Positions 1 to 64,000 of a DNA stretch of 64,000 bases are shown piece by piece; the first letter of the stretch is position 1; each line of letters starts with the position of its first letter. The stretch covers positions 99,105 through 163,104 of the forward strand of contig JBHLLG010000001.1 of NCBI GenBank assembly GCA_048885925.1. The letters are read 5' to 3'. The notes below the pieces were generated by a model. That model worked only from the letters and a program-made list of their open reading frames with translations, was not told the origin of the DNA and made no database searches. Source of the stretch: Candidatus Hermodarchaeota archaeon. Its GTDB lineage: Archaea > Asgardarchaeota > Lokiarchaeia > Sigyniarchaeales > SOKP01. The position numbers and the translations under genes were made by a program.

Positions 1-65
1 CATCCTCTAAGAAAAAATAAGTAATAAATTTAATAATTTGAGAAAAAAAATTTAACAAGGCTTTT

Positions 66-464
66 TTATTTTTTGACATGGGATTTAATAAATTCGACAA
101 TATCAGATGTCATTGATCCAGGACCATATATGTTTGCAACACCCATCTCTTTTAATTTAGAGAAATCTTTAGCTGGAATAACGCCACCAAGAAGTATTAT
201 AATATTATCCAGAACTCCGCGTTCTTTTAATAAATCAATAACTTGCTGGGTATAAGCAAAATGAGCTCCTGAATGGATACTTAATCCAATTACGTCAACA
301 TCCTCTTGAATTGCGGATTCAACGATTTGTTCAACATTTTGAAATCCTCCAAATATAAGTTCCATTCCAGCATCCCTAATAGCTCTTGATACAACGATTC
401 CACCGCGCCAGTGTCCATCAATACCCGGTTTAGACATTAACACCCTTATCTTCTTTTCACTCAT
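66..464 (-). CDS. Acyl-CoA mutase small (cobalamin-binding) subunit
   Basis: KPGIDGHWRGG (DxHxxG B12 motif), VIGLSIHSGAH, LGGVIP. Start moved to ATG 464 (MSEKK), which follows a GAGGTG SD; the ORF track start at 515 overlaps the upstream gene. Confidence 0.9.
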   Translation of the reverse strand: MSEKKIRVLMSKPGIDGHWRGGIVVSRAIRDAGMELIFGGFQNVEQIVESAIQEDVDVIGLSIHSGAHFAYTQQVIDLLKERGVLDNIIILLGGVIPAKDFSKLKEMGVANIYGPGSMTSDIVEFIKSHVKK

Positions 465-481
465 ACGTCCCACCTCATTAA

Positions 482-2158
482 TTAGATTGCTAATGGAGGA
501 TCCCAAGTTCCCCATATTTCTCTATAGATATTACATACTTCTCCGATTGTAGCACCTTCCTTTGTTGCTTCCATCACTACAGGCATAACATTTTCTTCTT
601 TCTCGCAAACATTTCTTAGCTTATCCAAAATCCTTTCTAATTTCGCATTGTCTCTTCGGGCTTTTAATTTTTCAATTCGACGGACTTCAATATCTATTGC
701 TTCTTTATTAGTTCTAAAAACATCAGTAACAGTATCATAAGGGACCGAATATTTATTTACTCCAAGCATTATTTCATCTCCGGATTCAATACGCATTCTT
801 CTCTTATGGAAAGCATCCCTCATTTCTTTATATAAGAAACCTGTAGAGAGTGCTTTATCAATAGTACCAACTTTTTGGATTTTATCGATATATTTCCATA
901 CTCTATCTTCAACTTCATCTGTTAACCATTCAATAAAGTATGAGCCTGCGAGAGGATCTATTGTATTATGAATTCTGGTTTCATCTGAAATTACTTGTTG
1001 AGTTCTTAGAGCAACTAAAGCTGCCTCTTCAGAAGGTAAACAAATAGCTTCATCATACGAATTTGTATGTAGAGATTGGCATCCACCTAAGTTTGCTTCT
1101 AAGGCTTGAATTGCTGTTCTTACTATATTTATTTTAGGTGATTGTGCTGTTAAAGAAGATCCTGCAGTTTGTACATGGAATCGAAAACCTAAATTTCTTG
1201 GATCCTTAACTTCATATTTATCCTTCATTAATTTGTACCAAATTCTTCTAGCTGCTCTGAATTTTGCTATTTCTTCGAAAAAATCTTTATGTGCTGCTAA
1301 ATGAAAGGCTAAACGCCCTACAAAATCATCAGCTTTCCATCCTCTAGCGATTAAATTCTCAATGTGAGAACATGCACTTGCAAATACAAAAGCTAATTCC
1401 TGAACAGCATCTATTCCACCTTCTCTATAATTATATCCTGTAAAATTTATTGGATGCCATTTCGGAACATTATTCTGCGCTACTGTCCATTCAATGAAAT
1501 CACACGCTAAACGAAGTATATGGTTAGGAGGGCTATTCTTGTAGGGAATATAACCTACTGTCATTGTTAAAATATCGTTTTGAGTTGTTCCCATCAGTTG
1601 TTTGATATCATATCCTCTCATTTGAGCCATATTAAAATACATTGAACATACCGGAGCGGATGTAAAAGGTTCTACAACTAACGCTACACTAATTTTATCT
1701 ATAGGGATATCTTCAGTTAAAGCAAAAAGGCTGTCAATACAATAAAGTGGCACTCCAGATGTTCCTACCTCTGGAGCTCCATCCTTTTCAGTTGGGTCAA
1801 TACCATTAAATGTTAGAGCATCAACAGCAGCACTAAATCCTGTTTCCCCATTTTCAAAAAGAAACTTCCATCTTTTATTAGTTTCTTCTGGAGTACCATG
1901 ACCTGAAAACAACCTCATAGTCCATAATTGTCCCCTGTACATAGAGGGATAAACGCCTCGAGTATATGGTGCTACTCCAGGAAAGCTGATATCATTTAAA
2001 TAATCTTTTTCTTTTATATCTAAAGGAGTGTATAGTGGTTTAATTGGAATTTCAGAATCTGTAACAAATTTTACATTACGTTGTTTCATTCTTTCACTTA
2101 ATTTGTCCCATTTCTCTTTTTGTTCTTTGATCTTTTCCAAATAATTTTTATCAAACAA
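482..2158 (-). CDS. AdoCbl-dependent acyl-CoA mutase large subunit (MCM/ICM family, atypical specificity residues)
   Basis: PGVAPYTRGVYPSMY, WTMRLFSG, GTTQNDIL, FEEIAKFRAARR, QSLHTNSYDEA, DPLAGSYFIE; TTG start. Confidence 0.92.
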   Translation of the reverse strand: MFDKNYLEKIKEQKEKWDKLSERMKQRNVKFVTDSEIPIKPLYTPLDIKEKDYLNDISFPGVAPYTRGVYPSMYRGQLWTMRLFSGHGTPEETNKRWKFLFENGETGFSAAVDALTFNGIDPTEKDGAPEVGTSGVPLYCIDSLFALTEDIPIDKISVALVVEPFTSAPVCSMYFNMAQMRGYDIKQLMGTTQNDILTMTVGYIPYKNSPPNHILRLACDFIEWTVAQNNVPKWHPINFTGYNYREGGIDAVQELAFVFASACSHIENLIARGWKADDFVGRLAFHLAAHKDFFEEIAKFRAARRIWYKLMKDKYEVKDPRNLGFRFHVQTAGSSLTAQSPKINIVRTAIQALEANLGGCQSLHTNSYDEAICLPSEEAALVALRTQQVISDETRIHNTIDPLAGSYFIEWLTDEVEDRVWKYIDKIQKVGTIDKALSTGFLYKEMRDAFHKRRMRIESGDEIMLGVNKYSVPYDTVTDVFRTNKEAIDIEVRRIEKLKARRDNAKLERILDKLRNVCEKEENVMPVVMEATKEGATIGEVCNIYREIWGTWDPPLAI

Positions 2159-2292
2159 TCTTAAATCACTCTAAATAGCTAAATATCTTTAAGTAATTAA
2201 ATAAAATATAATTATAATAATTAACTAAACCATTTAATCTTTTAAAATAGAATCATTAAAATAAAAATACATCATTATAGGTCAAGATTAAA

Positions 2293-3102
2293 ATGATTTT
2301 TCAAAACATTATTGATATTATTTTAGGATGGATATATGATAATGTATTCAATATATTAGCTGTTGCTCTAGCAGTAATAATTGGATGGTTAGTTTATATA
2401 ATTTTTAGAAAGCAAATTAAAAGACTACAAAAGCAGGAAAAATTAGAAGAACAGACGGCAAGAAATTTACAGCGAATTGTAAAAATCATAATAGTACTAA
2501 TAATTATTAGTATGATTTTAGTCCAATTTGTTGAAGCAATTGGTTTAATCACATCATTATTTACACTTGTTGGAGGTACGATTATAGGTTTCGCAGCGAT
2601 TAACACATTTGGAAATGCAATTGCTGGCATTATAATAATGACAAGTAGACCTTTTGTCGCTGGAGATTATCTCTTCTATAAAGAAAGAATGGCAGAAGTT
2701 CATGAAATAAAATTAATTTATACAATATTAATAGATTTTGATGGGATAAGGATCTCTGTTCCTAATCAGAAGTTGCTATCAGAAGAAGTAGAAGAACTAA
2801 GCAAAAAAGCAATAATTAGAAGAAGGATTAAAATTACAGCAGATTACAATGAGGATAATAAAAAAGTAGAAAATGCTTTATTAGAATCAACCAAATCAAT
2901 TCCTGGAATTTTAAATGATCCAAAACCATTTGTAGCAATAACGGATTTTCAAAGTTTTGCTGTTGAATACACTCTTTTTGTGTTTATTAAGGAGATAAAA
3001 TCAATGTTAAGGATAATGGCTGAATTACGGTCATCTATACTTGCCACGGTACATAAATATAACATTGATATAAGTACCCCCAGTTTGGTTAAAAGGATTT
3101 AG
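2293..3102 (+). CDS. mscS: Small-conductance mechanosensitive channel (MscS family)
   Basis: 3 N-terminal TM helices, IIGFAAINTFGNAIAGIII, RPFVAGD, ISVPN motifs. Confidence 0.88.
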   Translation: MIFQNIIDIILGWIYDNVFNILAVALAVIIGWLVYIIFRKQIKRLQKQEKLEEQTARNLQRIVKIIIVLIIISMILVQFVEAIGLITSLFTLVGGTIIGFAAINTFGNAIAGIIIMTSRPFVAGDYLFYKERMAEVHEIKLIYTILIDFDGIRISVPNQKLLSEEVEELSKKAIIRRRIKITADYNEDNKKVENALLESTKSIPGILNDPKPFVAITDFQSFAVEYTLFVFIKEIKSMLRIMAELRSSILATVHKYNIDISTPSLVKRI

Positions 3103-3211
3103 TCTTGAAAATAATAAAAATTTATCATTTTTTTTGATTTATGGTTATTTAAGAATGATAGTAATAATAGATGTTATAGATCTATAAAAAAAGTTTATTT
3201 GAGGTGAATAA

Positions 3212-4297
3212 ATAATTAGATCTCTTTCAAGTAAAATTGTAAGAACTAAAAAGAAATTAAAAAAAATAGGTGAACCTCCAGGAACATTAGTATATACTGG
3301 AGAAAAGCCTATAGTAAAGACTAAAATAAAGATAATTGATTATAACAAAGATTCCTATACTATTCGTGAAGATATAAAGATTGATGAGAAATTAGTAGAG
3401 ATAAAAAAAGGAATACTTAGATGGATTGATATTACAGGATTAGCAGATGTAAAGATAATTGAGGAAATAGGAAACCAATTTAATATACATCCTTTGATTT
3501 TGGAAGATATTTTAAATACTAATCAACGTCCAAAATTCGAAGATTATGAAAATTATATATTTCTCGTTTTAAAACTACTTTTATGGAATGAATCTCATGA
3601 AATTTTTGAAAGTGAACAAATTAGTATACTTTTTGGATCAAATTATGTGATATCATTTTTAGAACAGGAAAGTGATATTTTTAATCCAATATTTGAAAGA
3701 ATAAAAGGTTCTAAAGGGAGAATAAGAATAATGGGAGCAGATTATTTGGCATATTCTTTAATGGATGTAATCGTTGATCATTACTTTCTAATTCTAGAAA
3801 CTATTGGAGATATAATTGAAGCTTTAGAGGAAGATTTGGTAAAAAATCCTGAACCTGCAGTTCTTCAATCAATATATCGTTTAAAGCGGAATAGTATTGA
3901 ACTAAGAAAATCAATTTGGCCATTAAGACAAGTAATTAATAGTTTACAGCGAGAACAATCCGATCTTATAAGCGATGGGTTACAAATTTATTTAAGAGAT
4001 ATATATGATCATATTTTTCGTATAAGTGAATTATTAGATAACTATCGTGATATTATTTTTGGGATGATAGACATATATCTATCAAGTATTAGTAATAGAA
4101 TGAACGATATTATGAAAGTACTCACCATTATCTCAACTACATTTATCCCTATTTCCTTTCTAGCAGGATTTTACGGGATGAATTTCATTTACATGCCAGA
4201 GCTTTCAAATCCAGTAGCTTATCCTATACTAATCTTTGTAATGATATCAATATTTAGTATAATGTTATTGTTCTTTAGGAGAAAAAAATGGATTTAA
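3212..4297 (+). CDS. corA: Magnesium/cobalt transporter CorA; probable non-canonical ATA/ATT start
   Basis: GFYGMNF signature, MPEL, HPLILEDILN. The frame stays open upstream of the track start (3494) and encodes the CorA N-terminal KKIGEPPGTLVYTG; in-frame TAA at 3209; GAGGTGA SD at 3201. Confidence 0.9.
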   Translation: MIRSLSSKIVRTKKKLKKIGEPPGTLVYTGEKPIVKTKIKIIDYNKDSYTIREDIKIDEKLVEIKKGILRWIDITGLADVKIIEEIGNQFNIHPLILEDILNTNQRPKFEDYENYIFLVLKLLLWNESHEIFESEQISILFGSNYVISFLEQESDIFNPIFERIKGSKGRIRIMGADYLAYSLMDVIVDHYFLILETIGDIIEALEEDLVKNPEPAVLQSIYRLKRNSIELRKSIWPLRQVINSLQREQSDLISDGLQIYLRDIYDHIFRISELLDNYRDIIFGMIDIYLSSISNRMNDIMKVLTIISTTFIPISFLAGFYGMNFIYMPELSNPVAYPILIFVMISIFSIMLLFFRRKKWI

Positions 4298-4298
4298 A

Positions 4299-4967
4299 TT
4301 AACCACTCACTATAACTCCAGGATGCCTAATCTTTTCTCTATCTGAAAATTTAAAGGAAAGATCCCTCTTTAAATCAGCAAGTTTATTTTCTTTTCTTTT
4401 TATATCTTTTTCCTTCTCAAGTACATCATTTTTTTGTTTTAATAATTCATCTTTTTGGTTTTTTGATTTGTTTTTTACTTTCAAAATTTTATCTTCAGAT
4501 GCTTTTGCGCGTATTACTTTTATATAAATATATTGCATATTAGCTAATTTCTCTCGAGCTTTTGCTACATCCATTTTTTCTTTAACTAGTTTTAATTTTT
4601 GTTCAGCAATTTGTTTCTCAACTGAGGCAATTTTTTTGTTAATTTCGGCAATTTCCTTTTGATTTTTTGCCAGTTTCTCATTATAAATGGCATATTCATT
4701 TTCAATCCTTAATTCTTCGTCTGAAAAATCTAAAATATGACTCTCTTTTATTTCTTTTTTTTCTTTTGCTAATACATTCCTTTTTTCGGCTAAATCCTTT
4801 TTTATATCTGCTAATTCGTATTCAATTTTAAGTAAATTCTCTCTGGCTTTTGCTTTCTTAATCTCCGCTATAGCATTGATTTTTAGCTTTTGGGCAAGTT
4901 CTTTCTCATGTTGAGCTATTTTCTGATTTTTTTGAGCTTCATTCTCAATTAAGCTTAAATTCTCCAT
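4299..4967 (-). CDS. K/E-rich coiled-coil hypothetical protein
   Basis: 222 aa, almost entirely heptad-like K/E/A/L composition; AAGGT SD upstream. Confidence 0.7.
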   Translation of the reverse strand: MENLSLIENEAQKNQKIAQHEKELAQKLKINAIAEIKKAKARENLLKIEYELADIKKDLAEKRNVLAKEKKEIKESHILDFSDEELRIENEYAIYNEKLAKNQKEIAEINKKIASVEKQIAEQKLKLVKEKMDVAKAREKLANMQYIYIKVIRAKASEDKILKVKNKSKNQKDELLKQKNDVLEKEKDIKRKENKLADLKRDLSFKFSDREKIRHPGVIVSG

Positions 4968-5226
4968 ATCGTTTTACCTTTATAATTATTAATTAAAAAT
5001 AGGTTTTAGGAACGATTAATAGCTAGAACAATTAATATTTATATTTTTCTGGCTAGTAATTTCTAATTCTAGTTGAAAATAACTTTTTAGTTTAAATTTA
5101 AGTAAAAAATTACTATTTAATAATAATCACTAAGTGTTTGTTATTTCTTTGTTTAAGCTAAAATTTTAAATATTTAAAGTAATAATTGTGACAAAAAATA
5201 AATGTTGAAAATAGGAGAACTAAAAA

Positions 5227-5388
5227 ATGAAAAAGGATAATGATGATGAAAATGATGATGAAAATGATGGTGATTACGAAGAATATGATTCTGAAGATGA
5301 GGATGACTGGGAAGAGGATGATTGGGATGAGGAAGATGATGAAGACTACGAAGAGGATATAACTGATTATGATGAGATTTATAGTTAA
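5227..5388 (+). CDS. Hyperacidic 53-aa microprotein (not in ORF track)
   Basis: MKKDNDDENDDENDGDYEEYDSEDEDDWEEDDWDEEDDEDYEEDITDYDEIYS, 34/53 D/E; AGGAG SD upstream; GAN-codon periodicity. Confidence 0.7.
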   Translation: MKKDNDDENDDENDGDYEEYDSEDEDDWEEDDWDEEDDEDYEEDITDYDEIYS

Positions 5389-5505
5389 TTCTGAAATTTC
5401 TAAAAAAGACTATTAATAAAAGTAGTTAAAAATATTTTTGATTTTTACATTTCTTTTTTTAATTAATTCACGTTTTATGAAAAAAGAAGATCATTTAATC
5501 TAAAA

Positions 5506-7182
5506 TTAGAATAAGTGGTAGAACGCACCAAGTCCTATCACATTTGAAATTACTGCCGAAAAAAATAATTGGATAACATCAAAAGAACTTAACAATACTG
5601 CGCTAAAGGTCCTAGTATGTTCATAAATAATAGTATTACCAATAGTTACAATTAAAAAAATAATGAATGTAAACAAGACAGATGGTAAATATGTGTAATT
5701 TCTAGCTAATACCATTAATATAGCATAGATTATAAAAGCAGAAACAATTATGATTTTTGCTTTATTTTTTTCGGATTTAATAAAATTTAACCTTGGATAA
5801 AGTATTTTTCTAAATAGAATCTCAATGGAAAAATAAATTGGAAAAATAGCTATACTTATAATGATATTTAAGAGACTAGAAGGCCACATAAATGCAAAGG
5901 GATAGTAGAATGAAAAAAGCAAATATACAATAATAAAATACCAAGCACAGATGGTTGTATAAACAAGAATACTAACATTAAATTCTTGCTTTAAAACTCT
6001 TTTTAACTTTTCTTTATTAAATCGAATCCTACGCTCCTTAAAATGTAAGCCATATGCGATAAATTTGATGGTTAAATAGCTACCACTAAATACTAAGGAG
6101 GCATAAAATATTCCTATTAATCCAAATTCATTACTAAAATAAAACCAATTTAACATAAAAAAAGATGAATAAAATAGAATTTTAAGAATATCAATAACTT
6201 CAAGAATTTTTTTTTTTCTAGAAGATTGATTTTTTTGATCTACAGTATTCTTATTATCATTAGAGTGAGTTTTTAGTCGAAAGAATTTAGCAGAATAAGA
6301 CACTAAAAGAAAAATTATTGAAATGAGTAAACCTAAATTCAAGAATATTAAAACATAATTCCAAATATATGTAATAGTTATTGATCCATTAATCGAATCA
6401 GAACCGAAAAAATTTAACTCAAACCATTTTATTGAATCTATAAGAACCTTATTACTAAACAATTGATGTCCTCCACCAATTAATGGTTTTGTTACATTAA
6501 TTAATGTACAATTAGTCAATTCTTTAGCTTTTAATGCATTATCATCATAATCAAGAACCTCATCCTTCACGTGCATTATTATTAATAGGTTTTCACTGTT
6601 AGTACTATTCAATAAATTTACAGGAATATAGTGCTCATAGTTTTGCCATTTAAGACCGAAACGAGGTGGAGTGAAATTTACAAGTGGCGCCCATGCGACA
6701 GTAACTTTAAAATCGGGATTTAAAGCTTGATTCATAAGTACAACCATACCTCCAAGTGAATGACCAATGAGTCCTATTTGAGATTCATTTACATTCGAGA
6801 AAAATGACAAAGTTTTTAACTTTTCAAGTAATTTTGTGCAATCTTGAGCAAGAGCAGGTGTATTGGTTGATTCATCAATATTATTAATTGTACCAGTACT
6901 CTCGCCATGTCCCTGATAATCTAAGGCAGCTACATAAAATCCGCGCTTAGTAAATTCAATAGGTATTCTGAGATCGAAATCTCGCTTACTTCCAATCCCA
7001 TGACAATAAATAATTAATGGCTTTTTTTCTTGAAAAGATAATGTTTTGGTTGGGTAATACAAATTAGCAAAAAGTGTTGCACCAGCTGAGCTAAACTGAA
7101 CTCTCTTATATCTTTGATAACTTAAATTTCTATTAAATTCTAAACCGATTAGGGTAAAAACTAAAAGTATAACTAAAAGCAC
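5506..7182 (-). CDS. Membrane-bound alpha/beta hydrolase (serine peptidase/esterase-like) with multi-TM C-terminus
   Basis: IYCHGIG, ALDYQGHGES, GLIGHSLGG nucleophile elbow, GGHQL; several C-terminal TM segments; start uncertain (frame open ~40 codons upstream). Confidence 0.8.
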   Translation of the reverse strand: MLLVILLVFTLIGLEFNRNLSYQRYKRVQFSSAGATLFANLYYPTKTLSFQEKKPLIIYCHGIGSKRDFDLRIPIEFTKRGFYVAALDYQGHGESTGTINNIDESTNTPALAQDCTKLLEKLKTLSFFSNVNESQIGLIGHSLGGMVVLMNQALNPDFKVTVAWAPLVNFTPPRFGLKWQNYEHYIPVNLLNSTNSENLLIIMHVKDEVLDYDDNALKAKELTNCTLINVTKPLIGGGHQLFSNKVLIDSIKWFELNFFGSDSINGSITITYIWNYVLIFLNLGLLISIIFLLVSYSAKFFRLKTHSNDNKNTVDQKNQSSRKKKILEVIDILKILFYSSFFMLNWFYFSNEFGLIGIFYASLVFSGSYLTIKFIAYGLHFKERRIRFNKEKLKRVLKQEFNVSILVYTTICAWYFIIVYLLFSFYYPFAFMWPSSLLNIIISIAIFPIYFSIEILFRKILYPRLNFIKSEKNKAKIIIVSAFIIYAILMVLARNYTYLPSVLFTFIIFLIVTIGNTIIYEHTRTFSAVLLSSFDVIQLFFSAVISNVIGLGAFYHLF

Positions 7183-7355
7183 AATTTTCTCGAGATTTTT
7201 AAGATCTTCAGTTTTAATATCTTCTTTAAAAAATGAATTAAGCTTTTGAAATACTTTTTTTTTTATTGATAATAATATTTCTTTTAATCTTTTTGATTGA
7301 ATAATAAATCACTAAAAGTTTCAAAATTTATTAGATTTTTTTAGCATAATAGGTT

Positions 7356-8165
7356 TCATTCTTTTGAAATATAGTATCTAAATTTATCGTCATCAATTTG
7401 CCATGTATCAAAAAAATCAAATTGCTTTTTAGTATTCCACAACTTTTCAATATTAATAATGCCATTGTATAGATCTGTTAAAAGTGTCTTATCGCAGGGA
7501 TATTTTCGGTGTGATGGATAAATTTCAATGATTTTTTGCTTCTCATATAATTCTATCAATTTTGAGAGAGTTTTAAGAACTATTGGAATTTTTTTTCTAG
7601 AAGGTAAAAAAGTGTCTCCATAGTAGGCTACATCACCAGTGAAGAGTTCACCTGTACTAGTAAGAAGGCATATAGAGCCAGGAGAATGTCCTGGAGAATG
7701 AATTATATTAATATTTATTTCACCTAAATCAAAAAAATCTCCATCTTTTAACGGTTTTATATTTCGTGCTGGAGTAATTAAAAAGTTCTTTTCTTTATAG
7801 CGATTTACAATCTCACAAGGTGAATCTTTCAAAAACCAAAGATCATAGGGCTTTGAAATAATTTCTATTTCATATTCATGCACATATACTTCTTCAAATT
7901 CATTATTTCCTAAAACATGATCCCAATGTACATGAGAGTTCAATACTAATAATTTTCTATTGCCTATGAGATCATCAATAATTGGTTTCAAAGGGTAAAG
8001 TCCACACCCCGTGTCAAGTAAAAGAGCGGTATGAGCCCCTAAGATTAAATACATATTAAGAGGATCATTTGTATATACTGGATGAACTAAAGAGATATTT
8101 TCTTTTATTGCATATAAATAATCTTTTTCTTTTGAGATTTCAAAATGTGGAATATCTACGCTCAT
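7356..8165 (-). CDS. MBL-fold metallo-hydrolase
   Basis: LLDTG, SHVHWDHVLG (HxHxDH), PGHSPGS, LFTGD, PSH. Confidence 0.88.
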   Translation of the reverse strand: MSVDIPHFEISKEKDYLYAIKENISLVHPVYTNDPLNMYLILGAHTALLLDTGCGLYPLKPIIDDLIGNRKLLVLNSHVHWDHVLGNNEFEEVYVHEYEIEIISKPYDLWFLKDSPCEIVNRYKEKNFLITPARNIKPLKDGDFFDLGEININIIHSPGHSPGSICLLTSTGELFTGDVAYYGDTFLPSRKKIPIVLKTLSKLIELYEKQKIIEIYPSHRKYPCDKTLLTDLYNGIINIEKLWNTKKQFDFFDTWQIDDDKFRYYISKE

Positions 8166-8254
8166 ACTTCAAATTAAGCATATAATAGATTTAAAGTTAA
8201 GGTACCATTAGAAAAATTTTAAGAAAAAAACTGCTCTATATATTAGATATTAAA

Positions 8255-9520
8255 TTACTTTCTATAATCAACTTGAGGAAGTTTGTTTATAGGGTAAGGT
8301 AAGTAAGCATCATCAGGAATAGGATCTATATAGATATTTCTAAACTCTTTATTTTGCATTCTACAGAAAGGACTCCTATGATTGAAGGCCGGGTGTTTCA
8401 CCATTCGCATCCATATCTTCTTTAAAGGTTCTTTACGTACATTCCCGAAAGAGAGAGGTGAAAAATCGCAAGGAGAAATATCCCCATAAGCAGAAGCGTA
8501 ATATTGAATATTTGCAGCAAGACATCCGATTCCTGAAAGATATGCTTCTACAGAATTCTGCCACGATTGAGATGAAAGAGGAGGTACAATCTTTTTCCTA
8601 AAAGCCTCAGCAGAATATTTATGAAGTTTTTCTCGTAATTTAAATGTTAACATCTCACTCGTATCATGCAGTAAGTGTCCAGTAGGTACACAATCGAAAT
8701 AGATTATATTTTTTAAACCAAGATCACTAGCTAATTTATGGAGCTTTTTATAATAGCCTTTTTCTGTTCCAGAACGAGTAGCATAACCAGAAAATCCTCC
8801 AAAGATCCCTTTTTCTTGTGCTCTCTTAACTCCTTCGATAGCAGTCTCAAAAAGACCAGGCATTCCTCTTAATTTGTTATGTTCTTCAGCATAAGGTGAA
8901 TCTATACTCAAAAATACCGAATAGAGTCCCGCTTCTGATAGTTTGTTTACATTTTCCTCCGTGAGGAATTGTCCATTTGTGAACATAACAGGTAATGCTT
9001 TTTTCTTATTTACATAAGAAACAAGCTCGAAAAGGTCTTCACGTAGTAGAGGTTCTCCTCCTGTAAATGCAATAATTGTTACTCCTAGTTTTTGAGCATC
9101 ATCAATTAACTTTTTTGCCTCATCTGTAGTTAATTCTATCTTATCCTTTTGAAGATGCCTTCCAGCACTGCAATGAACACATTTACACTGACATCTATAA
9201 GTTATAGCAAATGTCATTGCAATTGGGAGCGGATACGGCATCAGTTGAGACCTCACTAGACCTTTTAAAGCACGTATCATAGGTCTACTTCCAACTGGTG
9301 GAGCAAAAGTATTTGAAACGATTTTTCCTTTCCATCGTCCAACCTCCATATTTTTATAAAAATTAGACTGTAAGAGAATCATGAAAATTAGCCGGTAAAT
9401 ACTTAACCTATCAAGAATTGGATTGAGAATACCTGAACCTACAACTTGACCATTCTCAAGCTTTTTGTAACTTATGAGATTTCTCCCAAAGAGTTTTAAA
9501 AAAACTTGTTCAGTTTCCAT
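8255..9520 (-). CDS. Radical SAM protein with C-terminal SPASM/twitch-like domain
   Basis: CQCKCVHC (CxxxCxxC), FTGGEPLL, FTNG, GCLAA...SPCDF...FCR; ATG 9520 (METEQ) preferred over TTG 9565. Confidence 0.85.
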   Translation of the reverse strand: METEQVFLKLFGRNLISYKKLENGQVVGSGILNPILDRLSIYRLIFMILLQSNFYKNMEVGRWKGKIVSNTFAPPVGSRPMIRALKGLVRSQLMPYPLPIAMTFAITYRCQCKCVHCSAGRHLQKDKIELTTDEAKKLIDDAQKLGVTIIAFTGGEPLLREDLFELVSYVNKKKALPVMFTNGQFLTEENVNKLSEAGLYSVFLSIDSPYAEEHNKLRGMPGLFETAIEGVKRAQEKGIFGGFSGYATRSGTEKGYYKKLHKLASDLGLKNIIYFDCVPTGHLLHDTSEMLTFKLREKLHKYSAEAFRKKIVPPLSSQSWQNSVEAYLSGIGCLAANIQYYASAYGDISPCDFSPLSFGNVRKEPLKKIWMRMVKHPAFNHRSPFCRMQNKEFRNIYIDPIPDDAYLPYPINKLPQVDYRK

Positions 9521-9825
9521 AGTTATTTTTTTCCAAAAAATTATTTTAATTAAAAATAAAAACAATTAATAAATAGGCTTTTAATTCATTTCTTATTTGA
9601 TTTTTTTTTGTTTAAAAACGTATTTATTTAATTAACTAATTTATAGATTAAGTTTAAAATTATTTAAGAATTGTGAAAAAAAATATCTAAGAATTTAGGT
9701 AAATTAAGATTTATATTTTCCAATTTCTCACAGAGATAAAAATTTAATAAAATATAATTAGGATTGTTAACTAATTCTTAAAAATAGATTATTTAAAAAA
9801 CCAAAAATTAATTGTTGATTTTATT

Positions 9826-10983
9826 ATGGATTTTTCCTTAACTGAAAAACAAAAAATGTTGAAAAAAATTACAAGAGATTTTGCTGAGGAATATATTGTA
9901 TCTGTAGCGAAGGAAAGTGATGATAAGCAAGAATTAGATCCAACTGCCTTCAAAAAAATGCAAGAAATGAATTATTTTGGTGCTTGTTTACCAGAAGAAT
10001 TTGGAGGAGCAGGGCTTCATAATGATACAATAGGATTTAGTATAGTTGTTGAAGAAATCTCGCGTGCAGATGCAGCCTGGGGAATCACCATTGCTGTTCA
10101 TAATGGCGTCGTAGCTTATCCGATTTATAAATTTGGGACTGAAGAGCAAAAGAAAAGTTATTTAGAAGATTTAGCAAGAGGTAACAAAGTTGGAGCTTTT
10201 TGTTTAACTGAACCAAATGCTGGTTCAGATGCGGGTGGAGTTCAATTAACCGCAATTAAAGATGGAGATGAATATATCTTAAACGGGACAAAAATCTTCG
10301 CAACATCAGGAGGTATAGCTAAAACACTGTTAGTTGTAGCGAAAACGGGAGAAAAAGAAAGTAGAAGAGAACTAACAGTGTTTATTGTAGATGGTAATAG
10401 CCCTGGATATTCAGTTGGAGTAAAAGAAGATAAGTTAGGTGTTAGAGCCTCAAATACTTCAGAACTTGTATTTGAAGATGTTCGAGTACCAGAAGAGAAC
10501 ATTTTGGGAGGGTCTGGAGAAGGTTTTAAAATGGCAATGAAAATTTTAGATTTCGGAAGAATAGGTATTGCTGCTCAATGTGTGGGTCTAGGACAAGCAG
10601 CATTAGAAGCTTCAGTTAAATATTCAAATGAAAGAGTACAGTTTGGACAACCTATAGGGAGGTTTCAGGGCGTACAATGGAAAATAGCTGATATGGCTTG
10701 TGCAGTAGAATCAGCTCGATTATTCACATATAAAGCAGCTTATTTACATGATAAGGGAGAAGATTTTGGAATGGCTAGCTCAATGGCAAAATTAGTTGCC
10801 TCCGAAGCTGCAATGCTGGCTGCCCATGGTGCTGTTCAAATCCATGGAGGATATGGTTTAATGAAAGCATATCCCGTAGAAAGATATTTCCGTGACGCTA
10901 AAATGGGTGAGATCTATGAAGGAACGAGTGAAATCCAAAGATTAGTAATTGCAGGTAACCTTTTACGAAAGGGAGTGCAATAA
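9826..10983 (+). CDS. Acyl-CoA dehydrogenase (butyryl/short-chain type)
   Basis: AFCLTEPNAGSD, GRIGIAAQ, RVQFGQPI, QIHGGYG, EIYEGTSEIQR. Confidence 0.93.
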   Translation: MDFSLTEKQKMLKKITRDFAEEYIVSVAKESDDKQELDPTAFKKMQEMNYFGACLPEEFGGAGLHNDTIGFSIVVEEISRADAAWGITIAVHNGVVAYPIYKFGTEEQKKSYLEDLARGNKVGAFCLTEPNAGSDAGGVQLTAIKDGDEYILNGTKIFATSGGIAKTLLVVAKTGEKESRRELTVFIVDGNSPGYSVGVKEDKLGVRASNTSELVFEDVRVPEENILGGSGEGFKMAMKILDFGRIGIAAQCVGLGQAALEASVKYSNERVQFGQPIGRFQGVQWKIADMACAVESARLFTYKAAYLHDKGEDFGMASSMAKLVASEAAMLAAHGAVQIHGGYGLMKAYPVERYFRDAKMGEIYEGTSEIQRLVIAGNLLRKGVQ

Positions 10984-11132
10984 TGAGAAGACAATTAATA
11001 ATTATAAAATAATTGCATAATTTTCTAATTTTTAATTTTGTTATCGGAAAATTTATTTTTCTAGCATGTTTTATTCGTTTCAAAAGAGATTATTAAATTA
11101 TCGAGTTAAGCTAATGAGGTAGTAATTTCGGA

Positions 11133-11939
11133 TTGAAAATTTTTGTGTGTATTAAACAAGTACCAGGGGTTTCAGAGGTAAAAATTGACCCAAAGACAAA
11201 TACACTTGTAAGAGAAGGTGTTATGTCAATTGTTAATCCAAATGATCGAAATGCTATTGAATTAGCTTTAACGCTTAAAGAAAGTCAAGGAGCAGAAGTT
11301 ATAGCTTTAAGTATGGGACCTCCACAAGCAGAAGAAATATTACGACAAGCTCTAGCAATGGGAGTAGATAAAGCATTTTTATTAAGCGATAAAGCTTTTG
11401 CTGGGGCAGATACTTTAGCTACATCACATACTCTTGCTTTAGCAATTAAAAAAGTATTAAAAGAATCTAATTCTGAAGAGAAATATCTTATAATTTGCGG
11501 TACCCAAGCTATAGATGGAGATACAGGGCAAGTTCCTCCAGAATTAGCAGAAGAATTAGGAATTCCACAAATTACTTATGTTCAACAAATTGAATTAAGT
11601 AAAGATAGAATTATCGTAGAGAGAAAATTTAGAGCAACAGAGATAGTAATTATTGAAACGAAATTACCTGCATTAATTTCAGTTTTACCCGAAATAAATA
11701 AACCTAGATATCCAAGTGTGTCAGGAATTATGAGAGCTTATGAAAAAGCAAATGTGATATATTTAGATTCAAATACTTTAAATGCTGACAAATCAAAAAT
11801 AGGATTACACGGATCGATGACTGAAGTTAAGAAAATTTTTTTCCCTGAAAGAAAGGTAAATCCTATTATGTTAGAAGGGTCCAGTGAAGAAGTAGCTAAA
11901 AAATTATGTCAATATTTAAAAGAAGATAAAATTTTCTAA
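11133..11939 (+). CDS. etfB: Electron transfer flavoprotein beta subunit
   Basis: VCIKQVP, SMGPP, FAGADTLATS, CGTQAIDGDTGQV. Confidence 0.92.
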   Translation: MKIFVCIKQVPGVSEVKIDPKTNTLVREGVMSIVNPNDRNAIELALTLKESQGAEVIALSMGPPQAEEILRQALAMGVDKAFLLSDKAFAGADTLATSHTLALAIKKVLKESNSEEKYLIICGTQAIDGDTGQVPPELAEELGIPQITYVQQIELSKDRIIVERKFRATEIVIIETKLPALISVLPEINKPRYPSVSGIMRAYEKANVIYLDSNTLNADKSKIGLHGSMTEVKKIFFPERKVNPIMLEGSSEEVAKKLCQYLKEDKIF

Positions 11940-11952
11940 GAGGACTATCTAT

Positions 11953-13152
11953 TTGAGCATTAAGATTGATGAAGATTCATGTACTGGTTGCGCTAGTTGT
12001 ATGGAAAGCTGCATGTTTGATGCTATTAAATTAGATAATAATATAGCAAAGGTTCTTCCAAGTTGTACTCTATGTGGAGCATGCATAGAAGCTTGTCCTG
12101 AAGAAGCGATTTCATTGGAACGGGATGATATTAAAGAACATAAAAGAGATATTTCTCAATTTAAAGGAGTCTGGGTAGTCGCAGAGCATTATAAAAATAA
12201 AATTCAAAACGTATCATTTCAACTACTTAGTAAAGGAAGAGAATTAGCAGATCTATTGCAAGTAAATTTATCTTTTATTATTCTAGGAGCAGATTTCGAT
12301 GATAAATTAAAAGAATTTAGCCAATACGGGATGGATGAGACCATCTACATTAAATCCCCGATTTTGAAAGATTATTATTCAGATTTATATACAAAAATAA
12401 TTACAGAATTAGTATTAGAAAATAAACCTGAAATTATATTAATTGGAGCGACCCCTACTGGAAGAGATTTTGCTCCAAGAGTGGCAAAAAGACTGAATGC
12501 AGGGTTAACAGCAGACTGTACAGGATTAGAGATAAATAATGAAACTAGAGATCTACTTCAGACTCGTCCAACATATGGTGGAACGATTATGGCAACTATT
12601 AGAACTCCTTCTAGTAGACCACAAATGGCAACTGTAAGAGCTGGTATTTTTAAAATGCCCGAGAAAGTAAAAAAGAATGTAGACATTAGGATACTTGATT
12701 ATGAGTTTAAAGAAAAAGATTCTGTCTCAAAAATTGTAAAAGTGATAAGCAAAACTAAGAATAGTGTAAATCTTGAGGATGCTAAAATTATTGTTGCGGG
12801 AGGTCGTGGTGTTGGTTCAAGAGAAAAATTTCGGATTATTGAAGAATTAGCTGAAGTATTAGAAGCTGAACTTGGAGGATCAAGAATAACTGTTGAATTA
12901 AATTGGTTGGATCCAGACCGACAAATAGGCCAAACGGGTAAAACTGTAGCTCCAAAATTATATATCGCATGTGGAATTTCAGGTGCGATTCAGCATATAG
13001 TTGGAATGCAAAATTCAGAAATTATAGTTGCAATTAATAAAGACCCGAATGCTCCAATCTTTAACTGGGCTCATTATGGTATTGTTGGAGATCTTCATGA
13101 AATAGTTCCAGAACTTATTCAAGAATTTAAAAAACTAAAATCTGAAGAATAG
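11953..13152 (+). CDS. etfA: ETF alpha subunit with N-terminal 2[4Fe-4S] ferredoxin domain
   Basis: CTGCASCMESC and CTLCGACIEAC; GLTADCT, TRPTYGG, QIGQTGK, ACGISGAIQH. Confidence 0.92.
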   Translation: MSIKIDEDSCTGCASCMESCMFDAIKLDNNIAKVLPSCTLCGACIEACPEEAISLERDDIKEHKRDISQFKGVWVVAEHYKNKIQNVSFQLLSKGRELADLLQVNLSFIILGADFDDKLKEFSQYGMDETIYIKSPILKDYYSDLYTKIITELVLENKPEIILIGATPTGRDFAPRVAKRLNAGLTADCTGLEINNETRDLLQTRPTYGGTIMATIRTPSSRPQMATVRAGIFKMPEKVKKNVDIRILDYEFKEKDSVSKIVKVISKTKNSVNLEDAKIIVAGGRGVGSREKFRIIEELAEVLEAELGGSRITVELNWLDPDRQIGQTGKTVAPKLYIACGISGAIQHIVGMQNSEIIVAINKDPNAPIFNWAHYGIVGDLHEIVPELIQEFKKLKSEE

Positions 13153-13252
13153 CTTGATAATGGGAAATTAATATAACTAATTTTTTACTTTTTTAACATT
13201 TAACCTAATTATTTTTAACTTAGAACATTAAAACTCCATGAGAGTGATAGGT

Positions 13253-13400
13253 TAAAAAAGATAAGGAGTAATGGAATGTTATTTTAGTATTATTCGTGGA
13301 GGAATAAATTATGGGCTAAAAACAAACATTCCACTACCAGAAAAAAAATAATTTTTTTTCCTAATATGCATCTAGTCACCCCTCCTAATAAATCTTATCT
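13253..13400 (-). ncRNA. Candidate structured RNA/leader with 20-codon ORF and long hairpin
   Basis: 14-bp stem 13267-13280/13325-13338 (complete with G-U only on the minus strand) plus two inner 6-bp helices; GGAGGGGTGA SD at 13376-13385; ORF 13371-13309; U-run after the hairpin. Confidence 0.35.
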
Positions 13401-13890
13401 CAAATTTAATGAACGTTCTATTCTATTATTGCGTGAATTGTATTGCTATGGTATAATTATGCGTTTATAAATTTATTATTTCTCTCATACATCCTTATTT
13501 TAAAAATAAAAGTGAAAAGAATTCATAAACTTAATTTAAAAAAAAAAATTTTCTCTAATTTCATGTGAAAAAAATTAATTAGTTTAAAAACTATCATCCG
13601 AATTTTATAACAAAGTTTTGATCAACATACTTTTCATAAAAATGATTGTGGATTTTATTAAGATCTTAATAAGAGCAAAATATTAATATGAAGGTTGAGT
13701 TGTTAAATGCTTAAAGATTTAATACCCGTTTTATTACTTTATTTACATTTTATTATTAATGATTATTTAGAGAAAGGTATTTAAAATAATAGTATAAATG
13801 TTTGAAAATTTTTACTTTAAAATAGACAGTATATTATAAAGGCGATATTATTAAGAAATTAATTAAAAAAAAAAGATTAGTTATTTGAAT

Positions 13891-16800
13891 TTATGTAGGA
13901 CGTTTTGTTAAAATTTTACCTTTCTTCTTTAAAACATATATAACAACAACAGCTCCGGCCGCTGCTGGGATGCCAATTACTAAAGCAAGTACTAATGCGG
14001 GATCTAGTGGTGGAGTATATGATGCTTTCACATCACTAGTTGTCAATGGAACAGTATTATATTGACTTAGAGAGAGATAAAAAGTGACATTTTCTTCAGA
14101 TGACAATACTTCAAATAGTAATATAAAGGAATCAGAGAAAACTCCAAATTCAAAAGTTCTATTAGTATTAACAGTTGTTGCTATAGTATTCCATTCAGCA
14201 TTAGGTCCAGCATTACCAATCCAAGGAAGATCTTGAAGTATGTAAAGTTCGTAATCTCCTGTGCCTAAACCTTCTACGGTAGCAACTAATTGTGTCCATT
14301 GATAGGGTTCACCAGAACATTCAAGAACAAAATAACTTTCGCCACCACCATAGGGAAGAGTACTTTCAGTATGGTTATATGTTGTGGTTAAATTGTAAGT
14401 ATAAACCGTACCAGTAATATTAGAATATCCCGATAATGTATAGTTTGTAATATCTCGTGCATGAAGAATTGGAGTCTGGACTCCGATATCATAAGTTTCG
14501 TGGTGGGCGTAATCCCAATAATTTTCAACAGCTAATCGAACACTTACCACACCTGAGTATGTCCACATTTCAGGAATAATCAAGAGTTTATAAGTTCCAG
14601 CTTCAAAACCAATAGTCATTGGATCAGTACCCCTAATAATAGATGATACTCTACTATCATACTCAGGATAATAATCATCCAAACTGATTACTAAATTTGT
14701 AATATCAGCTGGTTGAGTTATACCAGATGGACCCCAATAATTATCAAATTCATATCCAGATTCTCCAATAAGGAAATATTGTAAGTTTCCCTTAACTGTA
14801 GCATTTAATAACGTTAGTTCTTGTAATACAGGTACAGTTGCATAATTTCCAGTGCAATCTAGTCTCATCCAGAAATAATCTGTTTCTGTTATATTTGGAT
14901 CTATATCTAGACCTCCAGTTCCCCTTATCCATTGATTAAAATCGACATCTCCTAAATTAAATTCAATTGTACCATCTGCTGTAAGTTCGCTTGTACCATC
15001 GTTAGTTTCTGATAATACTGCCCATCCTCCATCGTATATGTAACAAGCCATAGTTCCACCAGCTCCGAGAACTGAAAAATCGAATGTCATACCAGTCCAT
15101 ATAGTTGGGGCTCCTATATAAAAGAAATCGCTTGTTGTAGAATCACCATCTAATGAAAAAACAGGTTGAGGGTAACCAAAACTATAATATTCTGAATCTG
15201 TTCCATTATATGTATAGAGATATGTAGGAGAGATTGTAGCAGTTGCTCCAGAATTATTTGCGAGTAACATGGTGGTATTTAATCTAAATTGGCCAATATC
15301 TGGAATTTCTATGTTAAGTCCTATGGGATCTTTTAGACCACCGAATTCAGAATCAGGTTGTAAATTAATAGTGGCAAATTCTGAGGGATAATCTGAAGGA
15401 TAGGTCATTGTATTAATCGGTATTGAATCTTCAGATAAATCATATACTTGCGAACTGATTTTAAAAAGTCCATTTGCTGATGGATTCATGTTTATGATGA
15501 AAGCTTTATATGTTCCTGCAGGCATGTAATGCCAATAGAAATTTGTTGAATCTACAGTTCTTGTCAAGATGGCAATATTAAGAGCACCATATGTAATTTC
15601 TTTTGAATCTCTATAAATAAAACCAATTAAAGCTGGCGCTCCAAGAGGGCTAGGCAAACTAGTATAATTAAAACGTACAATCGAATCTTCTTTAACTGAA
15701 AACTGTACTGTTGTTGGTTCATCCATATAAATACTAAATGTTGTGGTATCGCCTAATTCATATTTATAATTATTAGCCTTTCTTAAGAGTAATGAATATC
15801 TATACCAATCTTCAAACACGACGTCTGTAAAGGAAACATAAGCAGCACCAGTTTTAGGAAAATATACCACACGAGATCCTTCACCAACATCATGATCAAG
15901 AAGGTAACCATTTGCGCCTGGAACCCAGATGTCTATTGTTGGAAGAGATCCCGTTGAAAAATCTTCAAAAATATCTAATACAAATAATTCTCCTTTTTTC
16001 CCTGTAATTTTAAACCAATTTGATTGCCACATAGCAGTTTTAGATATATCAAGAGTTGCAAAATCATCAAAATTTGCTGCAAATTTTGCTGTATTTAAAG
16101 GTAAGGAAGAAATATCAATGTCTAAAAATTCTAAGTTTAAAGAGGCGGGATCAGAAGCACTTGTTACTTCGATAATTAGGCGATAAGCACCTACTTCACT
16201 TGCGGAAAAAATCAGATATTCATAAAGTACATTAATTCCCATAAAATTTGCGTCTTCAATATAATAATGCATGCCATCCTCAAGAAGCTTTCCTGAAGGA
16301 GATGCTAATAAATAATCATAATTAACAAAACCAGGTGTTAACCAATCTATTTTTAAGACCTTTGGACCTGTGCTTTTAACAATTAGATCAATCTGCATAG
16401 GCTGATCAAAATTGAACGGTTTAGTAAAAACTCCACCTTCTCCCATTGCATAATAATCAAAGACAGTACTTACAGTAAAAGGTGATAGAATCTCAGCTTC
16501 AGCGTTATAAGCAGAAATATTTAACCATCTAACTTCATTCCAAGGGTCAATATCATCAGTAGATGACTCACTCTCTGTCAAATAACCATCTAAATCTGTT
16601 GGATAATATAAAGAAATATCTTCACCAGGAAAACTAACTATTTCTTCTGCGACAGTACTAGTTCCTAACCAATTGGTTACTGTGAATTTACCTTGATTTG
16701 TTCCATCAACATATAAAGCACCCTTTGTATTAGGAGATGGAATTATTGCTCCATAACCTTCAGGACCTAGAGGATCTTCTTTATTAAGATTAAAAACAGC

Positions 16801-16947
16801 ATCTTCTTCTATAGCTGTTGCTAATCCGTTAGTTAGAGTAAAAGTATTTAGTAAAAAGAAGAAAGATATCGCTAAAATTACGACTAACTTTCTGTTTTTC
16901 ATCAACGATTTCATATTTAATCGTATATTTTTTTTTAGATTGATCAA
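13891..16947 (-). CDS. Large secreted, C-terminally membrane-anchored surface glycoprotein (S-layer/adhesin-like)
   Basis: Basic+hydrophobic signal peptide (KNRKLVVILAISFFFLL), T/S/D/Y-rich beta-type body with many N-x-S/T sequons, C-terminal TM plus KKKGK tail; true start likely ATG 16914 or 16902. Confidence 0.78.
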   Translation of the reverse strand: MINLKKNIRLNMKSLMKNRKLVVILAISFFFLLNTFTLTNGLATAIEEDAVFNLNKEDPLGPEGYGAIIPSPNTKGALYVDGTNQGKFTVTNWLGTSTVAEEIVSFPGEDISLYYPTDLDGYLTESESSTDDIDPWNEVRWLNISAYNAEAEILSPFTVSTVFDYYAMGEGGVFTKPFNFDQPMQIDLIVKSTGPKVLKIDWLTPGFVNYDYLLASPSGKLLEDGMHYYIEDANFMGINVLYEYLIFSASEVGAYRLIIEVTSASDPASLNLEFLDIDISSLPLNTAKFAANFDDFATLDISKTAMWQSNWFKITGKKGELFVLDIFEDFSTGSLPTIDIWVPGANGYLLDHDVGEGSRVVYFPKTGAAYVSFTDVVFEDWYRYSLLLRKANNYKYELGDTTTFSIYMDEPTTVQFSVKEDSIVRFNYTSLPSPLGAPALIGFIYRDSKEITYGALNIAILTRTVDSTNFYWHYMPAGTYKAFIINMNPSANGLFKISSQVYDLSEDSIPINTMTYPSDYPSEFATINLQPDSEFGGLKDPIGLNIEIPDIGQFRLNTTMLLANNSGATATISPTYLYTYNGTDSEYYSFGYPQPVFSLDGDSTTSDFFYIGAPTIWTGMTFDFSVLGAGGTMACYIYDGGWAVLSETNDGTSELTADGTIEFNLGDVDFNQWIRGTGGLDIDPNITETDYFWMRLDCTGNYATVPVLQELTLLNATVKGNLQYFLIGESGYEFDNYWGPSGITQPADITNLVISLDDYYPEYDSRVSSIIRGTDPMTIGFEAGTYKLLIIPEMWTYSGVVSVRLAVENYWDYAHHETYDIGVQTPILHARDITNYTLSGYSNITGTVYTYNLTTTYNHTESTLPYGGGESYFVLECSGEPYQWTQLVATVEGLGTGDYELYILQDLPWIGNAGPNAEWNTIATTVNTNRTFEFGVFSDSFILLFEVLSSEENVTFYLSLSQYNTVPLTTSDVKASYTPPLDPALVLALVIGIPAAAGAVVVIYVLKKKGKILTKRPT

Positions 16948-17167
16948 AAAAAATTGATCTGTAAGCTAATAATGAGTAATTTATATATTTAAATCAACGT
17001 GTACAAATATCCGTATATTAATAATCGTTTATCCTAAACAATTGCAGAATAGAAAATTTAAAAATATCATCGATCAATAATATCACTTAAATTTATTAAT
17101 TAAATGAACTGTTGTTATATTATCAAATCTGTTTGAAATCTATTTAAAAAAAGTGATATGATTTATA

Positions 17168-17686
17168 ATGTCAAGTAAGGAATCAGAAAAAAAACATTAT
17201 GTACCATTTATTGGGCGTCTTGAAGATTATGTTGGTCGATCACCTTTGGATTTCTATAGTTGGGGCCACATTGCCTTTGGAATTGCTGCTTTCTCTATTT
17301 TTTCATTAATTATAACTCTCTGGGAACTTTTTATTGGACCTGCTACTATGCCATGGTTTTATATTTTGATTTTTGTTCTCGTTGTTGGTGTTGGATGGGA
17401 ACTAATTGAAAATACCATTATTTGGAAGTTAGGATTAAAATATGAAAATAGGAAGGATTCTCTTATTAATGCATTATTCGATATTATCTTCGTTGTTGGG
17501 GGTGGTTCGGCAACATGGCTAATGAAATGGATAATTATGGATGTTATGGGTCATCTTGGTAGATGGTTTTATTTATCAGCATTAATTCTATTTTGTCTTG
17601 TTTTAATCGCTTATTTAATTGGATTCTATATTACAAATGAAAACACAAAAAAAGCAAGAAAAGAGCTTGGTAGTGTTATTAGTTAG
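17168..17686 (+). CDS. Integral membrane hypothetical protein
   Basis: About 4 TM helices with intramembrane H...WELIEN...D polar residues. Confidence 0.7.
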   Translation: MSSKESEKKHYVPFIGRLEDYVGRSPLDFYSWGHIAFGIAAFSIFSLIITLWELFIGPATMPWFYILIFVLVVGVGWELIENTIIWKLGLKYENRKDSLINALFDIIFVVGGGSATWLMKWIIMDVMGHLGRWFYLSALILFCLVLIAYLIGFYITNENTKKARKELGSVIS

Positions 17687-17730
17687 AATTTATTAAGAAA
17701 TCTTAAACTTCTAATTTTTTTTATCATTTA

Positions 17731-18522
17731 TCAATTACTCTTTAAATCATAACTTTCTAATGCAAATAAAGCAGCTCCTATCGCTCCGATTAGTTGTGGA
17801 TAAGGTGGTATTAAAATTTCTCCATTAATTTCCTTTTGTAAAATTTCACTAATAATACTATTATAAGCAATAAGTCCTCCCGTTAAAACAATTGTACCAT
17901 CTAATTCTGTCATTTCGATTATTCTCTTTATAACAGACCCAAAAGCACTCTTTATTAAATCTTCAACTTTTTCTCCCTCTTTTATTCGAGTAAGAATTTC
18001 AGTTTTAGCAAAAACAGTACAAAAGCTTGCAAGAGGAATATTTGAAGTGGATCTAGCTGCTAAAGTATTTAGTTCTAAAAGTGGGATATCTAGTTTATAT
18101 GCAATTTCCTCGATAAAGGCACCTGTACCCGCAGCACATTTTCTATTCATTTTAAACCGAATAATTTTGCCAGCTTCATCCAGCTTAATAACCTTTGTAT
18201 CTTGTCCTCCAATATCGATAACTGTAATTTTCTTTGGAAAGAAATGATATGCACCTTTAGCATGACAGCTAATTTCAGTTTTATCCATATCAGCAAAATT
18301 TACTTTATTCTTTCCATACCCCGTAGCTGTAATATGCTTTATATCAGTCTGCGGTATTGATGCATCTAATAGTACTTTTTCAAAAACAGTTTTACTTGAA
18401 TCCTCAATAGAAACTCCAGTACGCTTAACAAATGAACTAATTATCTCCATTGTATCGTTAATAAGAACTGATTTTACATAGGAAGTACCAACATCAATCC
18501 CAACAAAATATAAATTAGCCAT
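17731..18522 (-). CDS. ATP-dependent activator (ASKHA [4Fe-4S] activase, HgdC/HadI/BadFG family)
   Basis: GIDVGTS, TATGYG, EISCHAKG, IDIGGQDTK, MNRKCAAGTG, CTVFA. Confidence 0.92.
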   Translation of the reverse strand: MANLYFVGIDVGTSYVKSVLINDTMEIISSFVKRTGVSIEDSSKTVFEKVLLDASIPQTDIKHITATGYGKNKVNFADMDKTEISCHAKGAYHFFPKKITVIDIGGQDTKVIKLDEAGKIIRFKMNRKCAAGTGAFIEEIAYKLDIPLLELNTLAARSTSNIPLASFCTVFAKTEILTRIKEGEKVEDLIKSAFGSVIKRIIEMTELDGTIVLTGGLIAYNSIISEILQKEINGEILIPPYPQLIGAIGAALFALESYDLKSN

Positions 18523-18547
18523 AATTGAATAGAAATCTTAACCTAAA

Positions 18548-19495
18548 TTAATCACGATTAATTGGAGGTAATTCACATCCTTTAATTAATGAAACAAATA
18601 TTTTATTATATGGTGTTGGAATCCCCTCGATTTTCCCATATTCTACAATTTTTCCATTGAGAAATCCTATTTCTGAAGGATTTCCAGCATTAATATCTGC
18701 TTCCATTGAAACTCTATGGTGTCCTGCTTTATCCAAATAATTCATACATTTATCTAAAAAGTCCGGTTCGAACTTAAGACCTCGAGCTCGAGCAACTTCT
18801 ATTCCCTCACGTAGTATTTCTCTGCAAATTTCTCTCGTTTCTGGAAATTCCATTGTTTGTTTCATAGTTGTACGGGTAGTAACACAGACAGGACTTATAG
18901 TGTTAAGTATACATTTTGTCCATTCATACTTTTTGATATCCTGAGTAAAAATAGTTTCTAAATCAGATGAATTTATAATATCTGCTAATTTTTTGGCTTT
19001 TTCTTCAGCGTTGGTTGTTAAGACGCCTAAATAATTGGGAGGATTGAAAAATGACATACGAATTACTCCATCCTCTATAATATTTCCCGCATAGTTAACT
19101 ACAATACGTAAAGAATTTTCTTCGCCCACAAATTCTGCAATAAGTTCCTCTGTATCAAAACCATTCTGCAGACTAATTAAAGTTGTGTTTGGCTTCGCTA
19201 TTTTTTTAAGTTGTGGTAATATTTTTTCAAGATGTGATGCTTTTACAGCGATAAATATAGTGTTTAAATTTTTATTTTCCAATTCATCTATAGAATAACA
19301 TATATTCTCATTTGGAAATTTTACATTGAAATTCTTGAGGTGGGTTAAGGTTAACCCTTTCTTTTTTATTTTATCCATGCGACTCTTATTAATATCAACA
19401 AGAACCACATTGTGTTTTGCTTTAGCAAGATGAGACGCTAAAATCCCACCAGTTGGACCAATACCAATAATGCCAATTCTAAATTCTTCACTCAT
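18548..19495 (-). CDS. panE: Ketopantoate reductase family 2-oxoacid reductase
   Basis: GIIGIGPTGG, IAVKA, SLQNG, WTKCILN, SMEAD, SEIGFLNG, IPTPYN. Confidence 0.85.
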   Translation of the reverse strand: MSEEFRIGIIGIGPTGGILASHLAKAKHNVVLVDINKSRMDKIKKKGLTLTHLKNFNVKFPNENICYSIDELENKNLNTIFIAVKASHLEKILPQLKKIAKPNTTLISLQNGFDTEELIAEFVGEENSLRIVVNYAGNIIEDGVIRMSFFNPPNYLGVLTTNAEEKAKKLADIINSSDLETIFTQDIKKYEWTKCILNTISPVCVTTRTTMKQTMEFPETREICREILREGIEVARARGLKFEPDFLDKCMNYLDKAGHHRVSMEADINAGNPSEIGFLNGKIVEYGKIEGIPTPYNKIFVSLIKGCELPPINRD

Positions 19496-19528
19496 ATTGA
19501 ATTCTCTTTAATTATTTATAAAAAGTAT

Positions 19529-20017
19529 TTAAATTGATACCTCTAATAGTTTTTTCATTAATTCTGATAGTTTTTCTGCTGCAATTCGCCTTTTTTTAAG
19601 ATTAATTGTATTTGCATCAAGAAATTGAAGTGCCCCAGGAATGCAAAATTTGACACACAATGGGTCACCCTCACAAAGATCGCATTTTAAAATTTTTCTA
19701 TTCTTATCAATTCCTATTCCGCCAAGCGGACAAAACATTACACAAAGTTTACACCCTACACATAAATCTTTATCGATAAGAACTGCGCCTGTCTTCTCAT
19801 CTCTACTCACAGCACCCATAGGACATACTATCTCACAGATAGGAGTTTCACAATGTTGACAGATCATTGGTACGTATAAACCAGCGTTTTCCCATTTCAC
19901 AATATGAATTCTTGCTCGGGAAGGATTGCTAACTTTTTCATGAAAAAGAGAACATGCATTTTCACATAACCTGCAGCCTGTACATTTTTCTGGATCAACA
20001 AATAATAATTTTTGCAT
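19529..20017 (-). CDS. 4x[4Fe-4S] ferredoxin-like subunit (DmsB/AorA type)
   Basis: CTGCRLCENAC, CQHCETPICEIVC, CVGCKLCVMFC, KCDLC...CVKFC. Confidence 0.9.
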   Translation of the reverse strand: MQKLLFVDPEKCTGCRLCENACSLFHEKVSNPSRARIHIVKWENAGLYVPMICQHCETPICEIVCPMGAVSRDEKTGAVLIDKDLCVGCKLCVMFCPLGGIGIDKNRKILKCDLCEGDPLCVKFCIPGALQFLDANTINLKKRRIAAEKLSELMKKLLEVSI

Positions 20018-20033
20018 TTGATATCTCCCGATT

Positions 20034-21923
20034 TTAAATGATATGAGTTGGTTCCTTTTTAATTCCTAGTCTTTGGAGTGTTTCTTCTTTAGGAACTCCG
20101 TTTTTATCCCAACCATGGAGGTTATAATAATCATTGAGCATTTGTTCAAATTTCTCTCTGTCGATTTTTAAACCTTTTACTCGTGGTAATCCTATAGGGG
20201 TTGGTTCTTCGAAATATCTTTCTGGTAATATATCATCTTTTCTTGAAAAACCTTCTCTTATATTAAACATTCTTTCAAGAGTGTAAATCCTTTCACCAAT
20301 ATCCATAAGTTGAGAGCTTGAAAACAGCATACCAGTAGCTAGATGGATTAATTTTGAAAATTCCTTCCATTTTGGAGCATGAACAGCTAAAAATACTGTT
20401 TGAAATTTACATGTACCAATTGAATCAGTAACTGCATACAAGAGTTCTTGCCACCATACCATACGACTCTTCCCTTCATATGATCGATAATCTGAAGACA
20501 TTTTTCCTCCGTATATTTCCTCTAAAAAATCCTCTGGGAGCCCATATAGATCAATAGCTGGGCGTCCTCTCAAATGATCTGCTCCTCTAGTTGATGTAGC
20601 AATATTTAAAGCTAAACTGGGTGTAGGACGTTCATCTGAATGTAAATTACTCATACCTTTTACTTCAATAGCATAATACCTCGACTCTTCCCCTAGTTTA
20701 GGGATAGCAATCTTGAATCCGTCAGCCAGTATATCACCGAAGCCTTCACGATAAGCAATTTTTCGAATAAGTTCATAAAGAACCTCTTCATTACCCCATT
20801 CAAGTTTAAGTCCATCTGTCACTTTTTCAGTTAGTATTCCCTTTTCATACAATTCCATTGCCCAAGCAATAAGTCCTCCAGTTTCTAATGTATCCAAACC
20901 ATATTTGTTAACTAAATGATTTGCTATAAGAATAGTCTCCATATTTTTGCAATCCACCATCGTACCAAATGCTCCTAAAGAAGTATATTCCGGTCCTTCT
21001 GCAAAAAAAGGAGCAAAAGTACCTTCTTTCAAAGTATATCGATGGCGACAACTTACTGGGCACCCATAACAACCCGACATTCCAATTGTATATTTATCCA
21101 TTTCTTCAGGTTCGATATCCCAACCTTGTTCTAATTGATTTAATTGAAAATTTTTAGTTCGAATCAATCCTGTAGTATTTGTTGTACTATATATTACAAG
21201 AGTACCCCACTTAGATGCTGCTCTAGAATATCTGTTCTTCATTACCATGTCAATCATTTCTTTACAATAAGTTAAAAGTTCCTCGGGGTAAGCAAATGTG
21301 ATATCCATAGTTCCGCGAGCTGCTATTGCTTTTAGATTCTTTGAACCCATAACGCAGCCCATACCAGTACGTCCAGCAGAATTTTTCATTCCCGTTCTTA
21401 TATTAGCAAAACGTACAAGATTTTCTCCCGCACATCCTATTACTATAGATTTGATTTCTTCGTCTCCATGATCTGAACGTATCAAATTTTGTGTTTCAAA
21501 TGTATCTTTTCCCCACAGATGCTTTGCATCTAATATTTCTATTTCTCCATCATGTATCCAAAGATAACTCGGTTTCTCCGCTTTTCCTTTAATAACTAAA
21601 TGATCAAATCCAGCCATTCTCATTTCTGGTGCAAAGAATCCTCCTATATTTGAATCACCTATAGCACCTGTTATAGGGGATTTTGCTGCAATATCACATC
21701 TTCCACTCCCCATTGCGGGGATTCCAGTAAGTAAACCTGCACCTATGAGTAATACATTTTCAGGACTCAAAGGATCAATTCCAGGTGAAAGATGATTATA
21801 GAGAAGATACATATTTATCCCTCTCCCTCCTAAAAGTTGCTCTCGAATTGATTTTGGAATTGATTTTTTTGTTACTTGCCCAATGGATAAATCAATATAA
21901 GCAATTTGTTTATTCCAAACTAT
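20034..21923 (-). CDS. aor: Tungsten-containing aldehyde:ferredoxin oxidoreductase (AOR family); probable ATA start
   Basis: KSPITG..GDSNIGG, AGENLVRFA, GRTGMGCVMGSKNLKAI, CYGCPVSC, EGPEY, RGADH, DSIGTC. The upstream open frame encodes WNKQIAYIDLS...LLGGRG (AOR N-terminus) after an AGGTGA SD. Confidence 0.9.
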   Translation of the reverse strand: MVWNKQIAYIDLSIGQVTKKSIPKSIREQLLGGRGINMYLLYNHLSPGIDPLSPENVLLIGAGLLTGIPAMGSGRCDIAAKSPITGAIGDSNIGGFFAPEMRMAGFDHLVIKGKAEKPSYLWIHDGEIEILDAKHLWGKDTFETQNLIRSDHGDEEIKSIVIGCAGENLVRFANIRTGMKNSAGRTGMGCVMGSKNLKAIAARGTMDITFAYPEELLTYCKEMIDMVMKNRYSRAASKWGTLVIYSTTNTTGLIRTKNFQLNQLEQGWDIEPEEMDKYTIGMSGCYGCPVSCRHRYTLKEGTFAPFFAEGPEYTSLGAFGTMVDCKNMETILIANHLVNKYGLDTLETGGLIAWAMELYEKGILTEKVTDGLKLEWGNEEVLYELIRKIAYREGFGDILADGFKIAIPKLGEESRYYAIEVKGMSNLHSDERPTPSLALNIATSTRGADHLRGRPAIDLYGLPEDFLEEIYGGKMSSDYRSYEGKSRMVWWQELLYAVTDSIGTCKFQTVFLAVHAPKWKEFSKLIHLATGMLFSSSQLMDIGERIYTLERMFNIREGFSRKDDILPERYFEEPTPIGLPRVKGLKIDREKFEQMLNDYYNLHGWDKNGVPKEETLQRLGIKKEPTHII

Positions 21924-21984
21924 TCTTATTCACCTTTATCTCTTAAAATCGTTTTGTTGCAAATCAGTGTGCTTTTCGATGAGA

Positions 21985-22000
21985 TGGGAATATGTACCCA
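21985..22000. promoter_or_regulatory. Candidate operator TGGG-N8-CCCA upstream of aor operon
   Basis: TGGGAATATGTACCCA; matches boxes at 33738-33753 and 51357-51372. Confidence 0.5.
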
Positions 22001-22262
22001 CATATACTTCAGAATTGAAATCAGAATTAATTTTAATATTAGAATTCACTTGTAAAATTAAAAAGTTTTTACTTTTTATTTAAGTTATCCATTAGTTTTA
22101 AATATTTCAACGAAAACTAATAAGTAATGAATTATATTAAAATAACATAAGAGAACTCATTTAACTACAATTTTACAATTAAGAAATCATTAGAATGAGT
22201 ATTTAATCCTTAAACACAACTTAATTAACAAATAATACTTTACATTTAAATGTGATTTTTAT

Positions 22263-22418
22263 ATGACTGAAGAACCTCAATGTAGGTGCATGAATTGTCT
22301 TGAACGTTTTCCAGTTCAACCAAATGCCAAAGAAGCAACTTGTCCTCACTGTAATGTTAAATATAGAATATCTTGGCCATGGCCAGGTCAACCAAAAGTT
22401 CGAGGATTAGCAAAGTAA
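22263..22418 (+). CDS. 51-aa zinc-ribbon microprotein (not in ORF track)
   Basis: MTEEPQCRCMNCLERFPVQPNAKEATCPHCNVKYRISWPWPGQPKVRGLAK; two CxxC knuckles; higher GC than flanks. Confidence 0.8.
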   Translation: MTEEPQCRCMNCLERFPVQPNAKEATCPHCNVKYRISWPWPGQPKVRGLAK

Positions 22419-22425
22419 GGCTAAA

Positions 22426-23985
22426 TCATTTAAAATTCATTGATAATTCAAGTAATTCTGTAATATCATAGATTTTTAATAATTTATTAGTAAGGCCTTT
22501 AGTTCGAGAAGCAAAACGGAAATTTAGCTGGCATTGCGGGCATGCTGTTGTTAGAATGTTAACATTTGTAGGAATAAAATCCTCTTTTATTTTTGTTTGA
22601 GTTGATTCTATACTTACTTCATTATTAAATGTCCAAAGTCCACCTCCACCTCCACAACACCGAGCACAATTTCTATTTAATGGCATCTCTATCAGCTTAA
22701 GTTTGGGTATTGCTTTTAATATATTACGAGGAGGATCGTAGACATTACTATGTCTTCCAAGTGAACAGGGATCATGATAAGTAACACTTAGATCCAAAGG
22801 TTTAAGCTCAACGTTTTCACATTTTATCAACTTCTCAAAAAATTGAGTGGTATGTAATATTTTGCAGGGCATCTCAATATCTAAAATCTCAGGAAAAAGT
22901 CTTGTAAAAGTGTAATAACAACCAGAACACGGAGTTATAAGAGTCTCTGCTTTAGTTTTTTCAACTCTTTCAATAACACTTAACGCAACTTTTTTTGCTT
23001 GTTCCCATAAGCCTGCAGAAATTAAAACATAACCACAACATCCCTCTTTTTGTCCTAACATTGAAAAATCAATGTCAATATGATTTAAAATATTGACAAG
23101 AGATAGAGCTGTTTTAGGAGTCCGAGTTGCAACAGTACAACCTAACCAAAAAAGATTTTCTGCTTTTTCTGGTAATTTCAAATTAGAATAATTTTTTACC
23201 CTTGAAAGTCGACGGGTAGCAGGTATACCACTAGGATCTCCATGCCTAAAAATGTTGCTAGAAGCTGTATGAAAAATTTGTGGAACTAAATTATTTTCAG
23301 CTATTTTACACCTTATAAAAAGTATAGCTTCATGAAATTCTAAATCTTGATAGCATTGAGCAAAACAAAGACCACATTTCGTGCAATTGTATAAAATGTC
23401 AACAATCTTCTGCGTAAGATTTAAATCACCTTTCATTATACCTCTAGTTACGAGCATTCTTCCTTTCGAGGAATACGTTTCAACGCCATTAAAAGATGGA
23501 TTTACTGTGCAATAGCCACTACATGTTGTACACTTTTGACATTTATTTAAGATTTTCCCTAATAGTAAATTCTGGGCTGCTGATGCAAGGTTTCTATATG
23601 TTCCATACCCTCTTATAGGAAACATTTTTAAAGTTGTGATATAATCCTCTTTTTGATCGGTTTCACTCAAACAACTTTCGAGTCGAGGTATTTCCACATT
23701 ATCTAATAAAATTATAGGTTTAGAAGCTCCGTTTATATTTTGTTTAATTTTTTTACCTCTCTCAATTAAAATTAGGTCCTCTTTTTTGGCGAATTTTTTT
23801 AACTTATTTTCTTCAGATAAAGAGGAAGTTCTAACCACAATATCAGGTTTTACGTAATTCTGATCTAAAAATAATTTTTCAAAAGAATACACATAGAGAT
23901 CCTCTAAATCTGTTAAAATTTGGCCCTCTTCTAAAATCCGATTTATATTTTCGATAATTTCATTTTTAGAATTCATTCGTTTCAC
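22426..23985 (-). CDS. Fe-S oxidoreductase, HdrD/GlcF-like (2 ferredoxin motifs + 2 CCG domains)
   Basis: CTTCSGYC, CTKCGLCFAQC, EGCCG, TPCSGC, YHDPCSLGR, CCGGGGG, TACPQC. Confidence 0.85.
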   Translation of the reverse strand: MKRMNSKNEIIENINRILEEGQILTDLEDLYVYSFEKLFLDQNYVKPDIVVRTSSLSEENKLKKFAKKEDLILIERGKKIKQNINGASKPIILLDNVEIPRLESCLSETDQKEDYITTLKMFPIRGYGTYRNLASAAQNLLLGKILNKCQKCTTCSGYCTVNPSFNGVETYSSKGRMLVTRGIMKGDLNLTQKIVDILYNCTKCGLCFAQCYQDLEFHEAILFIRCKIAENNLVPQIFHTASSNIFRHGDPSGIPATRRLSRVKNYSNLKLPEKAENLFWLGCTVATRTPKTALSLVNILNHIDIDFSMLGQKEGCCGYVLISAGLWEQAKKVALSVIERVEKTKAETLITPCSGCYYTFTRLFPEILDIEMPCKILHTTQFFEKLIKCENVELKPLDLSVTYHDPCSLGRHSNVYDPPRNILKAIPKLKLIEMPLNRNCARCCGGGGGLWTFNNEVSIESTQTKIKEDFIPTNVNILTTACPQCQLNFRFASRTKGLTNKLLKIYDITELLELSMNFK

Positions 23986-24106
23986 TTCAATTAAGAGGAA
24001 ATAATGCTTTACTTGAAAATATTAATTAAAAATTTTTAAACTTGTGATTAATCTTTATAATTCTATTGAATAAAATTTTTAACACCAATAGAATATTAAA
24101 GACTTA

Positions 24107-24388
24107 ATGGCAAATGTCATATTAAAATTAATGACCATTTTTTCTACTGATGTTGGAGTATCAGAGATTCAATATTCCGGTGTTGATAAATTAGGTGATG
24201 TAATAGATCTATTTATGAATAAGTATGGAAACAAAATACGTAAAAGTTTTATAAACAAAAAAGGAAAATTAGAAAGTCATGTTGTGATTTTGGTCAATGG
24301 GAGGAATTATTTATTTTTAGAGGAGTTAAACACAAAATTAAAAGATGGAGATCAAATAGTTATATCTCCTCCTTTAGTTGGGGGATAA
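24107..24388 (+). CDS. MoaD/SAMP-family sulfur carrier (beta-grasp, C-terminal GG)
   Basis: ILVNGRN, LNTKLKDGDQIVISPPLVGG; lies near W-AOR. Confidence 0.9.
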   Translation: MANVILKLMTIFSTDVGVSEIQYSGVDKLGDVIDLFMNKYGNKIRKSFINKKGKLESHVVILVNGRNYLFLEELNTKLKDGDQIVISPPLVGG

Positions 24389-24418
24389 TATCTAATAAAG
24401 AAATCCCAAAACGTTTAA

Positions 24419-24889
24419 TTATAGAATCAGCAAATTTACCCAATCTGCCACGAGAGCTGGTTTTGTCTGGCCCTTAATTTCGATCGTATGATGTGAAGTA
24501 AATTTCATACCTTGTTTTACTAATTCAACTTTTGAGATATATGACACATCTCGAATATACGCTCCAACAGGAACAGCGGATATAAATCTAATTTTATCAA
24601 ATCCATAATTAAGAATTGCTTTCGCATCTGTAACGTAAAATTGCATTGAATCTCTTTGACCATCTTGTAAAGTAAAGAAACCTAACATAGACAAAACAAA
24701 GAATCCATGAGCCACAGTTTCCCCGTAAATTGACTTTTTTGCTTTTTCAGGATTTATATGAATATATTGATGATCTTTAGTGAGATCAGCAAACTTATTT
24801 ATTTCTTCCTGAGTTACTTGGTACCAACTTGTAACAAACTCTTTTCCAATATAATTTTTTATCTCAATGGCTTTTATCTGATTTACCAT
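24419..24889 (-). CDS. MaoC-family (hot-dog) enoyl-CoA hydratase/dehydratase
   Basis: FADLTKDHQYIH, TVAHGF, NYGFDKIRFISAVPVG. Confidence 0.88.
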   Translation of the reverse strand: MVNQIKAIEIKNYIGKEFVTSWYQVTQEEINKFADLTKDHQYIHINPEKAKKSIYGETVAHGFFVLSMLGFFTLQDGQRDSMQFYVTDAKAILNYGFDKIRFISAVPVGAYIRDVSYISKVELVKQGMKFTSHHTIEIKGQTKPALVADWVNLLIL

Positions 24890-25022
24890 GATTTTTCTCT
24901 CAATATAAGATATTTTTTATTCATTTGCTTTTTTATTCTAAACTCAAGTTTCAAAATCTTTTATTAACAATTCTTTAAAAATTATTCTTAACAAATTTGA
25001 GATTTGTTTTTGATAGCGCAAA

Positions 25023-26249
25023 TTAACCTTCTTCAAGTTGTTCTATAAAAGCCTCTATACTTGTTCTTGATTGTTCATCAGAAACACACCTTAGATCATT
25101 TAGATCTCCATTTATGATTAGATTCGGAATATTTATCTCTTTTTCAAGTCTTTGTGGCATTCCATAGCGAGAGTTTGTATTATGCGGACAAGTTTTAGCA
25201 TCATGGAAAATGATACCATCAACTTTAAAGAAATCCGTCATCCTCCGAATATATTTTTCTTTATATTCATCTGAGCGGACGATAAATAATTCAGTATAGG
25301 CTTTTGCCATGCTCCTAAAAGGATCATTTTCACTAAAAGCTGAAAATATCCAACTATTGCAGTAAGTTGAAGCAACTACGCATGTTTTAAGACTAGCAAA
25401 CAATTCAGAATAGTGTTTTAATCTTCCCCAAATTGGCATTCCTTCCCAATAAAGCCTAAAACGTTCGTCTTCAACAGCTCCAACGTTGCTTTCTATTCTT
25501 TGTTGAAGTTCTGCTAATAAAATATTGTAATAATCTACCGCCTGTTGAGTTCCTCTCATAACGACAGCAGGAGCCATATGAATAGTTCCATCAAAGAATG
25601 TAAATGGCGAAGGTATAGTAGCTGCAGTGTCTAAAACTTTTTTCCAAAGCTCCGAACATTCACGAGAAAGTGATACAACTTCTCTTAGTTTATTAAGGTC
25701 AAATTTAATTGTTGAAAATGGTTCCAATTGTTGAACCAGCTGTTCCATCTGCTGTGATATAAACATCATATGTCCATCTGTAATTTCACCTATAGTTCTT
25801 GGTGTAGAAATACCCATAAGTGGTACTTTAAATTCATTAGCAAACCAGTTAAACCAATCTTGAACCTCTCGACATTGGTTTGTGTTGAAAACTAATACAT
25901 CTGGTTTTGGGATGCTTTTAATATCTGGATATACTTTAGATAATGGAGTTAATTGTTTTAAATAAGCACCTATGTCAGCAGTAAGATAAGAACAGATTTC
26001 AGGTGAATATCCTATTGCATTAGCATAAGGAATTAAATCTGTAGCCATTCTAGAGGCACCTAACATCGCACTATGGTTCTCTGGGAAATAAACTTTAAAA
26101 TCTAGACTTCTTAATATTTCTGCTGGACCAACACTGGAACACCAAGCAACCTTCTTATTATCACTTTTAGAAGCTTGATCTAATTCATGATAATAATCAG
26201 ACATTATTTGTCCTAATTGTTTCGCAGCCTTTATTTCCTTTCTAAGCAT
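25023..26249 (-). CDS. 2-hydroxyacyl-CoA dehydratase/benzoyl-CoA reductase family subunit (HgdAB-like)
   Basis: FPENH, ICSY, NQCRE, RLYWEGMPIW, DGIIFHDAKTC, RTSIEAFIEQL. Confidence 0.88.
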   Translation of the reverse strand: MLRKEIKAAKQLGQIMSDYYHELDQASKSDNKKVAWCSSVGPAEILRSLDFKVYFPENHSAMLGASRMATDLIPYANAIGYSPEICSYLTADIGAYLKQLTPLSKVYPDIKSIPKPDVLVFNTNQCREVQDWFNWFANEFKVPLMGISTPRTIGEITDGHMMFISQQMEQLVQQLEPFSTIKFDLNKLREVVSLSRECSELWKKVLDTAATIPSPFTFFDGTIHMAPAVVMRGTQQAVDYYNILLAELQQRIESNVGAVEDERFRLYWEGMPIWGRLKHYSELFASLKTCVVASTYCNSWIFSAFSENDPFRSMAKAYTELFIVRSDEYKEKYIRRMTDFFKVDGIIFHDAKTCPHNTNSRYGMPQRLEKEINIPNLIINGDLNDLRCVSDEQSRTSIEAFIEQLEEG

Positions 26250-26308
26250 TCAAGAAACCTAATATTTAATTTAAATAAATGCGAAAAAAATAAATTTAAG
26301 ATTATACT

Positions 26309-27532
26309 TTAATCTACTTTTACTTCTAAAATTAGGGCCGCACCAGTATCACCAGCAGCACAACCATCTGCGAGACCGTATCCTCCGCCTTTCTCCACAA
26401 GTTCTTCAATCAATTCTATTATAATTCTCAACATTGTAGGTGCTTGAGGATGACCGAATATTAGGGAGCTTCCATAATTATTCATATTCTTCCAATCAAC
26501 ATCCATCTCTCTAGAGAAATATATGTCGTTGACTGCAAAAGGATTATGTGTTTTAATTACAGATATATCAGCTATGGAAATCCCCGCATTTTCTAATGCT
26601 TTCTTTGCAGCAGGAACTATCGCCATAGCCATATAGCCTTTTTTTGTTTTGTGATCTCCGTATGAAACAACTCTAATTTCAACATTTTCTCTCTTCCTTA
26701 ATTTTTCTGCTTTTTCTTTTGTAGTTACAATGATGCCACAATTACCATCTGCTGGATGGGTTTGAGTTCCAAAAGTTATTGTACCATTTGGGAGTACCGG
26801 CTGAAGTTTAGTAAGTCCTTCCATGGTAGTAGGGTAAATACCTTCATCTCCTTTTACAGTAGCTAAAACCTTTCTACCAGATCGATCTTTTACCTCAATT
26901 GGTAATATCATATACTTTTTTTGGAATGCTTGATCATCTTTCAATGAATCTTGATATTGATTATAACGAAATAGAGTGAGCTTATCTTGTTCTTCTTTGG
27001 TAATTCCGACTTCTTTAGCAACATTCTCACCTGTTTCGATCATCGCATTTTTAGCATAAGGATCATAACCAAAATTATCCCATACCCAATTTTCTGAATC
27101 TAAAGTGCTCCCAGGTGCTTGAGGATTGGGATATGCCAGATGAGGTCCATTGGAACATCGGTCTGCACACACTACAAGAACATTATGATTAATTCCTGTC
27201 TCTATATGTTGAGCTGCTATTGAGACAGAATTGGTTCCAGTAGCACATGCTTGACTGATAATTGGTCCCGTAGTTACTTCTGCTCCAATCATACTTGCTA
27301 ACCATGGCCCTCCATAAAAACAATTAAGTTGTGGGATTGTTAAACCAAATATAAGTTGATCGAATTCTTTAGAAGAAATCTTTCTTTCATTTAAAAATCG
27401 AGTAGTAATTTCTGCCGCAAACTTTATAGCATGGAGATTTTGAAAACTCATTTGCCATCTTGAAAAAGGTGTACTCCAATACTGTCCATAAGGAATATAA
27501 GCTTTTTTAAAAGACATTTTTCTAATAACCAA
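26309..27532 (-). CDS. Thiolase (candidate 3-oxopimeloyl-CoA thiolase)
   Basis: QACATG catalytic Cys, KTHNPF, GSSLIFGHPQAPT, GCAAGDTG; IPYGxYWSTPF N-terminus that I associate from memory with thiolases of benzoyl-CoA clusters. Confidence 0.85.
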   Translation of the reverse strand: MVIRKMSFKKAYIPYGQYWSTPFSRWQMSFQNLHAIKFAAEITTRFLNERKISSKEFDQLIFGLTIPQLNCFYGGPWLASMIGAEVTTGPIISQACATGTNSVSIAAQHIETGINHNVLVVCADRCSNGPHLAYPNPQAPGSTLDSENWVWDNFGYDPYAKNAMIETGENVAKEVGITKEEQDKLTLFRYNQYQDSLKDDQAFQKKYMILPIEVKDRSGRKVLATVKGDEGIYPTTMEGLTKLQPVLPNGTITFGTQTHPADGNCGIIVTTKEKAEKLRKRENVEIRVVSYGDHKTKKGYMAMAIVPAAKKALENAGISIADISVIKTHNPFAVNDIYFSREMDVDWKNMNNYGSSLIFGHPQAPTMLRIIIELIEELVEKGGGYGLADGCAAGDTGAALILEVKVD

Positions 27533-27564
27533 ATTTATTATTTAATTAATATTTTGAAACTTTC

Positions 27565-29142
27565 TTATTTATTATTAATTTGAATATTAAATCGTTCTCT
27601 TAATTTTCGGTGTATGACTTTTCCAGAACCAGTTCTAGGCATCTCTTCGGAATGAATGCATAAAAATTTTTTTGGTATCTTAAATCTGGCTAACTTATCC
27701 TCACAATATTGGCGCATTTCTTTATTAAAAGTATCTAAGTCAACTTCTTTATTTAAAACACAACAAGCTGTTACACTTTCTCCCCATTTGTAATCATTCA
27801 ATCCAACTACAGCACATTCTACAACTGAAGGATGTGAGACAACTACTTCCTCTACTTCAGAAGGATAAACATGTTCTCCCCCTGTTATAATCATATTAGC
27901 TTTTCGATCTACTAAATAATAGAATCCATCTTCATCCTTCTTCGCCATATCACCTGCGCTAAAATACTCCCCTTTAAACGACTCCTTAGTTTTTTCTGGT
28001 AGTTTATAATACTTATCAAACATTTGTGGACCACGGGAATAGAGTTCACCAATTTTTCCTATAGCTACAGGATTTCTGTCCTCATCCAGTATTTTTATAT
28101 TATCAGTTCCAATGCATTCTTTTCCGATTGAACCTAATTTATTCATTTGATCTTCAGGTCTAAGAAGTGTTACTAATCCTGCTTCAGTTGAGCCATAGGC
28201 TTCAAAAAGTTTAGTTTTGCTAAAAAGTTTCATAACATCTAATTTCATTTGTTTTGTAGCAGGAGCAGATGAGGTCAATAATGTTGTTATGCTGCTAAGA
28301 TCATATTTTTGTTTAATTTCATCTGGAAGGCTTAATATTAAATTATAATGAGTAGGTATCATTGAAGTAAATGTTATTTTCTCACGATCAATTATTTTCA
28401 ATACCTCCTCAGGTTCAAATTTATATTCTATATGAATATAAACCGGAGCTCCAAGGTAAGTAAATACAAATGAATAAAAAGTAGAATTTACATGAGATAA
28501 TGGCATTAAAATCATACCATAATCTTGAGGAGTGAAAGAAAATTCTGCTTCATTAATTAAGAAAAAGGAGATATAGGAACGATGTGAACGTATAACTCCC
28601 TTTGGTTTCCCTGTTGTGCCAGAAGTATATAGAATTACCCATGTATCCTCTGGATCAACTTTTATAGAAGGATATATATTTTCACCCATTTCTACAAGAT
28701 CTTCAAAATATTTCCAACCTTCTGCCGGTTTATCGGCAATCAAAACGCGTTCTACATCCTCAAATCCCAATTCTATAGCTCTCTCCCATATTTTTTCTGT
28801 CGCTTCATAGAATCTGGATTCTATAAATAACCATTTCGCATCTGAATTATTAATAATAAATGAAATATCATCTGGATGTAAACGAAAATTTAATGGTACA
28901 ACAATAAATCCTCCCTTAGCTGCTGCTACATATAATTCCATAAATTCAATGCAATTATTAGATAATATCGCTACTTTATCCCCTTTTTTTATTCCACTTT
29001 TAAGTATTCCATTAGCAAGTTTATTAGTCCTTTCATTTAATTCTTTAAATGTTAATTGACGTTTTATATCTTTCAGAGCAAGTTTGTTTGGATATTTATT
29101 AGCATTTACATTAATAATTTCGCCAATATTAAGCCATGTCAT
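27565..29142 (-). CDS. Acyl/aryl-CoA ligase (ANL superfamily)
   Basis: YTSGTTGKPKG, EAYGSTE, SAGD, DRKANMIITGGEHVYP, PRTGSGK. Confidence 0.9.
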   Translation of the reverse strand: MTWLNIGEIINVNANKYPNKLALKDIKRQLTFKELNERTNKLANGILKSGIKKGDKVAILSNNCIEFMELYVAAAKGGFIVVPLNFRLHPDDISFIINNSDAKWLFIESRFYEATEKIWERAIELGFEDVERVLIADKPAEGWKYFEDLVEMGENIYPSIKVDPEDTWVILYTSGTTGKPKGVIRSHRSYISFFLINEAEFSFTPQDYGMILMPLSHVNSTFYSFVFTYLGAPVYIHIEYKFEPEEVLKIIDREKITFTSMIPTHYNLILSLPDEIKQKYDLSSITTLLTSSAPATKQMKLDVMKLFSKTKLFEAYGSTEAGLVTLLRPEDQMNKLGSIGKECIGTDNIKILDEDRNPVAIGKIGELYSRGPQMFDKYYKLPEKTKESFKGEYFSAGDMAKKDEDGFYYLVDRKANMIITGGEHVYPSEVEEVVVSHPSVVECAVVGLNDYKWGESVTACCVLNKEVDLDTFNKEMRQYCEDKLARFKIPKKFLCIHSEEMPRTGSGKVIHRKLRERFNIQINNK

Positions 29143-29269
29143 GCAATTATCCTCCTATCATATCCCATTTTGTTTAATTAAACAATTTCTCAGTTTTAAC
29201 GATTTAGAACGATTTTAAAAATATTTTAATCTTATTTTAAACATCAAAGTTATATAAAAAATTTTACCT

Positions 29270-29289
29270 TTTCCCATATTTATGGGAAA
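29270..29289. promoter_or_regulatory. 9-bp inverted repeat in divergent promoter region
   Basis: TTTCCCATA-TT-TATGGGAAA between the CoA-ligase and nitroreductase-like genes; contains TGGGAA half-sites. Confidence 0.4.
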
Positions 29290-29372
29290 TTTCACTGAGA
29301 ATTAATAATCATAAATTTTATTTTAACTAAATATATAATTTCAGTTAAATATGAAAAAGAAATGATAGAAAA

Positions 29373-30650
29373 ATGAGTTTACAAGGATGTTTATCAAGTC
29401 GAAAAGATTGTTCAGGAGAAGGTAAAATATTATCATTTTCAGAAATCTTGGATATTTGTAGATCAACCAACCAAGCAGCGCCATCAAAATCTTTATTTGT
29501 TGTATTGCCAGATGCGGAGGATTATTCGGGAGGGATATATTTGTATAAGGATGAAGAGTTAAAATTAATTACAGATAAAGAGAAAACCCAATATTCGTTA
29601 GAGCTTTATCCAGAATTGATTAGGAAAGAATCAATTGAATTAAATGAATTAGTGGATGTGGGCCTTATTTGGCAATATCTTTCATTAAAAACAGAAAGTA
29701 AGGGACTTGGAGTATCTCAACGAGCGAGAGTTCCGAAAAAATATAATAAACTCATTAATAATACACTTAATCAAATTCATGCTCTATTATATTCAGTGGC
29801 GGTTCGTGAGAGGGATAGGGGAACTTTAGTAGAAGATACTTTAGAACCTCTCCAAAAAGAAAAAGAGGAAGGTATTATTTTACTAGAAACACCAACATGT
29901 TACAAAAATCGCGCAATCTATAAGAATGAATATGAAGGTATTCCATTAGAGTCCGTTATCTTTAACAAAATAGAAAAAAAGAACCCAAATTTTACGAATT
30001 TGCATGAGATCTCTCAGTTATTATGGGCTTGCCAAGGTGAAAATGATCATGCTACTCATGGAAACAGAGATGATTTGGAGAAAAATGGGTATGGTAGGGT
30101 CCACGCTTCTGGATGCGCAGGGTACGCTGTTTATCCAATAGTTATTGTAGATGATCTTGCTAATCTGCAAAAAGGATCATATATATATAACCCTGTGGGA
30201 TATTCCGCATTAAATCGATGGATTAAGGTGAATAATAAGATTACTTATGACCATTTTCTTAAATATTATGCATCAGACAATCATAAAGATGAAATTGAAA
30301 AAGATTTTAACATTAATTTCTCAAATTATGCTATTCTATTATGCATTGACAGAAAGAAACCATGTGCTGGATTTATGCACAAAATCATTAATTTACAATA
30401 TTGGGCTGAAATTGAAGCAGGAATGTCATTAGCAGGTTTACAATTACAGGCAAACGCTTTAGGCTTAAAATGGCAAAAATGTATATTATTAAATCCTGAT
30501 GATTCGAAATATCGAAAACTATTCAATCTGGATTCTGCTGAAGAATCAATAAATAAATTAGCATCTAATCTCGTAAATCGCGCAAAAAATGAGAGAATAT
30601 CCCTTAAAGGGAATTTAGTTCCAGCAATTTTGTTTTTCCTACAAACCTAA
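29373..30650 (+). CDS. Divergent SagB/nitroreductase-like flavoprotein, apparently two-domain
   Basis: ISQLLWACQG, RVHASGCAGYAVYP, EIEAGMSLAGLQLQANALGL; degenerate N-terminal copy (VDVGLIWQYLSLKTESKGLG). Confidence 0.65.
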   Translation: MSLQGCLSSRKDCSGEGKILSFSEILDICRSTNQAAPSKSLFVVLPDAEDYSGGIYLYKDEELKLITDKEKTQYSLELYPELIRKESIELNELVDVGLIWQYLSLKTESKGLGVSQRARVPKKYNKLINNTLNQIHALLYSVAVRERDRGTLVEDTLEPLQKEKEEGIILLETPTCYKNRAIYKNEYEGIPLESVIFNKIEKKNPNFTNLHEISQLLWACQGENDHATHGNRDDLEKNGYGRVHASGCAGYAVYPIVIVDDLANLQKGSYIYNPVGYSALNRWIKVNNKITYDHFLKYYASDNHKDEIEKDFNINFSNYAILLCIDRKKPCAGFMHKIINLQYWAEIEAGMSLAGLQLQANALGLKWQKCILLNPDDSKYRKLFNLDSAEESINKLASNLVNRAKNERISLKGNLVPAILFFLQT

Positions 30651-30760
30651 TTTTGCTATTTATCAAAAAAAAATAATCGAAATAATATATGTTAATTTCA
30701 TAAATGATTTAACCTTAAATCATTATTCATATAGGAAAATAAAATTAAAATAAAAAAAAA

Positions 30761-31201
30761 TTACATAATTAATACTTGGGCTTCTCCATCTGTTACAATT
30801 TCATTTTTCTGGTTTAGTACTTTAGTTTCTACATCTAAAAATTGTAAAGTTCCACTTTTACCTTCTTTTGTATATTTCTTGGTTACTGTTGCTACTGCGG
30901 TTAAAGTATCTCCAATAAATACTGGTTTTTTAAAGACTACCTTTTGAGAAGCATAAAGCGCTCCCGGACCAAATAAGTGAACACCAAGTACTGCTGAAAT
31001 TAATGCTGAACTAAATGCTCCATGAACTACCCGCTTACCGAACATTTGAGTTTTTGCGAATTCTTCATTTACATGAAGAGGATTAAAATCTCCACTAATG
31101 CCTGCAAATAAGGTTACATCTGCTTCAGTAATAGTTTTACTACAAGAAGCAGAAGTTCCTTCTTCATAATCGTCAAATTTAACGATTCCTGTTTTTGACA
31201 T
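30761..31201 (-). CDS. (R)-specific enoyl-CoA hydratase, MaoC/PhaJ family
   Basis: FAGISGDFNPLHVNEEFA, RVVHG, FKKPVFIGD. Confidence 0.9.
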   Translation of the reverse strand: MSKTGIVKFDDYEEGTSASCSKTITEADVTLFAGISGDFNPLHVNEEFAKTQMFGKRVVHGAFSSALISAVLGVHLFGPGALYASQKVVFKKPVFIGDTLTAVATVTKKYTKEGKSGTLQFLDVETKVLNQKNEIVTDGEAQVLIM

Positions 31202-31300
31202 AAATTAAACTAATGAAAAGATAGATAAAAATATTGACTAATTAGACTTAATAAAAATCTATATTTGCTAATATCATAAATGATTATAAGGTGAGATTAT

Positions 31301-31387
31301 ATGGTACTTTCTCTTGAAGGTTGGATTAATGGGATTTTATCATGGATGATACAAAAAAGAAGAAGGACCTATGCTCGAAACATTTGA
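31301..31387 (+). pseudogene. 28-codon ORF with strong SD; probable gene remnant or micropeptide
   Basis: AAGGTGA SD then MVLSLEGWINGILSWMIQKRRRTYARNI*. Confidence 0.3.
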
Positions 31388-31432
31388 AAAAGATAAAAAT
31401 GCATAATTTAATAGGGAAAAAGTTTTTGATTT

Positions 31433-31813
31433 TTACTTTTTGTTTTGAAACGCTGAATAGGCTAAACTAAGCCATCCTAAAACAAATGCTATGCCTCCAA
31501 ATGGTGAAAATATTTCAAACCATTGTAAACCAGTTAAAACAATTAAATATAAACTCCCACTAAAGAGTAATATTCCTGCTAAAAAAAGCCAACCTGCTAA
31601 ATCTAAAGCTTTTCCTAGATTTTGAGAAGATAAAAGAGCCACAAATATTAACGCAAATGAATGATACACCTGGTATCGTACAGCTTTATTAAATGTTATG
31701 AACCGTGCTTCACTTATTATATCTTGTAGTAAATGAGAACCAGCTGCACCAGCAGATACTCCTATTGCGGCAAGAATAGCCCCCAATATTAACCAATAAT
31801 TTCTTTCAGTCAT
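31433..31813 (-). CDS. DUF423 (YgdD/TMEM256) membrane protein
   Basis: GAAGSH, AVRYQVYHS, GILLFSGSLY, PFGG..F.LGW. Confidence 0.88.
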   Translation of the reverse strand: MTERNYWLILGAILAAIGVSAGAAGSHLLQDIISEARFITFNKAVRYQVYHSFALIFVALLSSQNLGKALDLAGWLFLAGILLFSGSLYLIVLTGLQWFEIFSPFGGIAFVLGWLSLAYSAFQNKK

Positions 31814-32072
31814 TTTCTTTATAAGATTTTTATTAGTTTTGTTTGATTATTTCTTTTTTGATTTTGGAATTAATTAATTTTATTCCTATATTTTAAAATC
31901 ATATACATTCAGAAGGATTAATAACTAATTTTGAATGAACAAAGAGTTGGAGGAGATTTTAATAAATATCTTTTATATTTAGATTTAAAATAATACCATA
32001 AACCTAAAACCTTAATACTTAGCTCATGATCTACTAGTATTAATAAAATTTAAAGAATTATATGAATTTCCA

Positions 32073-33338
32073 ATGTCTTCTGAATTTGAAAAAAAACTTG
32101 AAAAATATGCTGAAGTAATTTTGAACGTTGGACTTAATCTACAAAAAGGACAGCGTCTATTGATTGGTGCAAGTAATCCCAGTAATCGGGGAACTCCTCT
32201 CGAATTGGCCTCATTTGTGAGAGTCATTGTTAGGAAGGCATATCAAATGGGAGCTAGATTTGTTGAAGTATTATGGGATGATCCACAATTGCGTTTAATT
32301 CGATTCATGCATGCTCCTCGTGATTCTTTTGAAGAATTAGCTACATGGCGAAGAGAAGCACAACTGGAGTTTGCCGAAAATGAGGATGCAGTTCTCGCAA
32401 TTGGTGGCCAGGATCCTGAGTTGTTCGTTAACCAAGATTCTGAACTTATCGTGACTGAAGGAAAGTCAGTTTCAAAACATTTTAAACCTGTTATGGATCT
32501 ACTAGTAAAAAATGCCTTCAATTGGACAGCAATTGTAGCGCCGGTCGATGGTTGGACAGAAAAAGTGTTCCCTGATCTTTCCCTAGATGATCAAACAACC
32601 AACTTCTGGGAGATTATCTTTGAAGTGTGTCGGATCAATTATGACGATCCAGTTTCAGCATGGCAAGAACATATATCTCAACTAGTCGCTAGGTGCGAAT
32701 ACTTAAATCTAAAAAAATATAAATCATTGAAATTGGAAGCTCCTGGGACAGATATTACAATTGGACTTCCTAAAGGCCATATATGGGGGAGTGCTCTATT
32801 TGAAACTCCAAGTGGCATTGGTTTTGTAGGAAACATCCCAACTGAGGAAGTATTTACTCTACCTCATAGAGATAAAACTGAGGGTGTGGTAAAAGCAACA
32901 AAACCTCTATATTATAGAGAGAGTGTAATTGAGGATTTTACTCTTACTTTTTCGAAGGGAAAAGTTATAAAAGCAACTGCTTCTAAGGGACAGGAATTTT
33001 TAGAAGGATTAATAAAATTTGACGAAGGTGCAAGTCGAATAGGTGAAATAGCACTTATTCCGAACAGTTCACCGATTTCGCAATCAGGTTTGCTTTTTTA
33101 CAATTCTCTCTTAGATGAAAATGCTTCATGTCATATAGCTTTAGGAAGAGCCTATCAATTCAGTTTACAGAATGGTGAAAAGATGTCTGATGAGGAATTT
33201 ATAGCTGCGGGAGGTAATGTAAGTCTTATCCATATGGATTTTATGATCGGTTCAGAAGAAATGGATATAGATGGAATTACTGAAGATGGTACAGCTGAAC
33301 CAATTATACGAGATGGGGAATGGGCTTTTGAGGTATAG
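32073..33338 (+). CDS. Thermophilic metalloaminopeptidase, M29 (AmpT/PepS)
   Basis: NIPTEEVFT, RIGEIAL, LLDENASCHIALG, SLIHMDFMIG. Confidence 0.92.
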   Translation: MSSEFEKKLEKYAEVILNVGLNLQKGQRLLIGASNPSNRGTPLELASFVRVIVRKAYQMGARFVEVLWDDPQLRLIRFMHAPRDSFEELATWRREAQLEFAENEDAVLAIGGQDPELFVNQDSELIVTEGKSVSKHFKPVMDLLVKNAFNWTAIVAPVDGWTEKVFPDLSLDDQTTNFWEIIFEVCRINYDDPVSAWQEHISQLVARCEYLNLKKYKSLKLEAPGTDITIGLPKGHIWGSALFETPSGIGFVGNIPTEEVFTLPHRDKTEGVVKATKPLYYRESVIEDFTLTFSKGKVIKATASKGQEFLEGLIKFDEGASRIGEIALIPNSSPISQSGLLFYNSLLDENASCHIALGRAYQFSLQNGEKMSDEEFIAAGGNVSLIHMDFMIGSEEMDIDGITEDGTAEPIIRDGEWAFEV

Positions 33339-33344
33339 TTTAAA

Positions 33345-33626
33345 TTAAATTAATTCTTCTAAATCCATTTCATTATGTTTATTCTTTGTTCGCTTGATAT
33401 AGATTGTTCGTAAATTATCAAATTCCGCTTTAAAACATGTTTGACATTCCTCTTGCTCATCAGGAGTAGCAGGTTCAATACGTACTTCATATCCAATTGA
33501 TTTATACAATTCTACATATTCATTAACCCTATGTTCTTCAATTGTAAATCCTTTTTCCCAGTCTTTTCCTCTGAGTGGAACATTTAGATTTCTATCATCT
33601 TTACTTTTTTCTTTATCTGAAACCAA
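33345..33626 (-). CDS. Small CxxC hypothetical protein divergent from the bzd operon
   Basis: RVNEYVELYKSIGYEVRIEP...ECQTCF...RTIYI; GGGAG SD, TTG start. Confidence 0.7.
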   Translation of the reverse strand: MVSDKEKSKDDRNLNVPLRGKDWEKGFTIEEHRVNEYVELYKSIGYEVRIEPATPDEQEECQTCFKAEFDNLRTIYIKRTKNKHNEMDLEELI

Positions 33627-33732
33627 AATTATTGTCTCCCATTTATTATTTTCTTTCTCGAATCTACATTAGATATAATTATAATGTTCAGTTTAAATCT
33701 TACTCTTTTTTGTAATCCTTCTGATTTATGCT

Positions 33733-33758
33733 TTTAGTGGCATTTTATTCCCACTAAA
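33733..33758. promoter_or_regulatory. Inverted-repeat operator upstream of benzoyl-CoA operon
   Basis: TTTAGTGG-N10-CCACTAAA perfect 8-bp IR, about 17 nt upstream of a TTTTATAT box; 18/20 identical to a site at 51357-51376. Confidence 0.6.
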
Positions 33759-33848
33759 CCTTTTCTATTAACAAATTTTATATTATTGTGGAAAATTATC
33801 TTAAAATAATAATAAAAATAAAAGAAATCAAAAACATTAAGTTTTGAA

Positions 33849-34817
33849 GTGTTAGTAATGACTTATACAAAAGAACCAAATTTTACTCCTAAGGACCCAA
33901 AAGATTTTGAATTTAAAGAAATAATTTATGAAAAGAAAGATTGGAAAGCTACTGTTACTATTAATCGTCCGGAAGTTTATAATGCGTATTCAACCCTAAC
34001 ATTAATGGAAATGATTGAAGCTTTTCACGATGCTGCCTGGGATAATAAAGTTGCTGTAATTATCTTAACAGGAGCAGGTGATAAAGCTTTTTGTACTGGT
34101 GGAGATGTAAAAGAATATAGAGAAAGATTTACCGTACAACCTGCTGAGTATTGGAAATGGATGAGCATTTTTCAAGAAGCTCATGATGTTTTTCGAAATA
34201 TTGGTAAACCTACTATTGCAAGAATTAACGGTATTGTTGCAGGTGGAGGGAATGAATGGCAAATGGCTTGCGATTTAGCTATAGCTGCAGATCATGCTAC
34301 TATTAGGCAGGTAGGGACAAGAGTAGGATCTGTAGCTTGTGGAGGAGCAACTCAGTGGTTGCCTATTATTGTAGGGGATCGCAGAGCAAGGGAAATTTTA
34401 TATCTCTGTGAACCTATCTCAGCGCAAAAAGCGTTAGAATGGGGCTTAGTAAATGAAGTCGTACCGTATGCTGAAATCGATGGGGCTATAGATAAAATGT
34501 CTCAGAAACTTATTGATAAGTTTCCAGAATGTATGAGGTATACGAAACAACAAGTTAATTTTTGGAAAGATCTCGTTTGGCATCAAACTATTGGTCATGC
34601 TAAAGACTGGTTATCAATTCATTATGCTTCATGGGAACCACTTGAAGGAATGACAGCATTTGTAGAAAAACGTCCTCCAAACTATAGAGGCGTACGAAAA
34701 AGTTCTCACCCTGAGTTCTTATGGGGACCTCCTTCAGTTACATGTCCTTCATGTCAAGCAAAGAGTTTACCTTCTGATTTCGAGTTTTGTGGTAAATGTG
34801 GAGCAAAACTAAAATAA
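33849..34817 (+). CDS. oah: 6-oxocyclohex-1-ene-1-carbonyl-CoA hydrolase-like ring-opening crotonase (BzdY/Oah) with C-terminal zinc ribbon
   Basis: AFCTGGDVKEY, RINGIVAGGGNE, GGATQWLP, LCEPISA; C-terminal CPSC...CGKC; first gene of the dch-had-bzd operon; ATG 33858 likely start. Confidence 0.8.
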   Translation: MLVMTYTKEPNFTPKDPKDFEFKEIIYEKKDWKATVTINRPEVYNAYSTLTLMEMIEAFHDAAWDNKVAVIILTGAGDKAFCTGGDVKEYRERFTVQPAEYWKWMSIFQEAHDVFRNIGKPTIARINGIVAGGGNEWQMACDLAIAADHATIRQVGTRVGSVACGGATQWLPIIVGDRRAREILYLCEPISAQKALEWGLVNEVVPYAEIDGAIDKMSQKLIDKFPECMRYTKQQVNFWKDLVWHQTIGHAKDWLSIHYASWEPLEGMTAFVEKRPPNYRGVRKSSHPEFLWGPPSVTCPSCQAKSLPSDFEFCGKCGAKLK

Positions 34818-34894
34818 AAATGAAAATTTTTTTTATTAGAAAAAAGAATTAAAATATCTTAAAAGAAAATAATAGCCATATTGAGTGAAAGGAT

Positions 34895-35662
34895 TTGACG
34901 AACGATTTAATTATCGTTGAAAAAGCCGATAATATAGGAAAAATAATATTCAATAATGGTCCGTTGAATATCTTAACAATAAGTATGATGGAGCAAATTA
35001 ATAAAGCTCTTGATGAATTTCTTGAAGATGAATCTTTAAAAGTAGTTATTTTCGATCATAATGGAAAAGCTTTTTCCGCAGGAGTTGACGTTGGCGATCA
35101 TATAGGTGATAAAGCTCCAAAAATGATTAAGGAATTCCATGGGATTTTTAGAAAGCTTAACAAATTAAAATGCCCAACAATTGCATGCGTTAAAGGAGCT
35201 GCATTAGGAGGAGGATGCGAAATTGCTATATTTTGTGATATTGTACTCACCTCAGATAAAGCTAAATTTGGACAACCTGAAATTAAAGTGGGAGTATTCC
35301 CACCAATAGCAGTCTTAGCTTTTCCCCAAATCATAGGAAATAAGAAAGCATTTGAACTAATTATGTTAGGTGAAATTATTGATGCTAATGAGGCTCATAG
35401 ACTTGGAATTTCTAATTATATGTTCCCTGTTGATTCATATGAACAAGAATTTTCCAAATTTATTGAATCTTTTAATAATTTAAGTACGTTAGTTTTACAA
35501 TATACAAAGAAAGCGTTCAACAAAGCTTTAGGAATTGATTTTGAAACTAAATTGAATGAAATTGAAGAATTTTATCTTAAAGAATTAATGTCTACACATG
35601 ATGCAAATGAAGGTTTACAAGCATTCTTAGAGAAAAGATCACCCAAATGGCAGAATCGTTAA
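34895..35662 (+). CDS. dch: Cyclohexa-1,5-diene-1-carbonyl-CoA hydratase (BzdW/Dch)
   Basis: PLNIL, AFSAGVDVGDH, ALGGGCE, GQPEIKVGVFPP, YLKELMSTHDANEG; operon context. Confidence 0.85.
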   Translation: MTNDLIIVEKADNIGKIIFNNGPLNILTISMMEQINKALDEFLEDESLKVVIFDHNGKAFSAGVDVGDHIGDKAPKMIKEFHGIFRKLNKLKCPTIACVKGAALGGGCEIAIFCDIVLTSDKAKFGQPEIKVGVFPPIAVLAFPQIIGNKKAFELIMLGEIIDANEAHRLGISNYMFPVDSYEQEFSKFIESFNNLSTLVLQYTKKAFNKALGIDFETKLNEIEEFYLKELMSTHDANEGLQAFLEKRSPKWQNR

Positions 35663-35730
35663 TTTTCTTAAATTTAATAAGAATTAGGTTTAAATTGAAA
35701 TAATAATAAAACAAATTGTAGGAAAGAAAG

Positions 35731-36777
35731 ATGAAAGCAGCCATTTTTGAACAAGTTAAGGAACCTTTAAAAGTAGATAGCAATTATCCTGACCCTAGTA
35801 TTTCAGGTGAGGAAGGTCATGCAATAATAGAAATCGAAGCATGTGGAGTCTGTCATACTGATTTTGGTTATTTAGAACATGGAGTACCTACATTTAAACA
35901 ACCACCTCTAATACTAGGTCATGAAATATCAGGACGTGTTAAAGAGGTAAATGAGGATGTTAAACATTTCAAAGTAGGAGATCATGTTATTATTCCTGCT
36001 GTTTTATCCTGTGGATACTGTGTTAATTGTAGAACAGGTAGAGAGAATATTTGCCTCAATCAGATAATGCTTGGAAATCATATTGATGGAGGATTTGCTG
36101 AACAAATTAAGGTTCCTATAAAAGATGTGGTTCATCTTCCAACTGAAATGTCATTAGAAGAAAGTTGTATAATTTCAGATGCAGTTTCAACACCATACCA
36201 TGCTGTGAAAAATCGAGGTCAAGTAAGACCTGGTGATTGGGCGGTGGTTATAGGTTGTGGTGGAATTGGTTTAAATGTGGTCCAAAATATTAAAGTAGCA
36301 GGAGGTCTAGCCATAGCTGTTGATATTGTCCCAAAAAAGTTAGAGGTAGCTAAACAAATTGGCGCTTCGGAAACTATTTTAGCAAAAGGTATGGATGAAA
36401 AAGAAATTGTTGGAGCTATTAGAAAAATAACAGGAGGAGGAGCAGATATAGCATTTGAAGCTATCGGACATCCCGAGACAATGAAACAAGCATTTAATAG
36501 TTTGCGAACTGGAGGTCGTCTAGTTGCTGTAGGATATTCAGCTAAACGTTGGGATGGATTCGATATTGGTCGTGTAATGTTTCGAGAGATGGAAATAATG
36601 GGAAGTCTTGGTTGCCGTCCTGTTGATTATCCACATATTATTAATTTAGTAAGGAATGGTTCACTTCAGCTTAAACCACTAATTACTCATAAATTCCCAT
36701 TGTCGGAAATTAATGAAGCCTTTGACGTCATGCGTCGTGGAGAAGGAATTAGAATAATTATACAATGTCAAAAGTAG
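35731..36777 (+). CDS. had: 6-hydroxycyclohex-1-ene-1-carbonyl-CoA dehydrogenase (BzdX/Had), Zn-ADH family
   Basis: CGVCHTDFGY..GV.T..PPLILGHEISG, PAVLSCGYC, DAVSTPY, GSLGC; operon context. Confidence 0.88.
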   Translation: MKAAIFEQVKEPLKVDSNYPDPSISGEEGHAIIEIEACGVCHTDFGYLEHGVPTFKQPPLILGHEISGRVKEVNEDVKHFKVGDHVIIPAVLSCGYCVNCRTGRENICLNQIMLGNHIDGGFAEQIKVPIKDVVHLPTEMSLEESCIISDAVSTPYHAVKNRGQVRPGDWAVVIGCGGIGLNVVQNIKVAGGLAIAVDIVPKKLEVAKQIGASETILAKGMDEKEIVGAIRKITGGGADIAFEAIGHPETMKQAFNSLRTGGRLVAVGYSAKRWDGFDIGRVMFREMEIMGSLGCRPVDYPHIINLVRNGSLQLKPLITHKFPLSEINEAFDVMRRGEGIRIIIQCQK

Positions 36778-36844
36778 AGGTTTAATAAAATTTTTAATTC
36801 ATTTTTTACTTTCAAAATTAGAATGAATCAAGGGGATATAAAGA

Positions 36845-37969
36845 TTGTTTGAACAATTTAAAGATTGGTATGAAAATCGTCATGATTACGCGAAAAAATG
36901 GAAAGAACGGACTGGTGGAAAAATAATAGGATATTTTTGTACCTATGTTCCTGAAGAAATTCTCTATGCTGCGGATATCTTACCAGTAAGGATATTGGGA
37001 AGTCATGAGCCACAAGATGTCTCTGAACCACATATCTTTGCGATGTTCTGTCCATTTTGTCGTGATTGTTTAGCACAAGGCTTGAAAGGGCGATATGATT
37101 ATCTAGATGGAATTATGATAGCTCAAAGTTGTCTCCATATTAGACAAGCTTTTACGAGTTGGGATCTCCACATTCCTGTGGATTACAAATATTATTTACC
37201 ACACCCAATGAATGTTCAAAGTTCTCATGCTGTTCCTTATTTAACCGAAGAGTTAAAATTATTCAGGAAATCAGTCGAAGAGTGGGCTGGAAAACAAATT
37301 TCAGATGAAGATGTTAAGCGCGGAATTGAAATCATGAATAAAAATAGACGACTTTTACAAAAAGTATATGAATTAAGGAAAAATCCCAATCCGCCATTAA
37401 CCGGTCTTGAAGCAATGCATATGGTGGTATCTTCGCAGATGATTGATAAACAAGAACATAGTAAAGCCTTAGAGGAACTTCTCCAAAAACTCCCTTCAAG
37501 AAGCTTAGATGAGCCAGGTGAGCGATTAATGATATTGGGATCTGAAGACGATGATACTGAATTTGTGGCAATGGTTGAAGATTTAGGGGCAAGATTCGTA
37601 ATTGATGATCATTGTACTGGTACACGATATTTTAATACTTTAGTAAATACAAATGGAGATCCATTAGGTTCAATAGCAGAAAGATACGTAAAACGTACAC
37701 CATGTCCAAGTAAGGATTGGCCTCAACGCACAAGACTTGAAAGCATTATTCAATTAGCTAAAGAATATGATGTACAAGGAGCAATTATAATGCAAATGAA
37801 ATTTTGTGACCCACATGAGTTAGATACAGTCATCATAAAAGAAACTTTAGAGAAAGAACTAAATATTCAGACATTATTTCTTGAATTTGATGTTACCGTC
37901 CCAATTGGTCAATTTAAAACGCGGGTAGAAGCGTTTCTTGAAATAATAAGAGAAGAGGATCTATTTTAA
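36845..37969 (+). CDS. bzdN: Benzoyl-CoA reductase, Bzd-type, subunit N
   Basis: MFEQFKDWYENRHDYA, CTYVPEE, MFCPFCRDCLAQGL, DDHCTGTRY, KFCDPHE, GQFKTRVEAF. Confidence 0.93.
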   Translation: MFEQFKDWYENRHDYAKKWKERTGGKIIGYFCTYVPEEILYAADILPVRILGSHEPQDVSEPHIFAMFCPFCRDCLAQGLKGRYDYLDGIMIAQSCLHIRQAFTSWDLHIPVDYKYYLPHPMNVQSSHAVPYLTEELKLFRKSVEEWAGKQISDEDVKRGIEIMNKNRRLLQKVYELRKNPNPPLTGLEAMHMVVSSQMIDKQEHSKALEELLQKLPSRSLDEPGERLMILGSEDDDTEFVAMVEDLGARFVIDDHCTGTRYFNTLVNTNGDPLGSIAERYVKRTPCPSKDWPQRTRLESIIQLAKEYDVQGAIIMQMKFCDPHELDTVIIKETLEKELNIQTLFLEFDVTVPIGQFKTRVEAFLEIIREEDLF

Positions 37970-37987
37970 AAAAAAAGAGGATTTAAA

Positions 37988-39301
37988 ATGATGGAAACAA
38001 AATATCCAACCGAACAATTGATGTGTTGGAATAAGGCTAAAGTTCTCAGAGAGAATTATTATAAAGATTTTGCTGAAGCCCATGATAAAGGAGGGTTACG
38101 ATGGGCAGGAGGAGCATGGTCTTTTGATGCTATTCCTGCTGGTTTAGGAGATGATGTATATTCCCTAACTGGAGAACCTTATGGTGCAACAGTAGCCTTT
38201 AATGATAAATTTGCTTTGGAGTGTCATGAAGCAACTGAAGCAAGAGGATTCGCACGAGATCTATGTTCTTATATGCGAAATTATTGGGGCTCTATTCTTA
38301 TTAATAAATACGCATGGCCACAATTTTCCGAAGAATTCCCAAAACCAGACTTTATATGGCAAGATCATATCTGTTGTTCACATGCTAAGTGGTATCAAGT
38401 GGCAAGCGATCTTGAAGGAGGAATTCCTATGTTTGATATCGATGTATCAGTCGGACCATATGAAGAAATAACAGAACATAAAGTTAATTATATTGTTGGA
38501 CAAATGCATGATGGTATTAAATGGCTAGAAAAGATTACAGGAAGAGATTATGATGATGAGTTATTAATTAAAGCAGTTAAGAACGAATTTCGTACATGTC
38601 ATTATTGGGCAGCAATTTGCGAGCTTAATAAAGCAATACCCGCTCCGTTAGATGAAAAATCAATGTATTCATTATATGTTCTTGGAACTCTAAGAAAATC
38701 TGCTCAATGGACGGCAGATTTTTATGAAAAGGAGTTGTATCCAGAAGTAAAAGATCGTGTAGCAAGAGGTATAGCGGCTGTTGGAAATGAGCGGTGTCGA
38801 ATTATGACAGATACTCAACCTCCATGGGCATTTTTAAGAATATTCCGTTACTTAGAGCAATATGGATGCGTTTCAATTGGAAGTCTCTATACATTCGGTT
38901 TGATTGGTTTATGGGAAATCAAAGAAGATGGAACTTGGGGTCCTAGATCTATTCCTGATTTTGAAATTACTAATAGAGATGAAGCTTTACGAGCTCTGGC
39001 TGAATGGAATTTAAGTAAACCGGAATGGCAACATTTTTATCATCCAAAACTTAAATCTGATATGATGATTAGAATCGCAAAGGAATGGAAGTTAGATGGC
39101 GTCTTTTTGCATTTTAATAGAGGATGTGAAGGTTTAAGCCTTGGAATTGCAGAGAATCGTTTGGCTATACAAAAAGCAGGGATTCCAACAATGCCATTTG
39201 AAGGAAACATGGGAGATGAGAGAGAATTTGATCTTGAGAGAACAATGAAGCGAGTAGATGCCTTCATGGAGTCATTAGGAATAGAAAAAATGAAAATTTA
39301 A
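37988..39301 (+). CDS. bzdO: Benzoyl-CoA reductase, Bzd-type, subunit O
   Basis: [58 protein letters not shown]. Confidence 0.93.
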
Positions 39302-39309
39302 AAAGAGCG

Positions 39310-39819
39310 TTGGAAATTAATCTCATGAAACGATATATAACCATAATTATCAGCCTTTTTACAATACTGGTGGTTTTTTTCGCGCCTTTTGGTATCATGA
39401 TAGATTTAGGTCCCGGGCCAAATAGTATTGTTTCAATGATATGGGAAGTTCCTCTTAGACCAGCATGGTATTCGATTCGGTTTTTCAGCGCATTTCTGTA
39501 TTATTTTGAATATATTTTTTTTAGACTTATCTTTGTAGTATATGTTATTCTATTAATGATTGGGAAATTTAATAAAAAGCGGTTTATATTGATTGGTTTG
39601 ATAAGTGAGCTTATTCCTTTAGTAATGGCAATAGTTTCAACATTTATCCTTAATGAACATGGAGATAACTTGCATCCAATCATATATCCAATCCCATTTT
39701 TAATGATATTTGATCTAATTATAGTTTATTTAACAAGCAGATTAGGTCTTATTAAAGTAAATAATGAAATTTATAAAAATAAAAATTTAAAAGAAAATAT
39801 GGAAAGTGGTTCAATGTGA
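39310..39819 (+). CDS. Hypothetical multi-TM membrane protein inside the reductase operon
   Basis: About 4 hydrophobic segments; stop overlaps the bzdP GTG start; ATG 39325 alternative start. Confidence 0.65.
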   Translation: MEINLMKRYITIIISLFTILVVFFAPFGIMIDLGPGPNSIVSMIWEVPLRPAWYSIRFFSAFLYYFEYIFFRLIFVVYVILLMIGKFNKKRFILIGLISELIPLVMAIVSTFILNEHGDNLHPIIYPIPFLMIFDLIIVYLTSRLGLIKVNNEIYKNKNLKENMESGSM

Positions 39820-40601
39820 TAACAGCGGGAATTGATTGCGGATCGAAAAATACAAAAGTTGTCATTGTAAAAGAGGGTGTTGTTTTATCAACCGCTTCGG
39901 TATTAAGTGGTTTTGACCAAGAGGAATCAGCAGAACAAGCATTAAAGAATGCTTTAGAAAAAACCGGAATAAAACGTGAAGATGTTGAACATATTACGGC
40001 TACAGGAGCAGGGATGGAAGCAATAAAGTTTTCTCATAATACAATCACTACGATAACGGCAGATGCTAGAGGTACTTATTCAATATTTCCTTCAGTTCGT
40101 ACTATCATTGATATCGGAGCAGAAGAAGGATTAGTTGTAAAAGTTGATGAGCAAGGAAAAGTTAAAGATTTTGGAATAAATGAGAAATGTGCTGCTGGAG
40201 CAGGTGCGTTTATAGAAGCTATGTCAAGAGCTTTAGAAGTGGATATCGAAGATATGGGAGAACTTTCTTTGAAATCCACAAAACAAATTCCTATGAATGC
40301 TCAATGTACAATCTTTGCAGAATCCGAGGTAGTTTCATTAATTCACCAAAAAACTGCTAAAGAAGATATTATTAAAGCCGTACATGATGCAATAGCAGAT
40401 AGAAATACAAGTATGGTACGTCAGATAGGTATTGAGCAAGATGTAGCGTTGATTGGTGGTGTTGCTAATAATATCGGTTTTGTAGATGCAATGAATAAGA
40501 ACTTAGGTTTTGAACTTTTAGTACCTAAAAATGGAATTGCTCCAGAATTTGTTAGCGCATTAGGAGCTGCGCTTATAGCTCAAGATAAAATAGGAGGCTA
40601 G
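39816..40601 (+). CDS. bzdP: Benzoyl-CoA reductase ATPase subunit P
   Basis: MITAGIDCGSKNTK, TATGAG, ADARG, DIGAEEG, INEKCAAGAG, MNAQCTIFAESEVVS. Confidence 0.9.
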   Translation: MITAGIDCGSKNTKVVIVKEGVVLSTASVLSGFDQEESAEQALKNALEKTGIKREDVEHITATGAGMEAIKFSHNTITTITADARGTYSIFPSVRTIIDIGAEEGLVVKVDEQGKVKDFGINEKCAAGAGAFIEAMSRALEVDIEDMGELSLKSTKQIPMNAQCTIFAESEVVSLIHQKTAKEDIIKAVHDAIADRNTSMVRQIGIEQDVALIGGVANNIGFVDAMNKNLGFELLVPKNGIAPEFVSALGAALIAQDKIGG

Positions 40602-40605
40602 AATT

Positions 40606-41493
40606 ATGTCAAATGCAGAATCAGAAAAGGAATATTGGAGATGGACTGAATCTCGTTATACTAGTCCTGATGTAAAATGGGAGGATGGTGAAATTATTTC
40701 AGCAGGAGTGGATGTTGGTTCGGTTAGTACTCAAGCAGTTATCATGGTAGATGGAGAAATTTACTGTTATTCAAGTATGAGAACTGGTAGTGATAGTCCT
40801 GATAGTGCTAAAAATGCTATGGATTGGGCACTCGAGGGTACTGGTTTAACTTTAGATAAAATTCAATATGTTGTTGGAACTGGATACGGTCGAGTTAATG
40901 TTCCATTTGCAAAGAGAGCTATTACTGAAATAGCATGCCATGCAAGAGGTGCTAATTTCATTTATGGTCCAGAAATAAGGACTGTATTAGATATGGGGGG
41001 TCAAGATTGTAAAGCAATACGATGTGATCAACGCGGTAAAGTTACAGCATTTCTTATGAACGATAAATGTGCAGCAGGAACAGGAAGAGGTATGGAAGTA
41101 TTTGCAGACTTACTTCAAGTACATATCAATGATGTAGGTAAAATGTCTTTAGAAGTTGATGAAGAACCAGAGCCAGTTAGCAGCACTTGTGTTGTGTTTG
41201 CAAAATCAGAAGCAGTAGGATTACTAAGAAAGGGATGGCCAAAAGAAAAAGTTTTAGCTGCATATTGCTCAGCTATGGCACATCGAGTTGTGACTCTATT
41301 ATTACGACTTGGAATCGAGGAAAAATTTGCAATAACCGGCGGGATCGCTAAAAATATTGGAGTGGTTAAAAGACTTGAAGATGAATTAAAACTTAAAGCT
41401 CCCGAGCCGAAGATTGATCCCCAAATTGCAGGAGCGATTGGTGCTGCTTTATTTGCTAAAGCTTTAGTTGAAAAAGAACTTAAAAAGGCTTAA
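40606..41493 (+). CDS. bzdQ: Benzoyl-CoA reductase ATPase subunit Q
   Basis: EYWRWTE, AGVDVGSVSTQA, RTGSDSPDSA, TEIACHARG, DMGGQDCK, MNDKCAAGTG, STCVVFAKSE. Confidence 0.93.
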   Translation: MSNAESEKEYWRWTESRYTSPDVKWEDGEIISAGVDVGSVSTQAVIMVDGEIYCYSSMRTGSDSPDSAKNAMDWALEGTGLTLDKIQYVVGTGYGRVNVPFAKRAITEIACHARGANFIYGPEIRTVLDMGGQDCKAIRCDQRGKVTAFLMNDKCAAGTGRGMEVFADLLQVHINDVGKMSLEVDEEPEPVSSTCVVFAKSEAVGLLRKGWPKEKVLAAYCSAMAHRVVTLLLRLGIEEKFAITGGIAKNIGVVKRLEDELKLKAPEPKIDPQIAGAIGAALFAKALVEKELKKA

Positions 41494-41529
41494 ATTTATT
41501 TTAAAATATTTAAAAAGAAAGGGAAGTAA

Positions 41530-41820
41530 ATGACAAAAGCAAATTATGGTTATAAAGATGGTTCTGGGGAATACTTTATTACCATCGATACGGATTTGTG
41601 TAATTCATGTGGAAAATGCGTAGAAGCATGTCCAGTAGCTGTTCTTGAAATGGCTGAAAATGAGTTAGATCCTCTAGGAGATGAAATTATTGCGATAGTT
41701 TCTGAAGAACATCGTAAGAAAATAAAATATTCATGTGCTCCTTGTAAACCGGGTGGTAAAACAAAAGAACTACCTTGTGTAGAAGCATGTGAACCAGGAG
41801 CAATCTCTCACTCTTGGTAA
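41530..41820 (+). CDS. bzdM: 2[4Fe-4S] ferredoxin, BzdM type
   Basis: ANYGYKDGSGEYFITIDTD.CNSCGKCVEACP, KYSCAPC, PCVEACEPGAISHSW. Confidence 0.88.
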   Translation: MTKANYGYKDGSGEYFITIDTDLCNSCGKCVEACPVAVLEMAENELDPLGDEIIAIVSEEHRKKIKYSCAPCKPGGKTKELPCVEACEPGAISHSW

Positions 41821-41827
41821 TTCATAA

Positions 41828-42484
41828 TTAAATATTATAAGATACAATCCAAAAATACTTTAAAAATTGAATTTTAAGATTTTTTACTTTATTTTCAAGA
41901 ATATCACGTATTTCCTTCTTCGTGGGAAAATTTTTTAATATTTCATATTCTCGTCCATCCTCTAATTTCCTTATTTGATAAGTATTTCCATGAATATCCA
42001 TTCTGCTAATCGATATAGAACTTCTCTTTACATGTCGATTATCAATAAAAATAATAAGAGCATTTGGTTGAACTTTTGAATGAAATAATGTAATAAATTG
42101 TTTTAATTTAGATTTTGGTATATGAGACCACCAAAAACCAGCAAAACCAGCCGAAAAATTACCTTGAATTTTGTTTAATATATAAACATCATCTTGAATA
42201 AAGATTACCTTATTTGAAGGAATGCCACGATTTTTTGCTATTTGAAGTACCTCATCATTAATATCAACAGCAGTGATACATTTTGATACAATTGCGATAG
42301 TTTTTGTCCAATATCCCGTTCCACATGCGATCTCAAGAACTATATGATCTTTTAAAAGAGTTTTTAGCAATTTATGAAGTTTCTTAATATCTTTTTGACG
42401 TTCGGGTCTCAAATATGTCTTATCATATTCATAAGCCCTATCTGCATAATATTGCTTTATATTGTTATCAATTCTTCTAGCCAT
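41828..42484 (-). CDS. Class I SAM-dependent methyltransferase
   Basis: VLEIACGTGYWT, AVD, FAGFWWSH. Confidence 0.88.
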   Translation of the reverse strand: MARRIDNNIKQYYADRAYEYDKTYLRPERQKDIKKLHKLLKTLLKDHIVLEIACGTGYWTKTIAIVSKCITAVDINDEVLQIAKNRGIPSNKVIFIQDDVYILNKIQGNFSAGFAGFWWSHIPKSKLKQFITLFHSKVQPNALIIFIDNRHVKRSSISISRMDIHGNTYQIRKLEDGREYEILKNFPTKKEIRDILENKVKNLKIQFLKYFWIVSYNI

Positions 42485-42656
42485 ATATATGCTATTCTAG
42501 TCAAATTGTAGTAATATATTTATTATATTATCTTATTTTGTAGTGTAATGAAATTCTCAAATTTATACAAATAAATCTTAATTTTTGAATAATATATATT
42601 GAACTATACCATAATTTTTTTTTAAGATTATTTCTAGATTTAATTAATTTTAGAGA

Positions 42657-45188
42657 GTGCAGAAAATGGATACAATATCAATAAATATTAATGGGACTAA
42701 AATTGAAGCTGAGAGAGGATCTACGATTTTAAAGGCATCTCAAAATGCCGGAATATATATCCCTAGTATTTGTGCGCATCCTGATTTGCCGGCATTGGTT
42801 GGTTTAAAGCCAAATGAGGAAATTTTCCAAGGAGATTCAAAATTCATAAATGATAATTCTCAAGAACATCAAGGATGTCAGCTTTGTATAGTGAAAGTAG
42901 AAGGGATTGAAGATTTAACAACTTCATGTAATAAAATTATTGAAGAGGGCATGGTAATCTCAACTGATACCCCCGAAATTCAAAATTTTCGCCGTGAAAA
43001 ATTAAAAAATATACTCTCGAAACATCCACATGCATGTTTAATGTGTGCACAACGCGAAGGTTGCCCTCGTGAGCCATGTTCACCGAATGTTCCAATAGAA
43101 GAAAGATGTTGTCCAATCTTAGGAAGATGTGAATTACAAAAGGTTGCAGAATATATTGGAATTCGAGAAGATACTCCACGGTATAAACCTCAAGGACGCA
43201 CTATTATTGACAACGACCCCCTCTTCATTAGAAATTACGAATTATGTATCGGATGTACTCGTTGTGTGAGAGTTTGTAAAGATGTTCGTGGTATTGAAGC
43301 TTTGGGATTTGTTTATTCAAATGGAGAAACTATAGTTGGAAGCCTAGCACCTACACTTAAAGAGTCAAGTTGTAAATTTTGTGGAGCCTGTGTCGAGGTT
43401 TGTCCAACAGGAGCACTTACAGATAAAGATATACTCTGGGCTGAAAGAGAAAAATTATTAGTTCCTTGCAAGGATGCTTGCCCAATAGGTATTGATGTGC
43501 CAAGATATATAAGATTAATAGCAGAAGGAAAATATGGTGAAGCAGCAGCAGTTATTCGCGAAAAAACACCTTTTCCTACAGTTCTTGGTAGGGTTTGTTT
43601 CCATGATTGTGAACTTGAATGTCGTCGAAATCAAATTAATGAATCTATAGCTATTTGCGCATTAAAGCGTTTTGCAATGGAACATGATAGTGAGTTATGG
43701 AGTTTAAAAGTAAAAATAGGATCTCCAACAGGTAAAAAGATAGCTATTGTAGGTTCTGGTCCTGCGGGTCTTACAGCAGCATATTATTTAAGAAGATTTG
43801 GGCATGCTGTTACTGTATTTGAAGCAAATTCTTATGTAGGAGGAATGTTAAGAGTAGGAATTCCGGAATATAGGTTGCCACGAGCAGCCCTTCAAAAAGA
43901 CCTTAACCATATTTTGAGTATAGGAATTGATATTCAAACTGATAAAGTCGTAGGAGAACATTTATCACTTGATAATTTGAAGAATCAAGGTTTCAATGCA
44001 ATGTTTTTGGCTATTGGTGCTCAAAATACGAAGAAGCTCGATATAGTAGGTTCAAATTTACCAAATATTCTTTGGGGTCTTGATTTCCTAAAGAGAGTTA
44101 ATCTTGGTGAGGAAGTTAAAATAACGGAGAATATAATTATTATTGGTGGAGGTAATGTAGCTATAGATGTAGCTTTAACAGCGCGACGATTAGGTGCAAA
44201 AAATATACAATTAATTTGTTTAGAATGCAGAGAAGAGATGCCTGCTCATGAATGGGAAATTCAAAAGGCAATAGATGAAGGGATAACATTAAACTGCTCA
44301 TGGGGTCCAAAAAGTATAGTTGATATGGATGGTAAAGTTTCTGAAGTAGAACTAATCCATTGTGATTCGGTATTTGATGATAACAAAATTTTTAATCCCA
44401 TTTTTGATGAAACCAAAACAAAATCTATTAAAACTGATATGGTTATAATGGCTATAGGACAAGTCCCAGATTTAACCCTTTTAGGAATTGAAAACAAAAT
44501 TAATCTCTCTCCATCGGGTTTAATTCAGACAAAAGAAAAAAGCTTAGAAACAAATATACCTGGGATTTTTGCTGGTGGTGAAGTTATAAATAGTCCCAGT
44601 TCTGTTGTTGATGCAATTAAAATGGGACGATTAGCAGCTTCTTCAATTGATAAGTATTTAGGAGGGAAAGGTGAAATTGAAGATATATTTATTGAAAGAG
44701 ATGTTCCTGATCTTTTCTTAGGACGAGATGAAAATTTTTACGATAAACCACGTGTTAAAATGCCATTATTATCATTAGAAGAATGTTTGAATAGTTTTGA
44801 GGAAATTGAACTAGGGTTTAACGAAAAATTAGCATTAGAAGAAGCAACCCGATGTTTAAGGTGTGATTTACGATTTAATATCTTACCTGCTGTACTTCCA
44901 CCCCAAAAATGGTTAGATTTGACTAGTGAGAATATTCGAAATGTACCTGAAATTGAAGGTGTGATTCAAATCTTGAATGAAAATCAAGAGATAATAATTA
45001 TACAAGGAACTACTAATTTACGTGTAGCGTTAGAAGAACAGCTAAAAATTAACCCAAAAGCTCGCTATTTTAACTTCAATGAAGATCCAATGTATACTAA
45101 ACGAGAGAGTGAACTACTTCAACAATTTATGCAAGAATTTGGAAGATTCCCGGAAGGGAATGAAGATCTTGATGATGAATTATTCTAA
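42657..45188 (+). CDS. bzdV: NAD(P)H:ferredoxin oxidoreductase, BzdV-like (Fe-S domains + GltD-like flavoprotein + C-terminal extension)
   Basis: NuoG-like N-terminus (IPSICAH, CQLC, HPHAC, CELQ, CIGCTRC, CKFCGAC), PCKDACP, GRVCFHDCE, GSGPAG, GGGNVAID, RCLRC, C-terminal DPMYTKRESELLQQF; ATG 42666 alternative start. Confidence 0.85.
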   Translation: MQKMDTISININGTKIEAERGSTILKASQNAGIYIPSICAHPDLPALVGLKPNEEIFQGDSKFINDNSQEHQGCQLCIVKVEGIEDLTTSCNKIIEEGMVISTDTPEIQNFRREKLKNILSKHPHACLMCAQREGCPREPCSPNVPIEERCCPILGRCELQKVAEYIGIREDTPRYKPQGRTIIDNDPLFIRNYELCIGCTRCVRVCKDVRGIEALGFVYSNGETIVGSLAPTLKESSCKFCGACVEVCPTGALTDKDILWAEREKLLVPCKDACPIGIDVPRYIRLIAEGKYGEAAAVIREKTPFPTVLGRVCFHDCELECRRNQINESIAICALKRFAMEHDSELWSLKVKIGSPTGKKIAIVGSGPAGLTAAYYLRRFGHAVTVFEANSYVGGMLRVGIPEYRLPRAALQKDLNHILSIGIDIQTDKVVGEHLSLDNLKNQGFNAMFLAIGAQNTKKLDIVGSNLPNILWGLDFLKRVNLGEEVKITENIIIIGGGNVAIDVALTARRLGAKNIQLICLECREEMPAHEWEIQKAIDEGITLNCSWGPKSIVDMDGKVSEVELIHCDSVFDDNKIFNPIFDETKTKSIKTDMVIMAIGQVPDLTLLGIENKINLSPSGLIQTKEKSLETNIPGIFAGGEVINSPSSVVDAIKMGRLAASSIDKYLGGKGEIEDIFIERDVPDLFLGRDENFYDKPRVKMPLLSLEECLNSFEEIELGFNEKLALEEATRCLRCDLRFNILPAVLPPQKWLDLTSENIRNVPEIEGVIQILNENQEIIIIQGTTNLRVALEEQLKINPKARYFNFNEDPMYTKRESELLQQFMQEFGRFPEGNEDLDDELF

Positions 45189-45200
45189 AATTTAGATTTT

Positions 45201-47840
45201 CTATTCATTTATTTTTGGAAGCGAAAAATAGAATGTTGAACCCTTATTTATTCCCCCTGATTCTACCCAAATTCTTCCACCATGTAGATCAATAATCTTT
45301 TTAGCAATATGTAAACCTAAACCAGAACCTTCGGTAATAATATCAAATCCCTGACCATAGCGTTCTATTTTTCCGAATTGAGTAAATAATCTTTTTATTT
45401 GTTCTTCTGTGAATCCAATACCATTATCTTGGATTGCAATTGTTATGAAATTGTCCTCAATTATAGATTTGACTCCTATTATCCCATTTAGTGGGGTATA
45501 TTTGATTGCATTAGTTATAAGATTATTAATTACATGACGTATCTGTTCTTTGTCAAAATTAATTATTAAATTATCATTTATATCTACTATAATTGAATGT
45601 CCTCTTAATTTAGCAAAACTCCTTAATTCTTTCACACTTAACTCAATTAGAGAAGATAAATTATTTCTAACCATATTTAATTCACCTTCACCTGAGTCTA
45701 ATTCAGCTTTGTGCATGATATCATAAATTAGGGTTTCTAGACGGAGAACGCCTTTTTTGATATGACTAATTATTTGTAGTTCATCAATACCGAGGTTATC
45801 TTTATAATTTTGTAATAATAAATCAGCATATCCTTTAATATGCATAACTGGTGTTTTTAACTCATGAGATGTTCGAGTAAGAAGCTCAGATTTTAATTTA
45901 CTTAGCCTTTTCAATTCTTTTTCTGCTTTTTTACGATCCGTAATATCCTCTCCTGAACTTAATGTTCCACTAATATTACCGTTCTTATCATATAACGTAG
46001 TATTATGCCAGGCAATGATTCTCTCCTGACCTTCCTTAGTTATTATAGGATTTATGAAAAATTCAACTGATTCTAAATCTCCATTTATTATTTGTTTAAA
46101 GATACCAGAAATTTCTTCTTTTAATCTTGGAGGAATGCAATTTTCAAACCAGTTTAACCCTATTAATTCACCCTCTTCATAATTGAGTATTTCAAAACCT
46201 TTTTTATTTAGTAACGTTATTATGCCATCTCTATTTAACGCTATTAGAATAACTCCTGCTAAATTTAAATATGTGTCTGCTTGTTCACGTGCCCTTTTTA
46301 TTTTTTCTACCGCTTTTTTTCTTTGAGTAATATCATGAAGGATCACTAACTTTGAAAATGTTCCATCTGCTCTCTTTATAGGTGTTGCTATGATTTCGTA
46401 AAATTTGTTAGTTACCAGACTATCCCACTCCCATCTAATAGATCCATATGTAATGTTTTGTAGCGTTTTACACCATGGACATGGTTTTGATATATTTTGA
46501 AAATATTCATAACATTTTTTATTTTCAGATGAACCAAATGCGTTTTTAAGGGAAGGATTTACGAATTCAATTTCGTAATTATTATTGATAATGTAAACAC
46601 CATCTTCCATTGAATTTAACATATTAAGGAGATTATCTCTTTCATCTTTTAATCTTTCCTCAGATTCTCTTAATTTAATCTCTGCTTGCTTTGATTCAGT
46701 AATATCTTTTACAATTGCTTGAATTAATATTTTATCTTTTAAGTGCACTGCAGAACTATGCCAGTATAACCATCGTTTTTCACCATCTTGTCTTACTATT
46801 TCTATCTCCACTGGTTTGAGTTCTTTTCCTTTTGATCGGTCTTCTGCTCTTTTTTTAAATATTTGTAGTAGTTCATTTGAATTTTTGAATAAACTAATTA
46901 TTTCTGTAAAGTTCTTTCCATAACTAAGTTTAGAAGGAAATCCAGAAAATGAAGTAGAAGCTGATGTATTACCCTCAAGTAAATTTCCATTCTCATCAAA
47001 TAGGAAAATACCAAGAGGAGAATTATTAAACAAATTATGATATTTTTCTTCAGAATCTTTTAATTTTTGTTCTGCAATTTTTTTATTAGTAACATTTTGA
47101 AGCGTAAAAACTAATCCTTCTACTACTTCAGTATCATTTTTAATAGGAATTAAACTCCAATCCCAATAAGTTATCCCTCTTTCTGGATGTTCTGCGTACT
47201 CAAATGATTTAGCATATGCAAAATAAGGCTCACCTGTTTCTACAACCTTCCGAAAAATCTCTTCATTCTCTTTATTTGGATACAAATCAAAATGATTTTT
47301 ACCAGGAAAGTAGGATTCATCTTTATCATCAGCCTTAGCATAAGCGCGATTAACTTTAACAAAATTAAATTGAGAATCTAAGTATGCTACCAACATATGA
47401 GTATGATCCAAAATAGCTTTTAAAATTTGGTCTGCTTTTCTCTGCTCAGTAATATCTCTAACAAATATTGCGACATGATCCTTTGAGAAGTAAAGATTTC
47501 TAGCTTCATAGTGATGAATGACATTATTTATAGGAAGTGAATATTCAATTATAGTTGGTTTCTTTGTTTCTAAAGTCTTTTTAATTGCACCATAATATTT
47601 TTCAGATACATCCCTGGGAAGAGTCTCTTTAATTTTTTTTCCGAGGAACATTTCGGGAGTCAAAAAAAGAATATCCTCATTTCCTTTGAAATCTAAATGC
47701 CTCCCTTCACTATCTACGAGGAAATACAAATCAGGAATTGCTTCGAAAATTCTCTGAAACTTCTTAATTGATGCTTTTGAATTTTTGGTCCCATACATTT
47801 CATTAGCGACATTTTTGTTAAATTCTGACAAAATAATCAC
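45201..47840 (-). CDS. Soluble multi-PAS sensor histidine kinase
   Basis: Five PAS/PAC-like repeats ending (R/K/H/E)DIT or QNVT, H-box SHELKTP, NLITNAIKY, DNGIG, GSGLGL. Confidence 0.92.
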   Translation of the reverse strand: MIILSEFNKNVANEMYGTKNSKASIKKFQRIFEAIPDLYFLVDSEGRHLDFKGNEDILFLTPEMFLGKKIKETLPRDVSEKYYGAIKKTLETKKPTIIEYSLPINNVIHHYEARNLYFSKDHVAIFVRDITEQRKADQILKAILDHTHMLVAYLDSQFNFVKVNRAYAKADDKDESYFPGKNHFDLYPNKENEEIFRKVVETGEPYFAYAKSFEYAEHPERGITYWDWSLIPIKNDTEVVEGLVFTLQNVTNKKIAEQKLKDSEEKYHNLFNNSPLGIFLFDENGNLLEGNTSASTSFSGFPSKLSYGKNFTEIISLFKNSNELLQIFKKRAEDRSKGKELKPVEIEIVRQDGEKRWLYWHSSAVHLKDKILIQAIVKDITESKQAEIKLRESEERLKDERDNLLNMLNSMEDGVYIINNNYEIEFVNPSLKNAFGSSENKKCYEYFQNISKPCPWCKTLQNITYGSIRWEWDSLVTNKFYEIIATPIKRADGTFSKLVILHDITQRKKAVEKIKRAREQADTYLNLAGVILIALNRDGIITLLNKKGFEILNYEEGELIGLNWFENCIPPRLKEEISGIFKQIINGDLESVEFFINPIITKEGQERIIAWHNTTLYDKNGNISGTLSSGEDITDRKKAEKELKRLSKLKSELLTRTSHELKTPVMHIKGYADLLLQNYKDNLGIDELQIISHIKKGVLRLETLIYDIMHKAELDSGEGELNMVRNNLSSLIELSVKELRSFAKLRGHSIIVDINDNLIINFDKEQIRHVINNLITNAIKYTPLNGIIGVKSIIEDNFITIAIQDNGIGFTEEQIKRLFTQFGKIERYGQGFDIITEGSGLGLHIAKKIIDLHGGRIWVESGGINKGSTFYFSLPKINE

Positions 47841-48006
47841 ATTCTCTTGGATATTAATATTCTAAAAACTAAATTTTCAAACGACAATAAAAATATAATT
47901 TAAGAATTATTATTTATTCCTTTTTACAAAAAGATATAAAAGAATTTTATTGTAAAAATAACGAAACACTAAAAATTGAACTTAAGCTAAAAGAATATAT
48001 CTTTTT

Positions 48007-49200
48007 TTAATTTTCATTCAATTTTTCCTTTAAAGCATTAGTCAATAAGGGCAAAACTTCGCAAAGATCTCCAATAATTCCATAATTTGCCACATTAAAA
48101 ATTGGAGCATCTGGATCTTTATTAATTGCGATTATTATATCGCTGCTTTTCATTCCAACTAAGTGTTGGATCGTCCCTGATATACCACATGCAATATAAA
48201 TTTTTGGGGAAACAGTATTTCCACTCTGTCCTACTTGTTGTGATTTCGGAATCCACCCTAAATCTACAGCAGCTCTGCTTGCTCCTACAGCAGCATTTAA
48301 TACGCTAGCTAAATTCTCAATTAATTTAAAATTTTCCTTACTTCCTACACCTCGTCCACCAGATACAATAGTATCTGCCTCACAAACCGGGATACCACAT
48401 TCACCACTAGTTCCCTTGATTATTTCTTTTGTCTTTACTCTTAAACTTTGAAGATCTATCGTTATAGGTACTTCAATGATTTCAGCATTATTATTTTCTT
48501 GAATTGGTGCCATTTCCATAACATTAGGTCTAACAGTCGCCATTTGAGGACGTGTTGAAGGACAAATAATATCTGCCATAATATTTCCACCGAATGCTGG
48601 TCGTGTCTGTAATAGTAACCCATCTCTTATAGATAATCCAGTACAATCAGCAGTAAGTCCTAATTGAAGAGTGGCAGCCACTCTTGGTGCTAAATCTCTT
48701 CCATTTATAGTTGCTGGATATAATACAATATTTGGGTCATATTTTGCAATTATACCTGTGATAACAGAGGAATATGTTTCAGTATAATAATCCTTAAGTG
48801 CTTCATGTTCGGCAATATAAATTTTGTTAGCACCACGTTTTGAAAATTCTGGAGCAAATATTTTAACATTATCTCCTATAAGTACCACACACACTTTTTG
48901 TTTCAATTCAGTTGCCAGTTCTTTTGCTTTACCTAATAATTCAAAAGATACATTTCTGACCCTATTATCTTTTGTTTCAGCAATAATCCACACATCTTGA
49001 AATTGTGATAAATCAACTTCCTCCCTTTTCTTCCTTTGAATCTTGATTGCTTCCACATTGCACTGATCCACACATGCACCACAAAGAGTACACTCATCTC
49101 CAATAATAGCAATTTTTTCTACAATTGTTATTGCCCCAAATGGACATGCTTTTTCACAAAGTCCACATCCAGTACATTTATCCTTATCTACATTTATCAA
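48007..49200 (-). CDS. etfA: ETF alpha subunit with N-terminal 2[4Fe-4S] ferredoxin domain (second copy)
   Basis: CTGCGLCEKAC, CTLCGACVDQC, GLTADCT, TRPAFGG, QVGQSG, CGISG. Confidence 0.92.
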   Translation of the reverse strand: MINVDKDKCTGCGLCEKACPFGAITIVEKIAIIGDECTLCGACVDQCNVEAIKIQRKKREEVDLSQFQDVWIIAETKDNRVRNVSFELLGKAKELATELKQKVCVVLIGDNVKIFAPEFSKRGANKIYIAEHEALKDYYTETYSSVITGIIAKYDPNIVLYPATINGRDLAPRVAATLQLGLTADCTGLSIRDGLLLQTRPAFGGNIMADIICPSTRPQMATVRPNVMEMAPIQENNNAEIIEVPITIDLQSLRVKTKEIIKGTSGECGIPVCEADTIVSGGRGVGSKENFKLIENLASVLNAAVGASRAAVDLGWIPKSQQVGQSGNTVSPKIYIACGISGTIQHLVGMKSSDIIIAINKDPDAPIFNVANYGIIGDLCEVLPLLTNALKEKLNEN

Positions 49201-49201
49201 T

Positions 49202-49990
49202 CTAAAGCACCTTATCCTTAGTTAATAATTCGATTAATTTTTGAACCGCAGCTTCAGATGACTCCTCTTTAATAACAACACCTTGTTGTCTTGCTGGGGG
49301 GGAATAAACTTTAATGACTTCGGTTAATGAGCCATTTAATCCATAATCTTCCTTATTACCCCCCAGTTCATCAGCATCCCATGTAGAAAATGGCTTTTTA
49401 TTAGCTTTCATTATATTCATCATGGGAGGGTTAGTTGGTTCAAACGAAGACGGGGTTATTCCTGTTATTAGCACTGGAAGTCTTACTTCTACAATTTTGT
49501 ACCCATCATCTGTTTGAACTTTTGCAGTTAATTTTTTACCTTCTAATTTTTCAACACTTTCAACATGAGTTATCTGAGGAATACCTAACTGAGCTGCAAT
49601 TTCAGGCCCTACTTGAGCAGTGTCTCCATCTATTGCTTGTAAACCACAGAATATCATATTATAATCTCCAATTTTTTTGATACTTTGAACAAGAGTATAA
49701 GACGTTGCCCAAGTATCAGCACCAGCAAAAACCTTATCACTTAGCAGGATTGCTTTATCTGCACCTAATGCTAAACACTTCAATAATGCTTTTTTAGCTT
49801 GAGTTGGACCCATAGAAATAACAATAATCTCGTCACCTTCTTTTTTGATTTTGATTGCTTCTTCAAGTGCAAATTGATCAAAGGGATTTAGTATACTAGG
49901 GACTCCCTCTCTTATTAGAGTGTTTGTTTCAGGGTCAATTTTAACTTCAGTTGTATCGGGAACTTGTTTTACACATACAATAAATCTCAT
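49202..49990 (-). CDS. etfB: ETF beta subunit (second copy)
   Basis: VCVKQVPD, FAGADTWAT, CGLQAIDGDTAQVGP. Confidence 0.92.
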   Translation of the reverse strand: MRFIVCVKQVPDTTEVKIDPETNTLIREGVPSILNPFDQFALEEAIKIKKEGDEIIVISMGPTQAKKALLKCLALGADKAILLSDKVFAGADTWATSYTLVQSIKKIGDYNMIFCGLQAIDGDTAQVGPEIAAQLGIPQITHVESVEKLEGKKLTAKVQTDDGYKIVEVRLPVLITGITPSSFEPTNPPMMNIMKANKKPFSTWDADELGGNKEDYGLNGSLTEVIKVYSPPARQQGVVIKEESSEAAVQKLIELLTKDKVL

Positions 49991-50079
49991 GGTCTCATCA
50001 ATATTTAACTAGGATTCTATATTCAATCTCAATCTTTTAAGAGTTAAATAAAGATATTAAAAATATAAAAAAAAGTTAA

Positions 50080-51264
50080 TTAATATTGTTTCTTACCAAG
50101 TAGCTCTCTCGCTACAATCATTTTCATAACTTCAGAACTGCCTTCTGCAAGTGAGAATGATCTGACTGCTCTCCATGCAGCTTGGTCAGGGCACTCTCGT
50201 GAATATCCAAACGCACCTTGCCATTGCATAACATCATTTATTGCATTACAAGCCCATTCAGAACAGAACATTTTTCCCATAGCAACAATTTTACTGGTTT
50301 CAAATCTGCTTGCTTTCCCTTGCTGTTCTAAGTCAATAGTCTTTAATGCTCTATAACCCCAATCTCTTAGCATATTTAATCTAGTATAGTGTTCAGAGAG
50401 CTTAAAATTAATTCCTTGATATTGTGATAATGATTTTCCAAATGATTTTCTTTCCTTGATATAATTCATTCCATTTTCTAAAGATTTTAAACCTGCGGAA
50501 GCGCATATAACTGTAATTAATGCCCTTGCGTATTCATATCCCTCATGTAAAATATAGAATCCTTTGTTTTCTTCACCGATTATGTAATGCTTAGGGATCT
50601 TTACATTGTCAATTGAAAAACCTCCACACGATATTCCTTCTCGTCCTAAATCAGCAATATATGTAGGAGTAATCCCTTCAGCGGTTAAAGGTAAATAGAA
50701 ACAAGTCATTCCCCTCGTTCCTTTTTCTGGGGTCTGATGAGCAATGGTAACATGACCACCACCATGAGTTACAGCTTCTCGAACTCCACTGATATACATT
50801 TTCTCACCATTTACCACAAATCCATCCCCATCTGGCTTTATTGTTGTCTTGATACCACCAACATCAGAGCCGGCATCGCTTTCAGTTGTAGCTATTCCAA
50901 GAAACCATTCTCCTAAGACTGTTTTTGGAAAAATTTCTTGCTTTGCTTCTTCTGTTCCATATTTGTTCAAAAGGAAACCCCAAGATGCTGGAACTAAGTA
51001 ATATACACACGTAGAGCCTGTACAATCTGCTCGTGCCAGTTCTTCAGCAATTACACCAGCACTTACAGCGTCTAAACCGGGTCCTCCATATTTTTCATCA
51101 GCTGTACATGTCATTAGTCCTAATTCAGCCATTCCTTTAACGACATCTCTTGGAATTTCTTTAGTTTCTTCCATTTTAAGAGCAATCGGCGCTATTTTAC
51201 TCTGAGCGAATTCTCTTACGGATTCTCTAATCATTTCTTGCTCTTCAGTAAATTTAATACTCAT
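50080..51264 (-). CDS. Acyl-CoA dehydrogenase (possibly cyclic acyl-CoA specific)
   Basis: IATTESDAGSD, VNGEKMYIS, ERKSFG, QWQGAFGY, AEGSSEVMK; GAGGT SD. Confidence 0.88.
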   Translation of the reverse strand: MSIKFTEEQEMIRESVREFAQSKIAPIALKMEETKEIPRDVVKGMAELGLMTCTADEKYGGPGLDAVSAGVIAEELARADCTGSTCVYYLVPASWGFLLNKYGTEEAKQEIFPKTVLGEWFLGIATTESDAGSDVGGIKTTIKPDGDGFVVNGEKMYISGVREAVTHGGGHVTIAHQTPEKGTRGMTCFYLPLTAEGITPTYIADLGREGISCGGFSIDNVKIPKHYIIGEENKGFYILHEGYEYARALITVICASAGLKSLENGMNYIKERKSFGKSLSQYQGINFKLSEHYTRLNMLRDWGYRALKTIDLEQQGKASRFETSKIVAMGKMFCSEWACNAINDVMQWQGAFGYSRECPDQAAWRAVRSFSLAEGSSEVMKMIVARELLGKKQY

Positions 51265-51356
51265 AATTCTTACCTCATTGTTAATAATTTAACTGTATAC
51301 CTTTAAATTACGTAAAATTCTTAAGGTTTATCATTCAGTTAAAATATCGAATTAAT

Positions 51357-51376
51357 TGGGAATAAAATGGGACTAA
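51357..51376. promoter_or_regulatory. Candidate operator upstream of acd-etfB-etfA operon
   Basis: TGGGAATAAAATGGGACTAA; reverse complement is 18/20 identical to 33734-33753. Confidence 0.55.
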
Positions 51377-51400
51377 TGAATAAAAAGACAGAAACCAACT

Positions 51401-51808
51401 CTACTGTTCTACGATTGTAAAGCCTGTTTTTTTTAAAAGATTTAGAGCTTCTTCTATTATTGTATCATCAACTCGTAAAATAAGCATAGATTCGTCTTTA
51501 ACTAATGTAGAATAAAAATAATCAATATTAATTTCATTATCTCCTAATGTTTTAGGTATCTCATACAATGCATTTGGATGATCATTCAACCGTACGGCAA
51601 TGACCTGTGTGGTTGATAATATAAAATCCCTTTCCTCCAATAGATCAATACATTTTTCTGGTTTATCTACTAAAATCAAAATCAAACCATAATCACTTGT
51701 TTTTGCTACAGTTAAAGCTCGTATAAAGATCTTATTATCCATAAGAAGTTTTATGAAGTTTGCAAGCTCACCAGGTCGATCCTCGAGATATACACTAAGC
51801 TGAATCAT
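51401..51808 (-). CDS. Tandem ACT-domain protein
   Basis: QLSVYLEDRPGEL, IRALTVA.TSDYG, NINIDY-like INIDYFYS. Confidence 0.85.
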   Translation of the reverse strand: MIQLSVYLEDRPGELANFIKLLMDNKIFIRALTVAKTSDYGLILILVDKPEKCIDLLEERDFILSTTQVIAVRLNDHPNALYEIPKTLGDNEINIDYFYSTLVKDESMLILRVDDTIIEEALNLLKKTGFTIVEQ

Positions 51809-51912
51809 TTTTAAAATTTTTTTGAAATTAAATTGATGTTAATTTTTAATATTCCCTTTTTTTTAAACTTAGTAAAAAAATTATTATGAATAAGTGATCT
51901 TAAATTAAACTG

Positions 51913-52671
51913 ATGCTTAAGGATTTTTACGAGAAACATAAAAATTTTTCTTTTAGAACATTATCAGAGTACTTCTTATCTCCTGGAATAAGATGCAAAT
52001 TTGATCTTTTGAAAGAGAATATTAACACTAAAAGAGAATTTTTTAGTGGTATTGATCTTGGCTCTTCTGGAAATTCTATTCTTTCTTTTTTAGATAATAT
52101 TAATCATAAATCTTTTCTTGATATTGCAAACCTCCCATTAAAGCAATATGTAAGTTTACCTGCCTGCCATCCTTTATGTGGTGATCTTATATCATTACCA
52201 TATAAAGATAACACTTTTGATTTTGTGAGTGCTCTTGATGTTTTAGAACATGTTAAGAATGATGAGTTAGCTGTATTAGAGATAAGCAGAATACTAAGGA
52301 AAAATGGAATAGCTGTAATTACAGTCCCTCACAGAATGAAATATTATACAAATCAAGATAAAATAATAGGACACTATAGAAGATATGAAATAAATCAAAT
52401 AATACCCATGTTTAATAAATTCAATTTAAGAAAATTAAAAATTTTTGGTGTGTATGGTAGTTTGATGATAATTGCAGATATTCAATCTGCCAATCCTAAA
52501 AAAGTAGAAAAAAATCTTATAGATTTAAGAAAGAAGTATGAATCTAACAGTATTTTTCGAAAATTTTGGAATATAATAGTTAGAATTTTTTCCACGTTCA
52601 TGAAAATAGATGCTAAATATCATTCTAATAATAGAATTAGAAATTTAGGATTAGTCTTTATAAAAAAATAA
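51913..52671 (+). CDS. Class I SAM-dependent methyltransferase (Methyltransf_11)
   Basis: IDLGSSG, LPYKDNTFDFVSALDVLEHV, ITVP, GHYRRY. Confidence 0.85.
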   Translation: MLKDFYEKHKNFSFRTLSEYFLSPGIRCKFDLLKENINTKREFFSGIDLGSSGNSILSFLDNINHKSFLDIANLPLKQYVSLPACHPLCGDLISLPYKDNTFDFVSALDVLEHVKNDELAVLEISRILRKNGIAVITVPHRMKYYTNQDKIIGHYRRYEINQIIPMFNKFNLRKLKIFGVYGSLMIIADIQSANPKKVEKNLIDLRKKYESNSIFRKFWNIIVRIFSTFMKIDAKYHSNNRIRNLGLVFIKK

Positions 52672-52683
52672 ATAATTCAAAAA

Positions 52684-53076
52684 TTACTCAAGATTTCTTT
52701 TTTTTATTTTTTCGAAAAGTTTTTTATATTCTTCTATATACTTCTCTTCATTTGTTTGTTCAATCTTTTTAAGAAGTTCTACTGATTTTGTTAGAATCTC
52801 AGATTCCTTTTTGATTTTTTCGTAGTATATTTTTTTAGTTTCTGAAGTTTTTGCTAATTGTAATTGATCTTCATACTCTTTAATTGATGATTTAATTTCA
52901 TTTTGAGACTTAATTACAGATAATGCTAATTCCTTCTTTCTTTGTTCTAATTTTATGCAATTTTCACATACTATTTCACCCGAAATTTCTTGATCCTTTT
53001 TAACCATAAACGGATTTCCACAAAGAGTACAAGGAACAAGCTTTAAAACAAAATTGTCGTTGTTAGAATCGGGCAT
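52684..53076 (-). CDS. Zinc-ribbon + coiled-coil hypothetical protein
   Basis: CTLCGNPF...CENC followed by K/E-rich helix. Confidence 0.75.
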   Translation of the reverse strand: MPDSNNDNFVLKLVPCTLCGNPFMVKKDQEISGEIVCENCIKLEQRKKELALSVIKSQNEIKSSIKEYEDQLQLAKTSETKKIYYEKIKKESEILTKSVELLKKIEQTNEEKYIEEYKKLFEKIKKRNLE

Positions 53077-53207
53077 ATTTAAATGATAATTAAATGCTAA
53101 CTTAAATATTTACTTAATATTATTATCTTGTCATAATAATATATTATTATTTTATTTAGTTCTCCCTTTATAGAAAAATAATAAAATCTTAAGGTTTTTC
53201 TAATAAT

Positions 53208-54005
53208 ATGGATATAATTGCATTTTTAATCTTATTAATTTCTGGGTTTGTATTTGGAATTATTAGTAGTATTGCAGGAGTAGGAGGGGGTGTCTTTTTT
53301 GTCAGTTTTATGGTGCTTTTATATGCAATTCCTATTAATATAGCAATAGATACATCAATATTAATTATTTTAATCTCCTCTGGAGCGGGATGTATTACCT
53401 ATTTTAAAGCTGAAAGACTTAATTTTAAACAAGTCTTAATTTTTTCTTCTTTTTCAATATTAGGTGGTTTTTGCAGTACTTTATTATTTTTATTTATTGA
53501 GTTAGATAATACTATTTTAAAAATATCGTTTGCATCAATTTTATTAGTAGCTGGATTAAATATGATTTATAAAGCAATTAAAACTAAAAATGAGAAAGAA
53601 AATCAGGATGGTATAAAGTTTACCAATGTTGATTTACAACTCCATGATTACAAAACTAACTTAAAAAAGTCAATACCTTTATTCTTTCTAGCGGGATTTA
53701 TAGCAAATTTATTAGGAGTCGGAGGAGGAATTATTAATACCCCTGTGCTTCATATTATCCTTAATTATCCAATCCATAATGCCACAGCTATATCTGTAGG
53801 AATTATTTTTTTTACGGCCATCTACAATACTATTGCTAAAAGTATCGTTGGTCAAATTAATTACATTATTGGTATTTTTATTGGAATAGGTTCGATAGCA
53901 GGCTCTATATGTGGAGCAAAAATTTCTGGTAAAATGCCAAAGAAACAATTGCAATTTTTTGTTGCGATTGTATTGATGGGTTTAGCCATAAGAATGTACT
54001 TTTAG
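53208..54005 (+). CDS. Sulfite exporter TauE/SafE family permease
   Basis: AGVGGGVF and LLGVGGGII.TP repeats, AIDTS/ATAIS, multiple TM helices. Confidence 0.88.
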   Translation: MDIIAFLILLISGFVFGIISSIAGVGGGVFFVSFMVLLYAIPINIAIDTSILIILISSGAGCITYFKAERLNFKQVLIFSSFSILGGFCSTLLFLFIELDNTILKISFASILLVAGLNMIYKAIKTKNEKENQDGIKFTNVDLQLHDYKTNLKKSIPLFFLAGFIANLLGVGGGIINTPVLHIILNYPIHNATAISVGIIFFTAIYNTIAKSIVGQINYIIGIFIGIGSIAGSICGAKISGKMPKKQLQFFVAIVLMGLAIRMYF

Positions 54006-54111
54006 AAGGTGATTATCAAAAATTTATAAATTTTGATACTTAAATTTTAATTGGACACTTTCAAAAAATATGATATCTAATCCAAATTAAAAAGTAAATT
54101 CGGAGAAAAAA

Positions 54112-54342
54112 ATGGTAAAAGTAAAGGACATTGAGAAGATTATGGATGATTTTATGATTGAAGCAGATGATAAATTTATTGATATCAAACGTTATCTTCT
54201 CAGCGAGTTTGATTGGAAAGTAGATCCTCATAAGAAATCACAATTTATGATTAGAGGCATTCCAATAGAAGATAATATGAAATTAAGTGATTTATTAAAA
54301 TCCTATTTACCTGATGAAGTGTTAACTCTTAGAGAAATTTAA
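54112..54342 (+). CDS. 76-aa ubiquitin-like (beta-grasp) protein lacking C-terminal GG
   Basis: IEADDKFIDIKRYL resembles Ub VEPSDTIENVKAKI; SQFMIRGIPIEDNMKLSDL resembles QRLIFAGKQLEDGRTLSDY; GGAG SD. Confidence 0.55.
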   Translation: MVKVKDIEKIMDDFMIEADDKFIDIKRYLLSEFDWKVDPHKKSQFMIRGIPIEDNMKLSDLLKSYLPDEVLTLREI

Positions 54343-54411
54343 AAATGGTAAATTAGCTTAACCTAATTTTTGATTAATAATTATTTTTGTTATAAATAAA
54401 GTAAATACATT

Positions 54412-55512
54412 ATGGTGAAATTGATTAAATCTGAAAATAATAATGAAATTTCTATTAGTGATCAAATAAAAAAGTTTGCTATAAATGGTCTTTATGGATT
54501 TAATACCATTATATTAATTGGAATGGGTAGACGTTTAGGTATTTTTAATTACTTACATGAAAAAGCTAAATCATCATATAGTTCTGGTAAAAATACTGAA
54601 ATAATTTTTACACCAATCGAACTTTCTGAAAATTTAAATTTGGACTTTAAATATTTAGATGGTTTTCTTCATTTGGCTCTTGAATGTGGAATATTTGAGA
54701 TTGAAAATTCTGAAAAAAAAATTTTGAAAACAGCGCCTTATGTATATGATTTACTTATCGACCGAAATAATGAATTTTATATTGGAGGGACGCTTGGTGC
54801 ATTCTATTATATAGCTCCAGCTCAGGATACATTAATAGAGCATTTTAAAACAGGTAGAGTATGGAGTATCAATGATTTACCTGGAGATGTTATGAAAGAC
54901 ATACAGGAACGGGGTGCTAGGTTTGGAGCTTTAGTAGAAAGATTGTTTTCCAAAAAATTTGAAAATTTTTGCAATAATATCAAAGGGAGAGTTACCATTC
55001 TTGAGGTAGGATGTGGATACGGATTTAATTTAGAAACCTGGGCAAAAAAATATAAAAAGATAAGATTTGTTGGAATTGATATCGATCCTATTGCATTAGC
55101 TCATGCAAAAAAAATAATAGATATAAATAATTGGAATGAAAGGATTGAAATTTTTGAGACTACTGTTGATAAATTTAGCCACTCCTTCAAAAAGAAGTTC
55201 GATTTGATTATATTAAATCAAGTTCTTCATGAGATGAACATTGATGAGAATTACCGAAAAGATGTATTTAAGAATCTATATTCCTTGTTGAAGGATGATG
55301 GGATTCTACTTATTGGAGAGAGTATGATTCCTGACACTTTTGCTCCAAAAAAAAAATTCCAACTTTTTGATATTACTCACAAGTTTACAGAAGTAAAGGC
55401 TTCACTTTTTTACGATGAAAAAACCTTTCGAGAGTTCATTTCCTCAACACCCTTTACACAATCAGAATTTATCAAAGAGGGTGGGAGTAGTATATGGGTA
55501 ATTAGAAAGTGA
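54412..55512 (+). CDS. SAM-dependent methyltransferase with N-terminal winged-helix/dimerisation domain (Rv2258c-like)
   Basis: GRRLGIF, ILEVGCGYG, FVGIDID, DLIILNQVLHE, LKDDGILLIGE. Confidence 0.85.
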   Translation: MVKLIKSENNNEISISDQIKKFAINGLYGFNTIILIGMGRRLGIFNYLHEKAKSSYSSGKNTEIIFTPIELSENLNLDFKYLDGFLHLALECGIFEIENSEKKILKTAPYVYDLLIDRNNEFYIGGTLGAFYYIAPAQDTLIEHFKTGRVWSINDLPGDVMKDIQERGARFGALVERLFSKKFENFCNNIKGRVTILEVGCGYGFNLETWAKKYKKIRFVGIDIDPIALAHAKKIIDINNWNERIEIFETTVDKFSHSFKKKFDLIILNQVLHEMNIDENYRKDVFKNLYSLLKDDGILLIGESMIPDTFAPKKKFQLFDITHKFTEVKASLFYDEKTFREFISSTPFTQSEFIKEGGSSIWVIRK

Positions 55513-55626
55513 AAAATTAACTCAATAATCTCATCAGTTTTACATCTTATTACTTTTTGTGCTCTTATAAATAAATTTATTAAGAATAAAATGAAAAGTT
55601 TGATTAATAAACTAATAATTAAAATA

Positions 55627-55654
55627 AGGGCAAACTAAATAGATCCTATTTTAA
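55627..55654 (+). repeat. Conserved 28-bp upstream element, copy 1
   Basis: AGGGCAAACTAAATAGATCCTATTTTAA; 27/28 identical to 59692-59719. Confidence 0.75.
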
Positions 55655-55683
55655 GTGAATAAATTCACCTCTAGCGTTCTCAT

Positions 55684-58600
55684 ATGGCAGAATTAACTCA
55701 AGTAGAAGATTTATTGGAAAAGGCATTAACTGAAGAAAATGCTTATAACTGGAAACAAGCAGCGAAACTATATAAACAAATTGCAGAATTGTATTTAATT
55801 AGGGGAGCCAAGGAAAGAGCAGCTGAAAACTATATGAAATGTGGAATGTCGTATTTTGATGCTGTAAATGCATCAGAAAATGTTGGTGAATTAGAAGAAA
55901 ATACTAAATACTTACTCAAATCCCTGAAGGCCGGTGCTAAAATCAATAAGGAGATTGGAAATATGTCTGACGCGTTAGAATGTGATGGATTAGTATTTCT
56001 GACTCAAGCACTATATTTTATGGAGGCCAAGCAAGAAATCCTGAATTCAGCTAAACAATCTTTTGAGTTTCTTAATAAAGCCATCGAACTTTTTGATAAA
56101 GAAAAAACAAATAAAAATGATCTAGCGAGAAAATTATATAATTGTTCATTTGCTACGGTTTTCCTAGTTTATTGTAGTTTCGATAAAATAAATTTAGATG
56201 AAACCTTGCAAAAAGGTTTCGATTTCGCGTATGATGCTTGGAAAATATCAAAAGATGTTAAAGACTTGAAAATTCTCACTGATTCACTAGATTTGGAGAT
56301 CAATAATTTATGGAGTTTAGTTGCTTTCTTAAAAGATTTCCAGAAAGATGAAAGTTGGATTGAATATTTGAGAAATTTTCTTGTAAGGTGTGATGAAAGC
56401 TTAAAAATTATAGGAGAATGTAAAAATTCTCGCATACTTCGATCGATTTATTCAGCTATGGGTTTGGCTTATGTTAACCTTGCGCATTATTATATTGAGG
56501 AAGAAATAGAACAACGAAAATTATTTGATAAGGGTTTGGACTTTCTGGAACAAAGCATAGAATTTGCTCGAGAATCAAGAAATAATAATGCTTTAATTTA
56601 TCTCTTATATTGGATAAATTTCTTAGCCCTTGTAGCTGGTAAAATAAACTTTCTTCAAAAAAGAATTAGTAATGATATTGATGAGATCACCAAGATAGGA
56701 GTTATATTTGAAACTACAAATTTAGCTTCATACCCATTTGCATATTACTTACCTGCTTTTTATTACTCAAACATTGCTCAGTGGAGCATTTTTACTCCAA
56801 CCCAAAGAATTTCTTATGCTAAAAAAAGTATTGAGTATACTAAAAAAGCTTTAGGAATATCAGCAAGTACACTTGTTGATACTTGGATGTGTCAAGCGTT
56901 AGTCTGGTCATATTCTCAATTAATTAATCTAACAGCAATAAAAGAAGAGCGTAAAGACCTTATTCAAAAGATGCTTAAGTTTACGAATCAAGCTAAAAAT
57001 TTTGGAGAAAAATCTGAAGGTGGCTTAATTCGTGCCGCTGGTTATTCTTCCATATATAAGGCTTATAAAACACTAGCAGATATTGCTGAAAATAAAGAAG
57101 AAAAAATTAAAACTTTAATTATTGCCGTTAACGCGAATAAAAATTATATAAAACATGCTAGGGAATCTAGAACTGGTAATATATCAGCTAGATTGCGATT
57201 AGGACTTCTATATGAAGAATTAGGTATTTTATCATCAAATAACGATACAGTTCTCCAAGCGAGAGAGTTATTTGATAAATTAATTGATGAATGCATTGAT
57301 AGAAGATATTACTCGTATGCTGCTGCTGCCTGTGAATATTCTGCTCGGATTGAAGACAGATTAGGCAATTATCTTGTTTCAGCAGATTATTATGGAAGAG
57401 CTAAAAATGGATATTCGGATTCATTGAAAAATGCTGAATATAAGCTCCTTAAAAATAGAATTAATGAAAAAATAAATTATGTAAATGCTTGGAGTTTTAT
57501 TGAAAATGCAAAAGCATCCCATAAAAAAGAGAATCATCTTAAAGCTAAGGAAAACTATGAAAGAGCTATTGAAATTTTAAAGAATCTACCAAATTTTAAG
57601 TTTGAATCAAAATATTACTTAGCTTGGGCGGAACAGGAAGAAGCTGAAAGACTCAGCAAACTTGAGAAACACAAGGAAGCTACAGAACATTATGAAAAAA
57701 CCAAAACAGTTTTTGATGATTCTATAAAAGTCATGGAGGATGTGGCTAATAAGATTAAAGATAAATTCACATTAGAAAGGATAAAAAAACTTGAAAAAGT
57801 AGCACGATTACGAATTAAATACTGTTCAGCTAGATCAAATGTAGAAAAAGCGAGAATTCTAGGAAAACAAGGTGAATATTGTGCTGCTGCTGAATTGTTT
57901 GCTTCTGCTGCATCTGAATTTAGAGATGTTTGCAATTTATTTAAAATTGAACGAGAACGAGGAGAACTTGAGGCAGTTTATTATCTCTGTAGAGCATGGG
58001 AAAGCATGGAACTTGCTGAAAAATATTCTGACCCAGAAAGATTTGCAAAGGCAGCAACCCTATTCACTAAAGCAAGTGGACTTTTTAGTGATAGTAAATT
58101 AAAATTACTCGCATCTGGTAATTCCGCATTCTGTCAAGCATTGGAATTAGGATGTGAATTTGATGAAACTTTTGAATATAATTTAAAAGCTGAATTGTAT
58201 CCAAAAATAAGGTCAATTTTAAGAAAGGCTGCCTCCTCTTATGAAAAGGGGGGTTTTGAAAACGGAAGTAATTGGGCTTTAGCAACCGCGACTCATTTTG
58301 ATGCTACTTGGTCCTTGATTAAAGCGGATGAAGAATTAGAATTTGAAGAAAGGAAAAAACTGTTGGGAATTGGATCGGATTATTTGAAATCAGCAGCAGA
58401 ACTTTTTAGTAAAGCAGGTTATAATGATAAAGAAAGAGAGATATTAAAACGTTTAGACATGGTAGAGAAGGAAGAAAAAATTATTTTTTCGGCTTTAAAT
58501 TCAATTGAAAAACCAAAAATATCAGGAAGTACCGTTGGAATTATCGCTCCGGCATGTTCATTAGAAACTAGCCAATCCCCTAGATTAGGTGAAGTTACTC

Positions 58601-59523
58601 AATTTACTCTAGAAGAAAGAAGAGCCATTGTAGAGAGATCTGCTAAAAAAAAATATGAAATAATCTATAGAGATTTGTTTAAGGAATATCCAAGAGCTCA
58701 AAAAAGAGAATTTAAAGTTGGCATTGCCCAAATTGGCGTATCTAAATCAGGTAATATTATGGGAGAATTCTATAACATGACATCTTCCGGTCTATTGGGA
58801 CTCAGAAAGGATAAAGTTGAAAGTATCCGAAGTATTGTTAGAAATATGATTGAAAATGCGAATAAAGAAGGTATTAGCGTTTTAATTTTCCCAGAAATGT
58901 CAATTGACCTCAATTACGGAGAATTTTTAGAAGATATTTCATATTTTGCCAAATTATATGAAATGTATATAATTCCAGGCTCTTTTCACAACCAAGGAAC
59001 AAAACAAAATATTGCTATGGTTTTTGGACCAGATGGGATTCTTTGGGAACAAGAAAAACATATTCCTGCTATAATACATTTTAGAGGAAAAAGATTTAAG
59101 GAAAATATAGAAATTGAAGCCCTCCCTCGAAAAATATTTGTATGCAATACCGAATTTGGCCGAATAGCGATTGTTATTTGTCGTGATTTCCTTGATATGG
59201 ATTTGAGGGTAGAGTTAAAAAATTTTGAACCTCCTGTTGACATTATTTTGAATCCTGCCTTTACACCTGTTACTTCTGATTTTAAAGCAATACACTTCGA
59301 TGCTCGGAGATCTATCTATGCTTACTGTTTTTTTGCTAATATTGCTGAATTCGGTGAATCTTTAATATACACTCCAGAAAAGGATCGCACTGAAAGAATT
59401 CTTCAAGCAAAAGAAGAAGGTTTAATATATAAAGAAGTGGATCTATTTAAATTGCGTTCTGAACGGAAAAAATGGGAAAAAAAAGAAAATAATGAAGTCA
59501 AATTCATTCAAAGTACAAGATAG
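55684..59523 (+). CDS. SNAP/TPR-like helical-repeat protein with C-terminal carbon-nitrogen hydrolase (nitrilase) domain, copy 1
   Basis: About 950 aa of TPR-like helices, then KVGIAQI, LIFPEM (Glu), EQEKHIP (Lys), VICRDF (Cys), FFANIA. Confidence 0.85.
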   Translation: MAELTQVEDLLEKALTEENAYNWKQAAKLYKQIAELYLIRGAKERAAENYMKCGMSYFDAVNASENVGELEENTKYLLKSLKAGAKINKEIGNMSDALECDGLVFLTQALYFMEAKQEILNSAKQSFEFLNKAIELFDKEKTNKNDLARKLYNCSFATVFLVYCSFDKINLDETLQKGFDFAYDAWKISKDVKDLKILTDSLDLEINNLWSLVAFLKDFQKDESWIEYLRNFLVRCDESLKIIGECKNSRILRSIYSAMGLAYVNLAHYYIEEEIEQRKLFDKGLDFLEQSIEFARESRNNNALIYLLYWINFLALVAGKINFLQKRISNDIDEITKIGVIFETTNLASYPFAYYLPAFYYSNIAQWSIFTPTQRISYAKKSIEYTKKALGISASTLVDTWMCQALVWSYSQLINLTAIKEERKDLIQKMLKFTNQAKNFGEKSEGGLIRAAGYSSIYKAYKTLADIAENKEEKIKTLIIAVNANKNYIKHARESRTGNISARLRLGLLYEELGILSSNNDTVLQARELFDKLIDECIDRRYYSYAAAACEYSARIEDRLGNYLVSADYYGRAKNGYSDSLKNAEYKLLKNRINEKINYVNAWSFIENAKASHKKENHLKAKENYERAIEILKNLPNFKFESKYYLAWAEQEEAERLSKLEKHKEATEHYEKTKTVFDDSIKVMEDVANKIKDKFTLERIKKLEKVARLRIKYCSARSNVEKARILGKQGEYCAAAELFASAASEFRDVCNLFKIERERGELEAVYYLCRAWESMELAEKYSDPERFAKAATLFTKASGLFSDSKLKLLASGNSAFCQALELGCEFDETFEYNLKAELYPKIRSILRKAASSYEKGGFENGSNWALATATHFDATWSLIKADEELEFEERKKLLGIGSDYLKSAAELFSKAGYNDKEREILKRLDMVEKEEKIIFSALNSIEKPKISGSTVGIIAPACSLETSQSPRLGEVTQFTLEERRAIVERSAKKKYEIIYRDLFKEYPRAQKREFKVGIAQIGVSKSGNIMGEFYNMTSSGLLGLRKDKVESIRSIVRNMIENANKEGISVLIFPEMSIDLNYGEFLEDISYFAKLYEMYIIPGSFHNQGTKQNIAMVFGPDGILWEQEKHIPAIIHFRGKRFKENIEIEALPRKIFVCNTEFGRIAIVICRDFLDMDLRVELKNFEPPVDIILNPAFTPVTSDFKAIHFDARRSIYAYCFFANIAEFGESLIYTPEKDRTERILQAKEEGLIYKEVDLFKLRSERKKWEKKENNEVKFIQSTR

Positions 59524-59691
59524 TTAGAACTATCTCTAAAACTATGGAACTAACTTTGAATGAAAAATATTAAAGTAAAAGCAGAATAAAGAAATCTAAA
59601 TATCTTAAATAATTACCATCTTAATCTTGAATTATAATTAAATTTATTAAGTATAAAACGAAAGATTAATCAATATAAATTAGTATTCTAT

Positions 59692-59719
59692 AGGGCAAAT
59701 TAAATAGATCCTATTTTAA
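59692..59719 (+). repeat. Conserved 28-bp upstream element, copy 2
   Basis: AGGGCAAATTAAATAGATCCTATTTTAA; nearly the same distance to ATG as copy 1. Confidence 0.75.
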
Positions 59720-59747
59720 TTTACAAATTTAGTTTTTAATCTCTCAT

Positions 59748-62700
59748 ATGACTGAACTAACCGAAGAAGAAAATAATTTATTGGAAAAGGCATTAGCAGA
59801 AGAAAAAATTTATAATTGGTTGGAAGCAGCCAAATTATACAAACAAGTTGCTAATAGTTATTTGAAAAAAAATCTTCTAGAAAAAGTTGCTGAAATTTAT
59901 AAGAAGCTTGGATATTCATATTCACGAGCAGCTTTCACTGTAAAAACAAATGAACAATTTGTACAATATATCAAAGAAACCATAAAAGCTTATACAGATG
60001 CATTGAATATTTTTGAACAAATTGGAAATAAAGCTATGAAATTTGAATGTGAAGCGGAAATTTTTCTTTTCAGATCATATATAACAGATTCTTTTTCAAC
60101 ACAAAAGAAGGACCTCATCAACTCATATGAGCTTTTCGTTAAATCAAGCATAGAATATTCTAAGGAAGATTACCAAGAACACATTGCCAGAGTTTTGAGT
60201 CACGGTGCCTATGCTTGTATAGCAAGTGGTTTTTCTATAATTGATCTTAAAGAATTTGATGATCATTATCAAAAATGTAAAGATATTGCCCTTAAGGCTC
60301 AAGAAATTTCGAAGAAAACTGAAAATGTTCAATCTCTTGCCTATTCGTTATGGGCAGAGTATTATTTGACGTTAATTCAAGTTTATATAAAACCATTTAG
60401 ATGGAATGAGGATTGGAGAGAAGTTTTCAAAAAATATCTATTAAAATGCGATGAAAGTTTAACTTTAATTGAAAAATATGATGATTTAAAAGCTTTAGCT
60501 ATGATTTGTATTACTTATGGCAATGTAAGTGGGTTTTTTTCGATTCATTTCATTGAGGACGAAAATGAGCAAAGAGAGTATATGGATAATGCATTGAAAC
60601 TACTAGAAAAATCTTCAAATCTTGCTAGAAAATTAAACGATATTGCTTTAATAAATGAGTCTATATATTGGTTGGTTATGTGGTCTATGCTTGGAGGTAG
60701 AGTTAAGTATCTCCAAAATAAACTTGCTACTAACCTTGAACGGTTTATAGAGATAGGAAATATATTTAAAGACACGTATACTATATGGAATTTCCAAGAA
60801 AATGTTTTATTAGGAGCTTATTATGCTAATATTGCCCAAAGGAGTTTCTTCACATCAGATCAGAGGAAATCATATGCCGAAAAAGCAATTGAATATGCAA
60901 AAATAAATTTGACGAATATGCCAGATTCACCTTTTATTTCAGATTCTCATTTAGCATTAACATGGGCATATTCACAATTAGTTATTCTCGGTAAAAAAAA
61001 AGAATTGCAGAAGATTAATGCCCAAAAAATGCTTCAATATGCAGAAAAACTTGGAAAAATTGCTGAGAAATATGAAGGCGGGTGGGTTCGAGCATATGGT
61101 TATTCATCTCTCTATAGAGCCTATAAAACTCTCGCGGATATTGCTGAGAGTGAAGAAAACAAAATTGAAATGTTATCACTTGCCATAGAAGCTTCCGAAA
61201 AGTATATGGAGCATTCAAATGAATCTCGAACAGGTATCATTACAGCTCAAGTACGCTTAGGACTTCTTTATGAAGACTTTGGCATTTTAACTAAAAATAA
61301 TGATATATTTATAAAAGCAAAAGATTTATTCCTCCAAGTAGCGAAAGAAAGCCAAAAAAGAGGGTATCAATCTTATACAGCCGCAAGTTACGAATACTTA
61401 GCAAGAATAGAAGATCGCTTAGGTAATCATACAGCTTCAGCAAATTATTATGAGATGGCACAAAATGCATATGGTGAATCATTAAAAAAAGTTGATTATA
61501 AACCATTAATAAAGAGAATTAATGAAAAATTGAATTATGCTAAAGCTTGGAACTTAATTGAAATTGCTAAAGTTAATCATAAAAGTGAAAATCATCAAAA
61601 AGCTAAGGAGAGCTATAATGATGCTTGTGAAATCCTAAAAAGTCTGCCAAGTTTCAATTATGAAGCAAATTATTATTCTGCTTGGTCATCTCAGGAAATT
61701 GCGGAACAACTAAGCAAACAAGAAAAACACGAAGATGCTATTAAGCAATATAATATAACTATAGATATGTTTGAAAATGCAATTGCAATCCTAGAAAAAC
61801 GGTTAAATAAATCTAAAGAAAAGATAGAACTTGAAAGAATCGACAAAATTATAAAAGTAGCCAAATTAAGGACATCATATTGTTCCGCTAGAATAGATGT
61901 TGAAAAGGCAAGAATCGTAGGAAAACAAGGTGAACATGTAACAGCTGCAGAATTATTTGCTTCAGCAGCATCCCAGTTTAGATATGTTTGCAACCTATTT
62001 AAAACTGAAAAAGAACGAGTAGAATTAGAGGCTGTATATTATTTATGTAGAGCTTGGGAAAGCATGGAACTTGCTGAAAAATATGAAGATCATGATAGGT
62101 TTTCAGAATCTGCTAATTTATTTATAAGAGCAAGTAATTTATTCACAGATAGTAAATTGAAATTATTAGCATCAGGTAATTCTTCTTTTTGCCAAGCTTT
62201 AGAACTTGGATGCGAATTTGATGAGACTTATGATTCTGAAGTAAAAGCTCAATTGTATTCTAAAATTAAAGCAATGTTAAGGACAGCAGCGTCTTCTTAT
62301 GAGAAAGGAGGTTTTAAGAATGGTGGTGATTGGGCTTTGGCTACATCTACTTATTTCGATGCAGTATGGCATTTAATAAGGGCGGATGATGAGTTAGAGA
62401 TTAGCAACAAAAAAAATCTTTTAGATATCGGAGCTAACTATTTAAGATCAGCAGCGGAGCTTTTTAGTAAAGCGGGATATAAAGATAAGGAAAAGGAAAT
62501 TTTAGCCCGTTTGGAAAGATTGAAACAAGAAGAAAAAATATTAGTTTCAGCTCTAAATACAATTAAAAAACCTGCGATATCTAGCAGTACAACGGGTATA
62601 ATTGCTCCTGCCTGTTCATTAGAAACTAGTCAATCGCCCCGGTTGGGTGAAGTATATCAGTTCACCGAAGAAGAAAGAAGAGTAATAGGAGAAAGAGTAG

Positions 62701-63584
62701 CTAAAAAGAAATATCAAATTATTTATAGAGACTTATTTAAAGAATACCCTAGAGCTCAAAAAAGAGAATTTAGAGTTGGCATAGCTCAAATTGGTATATC
62801 TAAAAGTGGAGATATCTTAAATGAGTTTTACGAGATGAAAACTTCAGGTTTATTAAGCCTCCGGGAAGATAAGCTTGGAATTCTAAGACCTAAAATTCAA
62901 AACATGATTGAAAATGCACATAAAGAGGGAGTTAATGTTTTACTTTTCCCAGAAATGATAATTGACCTTAATTACGGTGAGTTATTGGAAGATATTTCTG
63001 ATCTTGCCAAATTATATGAGATGTATATAATTCCAGGCTCGTTTCATGATCAAGAAACAAAAAGAAATATTACTAGAGTTCTTGGACCAGATGGTATTCT
63101 TTGGGAACAAGAAAAACATATTCCAGCAATAATAAGATATGGGAAAACAGAATTCAAGGAAGGTATAGATGTAGGAGATATTCCTCGAAATATTATTGTT
63201 TGCAATACAGAATTTGGGAGAATTGCAATTTCTATTTGTCGTGATTTTCTTGACATGGATTTAAGGGTAGAATTGAAAAATTTTGAACCTCCTGTTGATA
63301 TTATTTTAAATCCTGCCTTTACGCCTGTGACTGCTGATTTTAAAGCAATACACTTTGATGCTCGGAGATCTATTTATGCATACTCCTTTTTTGCTAATGT
63401 AGCTGATTTCGGCGATTCTTTAATATATACTCCTGAAAAAGATCGCACTGAAAGAATTATTCCAGCAAAAGAAGAAGGATTGATATATAAAGATATTGAT
63501 CTCTTCAAATTGCGTTCAGAACGTAAAAAATGGGAAAAAGAACAGAAAAAAGAAAAACAATTTATCCAAAGTACACGATCATAA
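59748..63584 (+). CDS. SNAP/TPR-like helical-repeat protein with C-terminal nitrilase domain, copy 2
   Basis: Colinear paralog of 55684-59523; LLFPEM, EQEKHIP, SICRDF triad intact. Confidence 0.85.
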   Translation: MTELTEEENNLLEKALAEEKIYNWLEAAKLYKQVANSYLKKNLLEKVAEIYKKLGYSYSRAAFTVKTNEQFVQYIKETIKAYTDALNIFEQIGNKAMKFECEAEIFLFRSYITDSFSTQKKDLINSYELFVKSSIEYSKEDYQEHIARVLSHGAYACIASGFSIIDLKEFDDHYQKCKDIALKAQEISKKTENVQSLAYSLWAEYYLTLIQVYIKPFRWNEDWREVFKKYLLKCDESLTLIEKYDDLKALAMICITYGNVSGFFSIHFIEDENEQREYMDNALKLLEKSSNLARKLNDIALINESIYWLVMWSMLGGRVKYLQNKLATNLERFIEIGNIFKDTYTIWNFQENVLLGAYYANIAQRSFFTSDQRKSYAEKAIEYAKINLTNMPDSPFISDSHLALTWAYSQLVILGKKKELQKINAQKMLQYAEKLGKIAEKYEGGWVRAYGYSSLYRAYKTLADIAESEENKIEMLSLAIEASEKYMEHSNESRTGIITAQVRLGLLYEDFGILTKNNDIFIKAKDLFLQVAKESQKRGYQSYTAASYEYLARIEDRLGNHTASANYYEMAQNAYGESLKKVDYKPLIKRINEKLNYAKAWNLIEIAKVNHKSENHQKAKESYNDACEILKSLPSFNYEANYYSAWSSQEIAEQLSKQEKHEDAIKQYNITIDMFENAIAILEKRLNKSKEKIELERIDKIIKVAKLRTSYCSARIDVEKARIVGKQGEHVTAAELFASAASQFRYVCNLFKTEKERVELEAVYYLCRAWESMELAEKYEDHDRFSESANLFIRASNLFTDSKLKLLASGNSSFCQALELGCEFDETYDSEVKAQLYSKIKAMLRTAASSYEKGGFKNGGDWALATSTYFDAVWHLIRADDELEISNKKNLLDIGANYLRSAAELFSKAGYKDKEKEILARLERLKQEEKILVSALNTIKKPAISSSTTGIIAPACSLETSQSPRLGEVYQFTEEERRVIGERVAKKKYQIIYRDLFKEYPRAQKREFRVGIAQIGISKSGDILNEFYEMKTSGLLSLREDKLGILRPKIQNMIENAHKEGVNVLLFPEMIIDLNYGELLEDISDLAKLYEMYIIPGSFHDQETKRNITRVLGPDGILWEQEKHIPAIIRYGKTEFKEGIDVGDIPRNIIVCNTEFGRIAISICRDFLDMDLRVELKNFEPPVDIILNPAFTPVTADFKAIHFDARRSIYAYSFFANVADFGDSLIYTPEKDRTERIIPAKEEGLIYKDIDLFKLRSERKKWEKEQKKEKQFIQSTRS

Positions 63585-63723
63585 TTTTTACTTATTCTAA
63601 ATCTGTGATTATTTTATATAAAATATTTTAAACTTACACATCTAATATTAATTATTCTTAAAGATAAAAAAATGAAACCCAGAAAGCCAATATTTCTAAT
63701 ATATGATTAAAATATAATTGAGG

Positions 63724-64000
63724 ATGGTAAGAATCACTCAAGTTGAATTGTTAAATCGAGCAGAAGCAGAAGAAAAGAAGTATAATTTAAAAGAAGCAAT
63801 CAGATTATACAAACAGGTCTTAGAGAATTTTATAGATAAAGATGATTTGATAAAGGTTGCACAGATTAATGAAAAGATCGGAAATATTTACGTTTTAGCT
63901 ACTTTAACAGCTGATACTGAGAAAGAACTTACAGAAATGATAGATGATGCAGTAGAAGCATATGATAAAGCAATAAAGATATATACCGAAATGAATAATA
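63724..64000 (+). CDS. Third paralog of the TPR-repeat family (truncated by window end)
   Basis: MVRITQVELLNRAEAEEKKYNLKEAIRLYKQV...EKIGNIY aligns with LLEKALAEEKIYNWLEAAKLYKQV...KKLGYSY; frame open to the window edge. Confidence 0.75.
   Translation, partial: MVRITQVELLNRAEAEEKKYNLKEAIRLYKQVLENFIDKDDLIKVAQINEKIGNIYVLATLTADTEKELTEMIDDAVEAYDKAIKIYTEMNN

Follow-up and report, generated by a model that had tools for sequence, protein, structure and literature searches.

The 64,000-nucleotide stretch of archaeal DNA analysed here (the window) carries the start of a tandem array of giant genes. Their products join a long TPR-like solenoid, variable in its front half and conserved in its rear half, to a C-terminal module that is a nitrilase-superfamily domain in both complete copies and differs in other family members. 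The family is patchily distributed and varies in copy number. Our preferred reading, held tentatively and at somewhat below even odds, is a modular single-polypeptide sensor-effector family with a variable solenoid front, a constant chassis and a C-terminal output, likeliest to act in conflict or immunity. We think that this is the single most likely setting, with GTPase-tied non-immune signalling a close second. No description of the family was found in the literature searched, and it appears to be an undescribed sensor-plus-effector family, whether immune or signalling.

The window holds two complete paralogs and the opening frame of a third, head to tail (Table 1), as originally described; the FPEM, EKHIP, ICRDF and linker motifs are present in both complete copies. 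The tandem array was also confirmed, and it is longer than the window could reveal: the genome sequence contains five head-to-tail genes (G000:C1:154788-173916) encoding proteins of 1279, 1278, 1283, 1278 and 1070 aa in order. Copy 3 is complete at G000:C1:162822-166673, and copies 4 and 5 (1278 and 1070 aa) are located beyond the window. The fifth copy lacks the nitrilase domain and ends in a zinc finger. Three dispersed paralogs lie elsewhere in the genome. Because overlapping public-run contigs from other studies span the junctions between copies 1 and 2 and between copies 2 and 3, the tandem order is not unique to a single assembly. The elements upstream of copies 1 and 2 are direct repeats (D4, 91%, and D3, 85%), which suggests that each array gene may have its own promoter.

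Table 1. Features of the array within the window
Feature	Position	Strand	Details
Copy 1 upstream, TATA-like box	55565-55596	+	Direct repeats and alignment
Copy 1 upstream, second element	55627-55665	+	Direct repeats and alignment
Copy 1 (A1, P0001)	55684..59523	+	1279 aa; TPR-like solenoid, linker and nitrilase-superfamily domain
Copy 1, variable front half of solenoid	55825..57003	+	Residues 48-440; 21-37% paralog identity; dN/dS 0.23-0.49
Copy 1, conserved rear half of solenoid	57004..58473	+	Residues 441-930; mostly 53-64% identity; dN/dS 0.07-0.19
Copy 1, linker IIAPACSLETSQSPRLGEV	58540..58596	+	Residues 953-971; common to both copies
Copy 1, CN_hydrolase domain	58696..59520	+	Residues ~1005-1279; Pfam PF00795 and Foldseek
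Copy 1, putative catalytic triad	E1071 58894-58896; K1125 59056-59058; C1166 59179-59181	+	Motifs FPEM, EKHIP, ICRDF
Copy 1, FIQSTR motif	from 59503	+	C-terminal, invariant
Copy 2, upstream counterparts	59632-59663 and 59692-59730	+	Repeats of copy 1 elements
Copy 2 (A2, P0002)	59748..63584	+	1278 aa; architecture as copy 1
Copy 2, putative catalytic triad	E1069 62952-62954; K1123 63114-63116; C1164 63237-63239	+	
Copy 3, start (A3)	63718..64000	+	Frame continues past window end

Copies 1 and 2 are 57% identical overall (737/1291, BLASTP) and 27% identical over residues 100-350 (66/248), within the 20-30% that had been estimated by eye. The estimate of about 10 differences in the last ~100 residues held for residues 1156-1255 (10/100) and not for the final 100 residues, which contain 15. 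When the genome's five full-length paralogs were compared in pairs, identity averaged 21-37% at residues 48-440, mostly about 53-64% at residues 440-950 and 81-90% at residues 1156-1255. The gradient was repeated in 121 homologs from other assemblies, in which identity rose from 33-50% to 62-90%, and near-invariant columns fell almost entirely within residues 478-916 (alignments of 146 and 58 sequences). The expected variable N terminus and conserved catalytic C terminus were thus recovered as a strong gradient rather than uniform divergence.

The dN/dS ratio between copy 1 and its ortholog in genome G150 ranged from 0.23 to 0.49 along the front half and dropped to 0.07-0.19 further back, and every 100-codon window was below 1. 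In a quick tree, the paralogs formed old lineages, each grouping with orthologs in other genomes. The term "diversifying" in the original prediction, if taken to mean positive selection, was not upheld: diversifying selection is unproven because dN/dS is below 1 everywhere, and long-kept specialised paralogs fit the old age and these ratios as well as an arms race does.

The core of about 950 residues was modelled as all-helical, with about 38 helices (pLDDT 91.2, pTM 0.84), and its best structural matches were the long TPR scaffolds Ctr9 (E 1.3e-10), Ski3 and IFT-A; the model thus identifies it as a TPR-like helical-repeat solenoid, as had been proposed. Eukaryotic long TPR scaffolds (Ctr9, Ski3, IFT-A TPR subunits, TTC7 and LGN) were the top Foldseek matches (E 1e-10 to 1e-5, 900-1000 columns aligned), with TM-scores of only 0.2-0.4 and 10-14% identity; this likeness is generic solenoid similarity and no evidence for homology or common function. 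The suggested resemblance to alpha-SNAP was not supported. It is confined to a helical-hairpin N terminus, is generic to TPR-like hairpins, and involves a protein four times shorter. PF14938 is recorded in the public annotation of some homologs and matched the fifth copy below threshold (E 0.0018, 18.2 bits; cut-off 25), whereas Pfam gave no SNAP match in the window's two copies at E up to 0.1 and no SNAP structure was among the fold matches listed for the core model. MIT-domain matches were as weak as those to SNAP, and scattered. The rear half of the solenoid is retained in all architectures, those of a short GTPase-bearing form and of relatives from Bathyarchaeia among them. In and around the linker, P944, P956 and E961 are near-invariant even where the relatives' C-terminal modules differ, and residues 941-980 reached a pLDDT of 73-86 when modelled with the core versus 29-50 without it.

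The C-terminal domain of copy 1 matched PF00795 with E 1.4e-6 (28.3 bits, cut-off 23.2). Its top Foldseek match was Nit2 (2w1v, E 3.3e-11), with C1166 and K1125 aligned with the Cys and Lys of mouse Nit2. The Glu-Lys-Cys triad and IQST were invariant in 122 out of 122 aligned sequences, and the terminal residues F-I-Q-S-T-R were invariant or nearly so. The predicted nitrilase fold with an intact triad therefore stands, and the output of the window's copies is, judging by its triad, probably a divergent, catalytically intact nitrilase-superfamily amidohydrolase. The nearest solved folds (Nit2, PH0642 amidase, N-carbamoylputrescine amidohydrolase and vanin) are small-molecule amidases. Nit2/omega-amidase and archaeal PH0642 are the closest structures (E 3.3e-11 and 6.2e-11, TM 0.49-0.66) and have the triad in common with the window's domain, but their sequence similarity to it is marginal (phmmer E 0.0033, 15-19% identity) and they are stand-alone enzymes of ~270 aa, unlike the fused domain here. 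Clustering with housekeeping amidases was not found: the genome's two standalone CN-hydrolases scored 136 and 95.8 bits against PF00795 versus only 26-38 bits for the six fused domains, and BLAST between the two groups gave no significant similarity (E above 1).

An ordinary metabolic amidohydrolase, with a big helical appendage for stability or complex formation, N-terminal divergence from relaxed constraint and an array made by neutral duplication, would agree with the public annotation (carbon-nitrogen hydrolases or predicted amidohydrolases), with dN/dS below 1 throughout and with the metabolic genes found as neighbours. We consider this account very improbable, since a length of ~1275 aa is maintained in more than 100 homologs, the front half of each paralog is maintained among its orthologs (dN/dS 0.23-0.49, not 1), unrelated modules replace the enzyme on the same core and the genome already has two separate canonical CN-hydrolases.

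A survey of C-terminal domains on the repeat core showed that the module is swappable. Besides nitrilase, the core can end in TIR, metallophosphoesterase, a RING-like zinc finger or a small alpha/beta domain; a further type of tail, in Bathyarchaeia, is a beta-sandwich, either alone or accompanied by KaiC, AAA or wHTH-like parts. Among 120 representative tails, there were 58 beta-sandwiches alone, 21 with a wHTH-like part and 11 with KaiC; nitrilase tails numbered 8, plus 1 behind a beta-sandwich; direct matching identified 6 TIR tails and clustering 12; and the remaining tails were zinc-finger (3), alpha/beta (3), metallophosphoesterase (2) and AAA (1). Pfam matches to TIR_2 (E 3.4e-11), Metallophos (E 1.6e-12), KaiC (E 1.3e-10) and AAA (E 1.2e-8) were all above cut-offs.

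Within the phylum, family members occurred in 22 out of 151 genomes and 7 out of 52 genera, and in the own family in 13 out of 25 genomes, at 1-8 places per genome. The core extends beyond Asgard archaea: Bathyarchaeia have beta-sandwich-ended relatives. Both copy number (1 to 5) and effector type varied at a syntenic locus defined by common flanking genes (methyltransferase, UbiA, radical SAM, MoxR and VWA), which carried four nitrilase copies and one zinc-finger copy in the own genome, three nitrilase copies in G121, one TIR and one nitrilase copy in G065, and one metallophosphoesterase copy in G144. Single-copy conserved synteny was thus not what we found. In G141, an array of one TIR and two nitrilase copies was listed outside the synteny-tested loci; in G008 (same genus, 99% complete), neither flanking gene was matched with the queries used.

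The genes stand alone: no partner gene is conserved, and nine other loci lacked the neighbour families of the array locus. One of the own flanks contains ETF, acyl-CoA dehydrogenase, ACT, methyltransferase and TauE genes; the opposite flank carries an AbrB/MazE-like gene, UbiA and radical SAM. Proximity to defence genes, a proposed check, gave a negative answer, with no known defence system adjoining the arrays in the own flanks or, among the 25 PADLOC families listed of 36, in 86 neighbours (up to four ORFs on each side) from 11 other genomes and 12 loci. Those 25 families were E1-E2/ThiF models, with 2-3 members apiece, and mad2, with 2; Pfam tallies of the neighbours were mostly metabolic. 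Viral contigs searched with two nitrilase motifs yielded no family member.

The short form (the own C41 gene; P0170, 874 aa) has an N-terminal alpha/beta domain and an Arf/Roc-like GTPase (atlas score 0.98, TM 0.83) in place of the front half, joined to the rear half and nitrilase domain. On its own, this alpha/beta-GTPase unit makes up a common Asgard protein of about 308 aa, and its alpha/beta domain recurs as a C-terminal module. All this would suit a non-immune signalling or regulatory scaffold, a solenoid platform in an Asgard small-GTPase and KaiC-type network, with paralogs that dock different cellular clients and a C-terminal enzyme that modulates a metabolite or second messenger in the course of ordinary physiology. 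The KaiC, AAA or wHTH-like ends of distant relatives, the housekeeping neighbours, the old paralogs under purifying selection and the eukaryotic assembly scaffolds as best fold matches point the same way. We nevertheless judge it rather unlikely: the family is patchy even inside one family (13/25) and one genus, the syntenic locus holds 1 to 5 copies, and nitrilase, TIR and metallophosphoesterase interchange at one position. Such variability is more usual in accessory or conflict genes and so speaks against a core regulator.

A protein-directed modifying machine, whose solenoid would pick protein substrates for a C-terminal nitrilase-type amidase of proteins or peptides, or for a RING-like ligase in the fifth copy, within a proteostasis or ubiquitin-like pathway, draws on the Cys-rich finger of the fifth copy and its relatives. 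In feature space this finger lies closest to clusters of archaeal RING fingers (scores 0.85-0.89), and the Pfam Rtf2 RING-finger match has E 0.054, making RING identity a lead only. TPR solenoids commonly bind peptides, protein N-terminal amidases belong to the nitrilase superfamily, and in G121 and G065 the syntenic arrays have ThiF/E1-like and JAB genes in their vicinity. The own locus lacks E1/JAB genes, however, TIR and metallophosphoesterase ends are unsuited to protein modification, and the nitrilase domain's nearest solved folds act on small molecules, so we find this option improbable.

Under the preferred sensor-effector reading, the paralog-specific front half (residues ~50-440) would be the partner- or ligand-binding part, the rear half (residues ~440-950) and linker a constant chassis, and the C-terminal module the output. 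A specific protein or peptide bound by the variable solenoid surface may release or assemble the enzyme, which could then hydrolyse an amide-bearing cellular metabolite and cause growth arrest or a signal. To our knowledge, nitrilases and TIR domains function only as oligomers. The array would place several recognition specificities on one output, with one copy carrying another. Several observations count against immunity: besides the negative results for neighbouring defence systems and for the viral contigs searched, the links to GTPase, alpha/beta-domain and KaiC modules suggest signalling, and the Bathyarchaeia modules (beta-sandwich, wHTH-like, KaiC) look non-toxic. As the Bathyarchaeia branch is also well conserved and its identity gradient is mild (from 42-57% to 63-82%), the chassis is not an intrinsically immune device.

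Among known defence systems, DRT1 offers one comparison. Its C-terminal nitrilase behind helical repeats is a defence effector that requires oligomeric assembly, conserved C-terminal residues act as a lid, and nitrilase alternates with phosphohydrolase in its class (class 3 UG-Abi) (PMC13275509). The window's proteins are alike in having a C-terminal nitrilase-superfamily domain behind alpha-helical repeats, a length of roughly 1200-1280 aa and a conserved extreme C terminus (FIQSTR here; in DRT1 important for the nitrilase, PMC13275509). Of the profiles, PADLOC RTasNitrilase scored highest on the window's domain (41.6 bits, E 1.9e-11), above the general Pfam model (28.3 bits); this is a profile score and not tree-based kinship. 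Pfam, NCBIfam and PADLOC scans of these proteins found no reverse transcriptase domain, and PDB sequence and fold searches with the window's protein returned no DRT1 chain; the proteins here are archaeal and have a ~950-residue TPR solenoid where DRT1 has its RT. The proposed analogy with Avs and NLR-like STAND proteins is one of logic only, because profile scans of the full-length proteins found no STAND, NACHT or NB-ARC NTPase module. A P-loop domain was seen only in the uncommon short form and in one distant relative. Here, the effector is C-terminal, and variability lies in the N-terminal half of a single continuous solenoid. What the two have in common is a TPR sensor with interchangeable effectors, including TIR, in one chain, and the presence in a genome of several paralogs that differ in their sensor sequences.

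A whole-assembly search found eight matching places in the Candidatus Hermodarchaeota genome (G000). Two complete paralogs and the start of a third, with the motifs named in the original prediction, were borne out, and the array proved longer than the window shows: five head-to-tail genes (copies 1 to 5, or A1 to A5) encode products of 1279, 1278, 1283, 1278 and 1070 aa, respectively. Copy 5 has the same core as the others up to the linker, followed by a Cys-rich finger in place of the enzyme. Outside the array, we found a sixth full-length paralog (contig C7), a short form (C41) in which a P-loop GTPase-like module precedes the rear half of the core and a nitrilase domain, and a 338-aa gene (C71) that begins GTPase-like and contains part of the core. 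Four studies contributed public-run contigs that cover this stretch, and overlapping ones spanned both the gene 1/2 and the gene 2/3 junctions; no RNA data set was among the public runs listed. The complete products of copies 1 and 2 are 57% identical, and the conserved elements upstream of both genes suggest that each has a separate, similar promoter. The C41 gene is preceded by about 96 extra in-frame codons with homology to the N-terminal part of full-length relatives (P0170, a short GTPase form); because these codons include no ATG, GTG or TTG, the gene would either begin at an unusual codon or be truncated at its start. GC content across window positions 1-64000 (G000:C1:99105-163104) is 26-35%, and neither tRNA genes nor Rfam families at gathering score were found in the whole 64-kb window.

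Coordinates of the array, its upstream elements and other features mentioned in the text (plain numbers are window positions; L numbers are loci with their own coordinates)
Feature	Position	Strand	Remarks
Copy 1	55684-59523	+	1279 aa, complete gene
Copy 2	59748-63584	+	1278 aa, complete gene
Copy 3, start	opens 63718, passes window end	+	third gene of array
Upstream elements, copy 1	55565-55665		TATA-like box 91% identical, 39-nt element 85%
Upstream elements, copy 2	59632-59730		as for copy 1
Five-gene array	G000:C1:154788-173916		head to tail
Ferredoxin-fused ETF alpha, ETF beta, acyl-CoA dehydrogenase	48007-51264	-	in a row
MoxR-type AAA_5 ATPase, VWA protein, 781-aa protein	L009:3704-9836 (G000:C1:177603-183735)		few genes downstream of array, beyond window
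Alpha/beta-hydrolase cluster	L009:9891-14220		downstream of array
Extra codons of C41 gene	L007:562-849 (G000:C41, upstream of 18485)		
ThiF/E1-like genes, 93-aa ORF, JAB-domain genes	L020:2306-5240, L021:12687-15609		adjoin G121 and G065 arrays
Beta-sandwich-ended relative	L025:6001-9309		contig named Bathyarchaeia

The model of residues 941-1279 is a nitrilase-type alpha-beta-beta-alpha sandwich (pLDDT 74.5, core above 90). A Foldseek search of the PDB with this domain gave 158 matches at E <= 0.001, and all of those listed were nitrilase-superfamily enzymes, the best being Nit2 (top, E 3.3e-11), PH0642 amidase, N-carbamoylputrescine amidohydrolase, vanin and beta-ureidopropionase (E 3e-11 to 1e-8). 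By sequence the domain is remote (best PDB phmmer E 0.0033), and no NCBIfam profile matched it in the window's copies. PF00795 (CN_hydrolase, cut-off 23.2 bits) scored 28.3, 23.2 (exactly at the cut-off), 26.1 and 24.6 bits for copies 1 to 4, respectively, 35.2 bits for the C41 short form and 23.1 bits, just under the cut-off, for the C7 paralog; in a six-frame family search, 6 out of 6 fused domains were over the cut-off. Copy 1 carries FPEM (E1071), EKHIP (K1125), ICRDF (C1166), the linker IIAPACSLETSQSPRLGEV (residues 953-971) and a terminal FIQSTR. In 122 out of 122 aligned sequences, no substitution was seen at E1071, K1125 or C1166, in CRDFLDMDLRV or in the terminal IQST, and the Cys and Lys align to the catalytic Cys and Lys of mouse Nit2. 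Fold, profile and invariance thus uphold a C-N hydrolase end with an intact Glu-Lys-Cys triad. That the protein is a plain metabolic amidase is a reading that we regard as highly improbable. The genome encodes two stand-alone CN-hydrolases of ordinary type (136 and 95.8 bits); the fused domain had no BLAST likeness to either, and clustering with housekeeping amidases was not observed. The PADLOC RTasNitrilase model matched at E 1.9e-11 (41.6 bits), higher than the general Pfam model. For a predicted complex of two nitrilase domains, the control scored nearly as high.

Identity along the protein was graded, not uniform, both among the paralogs and across other assemblies. The five full-length paralogs that carry a nitrilase domain had a mean pairwise identity of 48% at residues 1-47, 21-37% at residues 48-440, 53-64% through most of the 440-950 stretch and 81-90% at residues 1156-1255, and 121 homologs from other assemblies showed a like gradient (front 33-50%, back 62-90%). 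Residues 100-350, originally described as barely alignable (20-30%), are indeed 27% identical between copies 1 and 2. For the C-terminal end, originally described as differing at roughly ten of the last 100 or so residues, these copies differ at 10 out of 100 positions over residues 1156-1255 and at 15 of the last 100. We calculated pairwise Nei-Gojobori dN/dS in 100-codon windows, the closest ortholog with DNA being G150:C20. Against this ortholog, dN/dS was 0.23-0.49 in codons 1-500 and 0.07-0.19 downstream. Between copies 1 and 2 it fell from 0.26-0.40 to 0.16-0.20, and no window in either comparison exceeded 1, although dS near saturation makes the paralog pair a weak test. These values, higher at the front yet below 1, indicate that the front half is less constrained; positive selection is not demonstrated, and the predicted "diversifying" array is not supported in that sense.

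The near-identical 3' ends might have come from recent gene conversion, a source that we rejected: copies 1 and 2 have no long identical DNA tracts, and the best direct repeats between them are 69-91% identical. Since the 3'-end stretch is also conserved (82-90% identity) across the 121 homologs from other assemblies, purifying selection is the simpler reading. Codons 1101-1200 had a somewhat lower dS (0.66 versus 1.0-2.0 elsewhere). In a quick maximum-likelihood tree (IQ-TREE, SH-aLRT support) of 27 copies from 13 genomes, from which a motif filter had left out the G102 copy, A1 paired with copies from G150 and G065, A2 with G121, A4 with G049, A5 with G150 and the C7 copy with G008, with SH-aLRT values of 97-100 for the paralog-ortholog splits; A3 had no close partner among the sampled copies. 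As most paralogs pair with orthologs elsewhere, the duplications are old and their lineages were kept.

Residues 1-985, modelled from a 58-sequence alignment, form a solenoid built entirely of helices, about 38 in number (pLDDT 91.2, pTM 0.84). Stacked helical hairpins in a superhelix, together with Foldseek matches that were long TPR scaffolds first (Ctr9, E 1.3e-10, then Ski3, IFT-A, separase, TTC7 and LGN), support the predicted TPR-like repeats. TM-scores to these scaffolds were only 0.2-0.4, so the likeness is generic, and Pfam TPR_12 stayed under its cut-off of 30.1 bits in every copy (23.4, 19.6, 29.8 and 27.4). The proposed resemblance to alpha-SNAP did not hold: PF14938 was unmatched in copies 1 and 2 and reached 18.2 bits in copy 5 against a cut-off of 25, and no SNAP structure was among the Foldseek matches listed for the core. 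With Pfam and PDB matches sub-threshold and scattered, we dismissed any specific relationship between the N-terminus and alpha-SNAP or MIT domains. Including the core in the model raised linker pLDDT from 29-50 to 73-86, a model-based hint that the linker may pack on the solenoid.

To survey the modules that follow this core, we ran a full HMMER scan with residues 1-980, which found 467 cluster representatives, and took tails from the best 150; 124 of these extend to the linker, and in 120 the tail is at least 40 residues long and was sorted by BLAST to reference tails. A beta-sandwich stood alone in 58 of the 120 tails, with a wHTH-like part in 21, with KaiC in 11 and before an AAA module in one. 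Nitrilase formed 8 tails, plus one behind a beta-sandwich; TIR formed 6, and 6 more without a BLAST class clustered with TIR; a small alpha/beta domain formed 3 and a metallophosphoesterase 2. Pfam matches to TIR_2, Metallophos, KaiC and AAA were above their cut-offs. Thus, the C-terminal module on the same core is swappable, and its alternatives include TIR and metallophosphoesterase. Two TIR-ended copies fall in different clades of the tree; TIR_2 had no match in G000 itself. Zinc fingers made up the remaining 3 tails. The finger of the copy 5 type gave atlas scores of 0.85-0.89 (RING) and a Pfam Rtf2 RING match at E 0.054, so a RING-like identity is a lead only. A RING-like end would fit a protein-modifying machine, a reading that we consider distinctly improbable. 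At the input end, the first 300 residues of the short form match a common Asgard protein that combines an alpha/beta domain with an Arf/Roc-like GTPase (score 0.98, TM 0.83), and the same alpha/beta domain (E 7e-7) also occurs among the C-terminal modules.

Where the 120 best matches to copy 1 bear an organism name, it is always an Asgard one (Loki/Promethearchaeota, Thor-, Hod-, Odin- and Hermodarchaeota), and lengths cluster at about 1275 aa. Clustering at 90% gave 623 homologs, and the core gave 467 clusters at 50% identity. The conserved rear half was present in 22 out of 151 sampled genomes of the phylum (E <= 1e-10, 1-8 places each), in 18 out of 73 high-quality genomes, in 7 out of 52 genera and in 13 out of 25 genomes of the family to which G000 belongs. 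The beta-sandwich branch (1314 hits) is much more uniform than the Asgard branch, with a mild gradient (42-57% rising to 63-82%) in a set chosen by rear-part likeness; a contig named Bathyarchaeia carries one such relative, which shares 85% identity with P0178. One further match, on a 3.2-kb contig labelled bacterium, we regarded as uninformative. A scan with two nitrilase motifs found no relative on viral contigs.

The array is flanked on one side by ETF, acyl-CoA dehydrogenase, ACT, methyltransferase and TauE genes and on the other by an AbrB/MazE-like gene, UbiA, radical SAM and, after these, MoxR and VWA genes. Several genomes of the family have this locus in synteny, as the flanks in common show, but with different content: four nitrilase copies and one zinc-finger copy in G000, three nitrilase copies in G121, one TIR and one nitrilase in G065 and one metallophosphoesterase in G144. 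Array ends are shared in G150 and G132, where contig ends break the array, and in G008 (same genus, 99% complete) neither flank was found with the queries used. Copy number and effector type therefore vary at one syntenic locus, which is not single-copy conserved synteny. At nine other loci, no neighbouring gene family recurs from the array locus, so there is no conserved partner gene. No described defence system was found beside the array or the family at 12 other loci. Among the 25 listed of 36 PADLOC families for 86 neighbours at those 12 loci, only E1-E2/ThiF-type and mad2 matches appeared, in 2-3 proteins each, and Pfam tallies of these neighbours were mostly metabolic. On the family proteins themselves, PADLOC matched the nitrilase domain only and gave no complete described system.

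Several neighbouring genes may be recorded. The MoxR-type ATPase is sub-threshold to a MoxR-vWA-beta-propeller ternary-system model (E 1.8e-4) and stands beside an 873-aa VWA protein and a protein without a Pfam match; in G049 and G065, too, the syntenic arrays have MoxR and VWA relatives at their flanks. The ThiF and JAB genes at the G121 and G065 arrays come with PADLOC E1-E2 matches and are absent from the locus in G000. Farther downstream of the G000 array are four clustered alpha/beta-hydrolase paralogs of 278-280 aa and a 253-aa one on the other strand.

Taking these results together, we favour, tentatively and at somewhat less than an even chance, a modular one-chain sensor-effector mechanism with immunity as its most likely setting. 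Its input would be interchangeable, either a paralog-specific solenoid front half or a GTPase module; the solenoid rear half and linker would form a constant chassis; and the C-terminal module would be the output, likewise interchangeable. Conflict genes usually show such traits: outputs of the nitrilase, TIR and metallophosphoesterase kinds, a patchy distribution, and a single locus at which copies and effectors turn over. Against immunity stand the absence of defence neighbours, the age of the paralog lineages under purifying selection, the links to GTPase and KaiC modules, and the conserved Bathyarchaeia branch. Weighing the conflict-gene traits and the DRT1 precedent (an RT-nitrilase anti-phage protein) against these four points, we rank the sensor-effector mechanism first and a non-immune signalling scaffold, in our judgement unlikely, next. 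If the scaffold reading is true, a TPR chassis links Asgard Arf-like GTPases to enzymatic outputs, which matters for cell regulation. If the sensor-effector reading is true, a large Asgard family joins a repeat sensor to TIR, nitrilase or phosphoesterase without an NTPase switch; this would extend the range of designs known for innate immune receptors, bear on the immune modules present in the archaeal lineage nearest eukaryotes and offer a second setting for finding the substrate of defence-type nitrilases. A bolder form, somewhat doubtful in our view, is that these are Asgard germline arrays of NTPase-free single-chain pattern-recognition receptors, in which the front half of each giant TPR solenoid would read a different invader protein and the TIR, nitrilase or phosphoesterase end would kill or arrest the cell; nitrilase would then be a second, independent case of an amidohydrolase as immune effector, after DRT1. 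On either reading, the graded array is a natural experiment, with one output on differing front halves, suited to domain swaps.

We found no description of the family in the papers searched, including the main text of two Asgard defence surveys (PMC11291487, PMC13700489), whose supplementary tables may list it; public annotation goes no further than "carbon-nitrogen hydrolase family protein" or "TPR repeat protein". In DRT1, a C-terminal nitrilase behind helical repeats serves as a defence effector, for which it depends on assembly and on a conserved lid at its C-terminus (PMC13275509); this is a direct precedent for such an arrangement acting in defence. DRT1 has an RT domain, whereas Pfam, NCBIfam and PADLOC scans gave none in any of the Asgard paralogs, and residues 1-985 are modelled as a helical solenoid. 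STAND, Avs and NLR-like proteins have a central NTPase (NACHT, NB-ARC or AAA_16-type), and none was found in the C7 paralog or any of the five genes of the array. The architecture of a repeat sensor with interchangeable effectors is common to these proteins and the Asgard family, in which the sensor role is putative. Thus, the logic of a repeat sensor with swappable effectors is already known; new here, with a putative function, are a chassis without NTPase, a continuous solenoid with a graded front half and nitrilase as the main output.
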